The translations under genes and the position numbers were made by a program. A DNA stretch of 64,000 bases from Vitrella brassicaformis CCMP3155. Its lineage: Eukaryota; Protista; Chromerida. The notes below the pieces were generated by a model. It saw only the letters and a list, made by a program, of their open reading frames with translations. It had not been told where the DNA came from and searched no databases. Shown in pieces: positions 1 through 64,000 of this stretch. Location: NCBI GenBank assembly GCA_001179505.1, contig CDMY01000113.1, positions 124,001 to 188,000 of the forward strand. Reading direction: 5' to 3'. Each line of letters starts with the position of its first letter. Within the stretch, counting starts at the first letter, position 1.

Positions 1-2185
1 TTCACCACCTCAAATCGCTCGGCGCCCTTGACACGTCGTGCCCAGAAACGGAGGAGACCCTCACCCCTCTGGGAGTCCTCTTGGGCACGGTGCCCCTGCA
101 CCCGCAGTTGGGGCTGACCCTCACCATGGGGCTGCTGGCTGGGATCATGCCCACATGCACCGACCTGGCGGCCATCCTTGGGTGGACGACCCCCTTCACG
201 ATGCCCCCACCCGGGCGGGAGGTGTTCGCCGACCAGGCACGGTGGAATCTGGCCGGGGGCGTCCTCAGTGATCACGTCGCCTATAAGTGAGTGCTGGTGG
301 GAAGGAGGAGGATGTGGGCGCCTTCTCCATTTGTGTGTATTGGTTGATTTGTTGGTTGGTTGGCTGGCTGGTCGTTGCAGGCGTCTGTTGGAGAGTTGGA
401 AGGAGTGGGGCAGCCAGAATGTGGGCTACTTCTGCAGAGAGTTCTTCGTCTCCTCGACAAACCTCAGGTGACCCCCGCCCCCACACACACTCCGTGACGC
501 TCATCAGCACCAATCCATCTGCGTGCATCTGGCTGCTCAGAGGTGCCCGCTCCTTGTCGAACCAGCTGGACGACACTTTCCGCAGGATGGCTCCCTACCT
601 CTGGTCCACATCAAGCAACCCCTCACAGCGATCATTCAGCAACCGCAACGAGCAGCCCAACCAACGAAACATCGACCCCAGACAGCGTGACTTGCCGATG
701 CGGCTTCCCTCACCCAACGAGCTGCTGCTGTCGTCGGTGCTGTGCAAGGCCCTGTTCGTGAGTGCGTGTCGGACTCACGTGAGCAGCAAGAAGCGCTACA
801 ACGTGGTGGGGCTGTACTCAGCCCAGCGGCAGAAGCTCGAGTGTCACCCGTCCAGCGTGTGTGGGGGCAAGAGGAGCCAGGAGATGCCCCACTGCTTCGT
901 CACGGTGGGATTTGAGGTGCTCAAGTCGTCCAAGGCATTTCTCAGAGACGTGACGGTCGTCAGCCCCGCCCTGTACGGGCTCACCTCTGCTGGTGAGAGG
1001 CGCAGAGATGAGATGAACCCATGTTGGCATGGACTATGTGTGTCCATCTGTCTGTGGCCAGGTCTGACCAAGGAGAAGCCCGATCGCATCCGTCTGGACA
1101 TGGTGGGCATCCCCGTCCCCATCCGCGGGCAGCCGGCCTTCTTCACCCAACAGATCCGCCGCGCACTCGACCGGCTCATCAATTACTTCATCATGCTGCT
1201 CATCTCCCCACAGCTCATTAAGGGAGCCGTCCACGCGCCCATCCATGACGATACCCAGATGGCGTCATCAGCCCCACCAGTCGCACCCACTTGCCCTCTC
1301 GTCAAGGTCGGCTCCCTGACCGAGGCTGACCGCGCTCAGGCCAGCAAGACCATCGCCGATGCCTTTGATGCGATCGCCCGCCATGCCTTCATGGTGATGC
1401 ACCCGAAGGGCCGCAGACCAGATCGCGATCTGGTGGATGACGACGTGATGATGATGCCCGGCAAGGACGACAGGAACCAGCGGGGCAAGAGGGGCCGGCG
1501 GGGCAGCCGCGAGGACCGGCGGCAGTCGAGGGGAGGGGATGGCGCCGGGCTCACTGACGAGCAGAAGGAGCTGCTCGACCTTGCGCACCGAGAGCGGCGC
1601 TACAGGCACAAGCCACACGGCGACTTGGGCGACTTTGACGACGAGGAGAACGAAGACGACGACGACAGAGATCTGGAGCCCATCTGGTGGAAGTTCGCTG
1701 CGCGGGGTCGCGCGCGCAAGTATGGCCAGCAGAGCTATCGGGGGCACATGCGAGGCGGGCGGGGGAGAGGCCGTGGGAGGGGGAGGGGCAATGGGGGGAT
1801 GCGACTCGACGAGTATGGCGAAGGAGATGGAGGCATGGACGATTTCGAGCTGCAAGAGGACTTCGCCGAGGACGGGTCGCCCTCATCCAGCAGGATGTAC
1901 CGGTGAGCAGACGACATCACGACACAAAGCCAGCACCCCACACAGGTTGTGACTGTATGTTCTTCTCTTCTCTCTCTTCACTTCACCAGCCATCGTCGGC
2001 AGCGGCAGAGTCTGGATGCGCCTGACAGCTCGCCGGGCCCCATGTTAGTGGAGCGTCCCTCTACGAGCGACGGTGTGAGCCGCTCGAGGCCGGCATCGGG
2101 TGTTGACGAGCCAGACGAGGATGAAGAGGAAGAAGACGAGGGCGAGGAGGAGGAAGATGAGGAAGCCGGTGATGTGTTCTGGTAG
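1..2185 (+). CDS. DEAH/RHA-family RNA helicase, C-terminal part (HA2 + OB-fold, RGG/acidic tail); 5'-truncated by window edge, multi-exon
   Basis: Exon 1 reads LTPLGVLLGTVPLHPQLG...SDHVAYK (HA2 pattern). A later exon reads CHPSSV...KSSKAFLRDVTVVSP (OB_NTP_bind pattern). GT-AG introns at about 287-380, 468-540, 993-1061 and 1903-1990. The tail is RGG- and acid-rich. Confidence 0.8.
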
Positions 2186-2486
2186 ATAAATAGATAGCTG
2201 GATCATGTGATGGCATTATAGCTGGAGAGTGTGCGTGCCGGTTTTGTGACTCGTCGGTATGCATGCCGCAATTTTCGTCAAACCATCGCCTAAACTGTCT
2301 CAGTGCTGCTGCTCGATGCGTGAATTTGTGGATTTGCCATCACGCCTTGGCACAATGGATTCGATCCACTCCCATCTGCGAGCTATTAATCGCAGATCTG
2401 AGCCGAGGGAGGCGTTTCCAGGCTATCGCCGATGCTAACGCAGCGATGAACTGTATCGTGACGAAGATCTCGTCATCATCGCATCG

Positions 2487-3251
2487 ATGACGAATCACGC
2501 CGAGGAGCAGGAGCTGGAGGTCGAAGCTCTCGAGTCCATCTTCCTCGATGACTTCGAGAAGATCTCAGCCACCGAGTTCTACCTGCACCTGGTCCCTGAC
2601 CCGAGCGCACCGCCAGAAGAGAACCACGTCAAGGCGACGCTGCACGTCACCTACACGCCCACGTACCCCGACGACCCCCCCTGCTACTCTATCAAGGCGC
2701 AGAAGGGCCTGGAGGGGCGGCAGATACAGGCCATGAAGGACCTGGTGGAGCAGGAGATCGACAACAACCGTGGCATGGTCATGATCTACACCATCGCCGA
2801 GGCGCTGCAGAACTACCTGAGGGAGAACAACAAGCCGCAGCTATCCATGCATGAGGAGATGCTGCTCAGGAAGACGGGCGATGACGCAGATGCCGATAAG
2901 GAGAACGGCCCGACCGACACGGCAGATGGGGAGGGACCTCAGCCCGAGTTCAAGGGCCTGGCGGACAAGGTGCTGTGTCGGCCGGATGAGCGCGTCACCG
3001 ACGAGCAGTTCGCGACGTGGAAGGCATCGTTCAAGCAGGAGATGGTGGCTCTGGGCTACTGGAAGGTCGACACCAAGGCCGACCGGCTGACGGGCAAGCA
3101 GCTGTTTGAGAGTGATGCCACTCTCAAGGATTTCGACGAGGAGCTTCCCGAGGAGGATGACCCCAACGACATCCGCAAGCAGGTCTTCAATGAGAGCGTC
3201 TTTGATGAGGAAGACGAGCTCAATGAAGATGACTTGCTAGAGGACGACTGA
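2487..3251 (+). CDS. RWD domain-containing protein (RWDD1/Gir2-like, DRG partner)
   Basis: Intronless 254-aa ORF with EQELEVEALESIF, YPDDPP, GMVMIYTIAEAL, SMHEEM and LTGKQLFESD, plus an acidic C-terminus. All are typical of the RWDD1/Gir2 family. Confidence 0.88.
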   Translation: MTNHAEEQELEVEALESIFLDDFEKISATEFYLHLVPDPSAPPEENHVKATLHVTYTPTYPDDPPCYSIKAQKGLEGRQIQAMKDLVEQEIDNNRGMVMIYTIAEALQNYLRENNKPQLSMHEEMLLRKTGDDADADKENGPTDTADGEGPQPEFKGLADKVLCRPDERVTDEQFATWKASFKQEMVALGYWKVDTKADRLTGKQLFESDATLKDFDEELPEEDDPNDIRKQVFNESVFDEEDELNEDDLLEDD

Positions 3252-3534
3252 AAGAATGGCTGATGTCGATGTGGTGCACTGAGTGTTTCCAGTGCTTGCC
3301 TTCATTCCTGTCGGATTTTGTTTCGATTGAGCTTTTGAGACTGCAAATATATGCGATACGTTCTTGAACAAATATGATGCCGGTCTGCCCTTGATGTACT
3401 CACACGCACACACATCGACAGACAGACTTGCTTACCACCCTCACCCATGAGCCAGCGCCGCACATTCAACAGACGCATACAACAAGGTAGCAACGACTCC
3501 CGTACCCATACACAAATACCAGTCAGCCCAGCAG

Positions 3535-6500
3535 TCAGTGCCTGTGTGCCTCTCCCTCGCAGCCCTTCTTCTTACAGCCCGCTGCCATCCGGGCCCTCCT
3601 GTACATATCATTGACTGCGATATCAACGAAAATCGACGGCACATCGTCCACTGGGGGCTGAGACCCAAACACGGATGGTTGCGAGGCAGCCACGAAGGGC
3701 GCAGGGGTCATGTAAGGGGAGGGATGCAGCGAGCGGTGGGATACGGTGTGCCGGGAGGCGAGGCCGCTCTCCGGCGCAGAAATGGGGAGGAAGACAGGGT
3801 CGGGCGGCTGGGGTCGTCGCGGCCATCGCCGCCTGAAGCCTGGATGCGGCAACGTCCGGATGACCTGCTTATATCTGTCCTTCCACTTGCCCTTCTCGAC
3901 CACCACGTCAGTCACGACGGCCAACTCGAACTGCCAGGGTGGAGGGCTCCTCTTGTGCCTTCTGCCGCGCGCAATCCTCGCCTGCGCCGTCTGAGGCCTC
4001 GATCGACCCCTTCTCCTCCTCGTCCTCTCAGGTGTCTCCCGTCTCTCGTCAGCGGTGCCTCTCGGCCTGTGATTGTCGGTGTTTCCATAGACCTGCTCGA
4101 TGGCGGCCGCTTCTGGCTGCGGGGCGGGGGCCGGTTGGAGCACGTGCACGAGATGGTGTACGCCGGGCGTTGATGCGATGATCTGCTCCAGCTCGGGGGG
4201 CAGCATGAAAGGCGGCGGGTACATCGAGGGGTCCATCACGGGCAGCGGGTGCACATCGAAGTCAAGATGCTCGTCTCGGTCCTTCTTGTGCAGATATCTG
4301 GTGCCCGAGGAGGCCTCTGTTGGCCACTGATATGGCATGACGCCGGCTCCGTGGGGCAGAGGTACATACGTGCCGGTGTAGCGCATTGGGCTGGTTGGCG
4401 GTGGCGTGGGAGGGGGCGACGGGGGGACGGGAGTGCGGTGGTGGGCGCTCTGGATCATTGCGATGTGTCGTTGGACCTCGTGAACCTTGTGCAGCATATC
4501 ATACACCTAGACACCACAGAGAATGAGACATACGTCACTGATCGTTCCATGCTCGCTGTGGCGGACCAGCGAGGCCGATGATGGCTGCTTTCTCAGGATT
4601 TTGCCCCCAGTAGTCGCGCGTCTGGTCGGGACAGGCCCTGCCGTCTTGGGACGGGCCATCGAGATGCGATCCTCGAGTCGCATCTGTGCCTCATCCACAG
4701 GCAAGCCTTCAGATGCCCGTGAGGGGCTTCGCCGCATCACTGGCTCGTCTATGACCTCTGGCTCGGGTGGAGGGGCGGGCAGAGCGGGGACAGATGCCGA
4801 TGTCTCTAGTCGCTGCGACTCCACTTCCACGGTGGGTTGCTCTGGCTCTTCTGGCGGCGCCGGTGGCCCGGGTGGTATTTCCACTCGTCCGATCGACTTG
4901 CCGGTGTCGGTAGGCGGTGGTGACACGGGCGCACTCGGCTCCTCCCTCACAGGCTCTTCCTTGGCCAGGTTCTCTTCTTCCTCTCGGCCTTCCTCCTCTT
5001 TTGTCTCAGGGACCGTCACCTCAGCCGCAGACGTCTCTTCATCCTGCTGCCGCGAGACTTCGCTGTATGGAGTCACGGCTTCACTGTATGGAGTCACGGC
5101 TGTCCAATCGGTCTGAAAGGTCGCCCGTCTCTCCTGGAATGCTTCCGGGGGCAGAATCGGGGGCTCGTGTACTGCTGGCGGCAGCTCGACCACAGCCGGA
5201 GTTTCTTCTTCGCTTCTCTCAGATGCGGGGGACAGGTCGCTGCCCTGCTGAATCACGTCTTCGAGTCTTTGTATGGTGTCCATGCTGACACTCATCTGGC
5301 CGTGGGGGTCGCTGATGAGAATTCGTAGAGGGGCGGGGACGGCTTCAGGAATGGCATCAGGCTCTTGACTCTCTTCCACCGTATCGATCGTCGGTCCAGG
5401 TGTTTCCGGCATGCACCCTGCATCCTCGTCGTCTTCTTGTGTCTCCACCTGGGGGGCAATTGGCTCCACCTTCTCTTCCTCGACAGGCCCTTCAATCCCT
5501 CGGTCCTCTTCAGTCGGGACCCCTGGCAGCTCCTCGTCCGCGGGAGGTGCCTCTGGCGTCTCTGTCTTGTCCTCTGCTGGCGGCATCTCTTCTGTTTCTT
5601 CAGCTGGGCCTGGTGCCTCGAATATTGCTTCCGAGGGCGGCTCGGAAGGAGGAGGCGATTCTTTCTTCTCTTCTTCTTCCTCTTCCTCCTTTTCTGCAGG
5701 CAGCTTCACCTGCTCAGAAGCAGCAACCTCGGCCTCCTCACCTCCAGCAGGATGTGGCTCTGGCGCAGCCGGAGAAACGTCTTCCTTCGGCTGGGTGACA
5801 GCCTCAACCTGCTCTGTTTTCTCTTCTTCCGGTGGACGTTCCTTCTCAGCTTCGCGTGGGGGCTCTGGGGTGGGCGCAGGGGCTGACGGGGGTGAGGGAG
5901 GTGCGGGTGGCGGAGTCGGAGCGGGTGAAGGAGAGGCAGGCTCCGTCGGCCGGGGAGATGGCGGCTCAGGGCGAAAGGCAGCAGGAAGTGTTGAGCTGAG
6001 GCGCCTTTCCCTTTGCTCCGTCACCTCGATGTTGCACTTCTTCAGGGCTGTTTTCCATTTCCCTAGGACTGTCGTGAAGTCGCTGCCCAGAGTGGTAAGG
6101 GAGCGGCGCATCTCAGGAGCCTTGTGGACTTCAAATTGCAGCGCAACAGCAGCCTGACAACGCGAATGACGGACAGTGTGCTTCTTGCAACGAGTGTAGG
6201 ATCCAAGCTCACCCGATCTGCAGCATAGAACGTCATGATAGGATATGTATCATCCCGGAGGGTCCTTTTGAGCTGCATCGAAGGTATATTTGCGCACTGC
6301 TCTTCCCACAACAGCTCAGGGGAAGCCAATTGCCTCAGCCGGGCGCCTTTCTCGCTGTCGTCTTCATCGTTCTCGTCTTTCTGTTCCTCTTCCTCTCCGG
6401 ACACAGCGAACGACACTCGTGGGCGAGGCGAAGCGGATGAATCTGCTGCTCCCTTCGGTATGGCGATGGTGACACGACGGCTCCCCGCCCGCTCGAAAGG

Positions 6501-7595
6501 CGCAGACATGGACGGCGAATCCGTATGGAGCTGCAATTGCACACAGACGACACCATGTCGATCCGGCAGAAGCCCCCGATTCACCCTTGTCCGTAACCCG
6601 GTACCTGAAGCCTGTCTTCCTGCAGCGTGAGACACAACAGCCCCCCGAGCTGAGGATCACCCTTGCCTTCCACTTTATCCACAGGCCCGTCGATCACCCT
6701 GCCCCACCCCTCCGCCAGATAAGTCACTGTCTCGGGTGCCCCGCGGGCAGGGCTGCTCGGCACAGACTTCGCCCCAGAGAGAGACGCAGGTGTGGAGACG
6801 GCGAGCGCCGGTTTGCTCTCTTTTTGAATCCGAAACAGGGTTGACTTTCTCTTGGCTCTGCCGACGATGGCTTCGCTGGCTGGCGTTTTGGGGGTAAGGG
6901 GCACGGCCACAGTGGGGGTCATCCCGGTCACAGGGGCGTCGGTCTTGAGCTCGCTCAGCTGACCAACAAAGAAAGGGGCAGGGGGATTGGGACTTCGTCT
7001 GCTGCTTGCTTACTGTGACGTGGTCGAGCTTTCTTATGGCCCTCCTGGCTTTATTGGCTTCTATATACACCTCAGCAGTATCAAAGGTGGGGCCTCGTTG
7101 AATCGTCTTGAGCACAATGCTGCTCATACAATGCAAACAGGACCCATGTTCAGTCCCTCGCGGACGATACACACACTTACAGCTCGGCTTCTTTTGTCTG
7201 GAACTCCATAGACATCGGACACTGGTACGGCGTGCGGACAAACGCTCGCAAGAACGTCGATGTCGGCACGCGCCGCACCTCTCTCGCCCCTTCTCCCCTT
7301 GGCAAGAATGACCTGCAGTCACGAACAAATCGAATGAGAGAGAGACTCCCGCTGCGTCTCTTTTCCTTCATTGTGGCGCTCACGAGGGGCTGAATTTCTC
7401 CGTTTGGCTGAATGATGGCGGTGCATTGCCGTGTGCTGGTGTGTTTGGAGAGCTCTTGCTTGTCCCCGGTAGCGAGATGACGAGCTCCTCCTTCGTGAGG
7501 GTGATGAGGTGCGGAACCCCTTCATATTCATACATGCCCTCCAGAAGCGGCCTGCCGTCGGCAGTGCCGCCTGGTGTGCTGACTGCAGATATCAT
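3535..7595 (-). CDS. Large hypothetical protein, Pro/Glu-rich low complexity, multi-exon
   Basis: Long ORFs 4507-6111, 3535-4506, 6063-6635 and 7380-7595 are joined by GT-AG introns (e.g. about 7383-7314, 6214-6154, 4533-4507). No recognisable domain. Confidence 0.6.
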
Positions 7596-7852
7596 TGTCG
7601 TTTCCTGTTTCTTGAGCCTGAGACTCAGTGCGCGCTTGCCGCCAAGACGCCCCCCCAAAATCGATCGGGGAGAGAAGGGGAGGATTCCCACTGTCAACAA
7701 TGCGCCACTTGTGGCTCTACACCCAAGCCACAGTTGAAATCTTGCGGTGACGTGCTTTCGCAAAGCCCCGAGCAAAACCTACGCGGAGTCAGCGCCCCCT
7801 GACCACCTCAGAGCACCGTGAGTAACAAGGATACAAAGAAGGCACCACCACC

Positions 7853-9778
7853 ATGCATGTTGCTCTGCGGTGTGTCCAGGTGGTGTTTGCAATGGTCCCG
7901 TCAACGCCGTCAGCGCCGCAGCCGGGGATCCTGCTCGCCCACCTCGCGGTGGAGGTGGCTATCGTGAGCTCTGCAGTCACCCTGCCGACAATATTCCTGC
8001 CCCACTACATCAGGAACAAGTTTCGAGTGTCCGAGTACCAGGCGGTCGGCGCCCTCCTCCTGTCCACATACCCCCTCTGCGAGTTCCTCGTGGCCCCTCT
8101 TGTCGTCACCTTTGCAAAGGCATGCGGCCGGCTACCCCTCCTCTATGTCGGAGCCTTCCTGCACGCAATCGCCACGCTTCTCTATGGTGTTATGGACTAT
8201 ATGGTGCCCGATGACGACCCCAGGCAGCTTGTATATTATTTTCTGCTGGTCTTCTGTATGGCTGTCGGTGCGACAATGGCAATCACGATGTTCACGGCTG
8301 AGACCATCGATGCCTTCTCCAAGAGGGCCACAAATCAGGCGATGGGCGTGAGACAGGCGGCACTATCTGCTGGGGCACTTCTCGGCATGCCTCTTGGCGG
8401 CCTACTATATGACATTGGGGGTTTCATGGGGCCGTATCTGTTTGTCTGCTCTTTCTCGCTGGTGTCCGCTCTGCTTCTGCCATTCACAGTGGGCCTGCCA
8501 AGCTCCTCCAAACAATTCCCCGACTCTCCTCTTCCTCGTCCCTTTGAGAGTCGCGTCATATTCAGGACTCCCTGCACGACACGTCAAAAGAATGGAGACG
8601 AGGACCCGCGACAGATCAAGTCGGATGGAGAGGAGCCGGACGGCTTTGCCAAGTGGTACGGCTATAGTCCCGGCGAAGGAGACACGGATGCCGTCATGGA
8701 AGTGGCGACGGAACACACGCCCATTCTCCGCTCGCGTGGGTCTCCTCGCGCTGATGAGGACTCATGCACACCAGCAAGCGGATCGGAGGACGAGAGAACG
8801 AGGAACAGCACTGGCCGTGCTTGCCGTGCTGCGTCGACCGTGACGGTGTCCTCGAGTGCTCTGTGGGCCCTATCGACACTCAACGACCCGTGTGTGATAG
8901 TTGGATGTCTGACGGCGCTAATGAATGGCTTTGCAATGTCATTCTACTGCCCAATCATCGGAGAGCCGCTGTTTCAGTCGTTGCAGACCTCCTCTCATCT
9001 CAACGTCGGCTCACTCACCTGCATGTGAGTCAGAGAAAAGAAGAAGAATCTGAAGAAATCAACAGACGCTGCATTTTCCTGCCCCATCTTCCGCTTTCAG
9101 TATTGTCTTTGCCCGTCTCGTATCGTCTTGGCCCGTGGGTGCCCTGGCAGATCGCATCGGAGGCCTGCCCGTGCTCACATCAGGATACATCGTCACAGGT
9201 ATCGCCTATGGCTCTTTCGCATGCTGGCGCCAAGGCATCCAGTGGGCAGGGCATCCTACCGCCGTCGGTCTGCCGTCAACCACGAGGAAGCTGGTGATGA
9301 TATCCGTATCGGTCTTATCGCTCGGAGCGCTCGGTGTTGGTCTTAGTCTCATTGCAACCCCTTGTCCGGTCGTCATTCGGGATTTCCTCCTTCGCGAGGG
9401 GCTACGTCAAACGGAGGCCTCCATGCTCACGGCTTCATATGAGTGGGGCATGGTCGCCTTGGGCGCTTCGGCACGCTTGCGGGAGGCGGTATAGAGATGG
9501 TCGCCGGCTTCACTGGGGCAACGGCGACGTGTGGTCTTGCCATGTTGCTGTATGGGTTGTTTTTGGTGTTATTTTCCTCGCGAGTGGCCGACATGAAAAG
9601 TGAGCTGCCGCAGACGTATGAGAGGCTTGATGCATTGCAAAAGGGCGCAGATAAGCGTCATTGGCTGGAGCGTGAGGGGACGGGATCCACTTATGGATCT
9701 AGTGCGCACGCGTCATATGATTCGCTCGACTCATCTGCTGCCATAGGACAGGGGGACAGAAGCGGTGGAGGGGCGTAA
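7853..9778 (+). CDS. Major facilitator superfamily transporter (SLC18/DHA1-like); apparent 1-nt frameshift near 9465
   Basis: Multiple hydrophobic helices, MFS motifs (FAKACGRLPLL; GALLGMPLGGLLYDIGGF; GALADRIGG) and a long central loop. Intron at about 9025-9100. The last helices need a frame change at about 9463-9470. Confidence 0.78.
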
Positions 9779-10659
9779 AAGGGAATGGATGTTGCTTCTG
9801 ACGTCTCTGTGTGCGTGTTCATCTGCATGTACTGTACACGCCTCCATCAATCGCATTGTGTACACCTGGCGAGCTAAGCTTGCCAGGACGAAATTCTCGC
9901 CGCGAAAAATTCTCGCCGTCTCCCGGAGACGCTACGGAAAAATGGTGAAAAGACAGGATGGACAATTTCCCGCCACCACGTCTGCCCGCCTTGGCTTTTC
10001 CAACGCTCCTTCTCATTCGTTTCGTTTGTCGGATCCATTTTTTTTTTGGTCGGATCAGCATCTCCCCCCCATCAGCACCCCACCTCGCCGTTGCCGGCGA
10101 CTGACGCGGCGACGCCGTACCGACGTTGCACCTACCCGGCGGAAATCGCAACCCTGAGCGCGTGTTGCTGCGAGGACCTGTCCACGTTTCGTCCATCGAC
10201 GGAAGAAGAAGTAAGTTGTGCCACGTCTCTTTCATTCAAGTCATCGGAGTGTGCGCTGATGCAAAACAACAATTCTCTCCATTCGTTTCGTTTTGCATCA
10301 GCGCTCCTGTCCTCGCCGTTGCCGCGACCGACGCCGCACTGTGAGTTCGCACGAGCACAACCCTGTGTGCCATAATCAGTGTACTCTGTGTGCTCTGTGT
10401 GTTGCAGCCTACAGTACTGCTGCACCAGAAAAGGTTGGCGTCGTCACATCCCATCTTCTGTAAGGAGGAAAAGCAACCTGCTGGCGCCGCCTTTTCCTTT
10501 CAATCGCATTCGGGCGGTTGTGGGGTGGCTGTGTGTACATCAGGGTCGGCCACCAAGCCATGCAGCAGGGATAAAGTGACGCAAGCAAACAGAATACACT
10601 GCCCTGCCTCTCCCTCTGTGTCACATGTCTGCTCAGGCCTATTCAGGCCACGGCCTTGT

Positions 10660-11483
10660 ATGGGCACTAGATCAAAAGAACTCGAGCACTCTACGTGCCC
10701 TGCCGGTGCCGGGGGATGGCCGTCGCACTGGCCGTTGTTGAGGGACGGGGGGGACCCTCGGGCGTTCATCAGGGCCTTCGAGAAGCTCTGGAAGGAGAAC
10801 CCCGAGGTAGGCAGGCGGGCTGCAAAGTGGAGTCTTCTGTCTGATGCCTCTGATGTTCTGGTGCAGGAGTTCGACCTGTGGGTGCAGAGGAGCGGCGGCC
10901 TCGGCATCCTGCTGGAGGCGGAAGCGTGGCTCGCCGACGTAAGTGACGCATGCGAGAGCTTCTACAATGGAAACCTCATCCGTGGCACACTGTGTAACGC
11001 TGTTTCTCTGCTGCTGCTGTGTGTCTGGTACAGCAAATCGCCAGGGAGGCGAGGGCGGAGGCCAAGGAGCTGGCGGCCAAGGCTGAGGAGCTGATGGCCA
11101 AGGCCAACGAGGCCACGGCCAGGGCCGCGGAGGCGAGGGCCATCAAGCAGGGTAACACCATCACCGGCACCGGCACCATGGCCCGCCCTGCTGGCCCTCA
11201 CACTCCCGCCGCCTACTCGCCGCCCCAGCCCATCTGCTACTACCACCTGCCCCCGGTCCAGCCCAAGGCGGCGGTGCTGCCCATGGAGTTCACGGCCTGG
11301 GGGTCGGTGGCGGTGAGGGGTCCGCCTCCCGTCTCCTTCCACGAGGAGGGGTGGTACCCCCTCCTGTGGGAGTGGGACGTTCAGGAGGGGGTGTGGAGGG
11401 TGAGGGGCGCCACACAGGACTGCTGGATGCGGTGCGTGAGCGGCTTCTGGTTCGGGCTGTGGGGGCTGGCTGGGGGGAAGTAA
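10660..11483 (+). CDS. Hypothetical 3-exon protein, divergent relative of the tandem family at 15-18 kb
   Basis: Exons DPRAFIRAFEKLWKENPE | EFDLWVQRSGG...WLAD | QIAREARAEAK... are joined by two phase-0 GT-AG introns. Ala/Lys coiled-coil-like stretch and Trp-rich tail. Start uncertain. Confidence 0.55.
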
Positions 11484-11759
11484 TCTCGTCTGTTCTGTAT
11501 GGCATGACTGGCTGCCTGTCTGTCTGTCTGTCTGTCTGCATTTTTGCCGTGTGTCCCATTGGGGTTTTCTAATGGGTGGACTTTTCTAGTTGCCATGTGC
11601 ATTCCATTGCGTTGCATTTTGTGGTGACGGCAACAATGGCAGGCGAGGGCGTGCCACAGCGTTGCTGGAGAGGCAGGGCGACAGAGGTGAGACGCATAGA
11701 CTCACCACTCACTTAGGAAATGACGTTGTTGTGTCTCGTGTACACGCAGGCTGTTGCCG

Positions 11760-11780
11760 ATCGCCGCCTACATTTTATAT
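11760..11780 (+). other. Dispersed 21-nt motif ATCGCCGCCTACATTTTATAT (copy 1)
   Basis: Identical to the copies at 18050 and 20116. Confidence 0.85.
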
Positions 11781-12246
11781 TCCGGTGTCTCATGCCCTGT
11801 ACGACCTCCCGTTGCCCGACAGCGCTGTCTGTCTGGCTGTCTGTCTGACTGACTGGCTGAGTGATGTGAAGGGCATGCCTGTCCGTCTGCCTGCCCGTGT
11901 GCCTGTCCGTTTTCATTTTTGCTTTGTGTTTCAGTGTGGCCCCTCACCCCCACCCTCGCCACCACTACTGCCAGCTTCTCCGCCGTACGACCACCCCTAC
12001 CACCCCCATACAACAACAGCATCGCCTGCAGCAGCCTTCATGTCAGCAGCCAGCGCACTTCCCTGTCAGCGCACACCCCTGTCAGCACCGATCGAGCTCA
12101 TCCATGGGGCGCTTCCGAGCCTCTCATCGTCAGGCAGCAGGGGGGGTAAGTCCATCCACACACTGCCCCACACGCCAACACACACCCCGCCCTTCCATCC
12201 ATCGACTCTGTGTGTGTGTGTATGTATGTGCATGGTGCGAATCCAG

Positions 12247-13331
12247 CGGCGTGCCGAAGGTGTGGATGCCTAGCACGTTCTTCTGGCCGAAAGTGGTCAG
12301 GGTGATGCCGGGCGGCTACCAATACGACTATAGCGCTGTGAGGCGGTGGAGCAGCCAGGTGAGCAAAGTCTCATATAGACACACACTTGCAGAATGAATG
12401 GGTATGGGTTGTCTCATGTGGTGTCACCCAGGCGAACGTCAACGTGTTCGACCTGGATTATCTGATGGTGCCGCTGCATGACGGCTATCTGACTAGCGCC
12501 GGGTTCGCCGGCACGCACTGGACCCTCGGCCTGATGGACTTCAGGTACACATGTCCGTCTGTCTGTCTGTACGCATGTATCTGTTTGTGTGTGTGCCATC
12601 ACACCGACAGGCGCAAGCGCATCCGTGTGCTGGACTCTCTGGGCGGCGGCGGTACCAACTGGAGCAAGGAGATCAATGCCACGTGAGCTTGCACACAGGC
12701 ACTGATGGCCAACACGCATGGGTGTATGGCGGCTCTGTGAATGGATGTGTTGCCATCTCTGAAGGCTCTGCCAGTACATCGCCCGCTACCTGCAGGACGA
12801 GCACGCCGACAACTCAAGCGTGAGATGCCGGACATCGCACAGTCGAGCAAGGAAAACGAGGTCAGTGCTTGAGATGCCACCCATCCATTCACCCCTCCGT
12901 CCACACCCCGCGCACACCTATCTATCTATCTACTTGATGCAGGCGCAGCTGCCGCAGCAGACCCACAGCTGCGACTGCGGGGTGTTCATGCTGCTCTTTG
13001 CCTTCCGTATCCTCACCAATACGTAAGCACAGAAGGCTCACGAACACTGAGGTATGCGCACTTTGTCCGCGTATCCACCTGTTGCTGCGTATGTGCAGGC
13101 CGCTGAAGGAAATAAACTGCGAGAGGAGCGGGTCATACGCCATCTATGCGACCGGACAGCGCGACCTCGATCAGGCCGTCCTCATCACAAGGGCGCGGAG
13201 GCTGCTGGTACGGACATAGACGCCCTTGTGTATATGTGTGGAACAGCCACACGAGATGTCTGTGTGTGTGCTGTGGTGTGCTGCAGGCGTTGAGTATCAT
13301 GAGGGGCGAGCTGCCCATGTACACATACTGA
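12247..13331 (+). CDS. Ulp1/SENP-type (C48) SUMO-specific cysteine protease catalytic domain; 5' end uncertain
   Basis: Spliced exons give STFFWPK..VRRWS | ...GTHWTLGLMDF | RKRIRVLDSLGG | YLQDEH | LPQQTHSCDCGVFML. The catalytic His, Asp, oxyanion Gln and Cys are all present in order. Confidence 0.85.
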
Positions 13332-13720
13332 TGTGCGTGTCGGCGTCAGCACAACCCTGCCGCTGATGGGAATGCACTGAGGCCGCCTGAGCATGCTGAT
13401 GCATTGCTGCAAACGAGATCCTGGCGAGAAGAGAAACACGTAGAAAGTTGCCGCCATGCCGCCGCCCGAGTTGAGAATGCCCTCGCCGGCACCAGCAGCA
13501 GCAGTTGCACCAGCAGCGGCGACGAGAGCAGATAGAGAGGCGCCGCCGCTCAACCTCATGATGGCGTCCGCCGCTGACACTGCCGCCGCGTTCGAAAGCT
13601 CAAATTGCAGAGGAGGCGCGCCGTAAGTCACAAGGGAATGCCCGTTAGTCAGCACGCACGAGTGCTGGGTACGGTGCGTGTGCACGGCTCTTTCCATGTC
13701 CGTTTCGGTTTACGATGCAG

Positions 13721-14900
13721 AACTGATAGAGGTGCCGAGATGGCGGCTGGAGAGTTTCGTCAAAGAGCACCACTATTCAAAAGTGAGTCTTCAGGCAGCA
13801 ACAGTGGGGACAATGAACGAGATCCACAATGGTGTCTGTGTGTCTGTGTGCGTGCAGGGGAGTCGAGGGAGTTGAGTGAGGCGCTCGACCATGCGAGGGC
13901 CAGCATCATCAAACTCGAGCAGAGACAGGTGCGACCATGCACAAAAAGTACACCTATGTCGCTCGATGCTCTCTCTCTGCACGCGATGCGATATGTCCAT
14001 CTGCGCATTGTGCATTGATTGATGTGTGCAGACGAGACTCGCGGAGATGGTAGTGCAGCGAGAAGTAAGCAAAGCAGACAGACCTTCACACACAAGACGC
14101 TGGCGCCCCGTACGTCGATCCATCCATCCATCCATCCACATTCATTTGTGTGTATGCTGCCATCCCATCCAGGCCGCCAAGAAGAAGCTACAGGCGCCAT
14201 CTGGTCCCGCGTGCCACTCCTCAAGGCCTCAGCACTCAATCTGCCCGTCAAGTGCGACCGACACCCATCGCCCCTGCTGCAGCAGATCTTAAGCAAATGC
14301 CACCGAGTGGCGCTGTTGAACTTCCGGATGAATGACCGACGGACGCGCATCAAGTGCGAGCAGCAGGTGGAGACTGTCGTGGAGAGCTTCCCTCGACTGC
14401 TCGACAACAATGGAGATGGGTTATGACCCTTGGACGGTCATCCGTGAGTCGCCGTGGGCGCAGTCGACTTTCGGGTCGTTTGTGCTGGACCCTGATGAGA
14501 GGGTCTACCCCGCTGCGGCGACGGCCGTGCTTCGGGCGGTCATCATTGGCAGTGATGTGGGCAGGCAGCTCCAGTCGGTGACCATCAGCCACTTCGTCCA
14601 GGTGAGATCGCTGCGCTCGAACGAGAGGTGCCTACCGCACGCACGACACTGACTGACAGGCATCCCTTCATCTCTGTGCGTGTGTGTCAGGCCTCGAGAA
14701 TCGCTGCCTTCATTTTATATTGGTTGGGATCGATTGCCCCCTGCCCCGCACCAGAACGGCCAAGAAGAAAAGGTAAACATAGAGAGGAGGGGGAGGGAGA
14801 AAGAGAGCAACATATTGTTCTATCTCTCTGTCTCTGTACGGCTGCTCGTCGCCGCGGTTGTGAAGAAAGCGGAGTAGCCACCATGCCAGTGGCGTCAGAC
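13721..14900 (+). pseudogene. Spliced hypothetical gene with apparent frameshifts
   Basis: Series of clean GT-AG-bounded exons (about 13721-13776, 13858-13928, 14032-14066, 14172-14620, 14691-14771). The long exon needs two frame changes to stay open. Confidence 0.35.
14700..14720 (+). other. Dispersed 21-nt motif variant ATCGCTGCCTTCATTTTATAT (copy 2)
   Basis: 19/21 identical to the consensus. Confidence 0.8.
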
Positions 14901-15044
14901 GATAGCCGCTACCGCGGCTCGCCCACATAGGTATGCGCAACTGTTCGTGAGCTGCGTATGTGTGCAGGCCCCTAAATGAGAAGCGCGTCGTACGCCATTA
15001 TCCCGATCCTGAGATCGGAGAGAGAGAGAGAGAGAGAGGAAAAA

Positions 15045-15834
15045 ATGCCCGCTCGCACGCCTGCCGCCGCTGCCATAAGGCAGAACCTCATGAGTAATGG
15101 GATTGACGTCCCCGACGTCTACGCCGACTCCAGGGGGGTTTTCGTGTCCAGGTACGTATCAGCGCATCAAGCGCGAGCACCCAACAGTGAGCAAGGATGT
15201 CAGACACACCGGTACACTGGCAGGCAAGAACATCAACAATTCTTGTTTGCGCACGTACTGCAGGAGTGCAAGGCCTTCCTTGAGTCGGTCCGGGGGACGC
15301 TGGAGGGGCAGGACATGAAGATTATGATCAACAAATACAAAGATGACATGGAGAAGGTACGTGCCTACATCATGCGCACATCAATCCGGTCACACAATAC
15401 TTGAGGCTCTGAACTGTGCTGTGCTGTGCTGTGCTCTCTGGGCAATCCGCCGTTCTGCAGAAGGAAGCTGCCAAGACCTCCACCGCCCACCACAACCAGC
15501 ACCAGCAGCAGCCTGCCGGCAGCCCTGCTGGCAGCACCAAGAAGGTGCTCGTGAGGGCTAAGGAATGGGGTGATGGCGCCGATGGCTATTATGCCAGCGC
15601 CCTCACCCAGTGGGACCTGGGCCACTGGGAGCGGCAGGGCGGCTTGTGGGTGGTGACGTGGACGCCGCCCACGGCCGCCTGCTGCTGCATGGAGGCGGGG
15701 AGGGCGGTGGTGAGGGGCGGAGTTCGGGAACAATGCAGCAAAATGAATCGTCGGCTGCGGATGCGTCAACCAGGGGGTCAACGGGTTTGAAGGGTATCTT
15801 GAAGAGTGCGGCTACCAAGCCATCCATTCAGCGA
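15045..15834 (+). CDS. Tandem family unit 1 (MPARTPAAAAIRQNL...PDVYADSR...), 3+ exons, hypothetical
   Basis: ATG at 15045. Exon pattern matches units 2-4, with introns ending about 15262 and 15460. Trp-rich third exon. Confidence 0.55.
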
Positions 15835-16284
15835 GTATGCAGCCGTACTCAGACAGGTCAGCTCACCATCAGGCCGTCTGTGAGGCATGCAAACAGTCTT
15901 TCTTTCTCGCCTGTGGTTCTTGCAGCAAGCGATTCGGCTGTACCACTATCTCCCCCCCTCTCTCCTGCAGCAGGCGCACACCCTCCCCAACCCACGCGAG
16001 CCCATCCCAATCCCCCTCCCCCCCACCGACAGACGACGCACCAAGCCAAACGACGCCACTACCAGCACCCAATGCGTTTCGTTCTGCGGCCGGCTGGCCT
16101 ACCGTCTCGCCGCCGCTGCTGCTGAGAAGGGTCCGCAGCGCAGTGACCGTGCCAGTGACCGAGGCAGCAGCCGGCTGCCCCTTCTCATCCCACCGCCCAA
16201 CCCCACCTGCGCCCACCACAGCGGCAGCAGGTGGGGCGCAATTGTGAAGGAGAAGGAGAAAGAGAAGGAGAGAGAGCAAAGACG

Positions 16285-16968
16285 ATGGCCACACGCACAG
16301 CCGCCGCTGCCGCCATAAGGCAAACACTCTTGAATAGGGGAATTGCTGTGCCGAACATATACAGTGACGAGCGCCTCGCGTTCACGGAGAACTTCCTTCG
16401 GTTCAAAAAGGACCACCGTGAGGTGAGGAGGGCAGAGGGGCGCATGCGCTATTGCGCAATGGCACCAGGGGCATCGACGACATTCATTCGTTTTGTTCTC
16501 TCACTGCAGGAGTACGCCCAGTGGATGGGCTCGCTGCGCCGCACTCAGGACGGGCGGGATGTTGGCGTGACGCAACTCGAGAACCTTCAGCGACATGAGA
16601 GGGTACCAACATCAGGCGCACATCCAGCCACACACCCAGCACCTGACACGCTGTGCTGTGCTGTGCTGTGCCGTGCCGTTTTGCAGAAGGCCGCCAAGGC
16701 CGCCAAGGATGCCACTGCCAGCACCACCCGCCAGCAGCAGCAGCAGCACACGCAGCAGCAGGCCACACCAGACGCCACTGCCGTTAGGCCACACAGGACC
16801 CCACCCACCATGTGTGGCCCCACCATCACCATGCCGCAGCCATACCACCGCCTCCCCCCACCCCTCCCCCCCACAGACGGAGGCACCGAAGCCGCGCAGC
16901 CCGGTCCGGGCTATTATGTGCAGGAGGTGTTGGTGGACAACTGGGGGGAACCAGTGGCCAACTCTTGA
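16285..16968 (+). CDS. Tandem family unit 2 (MATRTAAAAAIRQTL...PNIYSDER...), 3 exons, hypothetical
   Basis: ATG at 16285. Introns GTGAGG...CTGCAG and GTACCA...TTGCAG. Open frame to TGA at 16968. Confidence 0.6.
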   Translation: MATRTAAAAAIRQTLLNRGIAVPNIYSDERLAFTENFLRFKKDHREVRRAEGRMRYCAMAPGASTTFIRFVLSLQEYAQWMGSLRRTQDGRDVGVTQLENLQRHERVPTSGAHPATHPAPDTLCCAVLCRAVLQKAAKAAKDATASTTRQQQQQHTQQQATPDATAVRPHRTPPTMCGPTITMPQPYHRLPPPLPPTDGGTEAAQPGPGYYVQEVLVDNWGEPVANS

Positions 16969-17461
16969 GTTGCCCGATGTGTATGCCGATGACCGCCGCG
17001 CCTTCACCAAGAAGGTCCTTCGGTTCGAGCAGGACCACCCGAAGGTGAGGAGGGCAGGGAGGCGCATGCAGCATTGCGCAATAGCTCAGGGGCATCGACG
17101 ACATTCATTTGTTTGTTTCCTCACTGCAGGAGTTCGCTCAGTGGATGGAGTCCATGCGCGGCACTCAGGAGGGGCGGGAGTTTTGCGTGAGGCAAGACGA
17201 GTACATTGAGCACCTGCAGAAGGTACCAACATCATGCGCACATCTAGCTAGACACGCCAACACGTGATACTCTGCGCTGTGCTGTGCGGTACCATTTTGC
17301 AGAAGAAAGCTGCCAAGGCCGCTGCCAAGAAGCTCAGCCCCACCCACCAACAGCACACCAGCCAGCAGCAGACCACCCAGTCACCAGCAGCCCACACAGA
17401 CCCCCGCCCCAGCAGCGGCCACCAGCGACCCCACCATGCGCCCAGACGCCACTGCCGTTAG
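16960..17461 (+). pseudogene. Tandem family unit 3, 5'-truncated
   Basis: Begins ACTCTTGAGT-TGCCCGATGTG, lacking the ATG and about 13 nt present in unit 4. Exons 2-3 and both introns are near-identical to units 2 and 4. Confidence 0.55.
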
Positions 17462-17966
17462 GCAAAAACTCTTGAGTAGGGGTTTTGACGTGCCCGATGT
17501 GTATGCCGATGACCGCCGCGCCTTCACCAAGAAGGTCCTTCGGATCAAAAAGGACCACCGTGAGGTGAGGAGGGCAGGGAGGCGCATGCAGCATTGCGCA
17601 ATGGCTCAGGGGCATCGACGACATTCATTCGTTTTGTTCTCTCACTGCAGGAGTTCGCCCAGTGGATGGGCTCGCTGCGCGGCACTCAGGAGGGGAGGGA
17701 CGTTGGCATCATGTTGGTCAAATTCAAGGAGGACCTGAGAGAGAGAGGTACGTCAGACGCACATCTACCCACACACGCAACACCTGACACTCTCTGCTGC
17801 GCTGTGCGGTCCCGTTTTGCAGATGAGGGAGGCCAAGGATGCCACTGCCAGCAGCACCACCCGCCAGCAACAGCAACAAGAGACGGAGAGCCGCGAGCGT
17901 GAGCGTGAGCATCCGGAGCGTCAGCATTCGGCCCCCCTCGCCGCCTTCGTGCACCAGGGAGCTTCA
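17436..17966 (+). CDS. Tandem family unit 4 (MRPDATAVRQKLL...PDVYADDRRAF...), 3 exons, hypothetical
   Basis: ATG at 17436. Same exon/intron structure and near-identical intron 1 sequence as units 2 and 3. Confidence 0.55.
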
Positions 17967-18035
17967 GGTACGCACGCAGACACAGCGCCCGTGTTCCGTC
18001 CGTCTGTACACATGTATTCATATGTGTGTGTGCAG

Positions 18036-19410
18036 ATGGCTGTTGATCAATCGCCGCCTACATTTTATATTTCGATGTCTCGGTAGTCTGTTTGCCCTGT
18101 TTGGGAGCGAACGGCACTTGCGGCGTTTGGAGATAGCCGGCAATACCGCCACCACCACCACCACCAGCAGCTGCGCCAGGTAAGTATCAGGACACACTGA
18201 GGGAGAGGTGCGTGAGAGTGCAGCACCACAGGCGAGCAAAGGACACAGGCGTACCTTACTGCGCGTCATCTGTCCATCATCGTCGTGTTTGTGTGTGGGC
18301 TGTCGGTCTGTCAGGTCAGTCGAGAGGACTTCAATAGCAGCAGCAGTAGCAGCAGCCGCCAGCCCAATCGGAAGCCATTCATGCCCCCCACCGCAGCAAG
18401 AACGAGTGGTTTGAGATACACAGCACGGCACCACATGCTGCAGGTATGAACCAGAGAGGACACAGTGAGGGAGAGGTACATGAGAGCATCTCATCTATCT
18501 CGCTATTCCGTCGTGTGCGTAGGCGCCCACCCCAGCGGTGGCCTGCCGACGTTGATGGGGCCGGGCAGCTCTCGGAGCAGCACGGCGGGACCACCAGGTT
18601 GACTCAAGGAAGGACAAAGACGATGACAAGTACAGGAATGAAAGGACTGACTGCCCATCTTTGTGTGTGCAGGTCCGGGGGTGGTACAGAGGCCGTCCCC
18701 CTTCTCTGCATCGGCGCGAAGCGGGGCCGCCCATCTGGTCTCATGACATCCGCCCATCATCCTCCGACGGCAGGAACGAGCCCCCTCGCCTCCGGGGCCT
18801 CCGGCGCCCCTCCCGCCGCGAGACAACAACAAGCCTTACTACGGAAACAAGAAGTAGATGGCGTGAGTAGAGCTGCTGGGCCGATAGGTAAGAGAGACGA
18901 GCAGTGCACATATGGAAACAACGGAGGGCGGGACGAGGGAGGGAGGGAGGGAGGGAAGGAGGGAGGGAGGGAGGATGAACGGACTGGTTCGTGTAGCCGT
19001 GATGGAGGCACTACTATGGAGCCCAGACGCTCTCCTCACGTGATGGAAGCCCACTCGCCCCAAGGGCGGGCCTCACCTCGACACGCCATCATACCAGAAA
19101 GCAAGGCAAGGCAGGGCAGGAAGGAAGGCCATACATTACATGTCCAACACCTACATAGCTATCTGTGTGTCTATCGATTGGCAGGCCAAGGGACATCTCC
19201 ATCCCGGCGGTACCGGTGCGGCCCCGTCGTGCAAGAGAGCTGATCGGGCTCCACCTGCTACGGCCTCTCACGCTGACGCCCAGAGCGACCCAGCAACCAC
19301 ATGAGCCGACCAAGGGCGGCAAGCAGCAGCAGCACCATCATCTCCGCAGCAGGACCCCCCCACCCTCTTAAGCTCACCAACGATCCACCAGGCCCGACGT
19401 GACGACCATG
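18036..19410 (+). pseudogene. Low-complexity spliced hypothetical gene or gene remnants
   Basis: Several GT-AG-bounded segments with GC-rich coding-like composition. No consistent long frame or domain was recognised. Confidence 0.25.
18050..18070 (+). other. Dispersed 21-nt motif (copy 3)
   Basis: Identical to the consensus. Flanks also resemble copy 1 (GCTGTTG..., ..TGTCTC). Confidence 0.85.
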
Positions 19411-20115
19411 CACCTACAGCAGCGCAAGCGCGAGGCGGTCGTAGAGAAGGGCCGACGAGAAGCACCCCACCCACCACCCACACCACATAGACAGAGGGGA
19501 GAGGATGGCTGTTTCTTGTTTTTGTCTATCTATGGTATGGATGTATGGTACTTAATTAGTGTATTGTATTGCTTTTGAGTCATCAGCCCTACTCGGCCTA
19601 TTCTTTTTGTCCCTCCGTATGGTGCGTGACGATACTTTTTTTTGTGCCTGGGTGTGGTGTGTGGCTGTCCTCTCCCCGTCTGTTTGCTTATGTGCGTCGG
19701 CTTTAATGTCGTTGACCATCCGAGTGGTGTGGGTGGTGGTGCTTCTTGTCTGTCGGGGGCGAGGGATCTACGGGCTGGTGGTGGGTGGATGGGTGGCCAA
19801 ATGAGTGGTGTAAAACAGGGGCCTGCCGGGGGGTGTAGGCAGGGGTGTCTGCCTTTTGTTAGCTCTCTTTGCTCTCTTCTTCCAAACTGACCTTTGATGC
19901 GATGCGTGAGATGAGCTGCGTGGAGAGGCGTGAGCGTAACGCCATGCCATGCCATGCATGTGTCGTGTGCATCCGTCCATGTCATGTCGACCGACTTACT
20001 ACTGACTGACTGACTGCGTGGTAAGCGCGTCCCTGCTCACACAGGCAGCTCAGAGCCCGACAGGTGGAATGTCTGTCTGGCTGTCTGGATGGCCTGCCGG
20101 GGTTGCTGCTTTCAA

Positions 20116-20136
20116 ATCGCCGCCTACATTTTATAT
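20116..20136 (+). other. Dispersed 21-nt motif (copy 4)
   Basis: Identical to the consensus. Confidence 0.85.
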
Positions 20137-20403
20137 TCTATGGCTGTGGTTATACAACTGGATGAGACACAGTGTGTCTTAATGCTTGACGGATGTATGT
20201 GACGCCGTGTGGATGGAGATTATAAAGATGTGAAGAGCATGAAATTTAAACTTGCATTGGCTACAGATCAGCTACTGAACAGACGGCAGCATTGATGCAG
20301 GGTGTCATGTCGTGTCTCATCGTCTTGCTGGGCCGAAACCAACAGACCTACAGGCAACCACGGGAGCCACCAATACTCAGCGGTGCATACGCGATAGGCT
20401 TGC

Positions 20404-23400
20404 TTACCCGCCCAGCAGCTGCTCATATCTCTGGAAGCCTCCCGATCGCACCGTGTCAGTGCCCTTGAACGCACTCATTTTGCTGCTGATCCTGCTGCCG
20501 TGCCGAGAGCCCGACCGCCGGCCGCGCGATGCCTTGGATGCACGAGACGCACCGCTGCTGCCCTGCACGCAACAGACACACATGAACACACAACATCGAC
20601 CACCACGTAGACCGTTCACCGACCTGCGAGGCTGGTCTCTTCTCGTATCTGCTGCCAGGACTTGAGAGCCGCTCAGTGACGCTGCCGCCCAGTGTGCGGC
20701 TGGTCTTGATGGCCAGCTTCTCGTGCAAAGGCAGGTCTATTCCTGCAGGCGGGGCGTCACGAATCTTGGCCAGGTCGATTTTCGGAAACTGGAACTGAAC
20801 CTCCGTCACCCCAGCAGTGGGGGAGAGCTCCTCTGCGAAGACACCAAACGTACCGGGACATACATGTGCTGGCAAGGAGACATGTACTTTGTGTCTCTCT
20901 TTCACCTGGCCGTATGAGTTCATGTTGCAGCCGGCTCCTGGGGCTTGTGAAACCGACCTCTGGCGCACCGTGGTCGGCGAATGCTGGCTTTGAGCCTGAC
21001 GGTGTGATGTTCTTGAAGCTGATCGACGGGCGCATGTTGAATCCTGAGGAACGTGCAAGTCGACAAACTCTGTCTTTTGCTGCGCAAAGCCTACCTGGTG
21101 TCTTCCTGAGGTATCTGAGTGTCCCGTCCAACTCATCGGCAATCTCATCAATCGAAGTCACCGGCAGACCCCTACATTCACGCGTCAAGACAGACGGAAT
21201 ATTCCCATGTCTTTGGAGACCGAGGGGCTTACCTGTGTCCTTTCTGGTCCTCCTCGGTCACTGACATCAGACAGAAAGCGAAACCGTGTCTCCCTTGCGG
21301 TGTGTCTTCTCCCGGCGCTTACACAGTGCATGCTTGGACCGTCTTGCCTCCTTTTCCACGTCCATTGCGGCCGACGTGAGGGCGAGGGCACCGCCAGCTC
21401 CCACCAGACGGCCTGTGGGAAAACCAGAGGTCGTTGTCGCTGCCATTTTTCTGTCTCATCACACACCAGGAGTTTTCCGGGGACCAATGGAGAAGGAGCT
21501 GTAGGTAGGCTTCACATCGGAGTAAAACGTCTGTACACCAAACCCATACAAATCTACCTGCCTGTCTGGGTCTGCGCGTCTCGCCTTCCCCTCTCACCGT
21601 CGCCTTCTTGTTGACGATCGCATCAAATAGCCGCGGCCCATTCTTCATGTTCGCATGCTCAATGAGGTCTGACGTCCATCTCTTCCGCGCCCTCTTGGGG
21701 GCCGCCTTGCTGCTCTTGAGTTTCATGTGCACCTCGTGAGGCTCCAGACGCGACGGTCTCTTGCCGGCTGCAGGGCTCTCATCCCCCCCTGCCAGCGGCT
21801 CGATCGGCGCGCCTTCGATGGCCAGCTGGAAGGGCTGTGGCTTGAAGAGGGGGGAGGGAGGGGAAGGCTCCTCGGCTGCTGCAGGAGGCGCAGGCTCTTC
21901 CTGTAGAGGTGGCTTGGGGGATGAGGCCGGACGCCACCATGGGTTTTGTGATGTAGTGAAGCCGGGGATCTCTCTCGCCTGAGGCCTGAAGTGGGCCTCG
22001 TTGTAGGCTAGCTGCTCGCACTTCTGCTGCTCCTGAAACGCAGCGAGTAGACGAAGTGTGTGAACGTTGCTGTCTGTTGGTGTCTCACTTTAAGCTTGCT
22101 CCTGGTCTTCTCTTTGGGTGGCGGTGGGGAGTATCCCAGCGCCTGCTTTACTCCGCCTCCTGCGGGAATAAGTTCCAGTGCTGCCTCGTGAGCCCTTGTC
22201 GCCTCTGCACAGACACAGGCGATCGATCGCATGCGACTGCCGGTGCGTGTTGCACCTTCGATCTGTCTCCTCATTTGCGTGCGTCGCTCCTCCAGGCATT
22301 CGGTGCGCGTGCGCCCAGCGGCAGGGATAGTGGATGCTGCAGCAGCGGCAGCAAAGATGCAGGCGGGAACGTGAAGGTCACCATTGAGCTCTTGATATCT
22401 CCCACTGTCTCACTTGTGCATTCGAGGCGTTCCTTCTCAGCCTCCCTCTGAGGGTCAAGTGGGGCCGGCAGCTGCGAGAGACCTGACAGGAGGAGAAGAA
22501 GGATATGGACACACGTGCCCACCAGTGGTTGAAGACTTTTCTCTCTATCTGACCGAATCTGGGTCGGAACGATAGCTTCTCAGCGTTGAGGCGCTGACGA
22601 GGATTGACACCCCTGATGGACAGCAAAGATGAACATTAAACTCGCAAAGCTGAAGATCAACTCACGTTGGCTCCTGTTTGAGATCGGACTGCTGTGCCGG
22701 CGGCTGCGGGACGAGGGGAGGGTGCTCCTGCTCCCACTTGATTGCTCGTGCCTCAGCTGTCTGCTGCATCTCGGCCTGCACACACCCATATGCACACCCA
22801 CACAGACACCAAGACTCCCAAGGACAAAATGAACAGGCACCTTTCGCTGGCGAATGAGGTCGCCCCTGGTCGCATGGCGAGGAGTCTTCTCGGACAGCGG
22901 ATGGGGCGGGAAAGAGGCTAAAGGGGAACAAGGGAAACACCCGCCCGCACCTTCTTCATTCAGCTTGCATAGTTGTCCGACCTCACCGAGTGGGTCGGTG
23001 TCTTTGCCGTCGGGGAGCTCGCCTAAGGATTGCACCACGCCCTGCCGCTGGAACACAGGGTAGGGCCGCGAACTGCCCATCTTGTCCCATCCGAACTGAT
23101 ACTTGGACAGCCAACCCTGCACACAAGTGAGAGCCATGAATCTCACATGTAGGGCATGAGAGAGCGATACAGGCCCTAAAACCTACGTCATTGAGAGCCT
23201 GTTTGCAGGTCTGCATCTCCTGCTCGTTAAGCACGCCATCTCTGTCGGCGTCAAAGCACTTTGCAATGAAGAAATCCTTGCCGGACACCCCGCCATCGCG
23301 GTCTGCAGCACATCCGACAGATCATAATGTCCTTTTTTTCCCTCCTGCTTTTCCATCCATACCTATGTCAAACGAAGGGTGGGGAATCGTCTCGGCTCGT

Positions 23401-23552
23401 CTTTTCTCTAGCAGCTGCGTCCTCGTTGCAATGGCAGGCTGCCTCGTCCATTCCTCCTTCGGCTTCTCGCTGAGCACTGCCCCCTTGTCCTTGAGCGGCA
23501 CACGGGCGTGCGTGTGGCCATAAATGGTGTAGTTGGGCACCAGCACCTTCAT
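20404..23552 (-). CDS. Multi-exon hypothetical protein with a paired EF-hand-like region
   Basis: ATG at 23552 (MKVLVPNYT). HPSFDI|DRDGGVSGKDFFIAKCFDADRDGVLNEQE gives two Dx(D/N)xDG loops. Downstream spliced exons run to TAA at 20404. It could be two genes. Confidence 0.55.
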
Positions 23553-23760
23553 CGAAAAGAAAAAGGGGAAGGGAGAAGAAGACTGGGGGCGAGCTCGCCA
23601 GCCCCCGGGGCGAGCCTTGACTCAGAAAGGGCTTGAGGGAGGCCACAATCGGCGTTTTGTGGTGGGCAGAGGCGCGGACGCGATAGGCGAACCGAAACAC
23701 GAGCTGAATTCGCGAGAACCAAGTGACTGCCGCCTCCGGACTCGACACGCAGCGTCATCC

Positions 23761-26014
23761 ATGGGGGGTGTGTGTTCAAGGAACGAGGCCGCAAGCAGGG
23801 CTCTTTGGCGTTCCCTCTCTTGCCACGCCTGCGTGTCGCTTATCGTCGACCCCAACGTCATCGACGATGCGGCATTCGCCTCCAGCCGGCACGAGGAGGG
23901 CGCCTACGAGTATGAAATCAACGAAGAGGAACAGCTTGAGGGGCGGGGGGACACCGACCAGAACAGGGATAGGCGGCTGAAGAGCCAGGCCTCGCTGCGT
24001 CAAAGGAGGGACGAGGCCACCCCCAGGTGCTTCATCTTCGCGGCTGCCTTTGAGCAAATCAAGTTCTGCCTCGTTGCTGAATTCACGTGAGTTGAGGGGC
24101 GAGGGGAAGAGGGGAAGAGGGAAATGCGTCCGTGACTTGGCACGCCATTCGTGTGTTTTTGTGTGTTGCTGTGTGCAGCCACTCGCGCTACCGTGCGATC
24201 GAGATTCGCGAGTATGAGACCTCGCAGGGCCGCGGACACATCGTCATCCTTTACGTGAGGGCAGACGTGACAATCCCCTAGGCACGCATTAGGGGTGTGT
24301 GTTTCAACGGGCGTGGCGTGTCTGTGTGTTTGTGCAGCCCACCCTTCCCTCAAGCAAGCCTCCCACGCTCTCCCACTGGTCGACTTCCTCATCGCTCAGT
24401 GACCCCAGCCCCAACACATCACCCGTCGCGGCACCCTTCACACTGCCCCTCGTGTACAAGTCTGAAGGCTTCGACATGCAGGACCTAATCGTGGACTGGT
24501 CAGACGCACCCGTCACCCCCGTGGACAAGGCCATGCGCATCCGGTGGGACTACACGCCGCCACTCGGTATCTCGTTTTCCTTCTCGATGCGCCTCGACAA
24601 GAACGTTGGGGACAGCGACGTCGACGACCGCAAGTCGGTGCTGACCTCCGTCAGCCACACGGATAGCAAGGGAGCCGGCCTGCTGCTGGGCGACGGCGAC
24701 TTGATCGAGTTGGTGGTCAATGAGAGCCATCCCGTCACTCTGGGCGACATGGTCAACCCGTTTGGTGGCCTGACGAGCGAGCTGGGTGACAAGGAGTCGG
24801 ACGGGGGCGCGAGGGCGGGTTTCCCACTCTACTTCTGGGGCCGTGCCCGGCTGGTGAGTGAGCGTGCCAAGGAGGTGTCGGTGAGTGTGGGCGGCCGGCG
24901 GTGCCAGGTGCAATGCTACGATCGCTTGGTGGATAACGAGTGGAGCCTCAAGGTGGGCTACTCCCTCAGCCCACTGCTGCACCGATGGACGCCACAACAT
25001 GAAGGTGAGGAGGGCGGATGGAACGGACAAAAAGATATGCACCGAAAGCGCTCTCCCTTGTGTGCATGTCAGGAATGATGAAGCAGCGAAGTGAGGTTTT
25101 GTACCGCTACAACGACCTGTTTGAGCTGGAGCGCGTCGAGGCCCTCGACCCGTCCCCTCTCTCGCCCCCACACAGCCGCACGTACATCCACTTCGGCCCG
25201 CCATTCCCTGACCTCTTCCGTCTCAAGATCGGCACCGCGGTCAAGGGCAGGGCGGCTTTCGGCGTGGAGTTCTTCTCGATGCCAGCCAACTTCACCCACA
25301 GGTGTCCCCCGCACCCCATGCTGTCCATCCCCCTCTCGCCCGGCATCCCCATCACATACGACTGCAATGAGAATGACGTTATTGACGAAGACGACGACGG
25401 CATGAGCGGGCCGGAGGGCGCGGCGGGGTTCTTCCCGCCATCGCCCAGCCAGACCAACCATGCGGGCGGCGACGTGGGCGGCGGCCTGCCCCTCTCGCCA
25501 GCCTCGTCGCTCGTCAAGACTGCGCAGAAGAGGGCGGACGTCCAATCCTGCCTGGACCACGCCTACGCCGTGGACAACCTGCTGCAGTGCACCACGACCA
25601 CCATGCGGGAGCAGGAGGCCGAGGCCAAGGGGGACGTCTGCGGAGGGGGCGACGCACTGCTCACGCGTTACCACATGAACGGTCGGTGTAGCCCAGAACA
25701 CAAGAGAGGAATGGGGAAACCGCTGACGCGAAATTGATCCGTCTGTGTGACGCCCGTGTGCAGGTATGGACATCTCGGGTGTCATGGCGGCGAGGTACTC
25801 GGTGGTGCGTGTGAGCGAGGGTCGTGTGGAGGTGGAGCTGCGGCCCCTCAAGACGTTCCAGGTGGAGCACAAGTACGACAGCAAGGGCAACAGGCGGCAG
25901 TGGGTCAACCAGTGGGTGTGGAAGTGCGCCATCACCGCTCTCAGCGGCTCCCACTCGCCCTCCCAGGGGTCTCGCCTGTACGTCAACGGCCACTGGGAGA
26001 GAGAGGTGCTCTGA
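23761..26014 (+). CDS. Hypothetical multi-exon protein with predicted N-terminal myristoylation/palmitoylation signal
   Basis: Starts MGGVCSRN. ORFs 23761-24090, 24340-24952, 25073-25680 and 25764-26014 are linked by GT-AG introns. Confidence 0.6.
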
Positions 26015-26700
26015 CCGATAGGATAGGTCGTCGCATTACGTCACGTCATGTCACGTCACGCGTCCAGCCGCTCTGTCTTCTCTCGTCTGCCTGTCTGTCT
26101 GTCTGTCTGTCTGTCTATCGGTCTGCGCAAAGTATGCTGTTGATGTGTCAGCATGTGTGGCCGGTTTTGCTCGTCTCTCTCTGTGTCCGTGCGTACGTCC
26201 GTGCCTGTCTGTCTGTCTGCCTGCCCGTCTGCCTGTTGTGTGTGGCTGAAAGGTGGTTGCTTGCGGTTCTCGGGAAAAGCCCCGGGCCGCACATTTGAGC
26301 GAGTTTCGTTTCTGCGTGTGCATGGCGTGGCGTGGCTGCTGATCGTATGTCTTGGGTAAGAATTGACTGGCTGGATGCATGGGGGAACGAGACACTGAAT
26401 GAATTGCAGTGGTCTGTCCATGTACCCTGTTGTGTGTCCCATCACCGCAAGCCTGGCCATATCCGGATTCCATGAGGGAACGAGGCGCTGAATGGATTGC
26501 AGTGGCTGTCTGGCTAATCGCAACAAACAGCCTGGCCAACCTGGCCGATCTGCCGTTAACGCATCGGCACAGCGTACAAGTGGAGGAGTCTTTTTGTCGG
26601 TCGCTTTCTGCGAGCATCGCATTCGCTAATTAGAGGCTTGTCGCGGCCAAAAGGCAGGAAGGTGCATCGCTCTGTATTTGTCGTGTCGCATCAGCGAACC

Positions 26701-28616
26701 ATGGCGGTCCTCCTCACGACCATGGTCGCCGCCCTGGCTGTCCTCTCGGCTGCAGCAGCGTCGCCCTTGCGGCGCCTCGCACCGTCAGAGGAGGTGTGCA
26801 AGAAGACAAACAAACAGCAGGTGGGAACGACGACCGACTCACTCTTGATGTGACCAGAAGAAGAGGCCTGCCTCTGCTGCTGCCATCGTTTGTGTGTCAG
26901 TCTTTGGCCCTCCAGATGGGCTGTTTGACAGCAGCGTCGTATGAAGACACTACAGCCGAGGACTACGCACAAGTAAGCCGAAGGCAGGAAGCTCTCCCCG
27001 TCTCTGGAACTCGCCACACCCCTCTTGCCGATCCGTCGCTTGGCAGGAGTGGCACCTGGCTCTCCCAATCGTGTCCAAGGGCGATGCGGCCATTGTATGG
27101 GTGAAGCCCTCGCCCAAGCCATCCCGTGCACCCACCCCCGAGCCCCCCTACTCCCGCATGTACCCGAAGGGCCGTCTGGTGGACGCATTCTTCCAGTCCC
27201 CGGACGAGTTTGAAGCACCAGAATCGCGGGGCTGGGACGCCTTGAGGATTGAGCTCGACGACGAGACGTGGGACGAAGCGGAGTGTGCCATCTCATTCGT
27301 GGTGGGTGGACAGACAGGGGAGAGAGTGGATGTCTAGGTGCTCTGATTAGCACGGGTTGATGGGCGTGTCTGCACACAGGGGAGCAACGACCATCAGGAC
27401 CTGTTCAACTCGTATCACATTGAGCCATACGAGCCCGTCACAGACCCACAAGGCAACACGTAAGCAAAGCGGATCCGATTGTCGGCATCCATCCATCCAT
27501 CCATCCATTCTCGTGCGCTGTCGTGCAGATACGAGGTGCACGCGGGCTTTTACGAAGAAGCCATGGTACGTGAACGTTCGGTGTCAGGCCCGGCATGGGC
27601 ATCGCCATGAATGGATATTTCTCCATCATCATGTATGCAGTCGTTGATGGAGAGCCCCGAATGGGAGGTCTGGGACGTCATGCGGAACAGCAGTGTTTGC
27701 TCTATGGGCATCTACTTCACGGGCTTCTCACTCGGGGGTGCGCTGGCGTCGCTCTTTCACCTGCAGCAATACGGACCCTGGAGCGATAAGGCCACAGTAA
27801 GGACGGAGGGCGGAACACCACAACCAATACCCCACGCACATGCTCGACCGCGTGTGTCTGTCCGTGTCAGCTCATCACCTTCGGCGCTCCACCTGTCGTC
27901 ACCCACCGATCCTTCCCTCCTGAGCACACTGACCAAGATGAATCGCCCCCTTGTCACAGCAATGGCGTGCACTTCCAGTATTCCTCCTTCTGGGCGGGCA
28001 GCGACCCCGTCCCCCGGCTGTTCTCGTCCTCCCTGCGGCACTTGGAGAGAATCGTCGACCTAGAGAGAGGCGTCACCAATCGGGCCAACTATGAGACAGC
28101 AGGGGGCGACATGTGCGCAAGGCGGCTGGCGGCCGAAGGCCTCCCCTCTTCGTCTGCCAGCGATGACCGGAGATCCCTCCTGCTGCTTCAAGGCATCTGG
28201 AATCCTTGGCAGGTGTGCGGCACGGCTGAGAAAGATTGATGGCTGTGCATGCTGTCTGTCCGTCTATCTGTGTGTGTTACCGGTTTCTCTGTCAGCACTA
28301 CCTCCGGAACTACGTGACGATGTTCGCGGAGCTGCAGAGGGTGGTGCCGAGCCCCGTGACTGATAGCAACGAGAGCCAGGAGACGTGCAGCTACGATACC
28401 CGTGGCACGTGCTTCCTGCTGCCCTGCTGGGGCTATGGCAGCAACGTGTCATGCCAAAGGGGCAGGTGTCTCTGTCGAGACAATTTTTGTTTCAGCGGCG
28501 GGCAGTGCCGCCCTGCAGCACCGGTGGCGCAGGAGGCGGCAGAGAAGGGGAGGCTGAGCGCTGAGGCTCTTCTGAGCGTGCCTGCACCCGTCCTGCCACT
28601 GGTAAGGGACGTGTAG
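26701..28616 (+). CDS. Secreted class-3 lipase (alpha/beta hydrolase) with C-terminal Cys-rich module
   Basis: Signal-peptide-like MAVLLTTMVAALAVLSAAAA. Lipase_3 motifs: GSND..D, VHAGFY, TGFSLGGALA (GxSxG), LITFGAPPV, SDPVPRL, HYLRNY. C-terminal segment with 8 Cys. Confidence 0.82.
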
Positions 28617-29104
28617 TGATGTGTATATGGATCCCATGCATGTGTGCATCCACACATACATGCACAGTCAGCCTTACGTGTTTCGTACTTTTTGTCAAAA
28701 GCAAGCCGCGTCGCCCATAAATGTGCTGGCACGTTTCGTGTGTGTGTGTGTACTATGTCACGTGTGTGTATATATGTGTGTGTAGGCGTGTACCGTACGC
28801 ATGTGCAATGATGGCACTCGATGGGCTGGCTGTAGTCATGTTTCTCCTCCGGATCCTCCACTCCATTTGTATGTTTGCGTTGATCCTGACACGACACGCT
28901 CATCGGTTGCTTTGGCCTTTAGGGACGTACTACGTGTGTCCATGTTCATGTGCATCGCACCAACGCCGAGCAAGTGCGTGTGTGGATATGAATTCAACAG
29001 ACGGCAGTCCACCACATCGTGTGTGCCTCGGTGATTTGCCTCACCCATATAAGTGCATCGTGGTGTACTCATCCCCGCCGCGGCGAGAATGGCGTCGCGC
29101 GAGA

Positions 29105-30987
29105 ATGACCTCGCAGCAGCGGTTTCACGCAGATCGAGACTCGCGAAGCTTTCCGTTGAAGAGGGAAAACCAGCTGTGCGATATGTCAGCCAAGCTGGTC
29201 ATCGGCCGCGGACCCAGGGCCCGCACGATCGTGTTTGATAGGGAGCAGGCGGAGCTGGGCAGCGGCGGGACGGCACTCGTCCTCAAGGGCGTTTTGCCGC
29301 GCGAGGACGGCAGCGGTGGGGACGAAGTAGCCTTCAAGATAGCCCGGCTACAGCCCGACGCCGACGACGACGAGTTCGGCGAGGACAGCGAGTCGGACGA
29401 CAGCAGCGAGGAGGACCCCGAGGAGGATGATAGAAGGAAGGAGGAGAGCAGAGAGGAGGATCTGAGTCGGAGGAGACCAGGAATGCGGCAGGAGCTCAAG
29501 CGGCAGCAGCATCTGAGAGCGTTCCAGGGGAGGGAGGTGCCGGCCAGGGTGGTGACGGAGAGGGAAGGGCCGAGGAGGTCATCGACGCAGCCATGGTGGC
29601 GAAGGTGCTGGGCGTGGAGGCTGATCGCATGCGCCAATTCGGCGGCCAGCCTCCGTTCGTCAACCTCTACGCCGCTGAGGTGGACCCGCAGTCGCCCGCC
29701 ACCTACACCAACACGAGAGGGGATGCCATCCCGGCCCTGTGCATAGCCATGCCGGTAGTGTCTGGTGAGCTTGCTTCCACACCCCACACAGATGCGCACA
29801 TGCCCGAGGTCCTCATTTCTCCTTGTGTTTCTGATTGATATGTAGGTGGTGCTGGTGAAGAGCACCGGTTTGTCGAGTTGGGCGATATGTCGGGCTGGCT
29901 GAACAACACGGTGATGCATTCCGACAAGGCGAGGAGGGACAAGGGCAGCATCGACCCGCAGGAGAGAAAGGTGCTGAGGCGCGTCAGCATGCTGACCAAG
30001 GCCCTCCTGTGCACCGCCAAAACCCACAAACTCGCCATGCGCCGCGCTCTCTGCATCGACCACTTTCACAACAACGTCATGCTACCCAAGGCTGCCCTTG
30101 AGAGCCCCAGCAGTGCCCTGCAGCAGTCCGACACGGCCGCCGGCACAGTGCTGTTGGACCTGGCCAATACCCTCACCCCCACCCCTACCCCCTCCCTCCC
30201 CTCACCACCACCTGCCTACTTGGGCCCCCACGTCGTCGTGCTGCCCCTGGACAAGGCCGCCCAAGCCGCCCAAGGGCAGTATCCCGAGGGCTGCACGCCC
30301 TGGCACGTGTCGCCGGAGCTCTGGGTGGCCATGAAGGGGCCGCCGGTCGACGACGAGGCGGACGAGGAGGCCGCGGGAGCCACCGGCCGCATCAATGCCG
30401 GCTTCAACAGAACGCGGCGGCAGCTGAGGGCGGAGGGGCTGCTGGTGGGGGAGCGCAAGTCAGAAGCTCTCATGCTCGGGGAGCCGACCATCGTCGCCGG
30501 CATCGCCAAGGCCATGAGCGTCGTCATGAGGGCGGACTTGAAGGTGAGGACCGCCATCAGGGACGCCAAGGCGCTGGGGGCAGCTGAGGAGCCTCGTGCG
30601 GCCGAGGAGCTGCTGCTGGCCGACTGGGACCACTACACGGCCACCATCATCACCCAAGACGGCCGACCACTCGAGTGCCGCAAAAACAAGCCCGTGCGCC
30701 CCGTGCCCTACGAGGAAGTCCTCACAGCGTGCCCGGGGCTCGAGTGGTTCAGCCAGTGGCAGCAGATCGTGGGACGCGCCGTGGCCAAGGGGTTGAGAGG
30801 CAGACAGAGCGAGCGGGGGACCATCGCAGACTTAGAAGAGCAGCTGGTCCGCGCCCTGCAGCTGCTGGAGCTGGAGCAGGTCAAGCAGGCCACGGAGAAG
30901 GGCACCAGCCTGCAGGTGCCCGTCGCCCTGCCGGCCAGCACAGGCCCTCCCGCCGTCGCCAAGCCCCGCTACTGCTGCTGCGGGTGA
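29105..30987 (+). CDS. Highly divergent protein-kinase-like protein; apparent frameshift near 29570
   Basis: Kinase landmarks appear in order: ELGSGGTALV, VAFK, MRQELK, IDHFHNN, VLPLDK, GCTPWHVSPE, SEALMLG. One intron at about 29767-29844. Confidence 0.55.
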
Positions 30988-31591
30988 GTCACGTGTGTTG
31001 TATGTGTTGTGTATGTATGGCATCCATCCGTCCATCTCACTTCCCTCCATCTGTCTGTCTGTCTGTCTAATCTATGTCAGTTGCTGCTGAAGATTCAGGC
31101 AGTGACACGGCGTCAGGGGAGATTAGCGCCTCCCCGACTCACTTCAAGGATGGGAGAGGGTTCGGTTCTCTTGCAGGGAGGGACCCGTTCATGTCATGTC
31201 GTATGTGTGTGAGTAGCCAGCTGTACAGAGAGACACAGACCACCAGCACATAAATCTTACGTCATTCATGCAATGGTCATGTCACTCACCATGAACGAAC
31301 ATCTCAACGAACGAGTCACCAATCAACACATGGATGGACAGACGCAGCAAGGAGATACGGCCGCCTCAGAGACCAACGCATCACAGCACGATGCCGGCCG
31401 GTCCGCCCGCTCACCGGTCAGGTCGGCAGGTGAACGACAGAGTGTATCTCTCCCTCCCTCCCTCCCTCCTCTATGTCCGTCTGTTGTGCATCTATGTAAT
31501 TTGCCCGTCGCCCTTCAACTAGCTATGTACACGCCCGCCGTCCGTTGGCTATCTGCCTCTGTCGCTGTGTGTGTCTTGCTTGACCTATAGG

Positions 31592-32148
31592 TCAGCGGCG
31601 CTTGCCCAAGACAGCATCCCAGGCAGCTAGGATAGGCATCCACTCGTCCAACGAAATACGCGGGCCTTCCTTCTCGCTCCCCCACTCCTTGCCGCCCTCC
31701 CTCCCTGAGGAAGTCAATGGACGGATGGACAGAACACACGACTGAGTGAGTGGGGCGGCGCAAGAGAGTTGTGCGTTCGGTCCAGCAACACCCTTCATGG
31801 CACAGACAGACAGACGGACAGACAGACAGCGATGGATGTGCGAAGGTGGCATCTGTCCAGTGCAGTGTACCTGCTGCTGTCCGCTGTCATGGGTCATCGG
31901 AACGGCTATTTGAGGCACGCCAAACAACTGCATCTGAACACACATACACGACTCATACACACACAAAATGAATGCGACTTACCTCGTGAAAGACGTGAGT
32001 GATTCTCTCCCAACCTTACCTGTCCAGGCGGCAATGGGTAGAGAGCGGTATCGCCGGGTGCTGCCGGTGCAGCAGGCACCCACCCATCGCTAAAAGGACC
32101 ATCACCACCGCTTTCCGCTGTCTGCCAGCCGCTTGCCGACGCACCCAT
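31592..32148 (-). CDS. Small 4-exon hypothetical protein (MGASASGW...)
   Basis: ATG at 32148. Exons bounded by GTAAGG, GTACAC and CAG sites. Intronic (TCTG)n on the minus strand. Ends AAWDAVLGKRR-stop. Confidence 0.4.
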
Positions 32149-32259
32149 ACCTCTACTGCTCACGGCATGGCCAACAGCAAACGCGAGGCAACGCCAACTC
32201 TCCAGAGCCCTCGGTGAAATCTTGCGAGCGCTGGGCGAAGGCGATCCATCCCTGAACAA

Positions 32260-33872
32260 GGGACAGCATTCTCGATATGGCTTCGGATGCTGCATCGTAC
32301 GACGTCAGCTGTCAGGTGCAGCACACGCTGTTCAGGCTGTACTTCAAAAACAGACCACCGAAGGTCGTCAAGGCCGGCGAATGCTTCGCTGCTGAGGTAT
32401 GGTGGCAGCATGAAAGACACTGTCGTCTGACTCATCGCATCATGGTGTAGTGCCCTTTGCTGTTTGTTTGTCTATCTGTGGCAGCTCTATCTTGCGAACG
32501 AGCTGGTACGCTTGAACTGACCATTGGGGCCATAGTAGCCTAGAAGAGCATGTGTGTGTGTTCCCGTTCTCGTTTGGTTGTCAGGGCATGAGTCATGCAA
32601 TGGTGCCCTCTGACTCATCATCCACACCATCCAGCAGCAGCAGCAGCAGGCAGTCTGTCGGCCTGCAGCTCACGGCCATCCCATGGACGCCAGTCACTGG
32701 CAGCCATCAATCCCCCGCCCCACCCTGCCAGCTGCATGTGGCTGTCAAGAACCCAAGAGACCTCCTTGTCAGGAAGAGCGGCAGTGCCTCGCTGCAGGTG
32801 GCCATCTACATGATGCCGTCCATGGGCAGGCGGCCGTCTTCTGTGCTGTCCGTCACGGCCGTCCTAGTGGTGCAGGTGGATCCCAAGTGCGTGGCTGGCG
32901 GCGGCATTCTCAGGGCCGCATCGCTGCCATTCACTCTGGTGACCAACAACACGGCGGCAGGAGGGAGTAATGCCCTTGTTGATGCGTGGGATGGTTTCAG
33001 CGGCACTCGGCTGCTCGACCTATCACCCATCGGCCCTCTAGCCCTCATTTTGGAGCAGTCGGCTTACGAGGTGCTCGGGGGGAAGGTGTGGGATGCCGGA
33101 TGGATGGTGGCGGAGTGTTTGCGGCAAGAGGGCTACAGAAGGTTGCTGCATGACCATGATGCTGGAAGGCACGCTTGCCTGGAGCTTGGGAGCGGCACGG
33201 GGGTCGGTGGCATCGCGTACTATCTCAGTGGCGGGATGCGGCAGCCGATGGTCGTGTGCACTGACCTACCTGACGTGATGCCCATCTGTGAGGCCAACCT
33301 CACTCTCAACTTTGGTGCAGGTAATTGATGGATTGCACACAGACGTAGCGATCGAAGGCATGCCCAGTGTGCGGTTTTATCTGTGTGCAGAGTCTGATCG
33401 CAAGGCAGACATTCGCGGCCGCCCTTTGCCGTGGGGCGACGACGCGGCCCTGACGGCCGTCAGTGACGAGTTCGGCCCCTTCTCGCTCATCATGTTATGT
33501 GACGTCTTGTACAACAGCGACAGCTACGGGCCGCTAATCGCCACACTCCGACGAGCCATTGACACCAGCCATCCCCCAGCCATCCTCCTCAGCTACCGCT
33601 ATCGAGACCCGTGTGTGGGGCAATTCTTCCAGCAGCTGGGCGACATGTGTCACATCTATGACATCACCGATGTGCCCCTGCCGGCGGATGAGCGGCGCAT
33701 CGACGCGCCTGAGAGGCTGGCGGCCCCGCGAAGGCGATCCAATGTGCTGCGGGCGGCGCTGATGCGCGCTGGTAGTGATGGTGGTGATGGGTGTGGGGGT
33801 GGGGGGGCTTTGGTATCGTGTGAGGACATCTGGGTGCTGTGGTGCGTGCCACAGTGAGGGAGGGTTGTGTCC
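32260..33872. repeat. Segmental duplication, inverted partner of 56869-58507
   Basis: Exons and introns are near-identical to the reverse complement of 56869-58507 by direct comparison. Confidence 0.92.
32277..33857 (+). CDS. SAM-dependent protein-lysine methyltransferase, METTL21/Methyltransf_16-like, copy 1, with N-terminal extension
   Basis: GGKVWDAG, CLELGSGTGVGG (motif I), VCTDLPDVM, ANL, LPWGD, CDVLY. Exons at about 32277-32397, 32485-32510, 32585-33320 and 33391-33857. Confidence 0.85.
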
Positions 33873-34187
33873 GTGTCCATATGTACAGGGGGTACTGTCT
33901 GCATGGCGTTGTAAGTGAAAGACTAGTCTTGCTGCTGATGTCTTGTTGCATGATGTCTTGTGGTGTTCCTTGTGAAAGGCATCGCAGCGGACAAGGATCG
34001 CGCCGGGCAATCAGACAGACAGACAGACAGACAGAGGCAGTGCACGTCAATGATCGATATCGCAAAGACGTTGATTGAGACGGCAAACAAAGAGACAAAC
34101 AACCTGTCCGACCATGTACCATCATGCTCCAAGGTCGCTGCATGTAGCAGACGTAGGTACGGAGACATGAGAAATCGATACCGACAG

Positions 34188-34208
34188 ATATAAAATGGAG
34201 GCAGCGAT
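34188..34208 (-). other. Dispersed 21-nt motif variant ATCGCTGCCTCCATTTTATAT (copy 5)
   Basis: 19/21 identical, on the minus strand. Confidence 0.8.
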
Positions 34209-34346
34209 TTTGGGACCTGAGAGGCATACAGAAGGCCAACCAAGCAAACTAAAGGACGAATGGACAGGCACCGAAGCCATCTCCCATCTCCCCTTTCCCG
34301 CCTGCCTGCCTGCCTGCCTGCCGGCCTGTCTGTCTGCGTACCCCAG

Positions 34347-34990
34347 TCCCGTCACGTCGCATACGAGTGGCTGCCCAAGGACCTCCACCGAGAGCTCGTA
34401 GCTCCAGTACACGCTCGCTACAACGACGTGACTTTCATCCTCACAACACTGAAACAGACACACCCGAATCCACACAGCAAGTTATGAATCACGGGCCAAG
34501 ATCCATGCTTCTGCGGTGCTTATTTCTTACCCGGCGACGGCTCCCAGGCACAGCAACGTCAGGATGCATAGGAGCTGTCCAAGGACCTCCACCGAGTGAT
34601 CATAGGTCCAATATACGGCGACTACGAGCACGAAGAGGGTCGTGCAGGTGGTGAAGAGGCGGAGGGAAGTGACCTCCATCCTCAGCTGGCCTCCTGAGGT
34701 GGCCTGTACGTCCTCAGGTGGGCGCCAGGGCGGCGCGTCGACGTCCGTCTTGTCGCCGCTCTGCTATCGTTGCCGACCAGTGGGATGCCGATGGTACTTG
34801 ATGACAGCTGCCTACTGAATCTCGATTGAGGGAGCCTTGCAGGGCCGTGCAGATACTGAAGAGGCCGAAGGATGTTGGCTTTATCCTCAGCTGGCCTCGG
34901 ATGCTACGAAGAGCTCCCAAGAGGCAGCTGGTGTCACCGCCGGGTGGCGCGTGGACGTCCCGTCGCTGCTGTCTGTCGATGACGATGGAT
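34347..34990 (-). pseudogene. Three partial copies of the formin 5' region / membrane-anchor exon
   Basis: 34679-34531 translates to MEVTSLRLFTTCTTLFVLVVAVYWTYDHSVEVLGQLLCILTLLCLGAVAG, followed by the same intron as formin intron 1. Degenerate copies at about 34448-34347 and 34990-34830. Confidence 0.75.
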
Positions 34991-35084
34991 ACAGCTGCCA
35001 ACTGAACCTCTACTTGCGGCTCGGCTCAAGGGACTACTCCCTCCTCACGAGCCGCATCGGCGGCACCATGGCGGGGTGCGGCAG

Positions 35085-35290
35085 GGGGAAGTGTCGGGGT
35101 GGTGCTGCTGCTCGTGAGGGTGGCCAGGGGTGGCGGGTTGGTGCTGCTGCAGGTGAGGGCAGGGCGTGTCGGGGTGGTGCTGCTGCGAGGGGAGGGGGAG
35201 GGAAGGGGTGCTGGAGTGGGAGGGGCAGGTGCAGGGCTGGTGGTGGGAGGGGCACGAGCCGGGGGGCGACGTGGGACGGGGGATGAACGA
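35085..35290. repeat. G-rich imperfect tandem repeat (GGGGTGGTGCTGCTGC-type units)
   Basis: Recurrent gtgtcggggtggtgctgctgc / ggttggtgctgctgc units with G-runs. Confidence 0.6.
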
Positions 35291-35457
35291 GATGAGGAGG
35301 CACCATCATCGCCCCACTGCCTCTCGGTCCACTGCCCATCCACATGTCGATGCAGGTGGCCTGGGACCGTCTCGTCAACACTACGAGCGCCTGCATTCAC
35401 GAAGATGTTCTTCCCCCTCAACGTGTTCATCATGTATGTCATCTTGCGTAGTGTACC

Positions 35458-36014
35458 TTCGGTACGTATTCCAGGAGGAGGAAAATGTGTCCACAGTGTC
35501 GGATGGAGCGGTGCAGGCGGACAATGTTGCGGGGATCACACCGCCGGTGCAACTGACACGTTGACAGACGGCACAGGCACACATACACACGGACACATGT
35601 GATGCCGCCCGACCCATGAGTGTTGTCTCTGTTGTGTCGTGTGTGCCCCATCCTTCTCTCCGTACCTCCACCTCGCGCTGCAGCTGGCTGACCATGGCTC
35701 TGCTGGTGTAGTGCTCTATTTCAATCTGCACAGACAGAAACAAACACCCACCAATGGATTTCGGACGGCTCTGTTTCTGTGCTCTGTTTCTATGCGATGG
35801 GGGATTTGATGGTCTTGTGGCGTAGTAGCAGCACTCTGGCGTACGCCCCCGCCTGCAAGCGCGACATGGAGAGGGATCAACATTACATGGCCGATCGGAA
35901 TGCTGCCGTGCACTGCACATTGTGTGTGTGTCGGTCCGCACTTACTCCCAGTATGTGTGTGTTGGGGTTGTGGTGGTCCCTGGGCAGTTTGTACTCTGCC
36001 AGCTCCGCCGGCAC
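35458..36014 (-). pseudogene. Ser/Thr kinase N-lobe fragment (Aurora/CAMK-like) with an in-frame stop
   Basis: Spliced: HILG|AGAYARVLLLRHKTIKSPIA*KQ|IEIEHYTSRAMVSQLQREVE|LHRRCDPRNIVRLHRSIRHCGHIFLLLEYVPK. TAG at 35792-35790. No HRD or DFG found downstream. Confidence 0.7.
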
Positions 36015-36605
36015 CTGAAGGTCGGGCAAGAGCCACAGATACACTGCAGAAAGGCCAGTGGAGCAGCAGATATGAACTCGAGTGCATCTGCCTTTCACGT
36101 GTCATTCTCACCGATGGTGGGCGGCAGCCAGCGTTGCTACGGTTGGAGCCACGTCAGCAATGGGCGACAGGTACAGCATTCATCCCACCATCATGACACA
36201 TGGTAGTACTAACCTTACAGAGGTTTTCTCGAGAAAGGAGAAGACACGCGCACACTTTCCAGACGGTAGTCGCCAGCCGCTCGGGAGAAGGCAAAAAGTC
36301 ACCGGCTGAGGCCTCGGGCCCGGGGGGCACGGCGGTACATGAAGGAAGGGGCAGAGGAGGAGCGGACCGGCCACATGAGCCAACAGACAGCCAGAAAGAC
36401 GAGGGAATGAAGGATCTGCGACTGAAACAAAGGCTGGAGGCGAACAGCGACTGAAAATTGTGGAATAGACTAAAATCGACAGTTTCGCGTCTCCGCGTCT
36501 CGTCGCGAAAATCTCGCCGCACACTCCGCTTCTCTTTAGTTGCAACAACTTCTGCACCAGCCACTTCACTCAATGCCATGCACGCATCAACCCATCCATC
36601 CGCTA

Positions 36606-37769
36606 TCACCAAAACTTGAGTGCCACGTGGCGGCACGCGAGAGCATACGACACACCGCTCCACACGATACAGTAACTGAGCGGAGCACGACACACACAGC
36701 TGGTTTGTGGGTTTGTGGTTGGTTGGCTGGTCCCCTGGCCAGCTTACAGCACGAGTATCGCGAATGCGGTCGCCGGCGGTTGCAGCAGCGTCTGCATGGT
36801 TACATTCACCATACCCGTCAGCTGATTCGCCTGACCGACACAGAGAGAAGCCATGGACGATCGGCGCCACGCCGACTGCAGTGCGTTCCGACCAGTAGAA
36901 AGATGGCCAGCATGTTCTTCTGCACGCCATCGAGAATGAAGATCCGCTGACGACTGCCTGCACAATACATGCAAAGAGCACAACATAGACTACTCGTAGA
37001 TCAGTGGCCGTACCAATGAATAGGTTAGCGGCGAGGCAGCATGCGAGCTGCCAGGAATGGTGGCTCACGCACAACAACACAAAGGGCAGGTTGCTCTGGA
37101 AGACAAGAAGACAGGTATGGATGGATGGATGAATGAGCGTGCGAGCGTCCGCGTACGACGGGCTGCTTACTGACCAGTCTCCTTGACGGCATCAGCCCCC
37201 ATCTCTTGTCAAGGTAGACCACCAAAAGAAACGTCACCACACACCAACTGAACCAGAGGACACACGCACCACTCATTCTCACACGAACAAACCGTCTGTG
37301 GCGTGGTGCGGTGCCCGTGCGGTGCGTGTGTACCCCAATAGCTTGGTCAGCGTGATGCGGGTGGGTGGCGCCCTGACGACAGGAACCGCAAACACACAGA
37401 CAGATAGGTATGCACAGACATCTCCGTGTGTGTCGGCCGAGCACCTTTCCGGTTTGAGGATGCGCCCATGGCCGACGCCAATCAGAAACAGAGACAACAG
37501 ACCTCAACACCACACCGCACCACAAAACGCGCACGTCGATCCGAGAGTAAAGTCGGCGCGCGTAGCCTGTGTCGTGTATTCCTCACTCACCGATACTGCC
37601 CAGAATGCCTTCGCGATTGGCACTGAAGAAAGCTGGAGACACACAGGCAACCATACAAGTCAGTCAACACTTGGTGCAACCAGTCGGAGCGCTCCTGATG
37701 TACATGTTCTTTCGGCATTGAGTATGAAGCCGCCCACACCGCAGTTCAGCACCAACTCGTACACTGCAT

Positions 37770-37800
<31 letters not shown>

Positions 37801-39360
37801 GAGGAGATGCATGTGTGCGGGAAGGAGCCACACAGCAGGTAGGAAAGGTACCCGCAGCTATGATGAGTCCAGCCGCGTCGGCCCACTCGGCGGGGAACAG
37901 ACGATTGACCACCAATGACGAACCTGGCACGACACACATCCCAATCAGCAGACATATATGGCTGGACTCACTGGCCACTGTTGCTGTACCTCCCCACCTA
38001 ATGTCACCAGGGCGATAGAGAAGAAGAAGTTCCAGTGGACACCGTACTCAGAAGTGGGCACCTGCACACACACGACACGCCCATGGCGGCATCCGTTTAG
38101 CCGCGCCGCCGTCCTTTCTCATGCTCACGTGGTAGTCGACGCCCCACACGAGGATCAATCGAATGGCGCCCAGCAGTAGGAGGGGCCACAGGCTGTAGGC
38201 TGTCACGCGAAGGGACGTTGGCGCTCTGCTGCCTGTGCAGCACACGCAAACACAGATGTAAAGCCACACAAAGCCACACTAATGCGTATGGTGCCTAAGT
38301 ACCTCTGGCAGCTTTGGAAACCATGCCGCCCGCTAGGGTGAAGAAACCGACGCCCCCGTCCATCTGACGGAACAAGAGCGTGGACAACGCTCATCCACGG
38401 ATGGATGGAGGGGAGAGGCGGTATGTTAGCCCTCAATTACTCACCACAGAGAATCCGTAGTTTTCAGTCTTGGCGAGCCGCCGCGGGTAGATGAAAAAGT
38501 CGACCGCAAGAATGGCTGACACATCCATCCATCCATCCATCCATCGGTATTCCGATCTTAAAGATCTGCCGGCGAACCAATGTTTGTTCCAATGGCGCCA
38601 ACAGCCCGATAGTCAGATATGTAGCACGGACGCCTGTAGAATCCACACACATGATCCAGGCACAGCCTTGTGTGGCCGTCACAGCCTTCATTCTGCTCAC
38701 TTTGGCTCTGCACAATGCGGCCGCGTTTCAGCTGACCTTCCTTAGGGAAACACACAACACAGACAAACAGACAAAGAAACAAACAGGCAGGCAGGCAGGC
38801 AGACGGGAGCATCAACCAAGAGCAAAGTGCCGGTCTCTCTTCGACTACTTGTGTGCGTACCAGAAGTCGCTCGTGCGGAAGATCCGTCCATCAGCACCAC
38901 TCGAGGCCTTTCGCCTCTCCGTCATGACAGCAATGGCGACCACGCCCAGCTGGCCGCACATGACGCTCACAGACAGGCGAGGCGCACAGAAGAGCACCAG
39001 CAGCGGCATCACTACCGCAAGGAACTCCAGTACAAAGCGGAGCACAAGGGAGCTCGGCCACCGCAGCAGCACCATGAGGGCGTGGCAGAAGAGAATAGAC
39101 ACCTGCAGACAGACAAGATACCAACCGGCACACGCACACAAGGGAGGGAGAGTGAAACACCGTCGTGTAGCTTTTGGGTGCCTCACTGCTGGAGATGCGC
39201 CGATGAGGAAGAGTTCCAGGTGTGCTGCGCCGGTCTCGTTGACATATGCCGTCTGCTGGATCTGGCTGTACTCATCCCTGGACACTCTGGTGCGGCAGAC
39301 GCCATCATCAGGTGACAGCGCCACAGAAGGGCATTCGAACCATTCATGAATGAAACTCAT
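36606..39360 (-). CDS. PIGW: GPI inositol acyltransferase PIG-W / GWT1
   Basis: Spliced family motifs: AILAVDFFIYPRRLAKTENYGFS, MDGGVG, SEYGVHWNFFF, PSRRL, NMLAIFLL|ANQLTGMVN, and C-terminal LKFW-stop at 36606. Confidence 0.92.
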
Positions 39361-39433
39361 TGCTATAGCATCTACAAACCTTACTGGCTCTCACGAGATC
39401 CTCAGCGCCTCAGATCTCGAACGTCATTCGAAT

Positions 39434-39467
39434 TTGGAAGCAAGCTCGCATTGGAAGCAAGCTCGCA
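39434..39467. repeat. Perfect 17-bp tandem duplication (TTGGAAGCAAGCTCGCA x2) in the PIG-W/formin divergent promoter
   Basis: Read directly from the sequence. Confidence 0.9.
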
Positions 39468-39643
39468 TTTCGGAAACTCGTTTTTGGCCCTGCAAGGCTT
39501 CTTAGTCGAGGTTCAGTAGGCCGCGGAGTCAGCGGAACCAGAGAAGAAGCCATCGGCTCGACAGAAGAGCGGCGACAAGACGTCGACGCGCCGCCCTGGC
39601 GGCCAGAGGACGTTAGCTCTTTAGCCTCGGAGGCCTGGTGAGG

Positions 39644-40958
39644 ATGAGGCTAACGTCCTTGGGCCTCTTCAGCACCTGCACGACACTGTTCGTGCTCGTA
39701 GCCACCGTGTACTGGAGGTTTGAGCACTCGGTCGAGGTCCTCGGGTACCTCTTATGCCTGCTGACATGCCTGTGCCTGGGAGCCATCGCTGGGTAAGAAA
39801 TATGCACCGCAGAAGCATGGATCTTGGCCCATGATTCATAACTCGTTGTGTGGATTCGGGTGTGTTGGTTTCAGTGTTGTGGGGCTGATGTGTGACATCA
39901 TACGGCCACCAAGCCGTGTCTCTGCCCACCCGCCAGCCCATGGCGTCGCCAGCAACACGGTTCCGCTTCAGACGAGCCACCTCGCCCACGGCACACCCAT
40001 CCTCTGCTCGCACAACCCGGGCACAGACGTCATGAGCGTGAGCAGCACCCACCGCACCATCGCCACCTGGACAGCACCGCTCACTCTCACCCCACAGCAC
40101 GCGTCACCCACCTCCGGCAACGTCAGCAACACAACTGCTCTCTCCTCTCCCGCTGTGCCCGAGTCTCCCCCACGCGCCGTCGGCCAGCCCGACGCAGAGG
40201 GGTTCTACGACGCCATGAGTGCCACCAAGGCGTCGGTGGGCTGCCAGGCGACCTACCTGTGGGTGGCACACCGTGGCAAGCAGGAGAAGGCGCAGACCGT
40301 CAAGGGGCGGGAGGAGGTGCAGGACCCGACGGTCCCTACCCCATCGCCGCAGCGGCAGCAGCGGCCACCGTCCAAGGACAAGAGGAGGAGCACCAGGGAG
40401 GGCGGCATCGGGGCGGACGTGCGGCGCCACAGCAAGATAGCGGACATGGCTGCCTACTTCTTGCCATTCCTCGCCAAGCAACTGGGGGTCAAGAAGCTCA
40501 AGGACCTTCCCAACACACTCACCGGTCTGGCCAAGGCGGTGGCCAACCAGGACAAGACGGACACCAAGACTGACAACAAACACAAGCCCGCCAGTCCCCC
40601 CAAGCAGACCACCCAGCCCCAGCCCGCTCCCGCGGCGGCTGGCACCGACACGGCCACTGCCAAGAAGCCCGCTGTGGCCAAGCCCAAGAACGGCATCCCT
40701 CCCCGGCCCAAGGGGAAGCTGCCCCCTCCCCCGCCGCCCCGGGGCAAAGGTCCGCCCATCAAGAAGGCGTCGGCTGCCAGCAGCGGTGCGCTGGTCAAGG
40801 CCAAATCGGCCGGCGGCGCGGCCCTCCCGCTGGGCAAGAAGCTGCACGTCACTAGCATACCTGACGATAGGTTGGAGAAGTCTCTCTTCAAGGTGAGTGA
40901 GGGGAAAAAAGGGCGGGTGCGAAGCGAAGCGGGAGGGAGGGAGATGAATGAATTGTTC

Positions 40959-40989
<31 letters not shown>

Positions 40990-43900
40990 GTGTGTATAGG
41001 AGACAGCGTTGGACGAGACCAAGTTGCGGATGGTGTTGGATATGGACGCCTTGCGGTCGGTGTTTCGGCCCGACCCGCCGGCCAAGCGGCAGGAGACGAA
41101 GCCGCACCACATTGCCGAGAAGGACCGCACTCAGCCACAAAAGAAGAAGATCCTCACTGACGGACGCGCACAGGTGGGCGTGAGGGAGGGAGGGAGGGAG
41201 AGGCCCACACCCCACGACCACACAACACCGATACCCGCAATGTTCCTCTATGTGCACGTGTGTGGTGCAGAACCTGTTCATCACCGTTCGCCGGCTGACG
41301 TACAAGCCAGGCATCCTGTGCAACCAGATCCTGCTGCCGCTCAAGATTCCCCTCAAGCTCGATGCCATCGCACCCACCATGCCGACCCCCCTGGCCATCC
41401 TCACGCAGCCCAACCACACCCCTCCGCCCCAGGCCGCCCTGCCGGAGGTGTCCGAGTCCCTGCGGTGCAGCGGCAGTGTGGTGTCGTTTGGCGCCCCGTC
41501 CAACAGGGGCAGCGAGCAGCGGGAGGGCGACCGCGAGTTGGGTTTGTTGCTGTATCGACTGCGGGACATGGTGTGTGGTGAGGGGGAGAGGAAGGCGTTT
41601 GAGCAGCTCAAGAGGGGACTGGCGGAGGACATAGAGCGTCTCAACCAGGCATTCCTGTGCCAGGTGGGTGCATCAGGCGGGATGGATGGACGTGAAGGAC
41701 ATACTCTATCCCTTCTTGTGGCCATCGTGTGTTGCGTGCAGGAGGAGATTACAGCGTTGAGGGCCTACGAGGGGCCCCTTAATGAACTGCGGGAGATGGA
41801 GCAAGAGGTACGTCACACACACAACACTCACCTGAACACACACTACGGAGGCCCGCCCTCTCACTCTGTGGGTGTGGTGCGAGTGGTGATGTGTGCAGCT
41901 CCTCCCATTTGCGTACGTCGAGCGGCCCCAGGCGCGCATATCAGTGCTGGAGATCGCTCTGACTGTCGAGCCTCGTTGCGCCGAGGTACTCAAGGAGATC
42001 CAACGGCTGCAGGAGGCATGCAAGCAGGTAACACACAGACAGATGAAGCAGACAGCAGCACGCGCCACTCCACCCCATACATTCTGTGTGTGTGTGCAGT
42101 TGCTGAGTTCCGATAGTCTCAAGCAGCTCTGCCACTTCTGCCTCCACCTCATCAACTGCATCAACGGGCACACAGGCACACAAGCCAAGGTACGCACATA
42201 ACACCAACCCCCCCCACACACATCACAACACATGTCTGATGTATGTGTCCATCCATGCAGGCACCTAGTGACACGAACCACCCCTTTGGGCCCTCTCGCG
42301 CCCTCCCGCCGTCCAGCATCCCCCGTCCACCATTCACAGCAAAGTCCAAGCTGCCACCCCCACCTCCGAAGGTGCGGCCGCCCAACCACTCTGCGCGCAA
42401 GTCGCCCCCCACGCCACGCGAGGAGCTGCCAACACGGATCCCCGGGCCCTCCGCCACCACCAAGGCCAAGAATGGCGGTGGCGCGGCCAGCACTGCTATT
42501 AATGGCGGCAGAGAGGTGCATGGCGGCATCCGGGGTTTTCACCTGGGCGATCTGAAGAAGTTGGCGGATTACAAGGACAAGCGTGGCAGCACCAAGGTGA
42601 CCCTGCTGCACGCTGTGGTGTGTGCGTTGACCGAGGTGGCGTACCAGCGGGAGGGGGGGAAGGGCATCGATACCAAGTGGCAACAACAGCAACAGCACAA
42701 TGTCGACCAGGCGGTGAGAGAGACGCACAGGAAATGGGTGGGCGTGTCCATGGACAGCGCATCACAATGAATGCTGTGTGTATGTCGCAGGATGTCTATT
42801 CGGATATGGACGCGTCGCCGTCATCTAGTCGTTTCGGTTGGACCCCCCAGAGGAAGGCCGAGCTGCCTTTCCCCCCGTTCGTCACCAAGCTCAAGGAGGA
42901 ACTGGGCACCCTCAGACTCGTCACACGGGGGCTAGGAGGTGCGTGACACCAACACACTCACTCACATACAAACACACGTCGATCCATCACATGTGTTGTG
43001 TTTGTCTTCCTTTCCTTCAGAGGACATCGACGGCCGTCTGTTGGAGCTCAAGCAGTCGCTCAAGTTCCTGGAGAAGGAGATATCCATGCACGCCCGATCA
43101 TACCGCCCCACGGCAGTCAACCTCTCGCCCACACAGATCACCAGCACCCCACCTCCCGTCATCCCAATGCACCAGCCCGTCTTCCACCAGCAGAGCAAGA
43201 CACCTGCATTCGGTGAGCAGAGCGCCACGCCGCGCAGCCCGCCCATGAGCATCCGGATTGTCGAGGCGCCGAAAGACCCCGAGAGCCCCACCCGGCTCGC
43301 CAAGCCAGCCGTCAGTCCATCGCCCTCTCCAGATCTGCTGTCGCCCATCCCTCCCAAGCCCACCAACCAGCAGCTGAGCGGCGCCGAGGCCATATCGCCC
43401 GATGCTCTGTCGCCTTTGCGTCAGCCGTCCCCCTCCCCTCTGCAGAAGATGGCGGCCATGTCGCGTGAGGCCGCTGCGATGGCGGCCAAGATCAAGTCGC
43501 CCAGGGACTCGATGCAGTCGGTGGCGTCCATGGCCAGCGCCATGAGCGGCGGATCGGCCGATGGGGGGCTGTTGGAGATAATTGAGGAGGGAGAGGGAGA
43601 AATGGAGGGGATCACCAAGCGGGAGAAGAATGCACTGGACCGACTGATTGAGCTACATGACTATGGTAAGACAGGCAGCTAAGCAACACTGCACACCGGA
43701 CCGACAAGAGGCCCTTGCCTTGGTGTGTCTCTGTGTTGTTTGTTCCTTCAGTTTCTGGCCAACTCAGTGAGATAACGTTGCAGTATGACGGCGTGGTCAA
43801 GGCCTGCCGTCGTGTCCTAGAGTGGTGCGCCGAGGAGGAGCCCTCCGACATCGCACTCCCCCACCCGCCTCCCAAGGCCACTGCACCCACCGAGGGCGGC

Positions 43901-45144
43901 AACGGCGGCCCCGAGACGACGGGCGGTGGCGCGAGGGATGAGAAGAAGGAGACTAAGATCACCAAGAAGAACCTGCAGGTGCTCGACTCGGCCTCACGGC
44001 TCATCATCATGACCACTGACCTAATCAAAGCGTTTGAATCTGCCTGGTCAGCATGGAGAGCCACATGCGGGGGAGAGGGAAGATGTGCCGTGCTGATTGG
44101 TTTGGTTGTCTTGTCTTGTCGGTCTTCGTGTATGTGTGCAGGCGTGACGTGATCCGTTCGCCGGCATCGTATGAGAGTTTGGTGCCCACTGCGGGCTTCA
44201 TCCGGCTGCTCAAGTTGCCGTCCCCCCCGCCAGCCAGAGCCCGACTCTCGCGCACTCCCAGGACAGCCATCAAACGACCAGCTCGCGAAGTACGCATACA
44301 CACCACACACAACGCGACACACCACACAACACAAAACCCGCGCTCACGTGCTCTTTGTGTGGTTGCCGAATGTTCAGCTGACGCCCCAGACGGCCCGCCC
44401 GTTGTTCGGTGACAGGTGCAGCAACAACTCGGTCGAGGACCGATTTCCCGTGCCGTTCGCCCTTCCCCTCGCCCAGCAGCAGGAGTCCCCCGCCATCCGT
44501 GTGGACGGTGCTGGTGACATCGACGAGCACCCGTCGCCCGAGGTGCCGTCCAAAAGCCGTCGCGTGTCGTTCGGCCCCAGCAAGATCCCTCTCCTGGACC
44601 TGACGCGACTGAGTGCTGCTGAGGCGGCCAAGGGCGGGCAGGTGGACGGGGGTGGCGACGAGGCGGCTAAGCTGCGCATGTCAGTGCCTTCACTGGTGCA
44701 AGCCTTCAACAGAGGGGCGGCACTCAGACCTCCCAACGCATTCGCTTCTCGCATCGTAAGCAAACATGAGGGCAGGGAGAGAGGGGAGTGATGACTCCCA
44801 TGCATCCCTATCTCTGTGTGTGTTGTGTGTGTGTGTTGACTATACAGCCGGTGCGTGTGACTCCCCGAGACGAGAGCCGCCGTGCGCCCCTGCAGATGTC
44901 CCCCCCGCCCCAGGTGTTCAACATAGCCGCCAGCGACACCGACCAGGGCCGGGAGGAGCTGCCCGAGTGGAAGGACCACTTCTGGTCGCCGTCCGGCAAC
45001 CCCAGTGCGGCCGCATCGGCATCGGCGTCTGCATCGGCATCATATCCGGCGTCGCGCACCGTGAGCCACATGGAGAGTGAGGTGTCGGGCCACATGGAGA
45101 GTGAGGTGTCGGCGGAGGACCCTGATGCGGCCGAGGCCGACTGA
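39644..45144 (+). CDS. Formin (FH1 poly-Pro + FH2) with predicted N-terminal membrane anchor, multi-exon
   Basis: FH1 KLPPPPPPRGKGPP. FH2 landmarks: KKLHVTSIP, LDMDALRSVF, ILTDGRAQNLFI, INCINGH, IRGFHLGDLKKLADYK, TLLH, KFLEKE. First exon 39644-39792 splices in frame (intron 39793-39874) to ORF 39831-41183. Confidence 0.85.
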
Positions 45145-46012
45145 CCGACTAACGCAGCCGTGCATCAGTACACACATACATGTACATGTGCAATTTATGT
45201 ATGTGAGCAGCCTGTCAGGAGGGAGGGGAGAGGGGAGGGATCCATGAATCGATGGATGGATGGATGGCCTGCGTGTGTGTGTGCGTTTGGATGGATGGTG
45301 ACCAATGCTTTTATTCCCATATGTGATACAGACGGACGGACGGACGGTGGACGGCCTACGCATCTTTTTTGCTCCAAAGGCTGCGGTGGATTGTTGTACA
45401 TATTACAGGGGTGTGTGTGGTCGTGTGGTACCTTTATTTTGGGCCGGCAGGCTGTGTTCGCTTATCTACTGGCTGTTGGATGCCCGCCCGCCGCCTGTTT
45501 TTTTTATATTCAGGATGGCTGGCTGCCGGGTCTGTTGTGTTTTATTATCAGAACGAGTGCACACACACTGCTGACTGACGCGATGTGCTGAAAGATGATG
45601 CCAATGATTGACACACAAGAATCTTTCAGCACACCATGTCCGGACATCACACACGAGCCGAGGGCACTCAAAATCTGCACCCAATCCATTCCAGCTCATC
45701 TCACCATTGCAATGACCTGGGCAGAGAATAAGGGTACCCTACACGGGCGGATCTGCCGGAACCATGATTGCAAGCTGTGCATGCGATCTCGCGACAAAAC
45801 GGGAAAAAACCTCTGGTGTTGGTATCGTTGCATCGCGCGGCAGCGGCCAACATCTTCTGCCATTTGCGAGAGCAGCAGTTGCTGAAGTAGCGCCGACATT
45901 GGCTGAGGGTCACGTCGAAAGGTGAGGACCTGGGGTGAGGAATGCACCAATCGGCTTGATGCCTCCTGTTGTGCCTCGTTTGCTGGCCAGGCGAGTAATT
46001 GTGTCTGTCGAG

Positions 46013-46726
46013 ATGGCGGCGGCCTCTGTGAGCGAGTCGACGACGTGCTTCAAGTGTTGTGGCAAGTTTGAGATGACCTACTCCTCGGAGAGGGAACCGC
46101 AAAAGCTCCCCTGCGGTGAGCAAGCGAAAGAAACGCGGGAGCGAGCAGAGCAGCATTCCTCATGGGATTCTGCGTCTCACTCAGGTCACACACTCTGTAG
46201 GGAGGTACGCATGGGTGCGTGGGTGCATCCATCCATCGTGCAGTGAGTGCATTCATGCATCCACTGCCGTGTCCGCGCCTCGTTTTGCAGTGCGTTGCCT
46301 GGCTGCTGCGCGAGACCTCCCACGGCGTTGCCGTCGGCCATGGCCAGTACGCCTGGGACATTGGCGAATGCCCTGCCTGCCAGTACGCACACACGTCCCT
46401 ATCATACGCACACAGACGCACCCACCCAGCCTTTCCTTTGTTTGCTTGTCCGTGCGTTCATCAGGAAGGAGTTCGCCCTGTTTCGCGAATCGCCAAAGAG
46501 CACGCACCACAAGTTTGTTGCGCCCATCTCACCAGGTGCGTGCGTGCGTGCGGGCATACACACACCGTGCACGTATGTGTGCACCAAACAAAGGAACGGT
46601 CCGGCACGTGTGCGTGCGTTCATTCGCTCAGGTGGCAAAAGTGGTCCGACGCAGCCCGAGGCAGAGGATGGGGAGGATGACTTAAAGGCCTGCATCGAGG
46701 CAGCGTTCAACTTCAGGTGCAAGTGA
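46013..46726 (+). CDS. Small RING-finger (C3HC4-like) protein, putative E3 ligase
   Basis: Spliced TCFKC...PQKLPCG|HTLCRE|CVAW...ECPAC, including an about 20-nt micro-exon near 46184-46204. Confidence 0.72.
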
Positions 46727-47172
46727 TGAATCGATAGCGAGTGGGGAGTGGTGTGTGGTGTGAGGTGGAGGGCAAGCTAGCTAGCGAACCGAGGGCAGGT
46801 GCGTGTACATAGCTGATGGGCGGGTGCAATGGAAGGAACACACACCGACAGACAGTCGCTGACTGTATGCATGTCCATCGATAGATGGAGGACAGACACA
46901 CAAGCAGGCTTTCCCTCTGCCTTCTTGACTCCCTGCTGCTGCATGGATACGTACGTGTGGTGATCGGTGACCTCTTCGGTGCAGTGTGTGGGTGTGTTGA
47001 TATGATGACTGACCGGACCAGTGCATTGCCACGTATACCCAATCGCCGGATGCGTTGAATTCATCTTCACACGGTGTGCTGGTACAGCTAGCTACTCACA
47101 GACGGTCGACAAGACATGTCCTGGCCGAATGACTACTCACCCACCCCCACCACGCCCCTTTGTGCTATCTAT

Positions 47173-48633
47173 CTACATCGCTGCTGGCACCCTCCTCGCG
47201 ATGACCGCTACGTCCGACTCGCCAACCCTCTCGAAGCGCACGGTGAAGCCTGCGGGGAAAGGGACTGAAGGCCGATCGACGGCACCTGAGATACCGTTGC
47301 GGATGCCGTCGTTGACGGCGCCTTCCTCGATCTCTATCTTGATCTCCTGAATCCCCGGCAGCTTCGCCAGCGACCGCACCGTCTGCTCCACGAACAGCCG
47401 GCCAGACAGAGGGGGAACTGCACACACGCACCAACGAACGAATGCACGCACACGCACGCGCGCGCGACACATGAATGAAGATAGATGATCAGCTGTAGGT
47501 GTTTCCTTAATTACCGTTAGGCTTGATGTGAAAGGATTCGATGTTTGGCAGACCTGCGACGTCCTGGTCGCTCCACTGCACCACCGCGTTGCCCCTGGAC
47601 GGATCCATGACCCCTGCAAGCTTCCCCTTGTGCAGGTGCCCTGCAAGCATCCGCAGCACGTGGAGCGCATCGTCGTGACGCACGCCATAGCGGCCAGCAG
47701 CCAGACGGAGGTTCTTGAGCGACAGCATCCTCTTGGCGACGGCTGGTATGGGTTCGTGACGATCTGCCGGGCGGCTAACAATGAGCGTGGTTGCGTTGGG
47801 GAATGCGTCGGGGGCCAGGTAGTTGTCTGGATCGATTGGGTGAGCCTGACCCGCCCCCGCCGGAACGGCCCCCCCGCGCCTCAATTCGCGCCTCTGCAAG
47901 ACCACGGCCTTCGCCGAGCGGAAGTGGAGCTGCTTGGCGAACTCACTGGCGGCCGGGGAGAGGGCGGGAGAGGGGTGCACGACCACAGCGGGTGCAATGC
48001 TTGCGATCTTCTTGACCCACTCCTTCATGTAGGGGGAGGGCGGAGGGGCCGTGGGGAGGGCGGCAAGGATCTTGCACAGGTCGAGTCACATCGGGACCCA
48101 GTTTGTCCACTCCTCTACGGCTGGCGGCTCTTCGCGGACGAACTCCACCAAGGGGTGTCCGATGGCCCGTTTGAGCTCCTCCAGACGGCGGAGCGAAGGC
48201 AAGACGTCCTTGCCAAGGAAGAAGCTAGCCACGCCACTCCCATCGACGTTGCCGTGGTCCTCAGGCACAAACATGACGTTGACCTGCTCCACAGCCATGC
48301 ACCCTCGCTCCGCCAACGCATTCTGAATGAAGGACAGACAATCAACACACACATCCAGCCGTGTTGTGCCGGTCCACCGCCATGCACCCACCATACCTTC
48401 AGTTCCACGAGCCCCTGTTGGTTCGCTCCGCCATGTGGCGAAAGCAAGATGCAGATGGTCCTGATGCGACTGAGCCAGTCGGCCTCCCCGTGGCCGGTCC
48501 TGGGATAGCAAGTCCGGACAGACCGGGCCATCTCGCCAGGCAGCCGACCATCAATGACGTCGGGCAGCTGGACGGGGAGTTGCCCTCCTCCCTGCTGCGG
48601 AACTAGCTGCGGCACGTTGCCGCTGGCCGCCAT
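47173..48633 (-). CDS. Lineage-specific hypothetical protein, multi-exon
   Basis: ATG at 48633. Coding-like ORFs 48086-48511, 47507-48028 and 47173-47400 are joined by GT-AG introns. No domain recognised. Confidence 0.55.
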
Positions 48634-48935
48634 CTCAATGGATTAGAGGCAGCTAGGCGCCGCCAGCCACCCTGCACACAACAGACAGACAATACAGAAA
48701 ACATGAATCCATGAGTTGCCAACGCCTGTCATCGCATCTACCTCGCAGTTGGCTTTCGGCCAAGGACAACGGTACGCTACACACGTGCAGAAGCACACCC
48801 GAACGGCAACGGGTTTCGTTCGATCCTACGTGCGAGCTTGTATGCGTGCGCCGCAAACGAAAGAGGAAGGGCAGCGGTTGAACAGCCAAGCGGCAATAAG
48901 GAGAGTACCGGCTTGGGCGAGATCTGCATCAGATC

Positions 48936-51000
48936 ATGGCGCAGCTGCGGCAGATCTCTCAGAGGACGCCAACATCAGAGCCCAGCGACGCCTTGCAGCC
49001 ACGCCGGCCCGGCCTGCGCTTCCTCCCACTCCCTCTCGCCCTCTTCCTGACCACCCTGTGGCGTGCAGCTGCTGACCAGCTGCCGACAGAGCTCTTTCGC
49101 AACCATCGAAGCGCCGGCCGCAGGAAAGGCAGGACCCATGCATCCCTAATGTTCATCCCCTCTCTCCGCCTGTCCTCTCATCAACGCAAAGCGTCGGCGA
49201 GGACAGACGCGGCTCGGCTCCCGCCGCTGGGTGGCTGGATGCCGATGACGTCTTCTTGTGTGCGTCTGCATGTGGTCAAGGAGCCAGAGGTGGCCGTGAT
49301 CAGAGGTCTGAGTGAGGGTGAGATGGCGCTGATGCGGAAGCTGGAGAGCGAGGAGCAAGACTACCACGACCTGCAGAAGCAGCTTGAGAACCCTGACGTG
49401 TTCGCCAACCCACAGGTGTGTCACCTTATAAGAAATAAAGAATGATCAATGATTGCAGACTCAGTGTGTGTGTGTGTGTGATTGTGTGTGTATGTGTGTG
49501 CGTCTGTGTGTGGGTTGGTATTGGGGTGCGTGTCAGGAGATGGCTCGGATCCAGAAGGGCATCGCAGCCAAGGAGGAGTTGATGAGCACCTTCCAGGAGT
49601 GGCGCAAGGCGCTGCAAGACCTGGACACCACAAAGGAACTGCTCTCGGCCGAATCAGGGTGAGCAAATGAGTGGAAATCCGATGACATACACTGCAGAGG
49701 ACCATGGGGATGCACGGTGTGGTGTGTTGTGGGTGTCAGTGAGATGCGTGAGTTGGTGCAGATGGAGCTGGATGAGCTCGCGGAAAGGATACCAGAGCTC
49801 AAGCAGAAACTCGAGGTCAGTCATGGTGGGAGTGGAAGGAGGAGGGCAACATAGGCAGCATGCAAGTGCGTTGGTCTATTGGTTGGTCGGTCGATCAGAT
49901 ATTGCTGCTGCCGACGGATCCGAACGACGACAAGAACATCGTCATGGAGATCCGGCCGGGCACGGGCGGCGACGAGGCCAGCATATGGGCACAAGACCTG
50001 CTGCGGGTGGGTGAGGTGCATGGCGTCATCCAGTGTGGGGAGGGAGCATGGCCGTCCTTAGCCCACTGCTCCCTGTTTGTTGCTTGTGGCAGGTGTACCA
50101 GAAGTATGCCGGTGACCAGGGGTGGCGGTGCAAGATCGTATCGGTGAGTGAGAACACAACGCCAGCCAGCAGCGAGCCGGAAGAAGTGCACGTCTGCTGG
50201 CGTGTCTGGCTGTCCATTCAGGAGGAGCCACCCATGATGGAGGTGGAGGGCGACAAGGTCTACAGCAAACTCAAATTCGAGTCTGGGGTGCACCGGGTGC
50301 AGCGTGTTCCCGTCACCGAGACTCAGGTCGGCGGGGGATCAGCGCAGAGGAGCCGTCACGCGACATACACAACGCTTTCTCTCTTCTGTGTGTGCGTGTG
50401 GTTGCGGGTGTCAGGGCCGCATCCACACGTCCACCGCGACCGTGGCCATCATGCCTGAGACGGATGATGTGAGCGTGGAGCTCAACATGGATGACGTCGA
50501 GCTCAAGACGGCTCGGTCCAGCGGGGCGGGTGGGCAAAATGTCAACAAGGTCGAGACCGCCGTCGACCTCTTCCACAAACCCACCGGCATTCGCATCTTC
50601 TGCCAGCAGGAGAGGTAAATACGACCTCTCCCCTCCATGCAGACATCCATCCATCCCCGTGCGGCGCGGTGCTGTGTGAATCAGGTCTCAGCTGAAGAAC
50701 AAGGAGACCGCCCTGAAGATGCTGCGGTCGAAGCTCTATGCGATGGAGCTGGAGCGTCAGCAGGAGGAGATCGCTTCCCTGCGGAAGATGCAGGTGGGCA
50801 CCGGGGCGCGGTCCGAGAAGATCCGCACCTACAACTACAAGGACGCTCGTGTGACCGACCATCGCCTCAAGAGGAACTTCTCGCTCGACCAGTTCCTGGG
50901 CGGCAACCTGGAGGACTTTGTGGCCGCGTGCATCTATGCCGACCAGCAGGAGAAGCTGCAGGAGCTCAACGAGGAGACCAAGCTGGTGTCGGCTGCATGA
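48936..51000 (+). CDS. prfA: Bacterial-type peptide chain release factor 1, probably plastid-targeted
   Basis: [36 protein letters not shown] (PxT motif), [24 protein letters not shown] (GGQ), [11 protein letters not shown]-terminal extension with a hydrophobic stretch. Confidence 0.93.
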
Positions 51001-51335
51001 GATGAGTGGAGAGACCGTGTATGTGTGCGAGTGTGATGATGCGTGTTTTGTCGACTGGACGGTTATTTTGATCCAGTTCGGCTGGGCGCGTCGCATGGGG
51101 TGACTTCCGTTCATTCCATCTGTGTCGTCATTCAATTGCATGCATCGAACGGTCCGTCATTCGGTCAGATATCATGAGGACACTTACGTAGACACAGGAG
51201 CTATTTACATAAAGATAGATAAGCAGGGCCGCCAGAATGAGGGTCCGCCGTACCTGTCTGAGGACAAATGAGAGGATGGAGCGTCGCTATACGCCCCCCT
51301 CCTCCATGTGTCCACACGCACGTACGAGCGGCCCC

Positions 51336-54300
51336 TCACTCCTTGCCTCCTTCATCACCGCTATGCTGAGACTCAGTTACGTCCTCTACGCGGACGACAG
51401 TCTGGTTCTGCTTGCTCTTGATGCGGGCACCTACACTACCACCTGCCCCTTCACCGCTACTGTCGCTAGTGTGTCTGTCGTCCTCTGTTGCCCCGCCAGC
51501 ATCAGGAGCGAAGCCCATGCCGTAGTAGGCCAGGTCACGCATGTCGTCGCTCAAATCAACCGCCACCGGGGGCCTCTGAGGCGCGCACACACACACGGCC
51601 CAATGCAATGTCTGTGTGGGGTGATGGTGGGGGAGGTGTGTTGGTCTTCGTTGCTCACTCACTCCGTCGTAGAAGACCAGCTTCTGCTGCGCAACGGGGA
51701 GGCCGAAGAGCCGCGCACAGAGCGTCTTGAGATCTCTGCGCACCGCATGCCATGTAGCACCAAAACACAGGGTGAGAGCTTGGCCGAGAGAGAGATCATT
51801 GTACCTGACGAGGAGTGTGGACGGGAGTTTCTTGGTGATGGGCGGCTTGTGGATGATCGAACTCGCACCGGCCTCCAACGTCACACCTGAAGAAGGCACA
51901 GAATACTTACATGCTGGCGCGAGCCTATGCCTCCGATCATTGTGTGGGATCCGTTTCATCAGTACTGATGAGTGTTTGCGCGATGGTCTGCGGCTGCCCC
52001 GACGCCGACGACACTGCACACACACGCAAACACGGGATGAAATTTGCTCGTCCGTCGCGGGGTGGGGTGCGCACCTACGAGTACTTCTCCATGGATTTCC
52101 CTCAGGCGCTTCTCGTTGACACCGCCCTGACACGACACACGCGCACACACGGACACAAATCAATCACGTGACATGCAGCGCAGCACTCGCACTGTGGTTG
52201 CCTGCCTGCGAGTCTGTTTACCCTCTCCTGTGGGTCTAGCTGCTTGACGGCGGGGTGGCCCTGTACGGCCAGCGACAGGAAATACCGCTCCGCACTCGTA
52301 CGCTCGCGCGAGTCCACCTGACAGGGAGGGGTAAGATACTGAGCAGACTGTGTCTATCCGTGTCTGCTCACCTCGCCGCCGTTGAGGCTCCTCAGTTGCG
52401 GCAGCATGGCTATCAACAACTGAGAGCAGCAGGATACATACCATGATACGAGTTGCCTCACAATCATCAAGCCTCGAGTGAGTGGTTCCCTCACCTGTCT
52501 GGCCAGTCTGAGTCCGCCCTGCTTTGCGTCCTCAATGATGGGGTTGTGCTGCAGGCGCAACACACGCAGCGAGCTGAAGGCCGCACACACCTCACCCAGA
52601 CTACTCCTGGCCATACAACACATGCACGTGGCGCGAATTTAGACAGCCTGCTGGTGTGGTGTGGTGTACTCACCAGTCCTTGATGCAGTTGTCTTCGAGC
52701 GAGAGCACGGATATGCGCCCGAAGACCGCCTGCACACCGGGGGTCGTGCCGAGGCATGATGACTGGGATGCCCCAGCTTCGCCCAGCCGGTTGTGGTTCA
52801 GCTGCAGTGCCTCCAGGCTGCACACATAAACGAACGAACACCACAAAGAGTGATCTCGTCTCTAATCTGTGTGTGTGTGTGTGGGGNNNNNNNNNNNNNN
52901 NNNNNNNNNNNNNNNNNNNNNNNNNNNNNNNNNNNNNNNNNNNNNNNNNNNNNNNNNNNNNNNNNNNNNNNNNNNNNNNNNNNNNNNNNNNNNNNNNNNN
53001 NNNNNNNNNNNNNNNNNNNNNNNNNNNNNNNNNNNNNNNNNNNNNNNNNNNNNNNNNNNNNNNNNNNNNNNNNNNNNNNNNNNNNNNNNNNNNNNNNNNN
53101 NNNNNNNNNNNNNNNNNNNNNNNNNNNNNNNNNNNNNNNNNNNNNNNNNNNNNNNNNNNNNNNNNNNNNNNNNNNNNNNNNNNNNNGGGGGGGGGGGGGG
53201 TCTGTTTGCTCGTCTGTTTGCTCGTTATACCTGTCCATGTGTTGCAGCTGCAGCCTGTCGAAGAAGTCCCAGCTGCTGATCAGATTGTCGTCCAGATCAA
53301 GACACCTCAGGCCGCCAAGGTGGCCCTCCACATGAGGCCCCTTCTGCTGTGTGACGGTCTCCCCCAGCCTGTTTAGCTTGAGATGCAGCTCACGCAGAGA
53401 GGGGAAGTGGCCTGACACGCGACACACCTGACACACATACCCAGCACGCAGACGCACGGCCACACACATAAAGGAGCTAGCTAAGTCATCCACCCGTTGT
53501 GCGCCGACCTCAGTCCACTTGATGTGTGTGCCGTTGAGTGAGAGCATCTCCACTGAGGGGCAGCTCACGTGTCCCTCGGAGGACTCGTCGATGGCTTTGA
53601 ATCGGTTGCGGTTGAGGCTCAGGGACCGCAGGTTGGGCATCGACTTTGCAATACGGAACACCTCGCGCCAGTCGCACAGCAGATTGTCGTCCAACACGAG
53701 CACCGACACGTCTGACGTGGCAGAGAGGGAGTGAGAGAGGGTTGAATGGATCAATCGTGCGCCACAAGTGTCTGATGGATGGATGGCCTACTTCCGAGTG
53801 TCGATGGGTGTGTGAGGCCATTTGATGCATCGCCTGCGGCAGGTTGCTGGCATGGCAGTGATGCGGTGCTGATGCTGCAGTTGTCGAGCAGCAGCTCCTC
53901 GAGGTTCTCGTAGTGGGAAAAGTACTCCCGCGCCTGACGTCACAACAAACACACAAGTGGGTGCCGGTGTGATGAGATGACGATCCTTCTTCTCCCTGCC
54001 TGCCTGCCTGCCTGCCTGCCGGTCTAAGTGCGCACCTTATCTTGCCCGACGAACTGCATGGGTTTGGTCCTGCTGGTCTTGGCATCTACCACCGTCAAGT
54101 CACCCTCCACATCTGACAAATGACATCCAGCAAACGCCACGCCATGGCATTCGCATCAATCAATCGAGTCCTTCTACTGTCGCGTGCCGTGGCTGACCTT
54201 CTCCCTGCATGGCGTATTTGTCCACCAATGCGCTCAGCAGATCCCGACCGCCAGACACCTTGCCGGGCTTGACGAACGACGCTGCCGTGTGTGGGTGCTG

Positions 54301-54501
54301 CGCATACTCACACGTGAAGTACCGGTCGCCTTGGAAGGTGCCCTCGTGCCGGCCACGTGACGGATCATCCCACTCGACGCCTACCCATTCATTGCCAGAT
54401 GCCGAAACGCCGTCAGCCTGATCTCGCTTGAGAGGACCGAAAAAGCGAACCGTAGCGACGGACCCATCGATGGACACACGCTGGCCGACAGAGAAACTCA
54501 T
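51336..54501 (-). CDS. TBCE: Tubulin-folding cofactor E (CAP-Gly + LRR + ubiquitin-like), spans the assembly gap
   Basis: N-terminal CAP-Gly (ATVRFFG..WVGVEWDDPSRGRHEG), LRRs (LVLDDNLL, LRSLSLNRN, LSLNGT, LDLDDNLISSW), and C-terminal UBL (KKLPSTL..LCARLFGLPVAQQKL..DMRDLAYY). Confidence 0.9.
52887..53186. other. Assembly gap (300 N) flanked by G-runs
   Basis: N run inside a TBCE intron/exon region. Confidence 1.
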
Positions 54502-54614
54502 TGACGCGGAAAGAAGATGCAGATCTACCCAAGCTCGCAAGCAGAAAGAATTTACGAACGACCAAAGGGGATTAATAGCCGCGGAAGGCCATTCTGCGGC
54601 AGATCTGATCCATC

Positions 54615-56553
54615 ATGTCTACGGTGACGGTTCAGCTTGGCCAATGCGGCAACCAGCTGGGCCAGCAGCTCTTCCAGCTCCTCCACACGGAGGCCACCAC
54701 CGCCCCGACCCAGACAAACACCGCCAGCAGCAGCCTCAGCAGCAGCCTCCCCGCGTCCACCATCTCCCCCTACCACTCGTCGCTGCTCGACACCTACTTC
54801 TACCAGCCGCAGACCAAAGATAGGCACAATGACGCGTGGACGGCCAGGGCGGTGCTCATCGACATGGAGCCCAAAGTGGTCGAGCAGTGCCTCCACTCCA
54901 CACACACCAAGCGGCCGCCCACACTCCTGTCTGCTCGACATCCACATCCCTCGAACAAGGCTGCCGCTGGTATCGGTGGGAGCGGTGGCGCGCCTTCGGG
55001 TCAGTGGCGGTACGACGCCAAGAGTGCGGTGTGTCAGCAGAGCGGGAGTGCCAACAACTGGGGGTACGGGTACTTTGTGCACGGCGAGCGCAACAGGGAG
55101 AGGATAGCCGACGTCACGAGGCGACAGGCCGAGAAATGCGACAGGCTCGACAGCATACACCTGATGCAGAGCCTCGCAGGTCAGATCTGCAGGCAGACGA
55201 ACAGATGAAGCGGTTGGCACACTCTTTTAAAAGAGTGTTTGTGTTTGTATTTGATAGGTGGCACCGGTAGTGGGTTGGGTGTGTATGTGTTGGATTTGTT
55301 GTGCGACGAGTACCCCTCTGTGTCGGTCCTCAACACGTGCGTGTGGCCTTTCAAAGCGGGCGAGGTCACGGTCCAGTGCTACAACGCATCCCTCTCAATG
55401 GCCAAGATATACCAGCAGAGGTCAGCTAGGCCATTTTCCATCCATTCTCTCCCTGATGTGCGTGTGTGTGGTGCAGTGACGGCATCCTGTTTGTTGAGAA
55501 CGACCGGTACCGGTCTCTGTGCGAGCGTCTGTACCACATCGACCACCTGTCGTTCCCCTGCCTCAACGAGGCCATCGCCAACGACCTCATGGGCGCACTC
55601 ACACCCCTAGACGACCCCGCACTGTCGGCATCTGTGGGCTGGCGGCCAGCCATCCCCCTCATGCTCAGACAGTGCTGCACTCACCCCGCATACAAACTCC
55701 TCACCATGAGATCCGTCCCGCAGGTCAACACCATCCATCCATCCATTCATCCAACATGGCAATGATCCCATTCATCCGTGTCTGTCTTTAGGTGCCGGTA
55801 TCTTCTGTTCCGTATCACAGCGACGAGTGGTCGGGGCTGCTGAAGCGGCTGCATCGCATGTGTGGCCACCAGCTGATTCTCGACTTCGAGGGCGCTACCC
55901 CACATATGGAGAGGGGCTGGGGGAGCTCATGGGGAGGGGGAGGCGGTGGGGGCGGGGGCATGCACAAGACATCGCACCCCGACGCACCGCCGGCAGGTGC
56001 ATCGCAGCAGCCGTGGGGTGAGGAGGACGACCAGCAGCGGTGGGGCAACGTGAGTGTGGGCAGCCAGCTGGTGCTGCGGGGCGTCGACACGCACAGGGCC
56101 GACCCGGCCCCACTCATGAAGAACGACAACTTCTGGAGCCTCGCGCTCGACCCCATTGTGGTCCGTCCCCCACACAAGCCACAGAGGCAGAGATGCTCGC
56201 TCCATATGTGTGCCATGTGTGTGTATGTTTCTCTGCGTGTAGGTGTATCAGAATCCGTTTCCATTCCGTGGTCTGCAGCGGTCGGCGTCGCTCATAGCCA
56301 ACGACCAATCGCCGCTGACAGCCCTCAAAGAGTGAGGGAGTGAACACCCCTGCAATACAGATCATACACCATGCATGCGTGTGTGTGCGGGGGTGCGGTA
56401 TGTGGCAGGATGTTGCATCGCGGCTTGGGCATGCTGGTTGGTCGAGCGTATGTGCATCAGTATGAGGCGTACGGGCTGGGGGAGGAGGCCATCGGCGAGG
56501 CCATGCAGTGCCTCACACAAATCATTCACTCATACCAGCAACTCAAGACATGA
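54615..56553 (+). CDS. TUBD1: Delta-tubulin
   Basis: MSTVTVQLGQCGNQLG, ARAVLIDMEPKVV, QSGSANNWGYGY, SLAG|GTGSGLG, GEVTVQCYN, ENDR, HPAYKLL, RAYVHQYEAYGL. These are delta-type tubulin signatures. Confidence 0.92.
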
Positions 56554-56868
56554 TTGACCTGCCAGGCCAGCTGTGGACATCCATCATATCACAATACTTT
56601 TCGTGATGTTTGCCCGTTGGCCACCTAAAGTAACATCTAGACCCTCTTTCTTTGCTTCTCTGCATCCGTTAACATGCACTACCGCAGCCTGTCTGTGCTC
56701 GGCCGGCCCCGTGCTTGGTGTTTGTGGTGTCTCGTCGGATTGGGATGCCTCTCAGACGAGACACCACAAACATCAAGCAGGAACAGAGGGAACAGAGTCA
56801 TCAGCAGCGACGTTCAGTCAGTTCGACGCAACAAACACTGTATGCGTATTGACATCAAAACATCCCAT

Positions 56869-58507
56869 CCACACAACCCTCCCTCACTTTGGCACGCACC
56901 ACAGCACCCAGATGTCCTCACACGATACCAAAGCCCCCCCACCCCCACACCCATCACCACCATCACTACCAGCACGCATCAGCGCCGCCCGCAGCACATT
57001 GGATCGCCTCCGCGGGGCCGCCAGCCTCTCAGGCGCCGTCGATGCGCCGCTCATCCGCCGGCAGGGGCACATCGGTGATGTCATAGATGTGACACATATC
57101 GCCCAGCTTCTGGAAGAATTGCACCACACATGGGTCTCGATAGCGGTAGCTGAGGAGGATGGGTGGGGGCCGGGTGGCACAGTCGATGGCTCGTCTGAGT
57201 GTGGCAATGAGGGGCCCGTAGCTGTCGCTGTTGTACAAGACGTCACATAACATGATGAGCGAGAAGGGGCCGAACTCATCACTGACGGCCGTCAGGGCCG
57301 CGTCGTCGCCCCGCGGCAAAGGACGGCCATGAATGTGTGCCTTGCGATCAGACTCTGCACATGGAACCACGACCAAGCACGATAGACAATGACACACACT
57401 GGGCATGCCCTCGTTCGTTCCGTCTGTGTGCTGTTCATCAATTACCTGCACCAAAGTTGAGAGTGAGGTTGGCCTCACAGATGGGCATTACGTCAGGTAG
57501 GTCAGTGCACACGACCATCGGCTGCCGCATCCCGCCACTGAGATAGTACACGATGCCACCGACCCCCGTGCCGCTCCCAAGCTCCAGACAAGCGTGCCTT
57601 CCAGCATCATGCTCATGCAGCAACCTTCTGTAGCCCTCTTGCCGCAAACACTCCGCCACCATCCATCCAGCGTCCCATACCTTCCCCCCCAGCACCTCGT
57701 AAGCCGACTGCTCCAAAATGAGGGCTAGAGGGCCGACGGGCGAGAGGTCGAGCAGCCGAGCGCCGCTGAAACCATCCCACGCATCAACAAGGGCATTACT
57801 CCCTCCTGCTGCCGTGTTGTTGGTCACCAGAGTGAACAGCAGCGATGCGGCCCTGAGAATGCCGCCGCCAGCCACGCACTTGGGGTCCACCTGCACGACT
57901 AGGATGGCCGTCACGGACAGCACAGAAGACGGCCGCCTGCCCATGGACGGCACCATGTCGATGGCCACCTGCAGCGATGCACTGCCGCTCTTCCTGACAA
58001 GGAGGTCTCTTGGGTTCTTGACAGCCACATGCAGCTGGCAGGGTGGGGCGGGGGATTGATGGCTGCCAGTAACTGGCGTCCATGGGATGGCCGTGAGCTG
58101 CAGGCCGACATACTACCTGCTGCTGCTGCTGCTGCTGGATGGTGTGGATGATGAGTCAGAGGGCACCATTGCATGACTCATGCCCTGACAACCAAACGAG
58201 AACGGGAACACACACACATGCTCTTCTAGGCTACTATGGCCCCAGTGGTCAGTTCAAGCGTACCAGCTCGTTCGCAAGATAGAGCTGGCACAGATAGACA
58301 AACAAACAGCAAAGGGCACTACACCATGATGCGATGAGTCAGACGACAGTGTCCTTCATGCTGCCACCATACCTCAGCAGTGAAGTATTCGCCGGCCTTG
58401 ACGACCTTTGGTGGTCTGTTTTTGAAGTAAAGTCTGAACAGCGTGTGCTGCACCTGACAGCTGACGTCGTACGATGCCGTGTTCGAAGCCATATCGAGAC
58501 TGTCCCT
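56869..58507. repeat. Segmental duplication, inverted partner of 32260-33872
   Basis: Direct sequence comparison. Confidence 0.92.
56884..58492 (-). CDS. METTL21-like methyltransferase, copy 2; +1 G near 57036 truncates the C-terminus
   Basis: Reverse complement is near-identical to 32277-33857. It reads ATC GAC GGC GCC TGA where copy 1 has ATC GAC GCG CCT GAG. Confidence 0.82.
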
Positions 58508-58653
58508 ATGAATTGAAGGCTTCAAGCTCGGCATTCTAGGAAGGCTCCGTAAAACCGCTGCGGGATCGCCTGCTGGCTCACTCTGAAACCGCTGGGGATC
58601 TGATCTGCTCTGTTGACGGCTTGGCGTGACGGCTGGGGCGGCTGGTGGGGACG

Positions 58654-59966
58654 ATGGCTGCCCATGAGCACCCCGTCAGCCACTTGTTTGTCGGCAGCCG
58701 AAGCCATCTGCCCGACATCGTCACGGTTGCCCGCCTTAGGGCCACATCGAAGAGCATCCGGGCTGCCTTCACCATAGCTGAGCTGCGCACCCGCCTCGCC
58801 AACTCACTGAGCCGTGACGGAGATGGCATCAACACTAAGCAGCTGCAGCTGGTGCGGTTCGACCCATCGCTGTGGATAGGTGAGCTGATGGCGGCGGTGT
58901 GGATAGCCGAGGAGGGCGGGCGGTGGGATGAGACGGGGGAGATGCTGCAGTGGGCCAGCCAGTGCGGCTGTTGTCAGCTGCCCCTCAACCTCACGGCAGA
59001 TGACATTCGCACACACGCCAACAAGACGGTAAGGCACACACACACAGGGAGGCGGGAGGGAACAGAGAGGCCTCAGTCATTCCTCTGTCTGTCTGTCTGT
59101 CTGTCTGTGTGGTGTAGGCGTATAGATCGGTAGCTCGTGTGTTGGCGCAGCTCATGGTGGTCGGCCGCCACGTGGCCTTCGGTGATGGCAGCTGCCTGCG
59201 GATCTTCCGCCGTGCCAATGGTGAGGTGCGGGCCATCAAGAACGATTTCTGGTTCCGGCTGGACGACGTCGACCCGCCCCTCCCTCCCCACCATCTGTAT
59301 CAGCGGCACCGACTACAGCATGACCCACCAGTGGAAACCGGCATCGCCTACTTTGGTGTATGGCGGTCGAGCTTCCTGTACGAGTATGCGTCATTGTCGT
59401 CATTTGCCAAGAAGATGATCCTCGACCACTTCTACTGCACTCACCAGCCCTCTCGCACATCGATACGACTCAACAGGTAACACACCAATGGCACCAGTGG
59501 CGAGAGTGGTGCGTGTTTGATTGTGTGGTTTGTTGGTTCAGGCGTGTTGGCGGCGGCCGTCTGGATGGCCTCCTCATTCAGTCGCCACACACACCGGTGG
59601 CCGGATGCACCACCACACTCAGCTCGGACGGCCGTGTTGGGCGGTACCTGGTGCTCACCAGCAGCAGCCACACCTTCGTGGCGTGGATTGCCATTTCGAA
59701 TTTGGGGGACAACACCGGTCACGCCGACAGACAGCTCTGCTGGTGGTCAAATGTCATGTGTTGTTCTCTCTCGTCTGTCTGCAGTGAGGGTTACTGTCCA
59801 CACGACCGAGGCGCCTGTGCCGTGTGTGAGCGGTTCCTTCAAGGACCGCTTCCCGGTCACGACTCAGCTGGCCCGTGTGGCGCTGGGTCGAGTGACGCCA
59901 TACGTCTTCGACGGCCAAGTACAACAGCAGCAGCACGACGACAGCGACGATGACGGTACAGACTGA
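58654..59966 (+). CDS. Lineage-specific hypothetical protein with F-box-like N-terminus, multi-exon
   Basis: MAAHEHPVSHLFVGSRSHLPDIVTVARLRATSK... ORFs 58654-59028, 59139-59477, 59563-59630 and 59784-59966 have GT-AG junctions. The family assignment is recalled from Vitrella proteins and was not verified. Confidence 0.6.
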
Positions 59967-60555
59967 GGGAGGAATGTGTGTGTGAATGGATGCCGTGCCC
60001 TCTCCCGGTGTGTGCGTCTGTGTTCAGGAGGATACCTGTAGCTGGATTGCATTCAACTGGCGCCATAGATAGCTGCCGATGACCCATCCAGGCTGGCTGT
60101 GGGCTGAGGGGCTGGGGTGGGTCTGTCTCTCCGGTCCTCCGGTCTGTCTGCAGAGCTATGTGCATGTCTAGCTGTCTCTCCCCCTCCCTCTAACCTGTCG
60201 ATGTATATTGATGAATGGCTGGCCGACTTTGTCCGCTGTGGTGATGCATGTATTCTCTGATGAGCGTGACATTGCCCAGTATGCATGAGTGTGTGAATAG
60301 TATTGAGCGTCCTTTTCGTGTCAAATCCCATCAAAATCCCATCAAAATATGTCTCATTTCATTTGGCCCATGGTCGTGTCAGTCAATGTGTGTCCAGCGA
60401 CGAGTCAAATTCCATCAAGACACGGCCGGCCATCGGGCAACAGGCCGGCTATCTGCAACAGCGCGGTTTCTGCGAGCTTTGCAGGGGAGAGGTCGCTTTC
60501 ACGCAGTACCCCAACTCCATAGATGAGAAGCCAACTCCTCCCTCGACGATGGGCA

Positions 60556-61795
60556 ATGAATGAGGTGCTGCCGTCCGTATGGCTGGGGTCGATGCATGCC
60601 GGTAGGCCCGAAGAAGAGCCAGGTGTCAAGCAATAGGTGTCAAGCATGACGGTCTGATGCGTGTTTGTGTGTGCGCAGCTGTGGACGAGACCTTTCTGGC
60701 TGGTGTCGGGATCACACACATCTTGACAGCCGGGAGCGGCCTTTCTATCACAGCCCCTTCATTTATCAAGCATCACATGACGCTGGAGCTGGCGGACACT
60801 GTATGGGACAGCGTTCTGCCGCACGTTGAGGAGGGCGTCGCGTTCATGGATGGAGCCGTCAAGGAAGGAGGCAAGGTGCTGGTTCATTGCGCCGCTGGGA
60901 GTACGTTGACTACGCAAACGCGAATCGTTCTATGTCTTCTGCTGTCTGTCCCTGTCTTGTGTGCATGGTTTTTTCAGTGTCGCGGTCGCCGAGCATCTGT
61001 ATCGCCTATGCGATGAAGGCGCTGGGAATGACGTATTTTCAAGCCTTCAAGACAGTCAAGAAGGTCAGACCGATGACGTCACCCAACACGGCGTTCAGAG
61101 CACAGGTGAGGGAGGGAAGGAGGGAGGGAGGGAGGAGCAAGCAGGAAACAGCAGCCCCGATCAGACCGATGTATGTATGTGTGCGCCTGTCACATAAGCT
61201 CCTCCTGTACCAGAAGCACAATTTTGATGTGAAGTCGGCTTCTAACGAATGGTGGGCATTGCCACGCACACAAGCATCACGTGAATGGTCGGTTCCCTTG
61301 CCTTGGCTTTGTGTCTCGTCAGGGGTCGGTGTCTCGATTCCTTTGGCATCAGGCTCTACCGCGATCCGTCCGATGGCTCGCCTACCAGCACTGCGGCCAC
61401 GCAGAGACACATGGAGGTTTTCTACCGCTTCGATGACGTGTCGCCGCATTCACACGCTGAGGGACACATACACGAGGACCTGGAGAAGGCACTGGGGCTG
61501 GAGGGCAGTACGGCCATGCCATTGGAGGGGGGCTAGCTGATTGAGAGACCTCTGTTTTGTGTGTTCTCATCTTGAGTGTCGGCATGTACAGCTTTGGGTC
61601 GGTGGGAAGTTACATTCCATCGATTCAAGAGACAACACCATGACGAGTCAACAGCTTTGGAACGTACAAATGGAAGTTATCTCATCTCCATGTGCGGCAT
61701 GCATCGCTCCCCCCCTTCCCCACCCTCTCAGTCTCTCTCAGACACTCGATCTCCTCACTAAGTGCCTGGAGCTCCCGCCGGAGGGGCGAGGATAA
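60556..61795 (+). CDS. Dual-specificity protein phosphatase
   Basis: MNEVLPSVWLGSMHA|...ITHILT...LAD...GKVLVHCAAG|VSRSPSICIAYAMK...RPMTSPNTAFRAQL, containing the HCxxGxSRS catalytic loop. Confidence 0.9.
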
Positions 61796-61898
61796 GCATG
61801 GACAAGACGGAGACAGCGGTCGGGGTGGCAGTGGCGACAAAGAGCCTGGTTGTGGTGCGGCAGATGGCTGAGGGGCGACAGGTGACATGATGCTCTGC

Positions 61899-64000
61899 TC
61901 AGCCTGCAACAGACAACCAGAAAGAGGTTGCTGTCCTGACATAACCCCAGCGCTCCTTAGGTTGACCGACCTGTGCCTCCCTCTCCTGATCTGCCGCCCT
62001 TTCACTCCTTTTTTCTTGCGCGGCGACGCTGCGACGCCTCAGCAGTCGTGACCTGGGCCGATCCAGCAGCCTCTCCAGAGCAGCCGCATGCTCCACGTGA
62101 GCCTTAAGCAGCTCTGGCAAATGACCAAGCACCGAGCTCAGGCCCCTACCAGCCGCCCCCCTTGCGCGCGAAGTGCTCGCGGGCGACTCGTGGCGGTCAC
62201 ACAGGGGAGTCGACGACTCGTCGGCCTCTCCCCTTCTCGAGCACGCGTCCATCTCCGAGAACGCTCGTCGCGATGTGTCGATTGAGGCTGGGCACGGCGG
62301 ATGGCTGGTTGGTGCCTTGCTGGGGAGACGGGTGCCGGTTGTGATGCGGCGCCTCAACGGAGTGGGGTTGGGGGTGGCGGGGCCTTCACCTTGGGGCTCA
62401 TTCTCGCTGTCTTCTGTGGCCACTGCCGCGCTGATGGACGTCCGACAAGTGCTCTTGAGCAGAGACAAAGCCTAAAGAAGAGAGAAACAGGCGGTGCACG
62501 TGTACGAAACGATTTGATACGGATGCGCACCTTTGATCCAGTCCGCGTCCCAGCCCTCCGTTCATCAGCCATCTTGAGAACGGGAATGTTGTCTAGCGCT
62601 AAAGGCGGCACCGCGCAAGCCCCTGCCCCTGGATCCTGAGACGCCCTACTTGATGGCATCGACCCAGAGGACGACCCCCCCCAGGACCTCACTGATGCCG
62701 ATCGATGCATCCTGGCAACGTGGGGCGAGGCATCACTGACGTCGACGGCAGCGGGGGCCGGCGGGGATGGGGGCTGGTGTTTGCGGATCGATGGAATGGG
62801 CGCCGCCTCCTCAACAGCATGATTCGCCGATATGCACGCCATGGCGTCGCCATGTGCCAGAGCCCGCAGAGGTGCGCTGGGCTTTGGCTTGGCAGACGTG
62901 GGAGGCAGCGGGGGCCGCGACAAGTGCGACGGAGACTCCATCTTGGCACCCGGCTTCGAATGACCAGCAGACGCCGCAGCAGCATCCCCACTGCCATCGC
63001 TCCGCTGCTGAGGAGCAGCGAGGGGCGACGGTATCTGCAGGCTGCATGGCGGAGGGGGCTGTGGACGAGGAGGAGTGGAAGGGACCGGCGGTGGACTGAA
63101 AGGCCTGACAGAGAAACCGGACAGAAAGAGAAGAGACGAGCTGTGTTGCTGTGGGTGTGTCTCTCCCCCTCTCTCTTTTCTACGTACTCGTTCTTGAGCT
63201 GGTAGAGCAGCTCACAGGTCGCATCACACGTATGCCCCGGCAGCCAAGCGTCCGGACACTCATCGAATGGCCTGTCATCCACCCGAATCAGTTCTTCAAC
63301 CCTCCCCCAGTCCCTCACACGACCCCTCCCCTTGTCTGACGCATCAAAGTGCGGCTCGGCCGTCGGCAGCACCGGCGAGACCGACAAGGCCCCCATCCTC
63401 TCTTGCTTCATGGGCACAGGGGATGGCGGCGGCCCAACTCGCCACTTCTTGGAGAAGAGGGGGATGACCTGTGGCGAGGGGGAATCGTTGCCGAAGGGAG
63501 AAGGAGAGGCGAGGGACTGGTTGGCAGGATGAAGTGGCGTCTCGACCACAGTGTATTGGGTCGGCAGCCGATACAAAGGGCCATCGGCAGGCCTCAGTGG
63601 GGAGGCGTTGCTGACAGGCTGTATAACACACAGACACGGAGCAAGAGAAGTGTGGCGGCAATTGAATCCTCGTTTCTCAGTATCCTACCTTTGCTCTTGC
63701 ATCGTCTCCTCTACCACTCTCCTGTCCCCTCCTCGCCCTTGTGCTACTCACGGGCTGCGCCTCCAAGACCTCTACTGGTGTCCCATGACCCCTGGGCACC
63801 TTCGGCGGTAAGCCTACCACTCGTGGAATCGGCCCCGTCCCATCCTGTGGCCGGTGCGACGTCTGCGTGCCGAAGCGCTGCCTCGCAAGCCCAGCCAGAT
63901 CACCGCTTTCTTGCCTCGATGATGAAAGCACTGAGGGTGGCCTGGTTTCCGGCGGCGATTGGCTGGATAAGGCAGAGAGGGGAGGGGATGGTGTGGCCTT
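61899..64000 (-). CDS. Hypothetical Ser/Pro-rich multi-exon protein, 5' end outside the window
   Basis: Coding-like ORFs with splice sites (acceptor at about 63931, donors at about 63813 and 63150). 3' end uncertain. Confidence 0.4.

Follow-up and report, generated by a model that had tools for sequence, protein, structure and literature searches.

A formin gene of the alveolate Vitrella brassicaformis is expressed with a separate first exon that encodes two hydrophobic helices ahead of the FH1 and FH2 regions, and its product is most likely an integral-membrane protein, membrane insertion being a prediction. We put the probability that this is a membrane-anchored formin, comprising the exon, a two-helix anchor and cytosolic FH1-FH2, at about two in three (0.68). 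The gene lies in the window, the 64,000-nucleotide stretch that was analysed (G+C 59%, with 58% published for the species), and codes for a protein of no fewer than about 1,190 aa and probably some 1,400 aa. The features are listed below.

39479-39643, plus strand: 5' leader, AUG-free; X6 record 18 begins at 39479 and homology to the inverted cassette copy described below begins at 39486.
39644-39792, plus strand: exon 1, the anchor exon, codons M1 to G50 (the last represented by its first two bases), encoding H1, the loop RFEHSVE and most of H2.
39793-39874, plus strand: intron 1, 82 nt, GT..AG, spliced out in the contigs of X1 and X6 but not in X3.
39875-40892, plus strand: exon 2, encoding the end of H2, a ~270-aa linker, FH1 and the FH2 start (GKKLHVTSIPDDRLEKSLFK); open frame, 3' end predicted (donor AAG/GTGAGT).
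40693-40758, plus strand: FH1 core GIPPRPKGKLPPPPPPRGKGPP, from the translation, followed directly by the FH2 start motif.
41000-41173, 41271-41663, 41742-41807, 41899-42027, 42100-42189, 42261-42713, 42791-42938, 43021-43665 and 43752-~44046, plus strand: FH2, split over exons.
41899-42027, plus strand: FH2 exon matching PF02181 profile positions 155-192 (E 0.055, 13 bits).
42480-42680, plus strand: part of an FH2 exon, with GGIRGFHLGDLKKLADYKDKRGSTKVTLLH, matching PF02181 profile positions 214-253 (E 8.3e-4, 19 bits).
44047-45144, plus strand: C-terminal tail, open segments with several possible introns; likely stop TGA/TAA after ...DAAEAD (45142-45144).

The start codon (ATG, 39644-46), the upstream in-frame TAG (39614-16), the donor GCTGG/GTAAGA after the last base of exon 1 (39792) and the acceptor GGTTTCAG/TG before the first base of exon 2 (39875) were all read from the sequence where the first-pass annotation had placed them. 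The join is in phase 2 and the spliced reading is ...LGAIAG-VVGLMCDIIRPP. That annotation had also claimed an in-frame splice onto the formin open reading frame, to be checked at the 39792/39875 junction, and RNA-derived contigs from two independent studies contain that very junction. The first contig (X1 record 3, 1463 nt) contains 39570-39791 and 39874-40299, adjoining within the record, and the second (X6 record 18, 1554 nt) contains 39479-39791 and 39874-40299; the one-base offset of the contig edges from the junction corresponds to the G common to both sides of the joint. RNA contigs cover exon 2 directly over 39874-40299 and then for 815 nt more. X1, X2 and X6 were classed as RNA-like because at least 14 introns (CT..AC) of the adjacent gene on the minus strand are removed from them, whereas X3 keeps these introns. 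Intron 1 is likewise retained in the DNA-like run X3, collinear with the genome (records 12 and 13). The X6 depth over 39700-39899 was 10.2 compared to 17.4 on both sides, which matches the expectation for zero intron coverage. Exon 1 is constitutively spliced in the available RNA, from contigs that cannot show transcript starts or isoform proportions; position 39479 is the most upstream point in the RNA contigs, not a mapped start site. A sequence scan of 39431-39643 revealed no ATG, so that no AUG precedes ATG 39644 in the known formin transcript. This start codon has a purine (A) at -3 and opens a frame that runs uninterrupted into FH1. The end of the formin segment, which had been given as 41183, was revised: 41183 is the end of the mechanical open reading frame, and exon 2 most likely ends at 40892, with intron read-through beyond.

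Exon 2 encodes 339 aa. Its ~270-aa linker is Ser/Thr/Pro-rich and acidic-poor and has no known domain. The FH1 (residues ~324-345) is short, with one main polyproline track that is a putative profilin-actin binding site, and lies about 25 residues before the FH2 start. The FH2 itself is divergent and extends over about 10 exons, with Pro/Ser-rich loops inserted between conserved motifs. Its exon model was assembled from the unique or best in-frame GT..AG solutions, the introns being predicted and not RNA-verified, and the gene model is stop-free for 1186 aa; 3' of ~44046, several solutions for the exons are equally good. The two exon matches to the Pfam FH2 profile are collinear and in the expected order, with single exons all scoring below the 34.8-bit gathering score. 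The exon between them reads LHLINCINGHTG at the place expected for the GNxMNxG motif of FH2. The ten best named look-alikes of the 42480-42680 part in the ESM Atlas were all FH2 clusters (score 0.80), a lead only. Lasso-like GKKLHV..I and the string ILTDGRAQ/NLFITVRRL were noted by eye in the FH2 region. Pfam searches with the whole mechanical open reading frames and most single exons gave no match, the C-terminal tail matched no Pfam family, and phmmer with the FH2-bearing stretches against the PDB returned only noise (transcobalamin and KIF7 at E ~1). Exon 2 gave no word-search match and no HMMER match among 1.84 billion representative proteins; it did not match itself either, and therefore the proteins of this genome are absent from the searched libraries. 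The polyproline FH1, followed by the two collinear FH2 matches, upholds the original assignment of the gene as a formin with the anchor ahead of FH1 and FH2.

The anchor consists of H1 (about residues 3-24) and H2 (about residues 32-56, LGYLLCLLTCLCLGAIAGVVGLMCD), separated by the 7-residue acidic loop RFEHSVE, and exon 2 supplies the end of H2 (VVGLMCDII). The Kyte-Doolittle (KD) 19-mer maxima were 2.56 for H2 and 1.69 for H1, and the summed Hessa-scale energies were -2.5 and +0.85 kcal/mol, respectively. By hydropathy, H2 is predicted to be strongly membrane-competent and H1, which is Ser/Thr-rich, to be marginal. AlphaFold (AF2) predicted a helix-turn-helix with helices at 2-26 and 30-48 and a break at the polar loop (pLDDT 78). 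H1 and H2 stand alone, as no further window with KD of at least 1.6 was found in the 1186-aa partial model. As a chance control, ATG-started, stop-free 60-mers were collected from all six frames of the whole window, and a comparable hydrophobic pair occurred in 3 of the 707. The ESM Atlas held no look-alike of the anchor exon, the best score (0.76) being to an unnamed cluster.

The flanks of the helices are positive at the N-terminus, net -1 in the loop and net +1 on the C-terminal side. Under the positive-inside rule these charges fit an N-in/C-in hairpin, and on this basis a hairpin with both ends cytosolic is favoured. H1 could instead be a cleaved signal peptide and H2 a single stop-transfer transmembrane helix, in which case only some 10 residues (VYWRFEHSVE) of the mature protein would be luminal and FH1-FH2 would be cytosolic. 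This arrangement would come nearest to the topology of plant class I, though without the ectodomain, and the protein would still be a membrane-anchored formin. H1 does lie at the extreme N-terminus, directly after Met-Arg, is less hydrophobic than H2, and ends in small residues (V-A-T/V) that by eye are compatible with the -3/-1 rule for signal-peptide cleavage. However, its hydrophobic stretch of ~20 residues, predicted as one continuous 25-residue helix, is long for the h-region of a signal peptide, and the flank charges fit the hairpin. We consider the cleaved form unlikely, while ranking it as the most serious competitor to the hairpin.

The leader, exon 1 and intron 1 together form a cassette, of which a degenerate inverted copy array lies 5 kb away; the membership of exon 1 in this cassette goes beyond what had been annotated. 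The array was delineated by repeat search, blastn and tblastn, and alignment.

34344-34977, minus strand: inverted cassette array.
34840-34977, minus strand: copy A, leader plus the first 12 codons, the ATG being replaced by ATA.
34435-34846, minus strand: copy B, leader, intact 50-codon exon, donor, intron and acceptor, with a TAG 10 codons later.
34344-34457, minus strand: copy C, partial exon.

Between exon 1 of the formin and the inverted copy, dN/dS was 0.39 (p 0.02), a pairwise average over only 49 codons. The two exon copies show 32 differences, of which 17 fall at third codon positions, and hydropathy is alike in both. The third-position bias and retained hydropathy in the aligned sequences argue for purifying selection on the anchor peptide. 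Together with the hydropathy profile and the AlphaFold helix-turn-helix, this bears out the earlier description of two hydrophobic helices flanking a short polar loop. Intron 1 shares 92.7% identity with its counterpart in the inverted copy and is thus better conserved than the exon. A structured RNA in this over-conserved intron was considered and rejected, as there was no Rfam match and no unusual fold (z-scores 0.06 and -0.93). Across the array, X1 and X2 depth was 0, and the fit of X6 record 14 begins precisely at the last exon base, 34531. The inverted copy was also rejected as the head of a second formin, since its frame stops 10 codons past the acceptor and, about 500 nt beyond this stop, the end of a convergent gene for a lysine methyltransferase is reached. 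An origin of the anchor in the neighbouring multi-TM gene GWT1 was dismissed as well, because a tblastn search of the window with the anchor peptide returned only the cassette copies. The sequences of the inverted copies suggest that they are probably decaying. We propose that the anchor was probably acquired, or spread, when the cassette was duplicated at the DNA level, independently of plant class I formins.

The history of the cassette also bears on whether the N-terminus is a stable anchor at all. Translation might start downstream (e.g. at Met103, 40031), or the exon might be a recently acquired, transient 5' cassette whose peptide is tolerated; the peptide might also serve in targeting or degradation. 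The cassette has demonstrably moved or been duplicated, with other copies in decay, and the only comparator is a local paralogous copy that is probably decaying. The anchor is seen in no orthologue, H1 is of marginal hydrophobicity, and the dN/dS value is an average over few codons. Against this stand the position of ATG 39644 as the first AUG, with its -3 purine and uninterrupted frame to FH1, the X6 depth, which implies no alternative contig over intron 1, and the third-position bias and hydropathy kept in both copies. We regard the absence of a stable anchor as improbable, and more so than the cleaved signal peptide. Delivery of the whole protein to the ER, secretory pathway or complex plastid, with FH2 not cytosolic, would suit residues 60-150, which are Ser/Thr/Pro/Ala/His-rich with two acidic residues only and the sequons NVS and NTT and, with H1, resemble a signal peptide plus transit-peptide-like region of the bipartite kind that is normal in chromerids, but it is very hard to credit, because the most hydrophobic segment, H2, lies between H1 and these residues and as a stop-transfer or second hairpin arm would return the chain to the cytosol, and because a formin in the lumen would lack its substrate, actin and profilin being cytosolic.

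In the membrane-anchored formin that we favour, exon 1 would supply the two-helix N-terminal anchor. H2 is predicted to be a bona fide transmembrane segment, and H1 would act as a weaker hairpin arm or as a signal peptide or signal anchor. In both topologies, everything past residue ~58 would be cytosolic, namely the flexible ~270-aa linker, FH1 and the divergent FH2. At whichever membrane receives the protein, the FH2 dimer would then nucleate and elongate actin directly at its surface and keep the barbed ends there. Candidate sites of palmitoylation are the juxtamembrane Cys56 and the helices, which are rich in cysteine.

Plant class I formins such as Arabidopsis AtFH1 and AtFH5 have in common with this protein an integral-membrane segment N-terminal of cytosolic FH1-FH2, so that actin is nucleated at the membrane (here predicted), and a Ser/Pro-rich low-complexity region. 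They possess a cleavable signal peptide, an extracytoplasmic Pro-rich and often O-glycosylated domain thought to bind the wall, and one transmembrane helix (PMC2386819, PMC11194305). In contrast, the Vitrella protein has two hydrophobic helices 7 residues apart, and its Ser/Thr/Pro-rich region is predicted to lie on the cytosolic side. The 7-residue loop leaves no place for the plant arrangement of signal peptide, extracytoplasmic domain and single transmembrane helix, whereas H2 is predicted to provide the hydrophobic segment ahead of FH1-FH2. As judged from its sequence, the protein is not a plant class I formin, having no ectodomain, and on taxonomic grounds membership of its FH2 in the plant class I clade is unlikely. 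The lineage is alveolate and not plant, and therefore the membrane-anchored design is probably convergent with that of plant class I. The first-pass description of a plant class-I-like architecture holds in the loose sense of a transmembrane segment ahead of FH1-FH2, but not with regard to an extracytoplasmic domain or a clear cleavable signal peptide.

Within the wider lineage (Myzozoa), the apicomplexan and chromerid formins FRM1, FRM2 and FRM3 share with it a divergent FH2 with low-complexity insertions, and FRM1 and FRM2 homologues have been reported in chromerids (PMC4501334). The hydrophobic anchor here takes the place of their TPR or PTEN-C2-like region: the 450-aa open reading frame covering exon 2 matched no Pfam family, TPR (FRM1) and PTEN-C2-like (FRM2) included, even at E 0.1. 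The N-terminal and C-terminal pieces gave no Pfam match to Drf_GBD, Drf_FH3 or Drf_DAD. A WH2/DAD-like string, SLVQAFNRGAALRPP, was noticed by eye only. The animal formins INF2-CAAX and FMNL answer the same need, attachment to one particular membrane, and acylation may be common to them and the Vitrella protein. INF2-CAAX is prenylated at the ER and FMNL is N-myristoylated; such formins use lipid modification or phosphoinositide-binding domains, not membrane-spanning helices. Signal or transmembrane segments were likewise predicted on the non-plant formins of Helobdella, C. elegans and Naegleria (Grunt et al. 2008); these cases were withdrawn, the current records being without a signal peptide (PMC11194305 Box 1), whereas in the present case the helix exon has transcript support.

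A 2024 review found no evidence for non-plant integral-membrane formins (PMC11194305), and our literature search found no report of one. At slightly less than even odds, we suggest that this is a genuine non-plant integral-membrane formin, the first with a transcript-supported anchor, acquired through a captured cassette independently of plant class I, and that one copy of the cassette may still give rise to a free-standing microprotein of 60 aa with two helices. Formin N-termini set the birthplace of actin filaments in the cell, and integral-membrane formins are currently taught as plant-only and tied to the cell wall. If the suggestion is true, transmembrane formins are not a plant synapomorphy, and a case backed by transcripts, in a free-living organism related to malaria parasites, would mean that this architecture arose repeatedly in evolution and does not require an extracellular wall-binding domain. 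A minimal hairpin lacking an ectodomain would suffice as a tether, giving a freely rotating membrane-bound nucleator and a natural minimal example in which to ask how direct membrane insertion affects a formin, for instance in its freedom of rotation and its targeting through the secretory pathway. The duplicated leader-exon-intron cassette would be a small, concrete example of anchor acquisition. For apicomplexan biology, the anchor would represent a third mode, besides TPR and PTEN-C2 regions, of positioning actin nucleation on membranes.

The formin gene had been annotated in the first pass with a short exon that splices in frame onto the formin ORF. The coordinates of its ATG, upstream in-frame TAG, donor and acceptor all hold in the sequence (window G+C 59%):

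39614-39616, plus strand, in-frame stop TAG 5' of the start codon (sequence)
39644-39646, plus strand, formin start codon ATG (sequence)
39792, plus strand, 3' end of exon 1, donor GCTGG/GTAAGA (sequence, RNA contigs)
39875, plus strand, 5' end of exon 2, acceptor GGTTTCAG/TG (sequence, RNA contigs)

Contigs from four public runs (X1, X2, X3 and X6; four studies) were placed on 34300-40299. The run table gives an RNA origin for X1, X2 and X6 as a guess; we consider them RNA-derived because at least 14 CT..AC introns of the minus-strand neighbour gene are removed in them. X3 behaves as DNA, since its records 12 and 13 are collinear across intron 1 and it shows zero splice joints of the neighbour gene. 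X1 record 3 (1463 nt) matched 39570-39791 and 39874-40299 at the adjacent record coordinates 1242-1463 and 816-1241, and X6 record 18 (1554 nt) matched 39479-39791 and 39874-40299 at 1-313 and 314-739, making the exon 1/exon 2 junction contiguous in both. The one-base offset from 39792/39875 arises because an identical G suits either side of the joint. Each record runs 815 nt past 40299, so, spliced or not, both reach beyond FH1 (40693-40758) and the point where FH2 begins. X6 depth was 10.2 in bin 39700-39899 compared to 17.4 in the flanking bins, as expected for a contig lacking the 82-nt intron; thus neither intron retention nor an internal start is represented among the assembled forms. 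A sequence scan found no ATG throughout 39431-39643, and AUG 39644 is therefore the first AUG of the known, contig-defined transcript; it has an A at -3. The join is phase 2 (...CLCLGAIAG-VVGLMCDIIRPP...) and the open frame carries on into ORF 39831-41183. That the exon, its splice and its reading frame are real is virtually certain.

The spliced N-terminus reads MRLTSLGLFSTCTTLFVLVATVYW-RFEHSVE-VLGYLLCLLTCLCLGAIAGVVGLMCDII-RPPSR. As first proposed, two hydrophobic helices (H1 and H2) flank a short polar loop: Kyte-Doolittle 19-residue means peaked at 1.69 (residues 4-22) and 2.56 (residues 36-54), with no further window of at least 1.6 in the partial model of 1,186 residues, and AlphaFold2, given the exon-1 peptide with a paralogous cassette copy as second row, placed helices at 2-26 and 30-48 (mean pLDDT 78) with a break at the loop. 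A comparable segment pair occurred in only 3/707 ATG-started stop-free 60-mers from the six frames of the GC-rich window. The hydrophobic two-helix N-terminus on this formin is real. On the Hessa biological scale, the best 19-mer sums were -2.5 kcal/mol for H2 and +0.85 kcal/mol for H1; by sequence, H2 is clearly predicted to be insertion-competent and H1 is predicted to be marginal. Signal peptides typically show such marginal hydrophobicity, as does the weaker arm of a hairpin. H1 could alternatively be a cleaved signal peptide ahead of a type I H2, which would also leave FH1-FH2 cytosolic. However, the N-terminus is positive (Met-Arg), the loop has a net charge of -1 and the C-flank of H2 of +1, a pattern that under the positive-inside rule favours a hairpin whose two ends lie in the cytosol. 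Cysteines 12, 38, 42, 44 and 56 lie within or next to the helices, and Cys56, juxtamembrane on the predicted cytosolic side, is a plausible candidate palmitoylation site. Taking both topologies together, stable membrane anchoring with a cytosolic FH1-FH2 is the best explanation, with a probability of about 0.7.

Exon 2 encodes ~270 Ser/Thr/Pro-rich, acid-poor residues, in which no Pfam family was found, followed by GIPPRPKGKLPPPPPPRGKGPP (FH1) and LPLGKKLHVTSIPDDRLEKSLFK. The first-pass end coordinate, 41183, is only the mechanical ORF end; exon 2 most likely stops at 40892 (predicted donor AAG/GTGAGT), and the following exon is in a different frame. For the downstream model we took GT..AG introns that were the sole or the best in-frame solution; RNA support covers intron 1 and the other introns are predicted.

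Predicted formin exons (in-frame GT..AG)
41000-41173, plus strand, exon
41271-41663, plus strand, exon
41742-41807, plus strand, exon
41899-42027, plus strand, exon
42100-42189, plus strand, exon
42261-42713, plus strand, exon
42791-42938, plus strand, exon
43021-43665, plus strand, exon
43752-~44046, plus strand, exon

Because the FH2 is divergent and broken by proline-/serine-rich loops, Pfam gives no score for most exons taken singly. Exon 41899-42027 matched FH2 profile positions 155-192 (13 bits, E 0.055) and piece 42480-42680 matched positions 214-253 (19 bits, E 8e-4), in collinear order; a second exon matching the same one out of 24,736 families in the correct order is very unlikely to arise by chance. 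Lying between these two, a 30-codon exon with the sequence SDSLKQLCHFCLHLINCINGHTG occupies the position expected for the FH2 motif L..L..GN.MN.G. ESM Atlas look-alikes of exon 42261-42713 were all FH2 clusters (score 0.80), which serves as a lead only. GBD/FH3, DAD, PTEN-C2 and TPR were not detected by Pfam in the exon 2 ORF and downstream pieces. The C-terminal tail (~44690-44735, plus strand) contains SLVQAFNRGAALRPP, which lacks a Pfam match and which we take to resemble a WH2/DAD-like actin-monomer-binding motif.

The cassette at 39486-39888 runs from the leader through exon 1 and intron 1 to the first 14 nt of exon 2. Its inverted homologue lies at 34846-34435 (blastn, 82% identity over 338 nt). 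These inverted copies, ~5 kb from exon 1, are absent from the first-pass annotation.

34344-34977, minus strand, degenerate three-copy tandem array (repeat search, spacing ~205 nt)
34840-34977, minus strand, copy A, ATG changed to ATA
34435-34846, minus strand, copy B, with ATG, intact 50-codon frame MEVTSLRLFTTCTTLFVLVVAVYWTYDHSVEVLGQLLCILTLLCLGAVAG and the same donor and acceptor
34344-34457, minus strand, copy C, with an internal deletion

No formin-like sequence was found beyond the array; a lysine methyltransferase gene (PF10294, Methyltransf_16; 32552-33857, plus strand, at least two exons) is convergent with it. The copy B frame stops at a TAG ten codons past the acceptor, and its strand has no upstream ATG back to 35037. 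Of the 32 differences separating the formin exon from copy B, 17 fall at third codon positions; dN/dS is 0.39 (p 0.02) and hydropathy is alike, as would be expected if purifying selection acted on a hydrophobic peptide encoded by at least the formin copy. Coverage of the array was zero in X1 and X2, and 7-10 in X6. Position 34531, the final base of the copy B exon, is exactly where the fit of X6 record 14 begins, with 47 letters placed elsewhere; this suggests transcription of copy B, with splicing at the donor homologous to that of the formin. Were it translated, copy B, spliced like the formin, would yield a 60-aa two-helix microprotein. Just upstream of the array ends a proline/Ser/Thr-rich ORF (35026-35442, minus strand) with a 39-nt tandem repeat at 35091-35204; an X6 contig (35049-35431) gives coverage of this ORF, which matched no Pfam family and whose 3' UTR might contain the array.

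Conservation between the copies is uneven. The end of exon 1 and the whole intron (39766-39888) differ from 34435-34557 at 13 of 123 positions (~90% identity), compared to 73 of 280 columns (~74%) for the leader and remaining exon (39486-39765; p 3e-4). Intron 1 is 92.7% identical, and exon synonymous sites differ at 36%. The well-conserved intron has no Rfam family and an unremarkable folding energy. This 3' part of the cassette is possibly a recent gene-conversion tract or a constrained intronic element.

Head to head with the formin lies the following gene:

36448-39430, minus strand, GWT1/PIG-W GPI inositol acyltransferase gene, at least 16 small exons, introns of 56-120 nt, spliced contigs throughout

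PF06423 matched three consecutive exons (best E 1.8e-7, over the family cutoff). Its 5' end is ~50 nt from the known 5' extent of the formin, and the two genes therefore probably share a bidirectional promoter. Depth spikes at 37100-37299 and 38700-38899 in all four runs stem from short GGAT/CAGG-type microsatellites drawing unrelated contigs, and were rejected as an expression signal. An assembly gap of 300 N lies at 52887-53186. The window's G+C of 59% agrees with the value published for Vitrella (58%) and differs from that for Chromera (49%); whether the formin counts as a non-plant one depends on the assignment to Vitrella.

In plant class I formins, a signal peptide is followed by an extracytoplasmic Pro-rich domain, a single TM helix and the cytosolic FH1-FH2 (PMC2386819). 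The "plant class-I-like architecture" first proposed here holds for the predicted membrane-spanning segment ahead of FH1-FH2. In contrast to class I, the Vitrella formin has no ectodomain and so falls outside the class I definition. Apicomplexan FRM1 and FRM2 have TPR and PTEN-C2-like N-termini, respectively. The chromerid genome paper reported only homologues of FRM1 and FRM2 in both chromerids (PMC4501334). The literature searched yielded no transmembrane formin from outside plants, and the authors of a phylogenomic survey of the family later retracted their four predicted non-plant cases, finding no evidence for integral-membrane formins beyond plants (PMC11194305). The surprise is tempered because Grunt et al. 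had already pointed out that convergent evolution of signals this short is possible. The Vitrella formin is best regarded as a new, probably convergent variant beside class I, of relevance to specialists in formins and the apicomplexan cytoskeleton.
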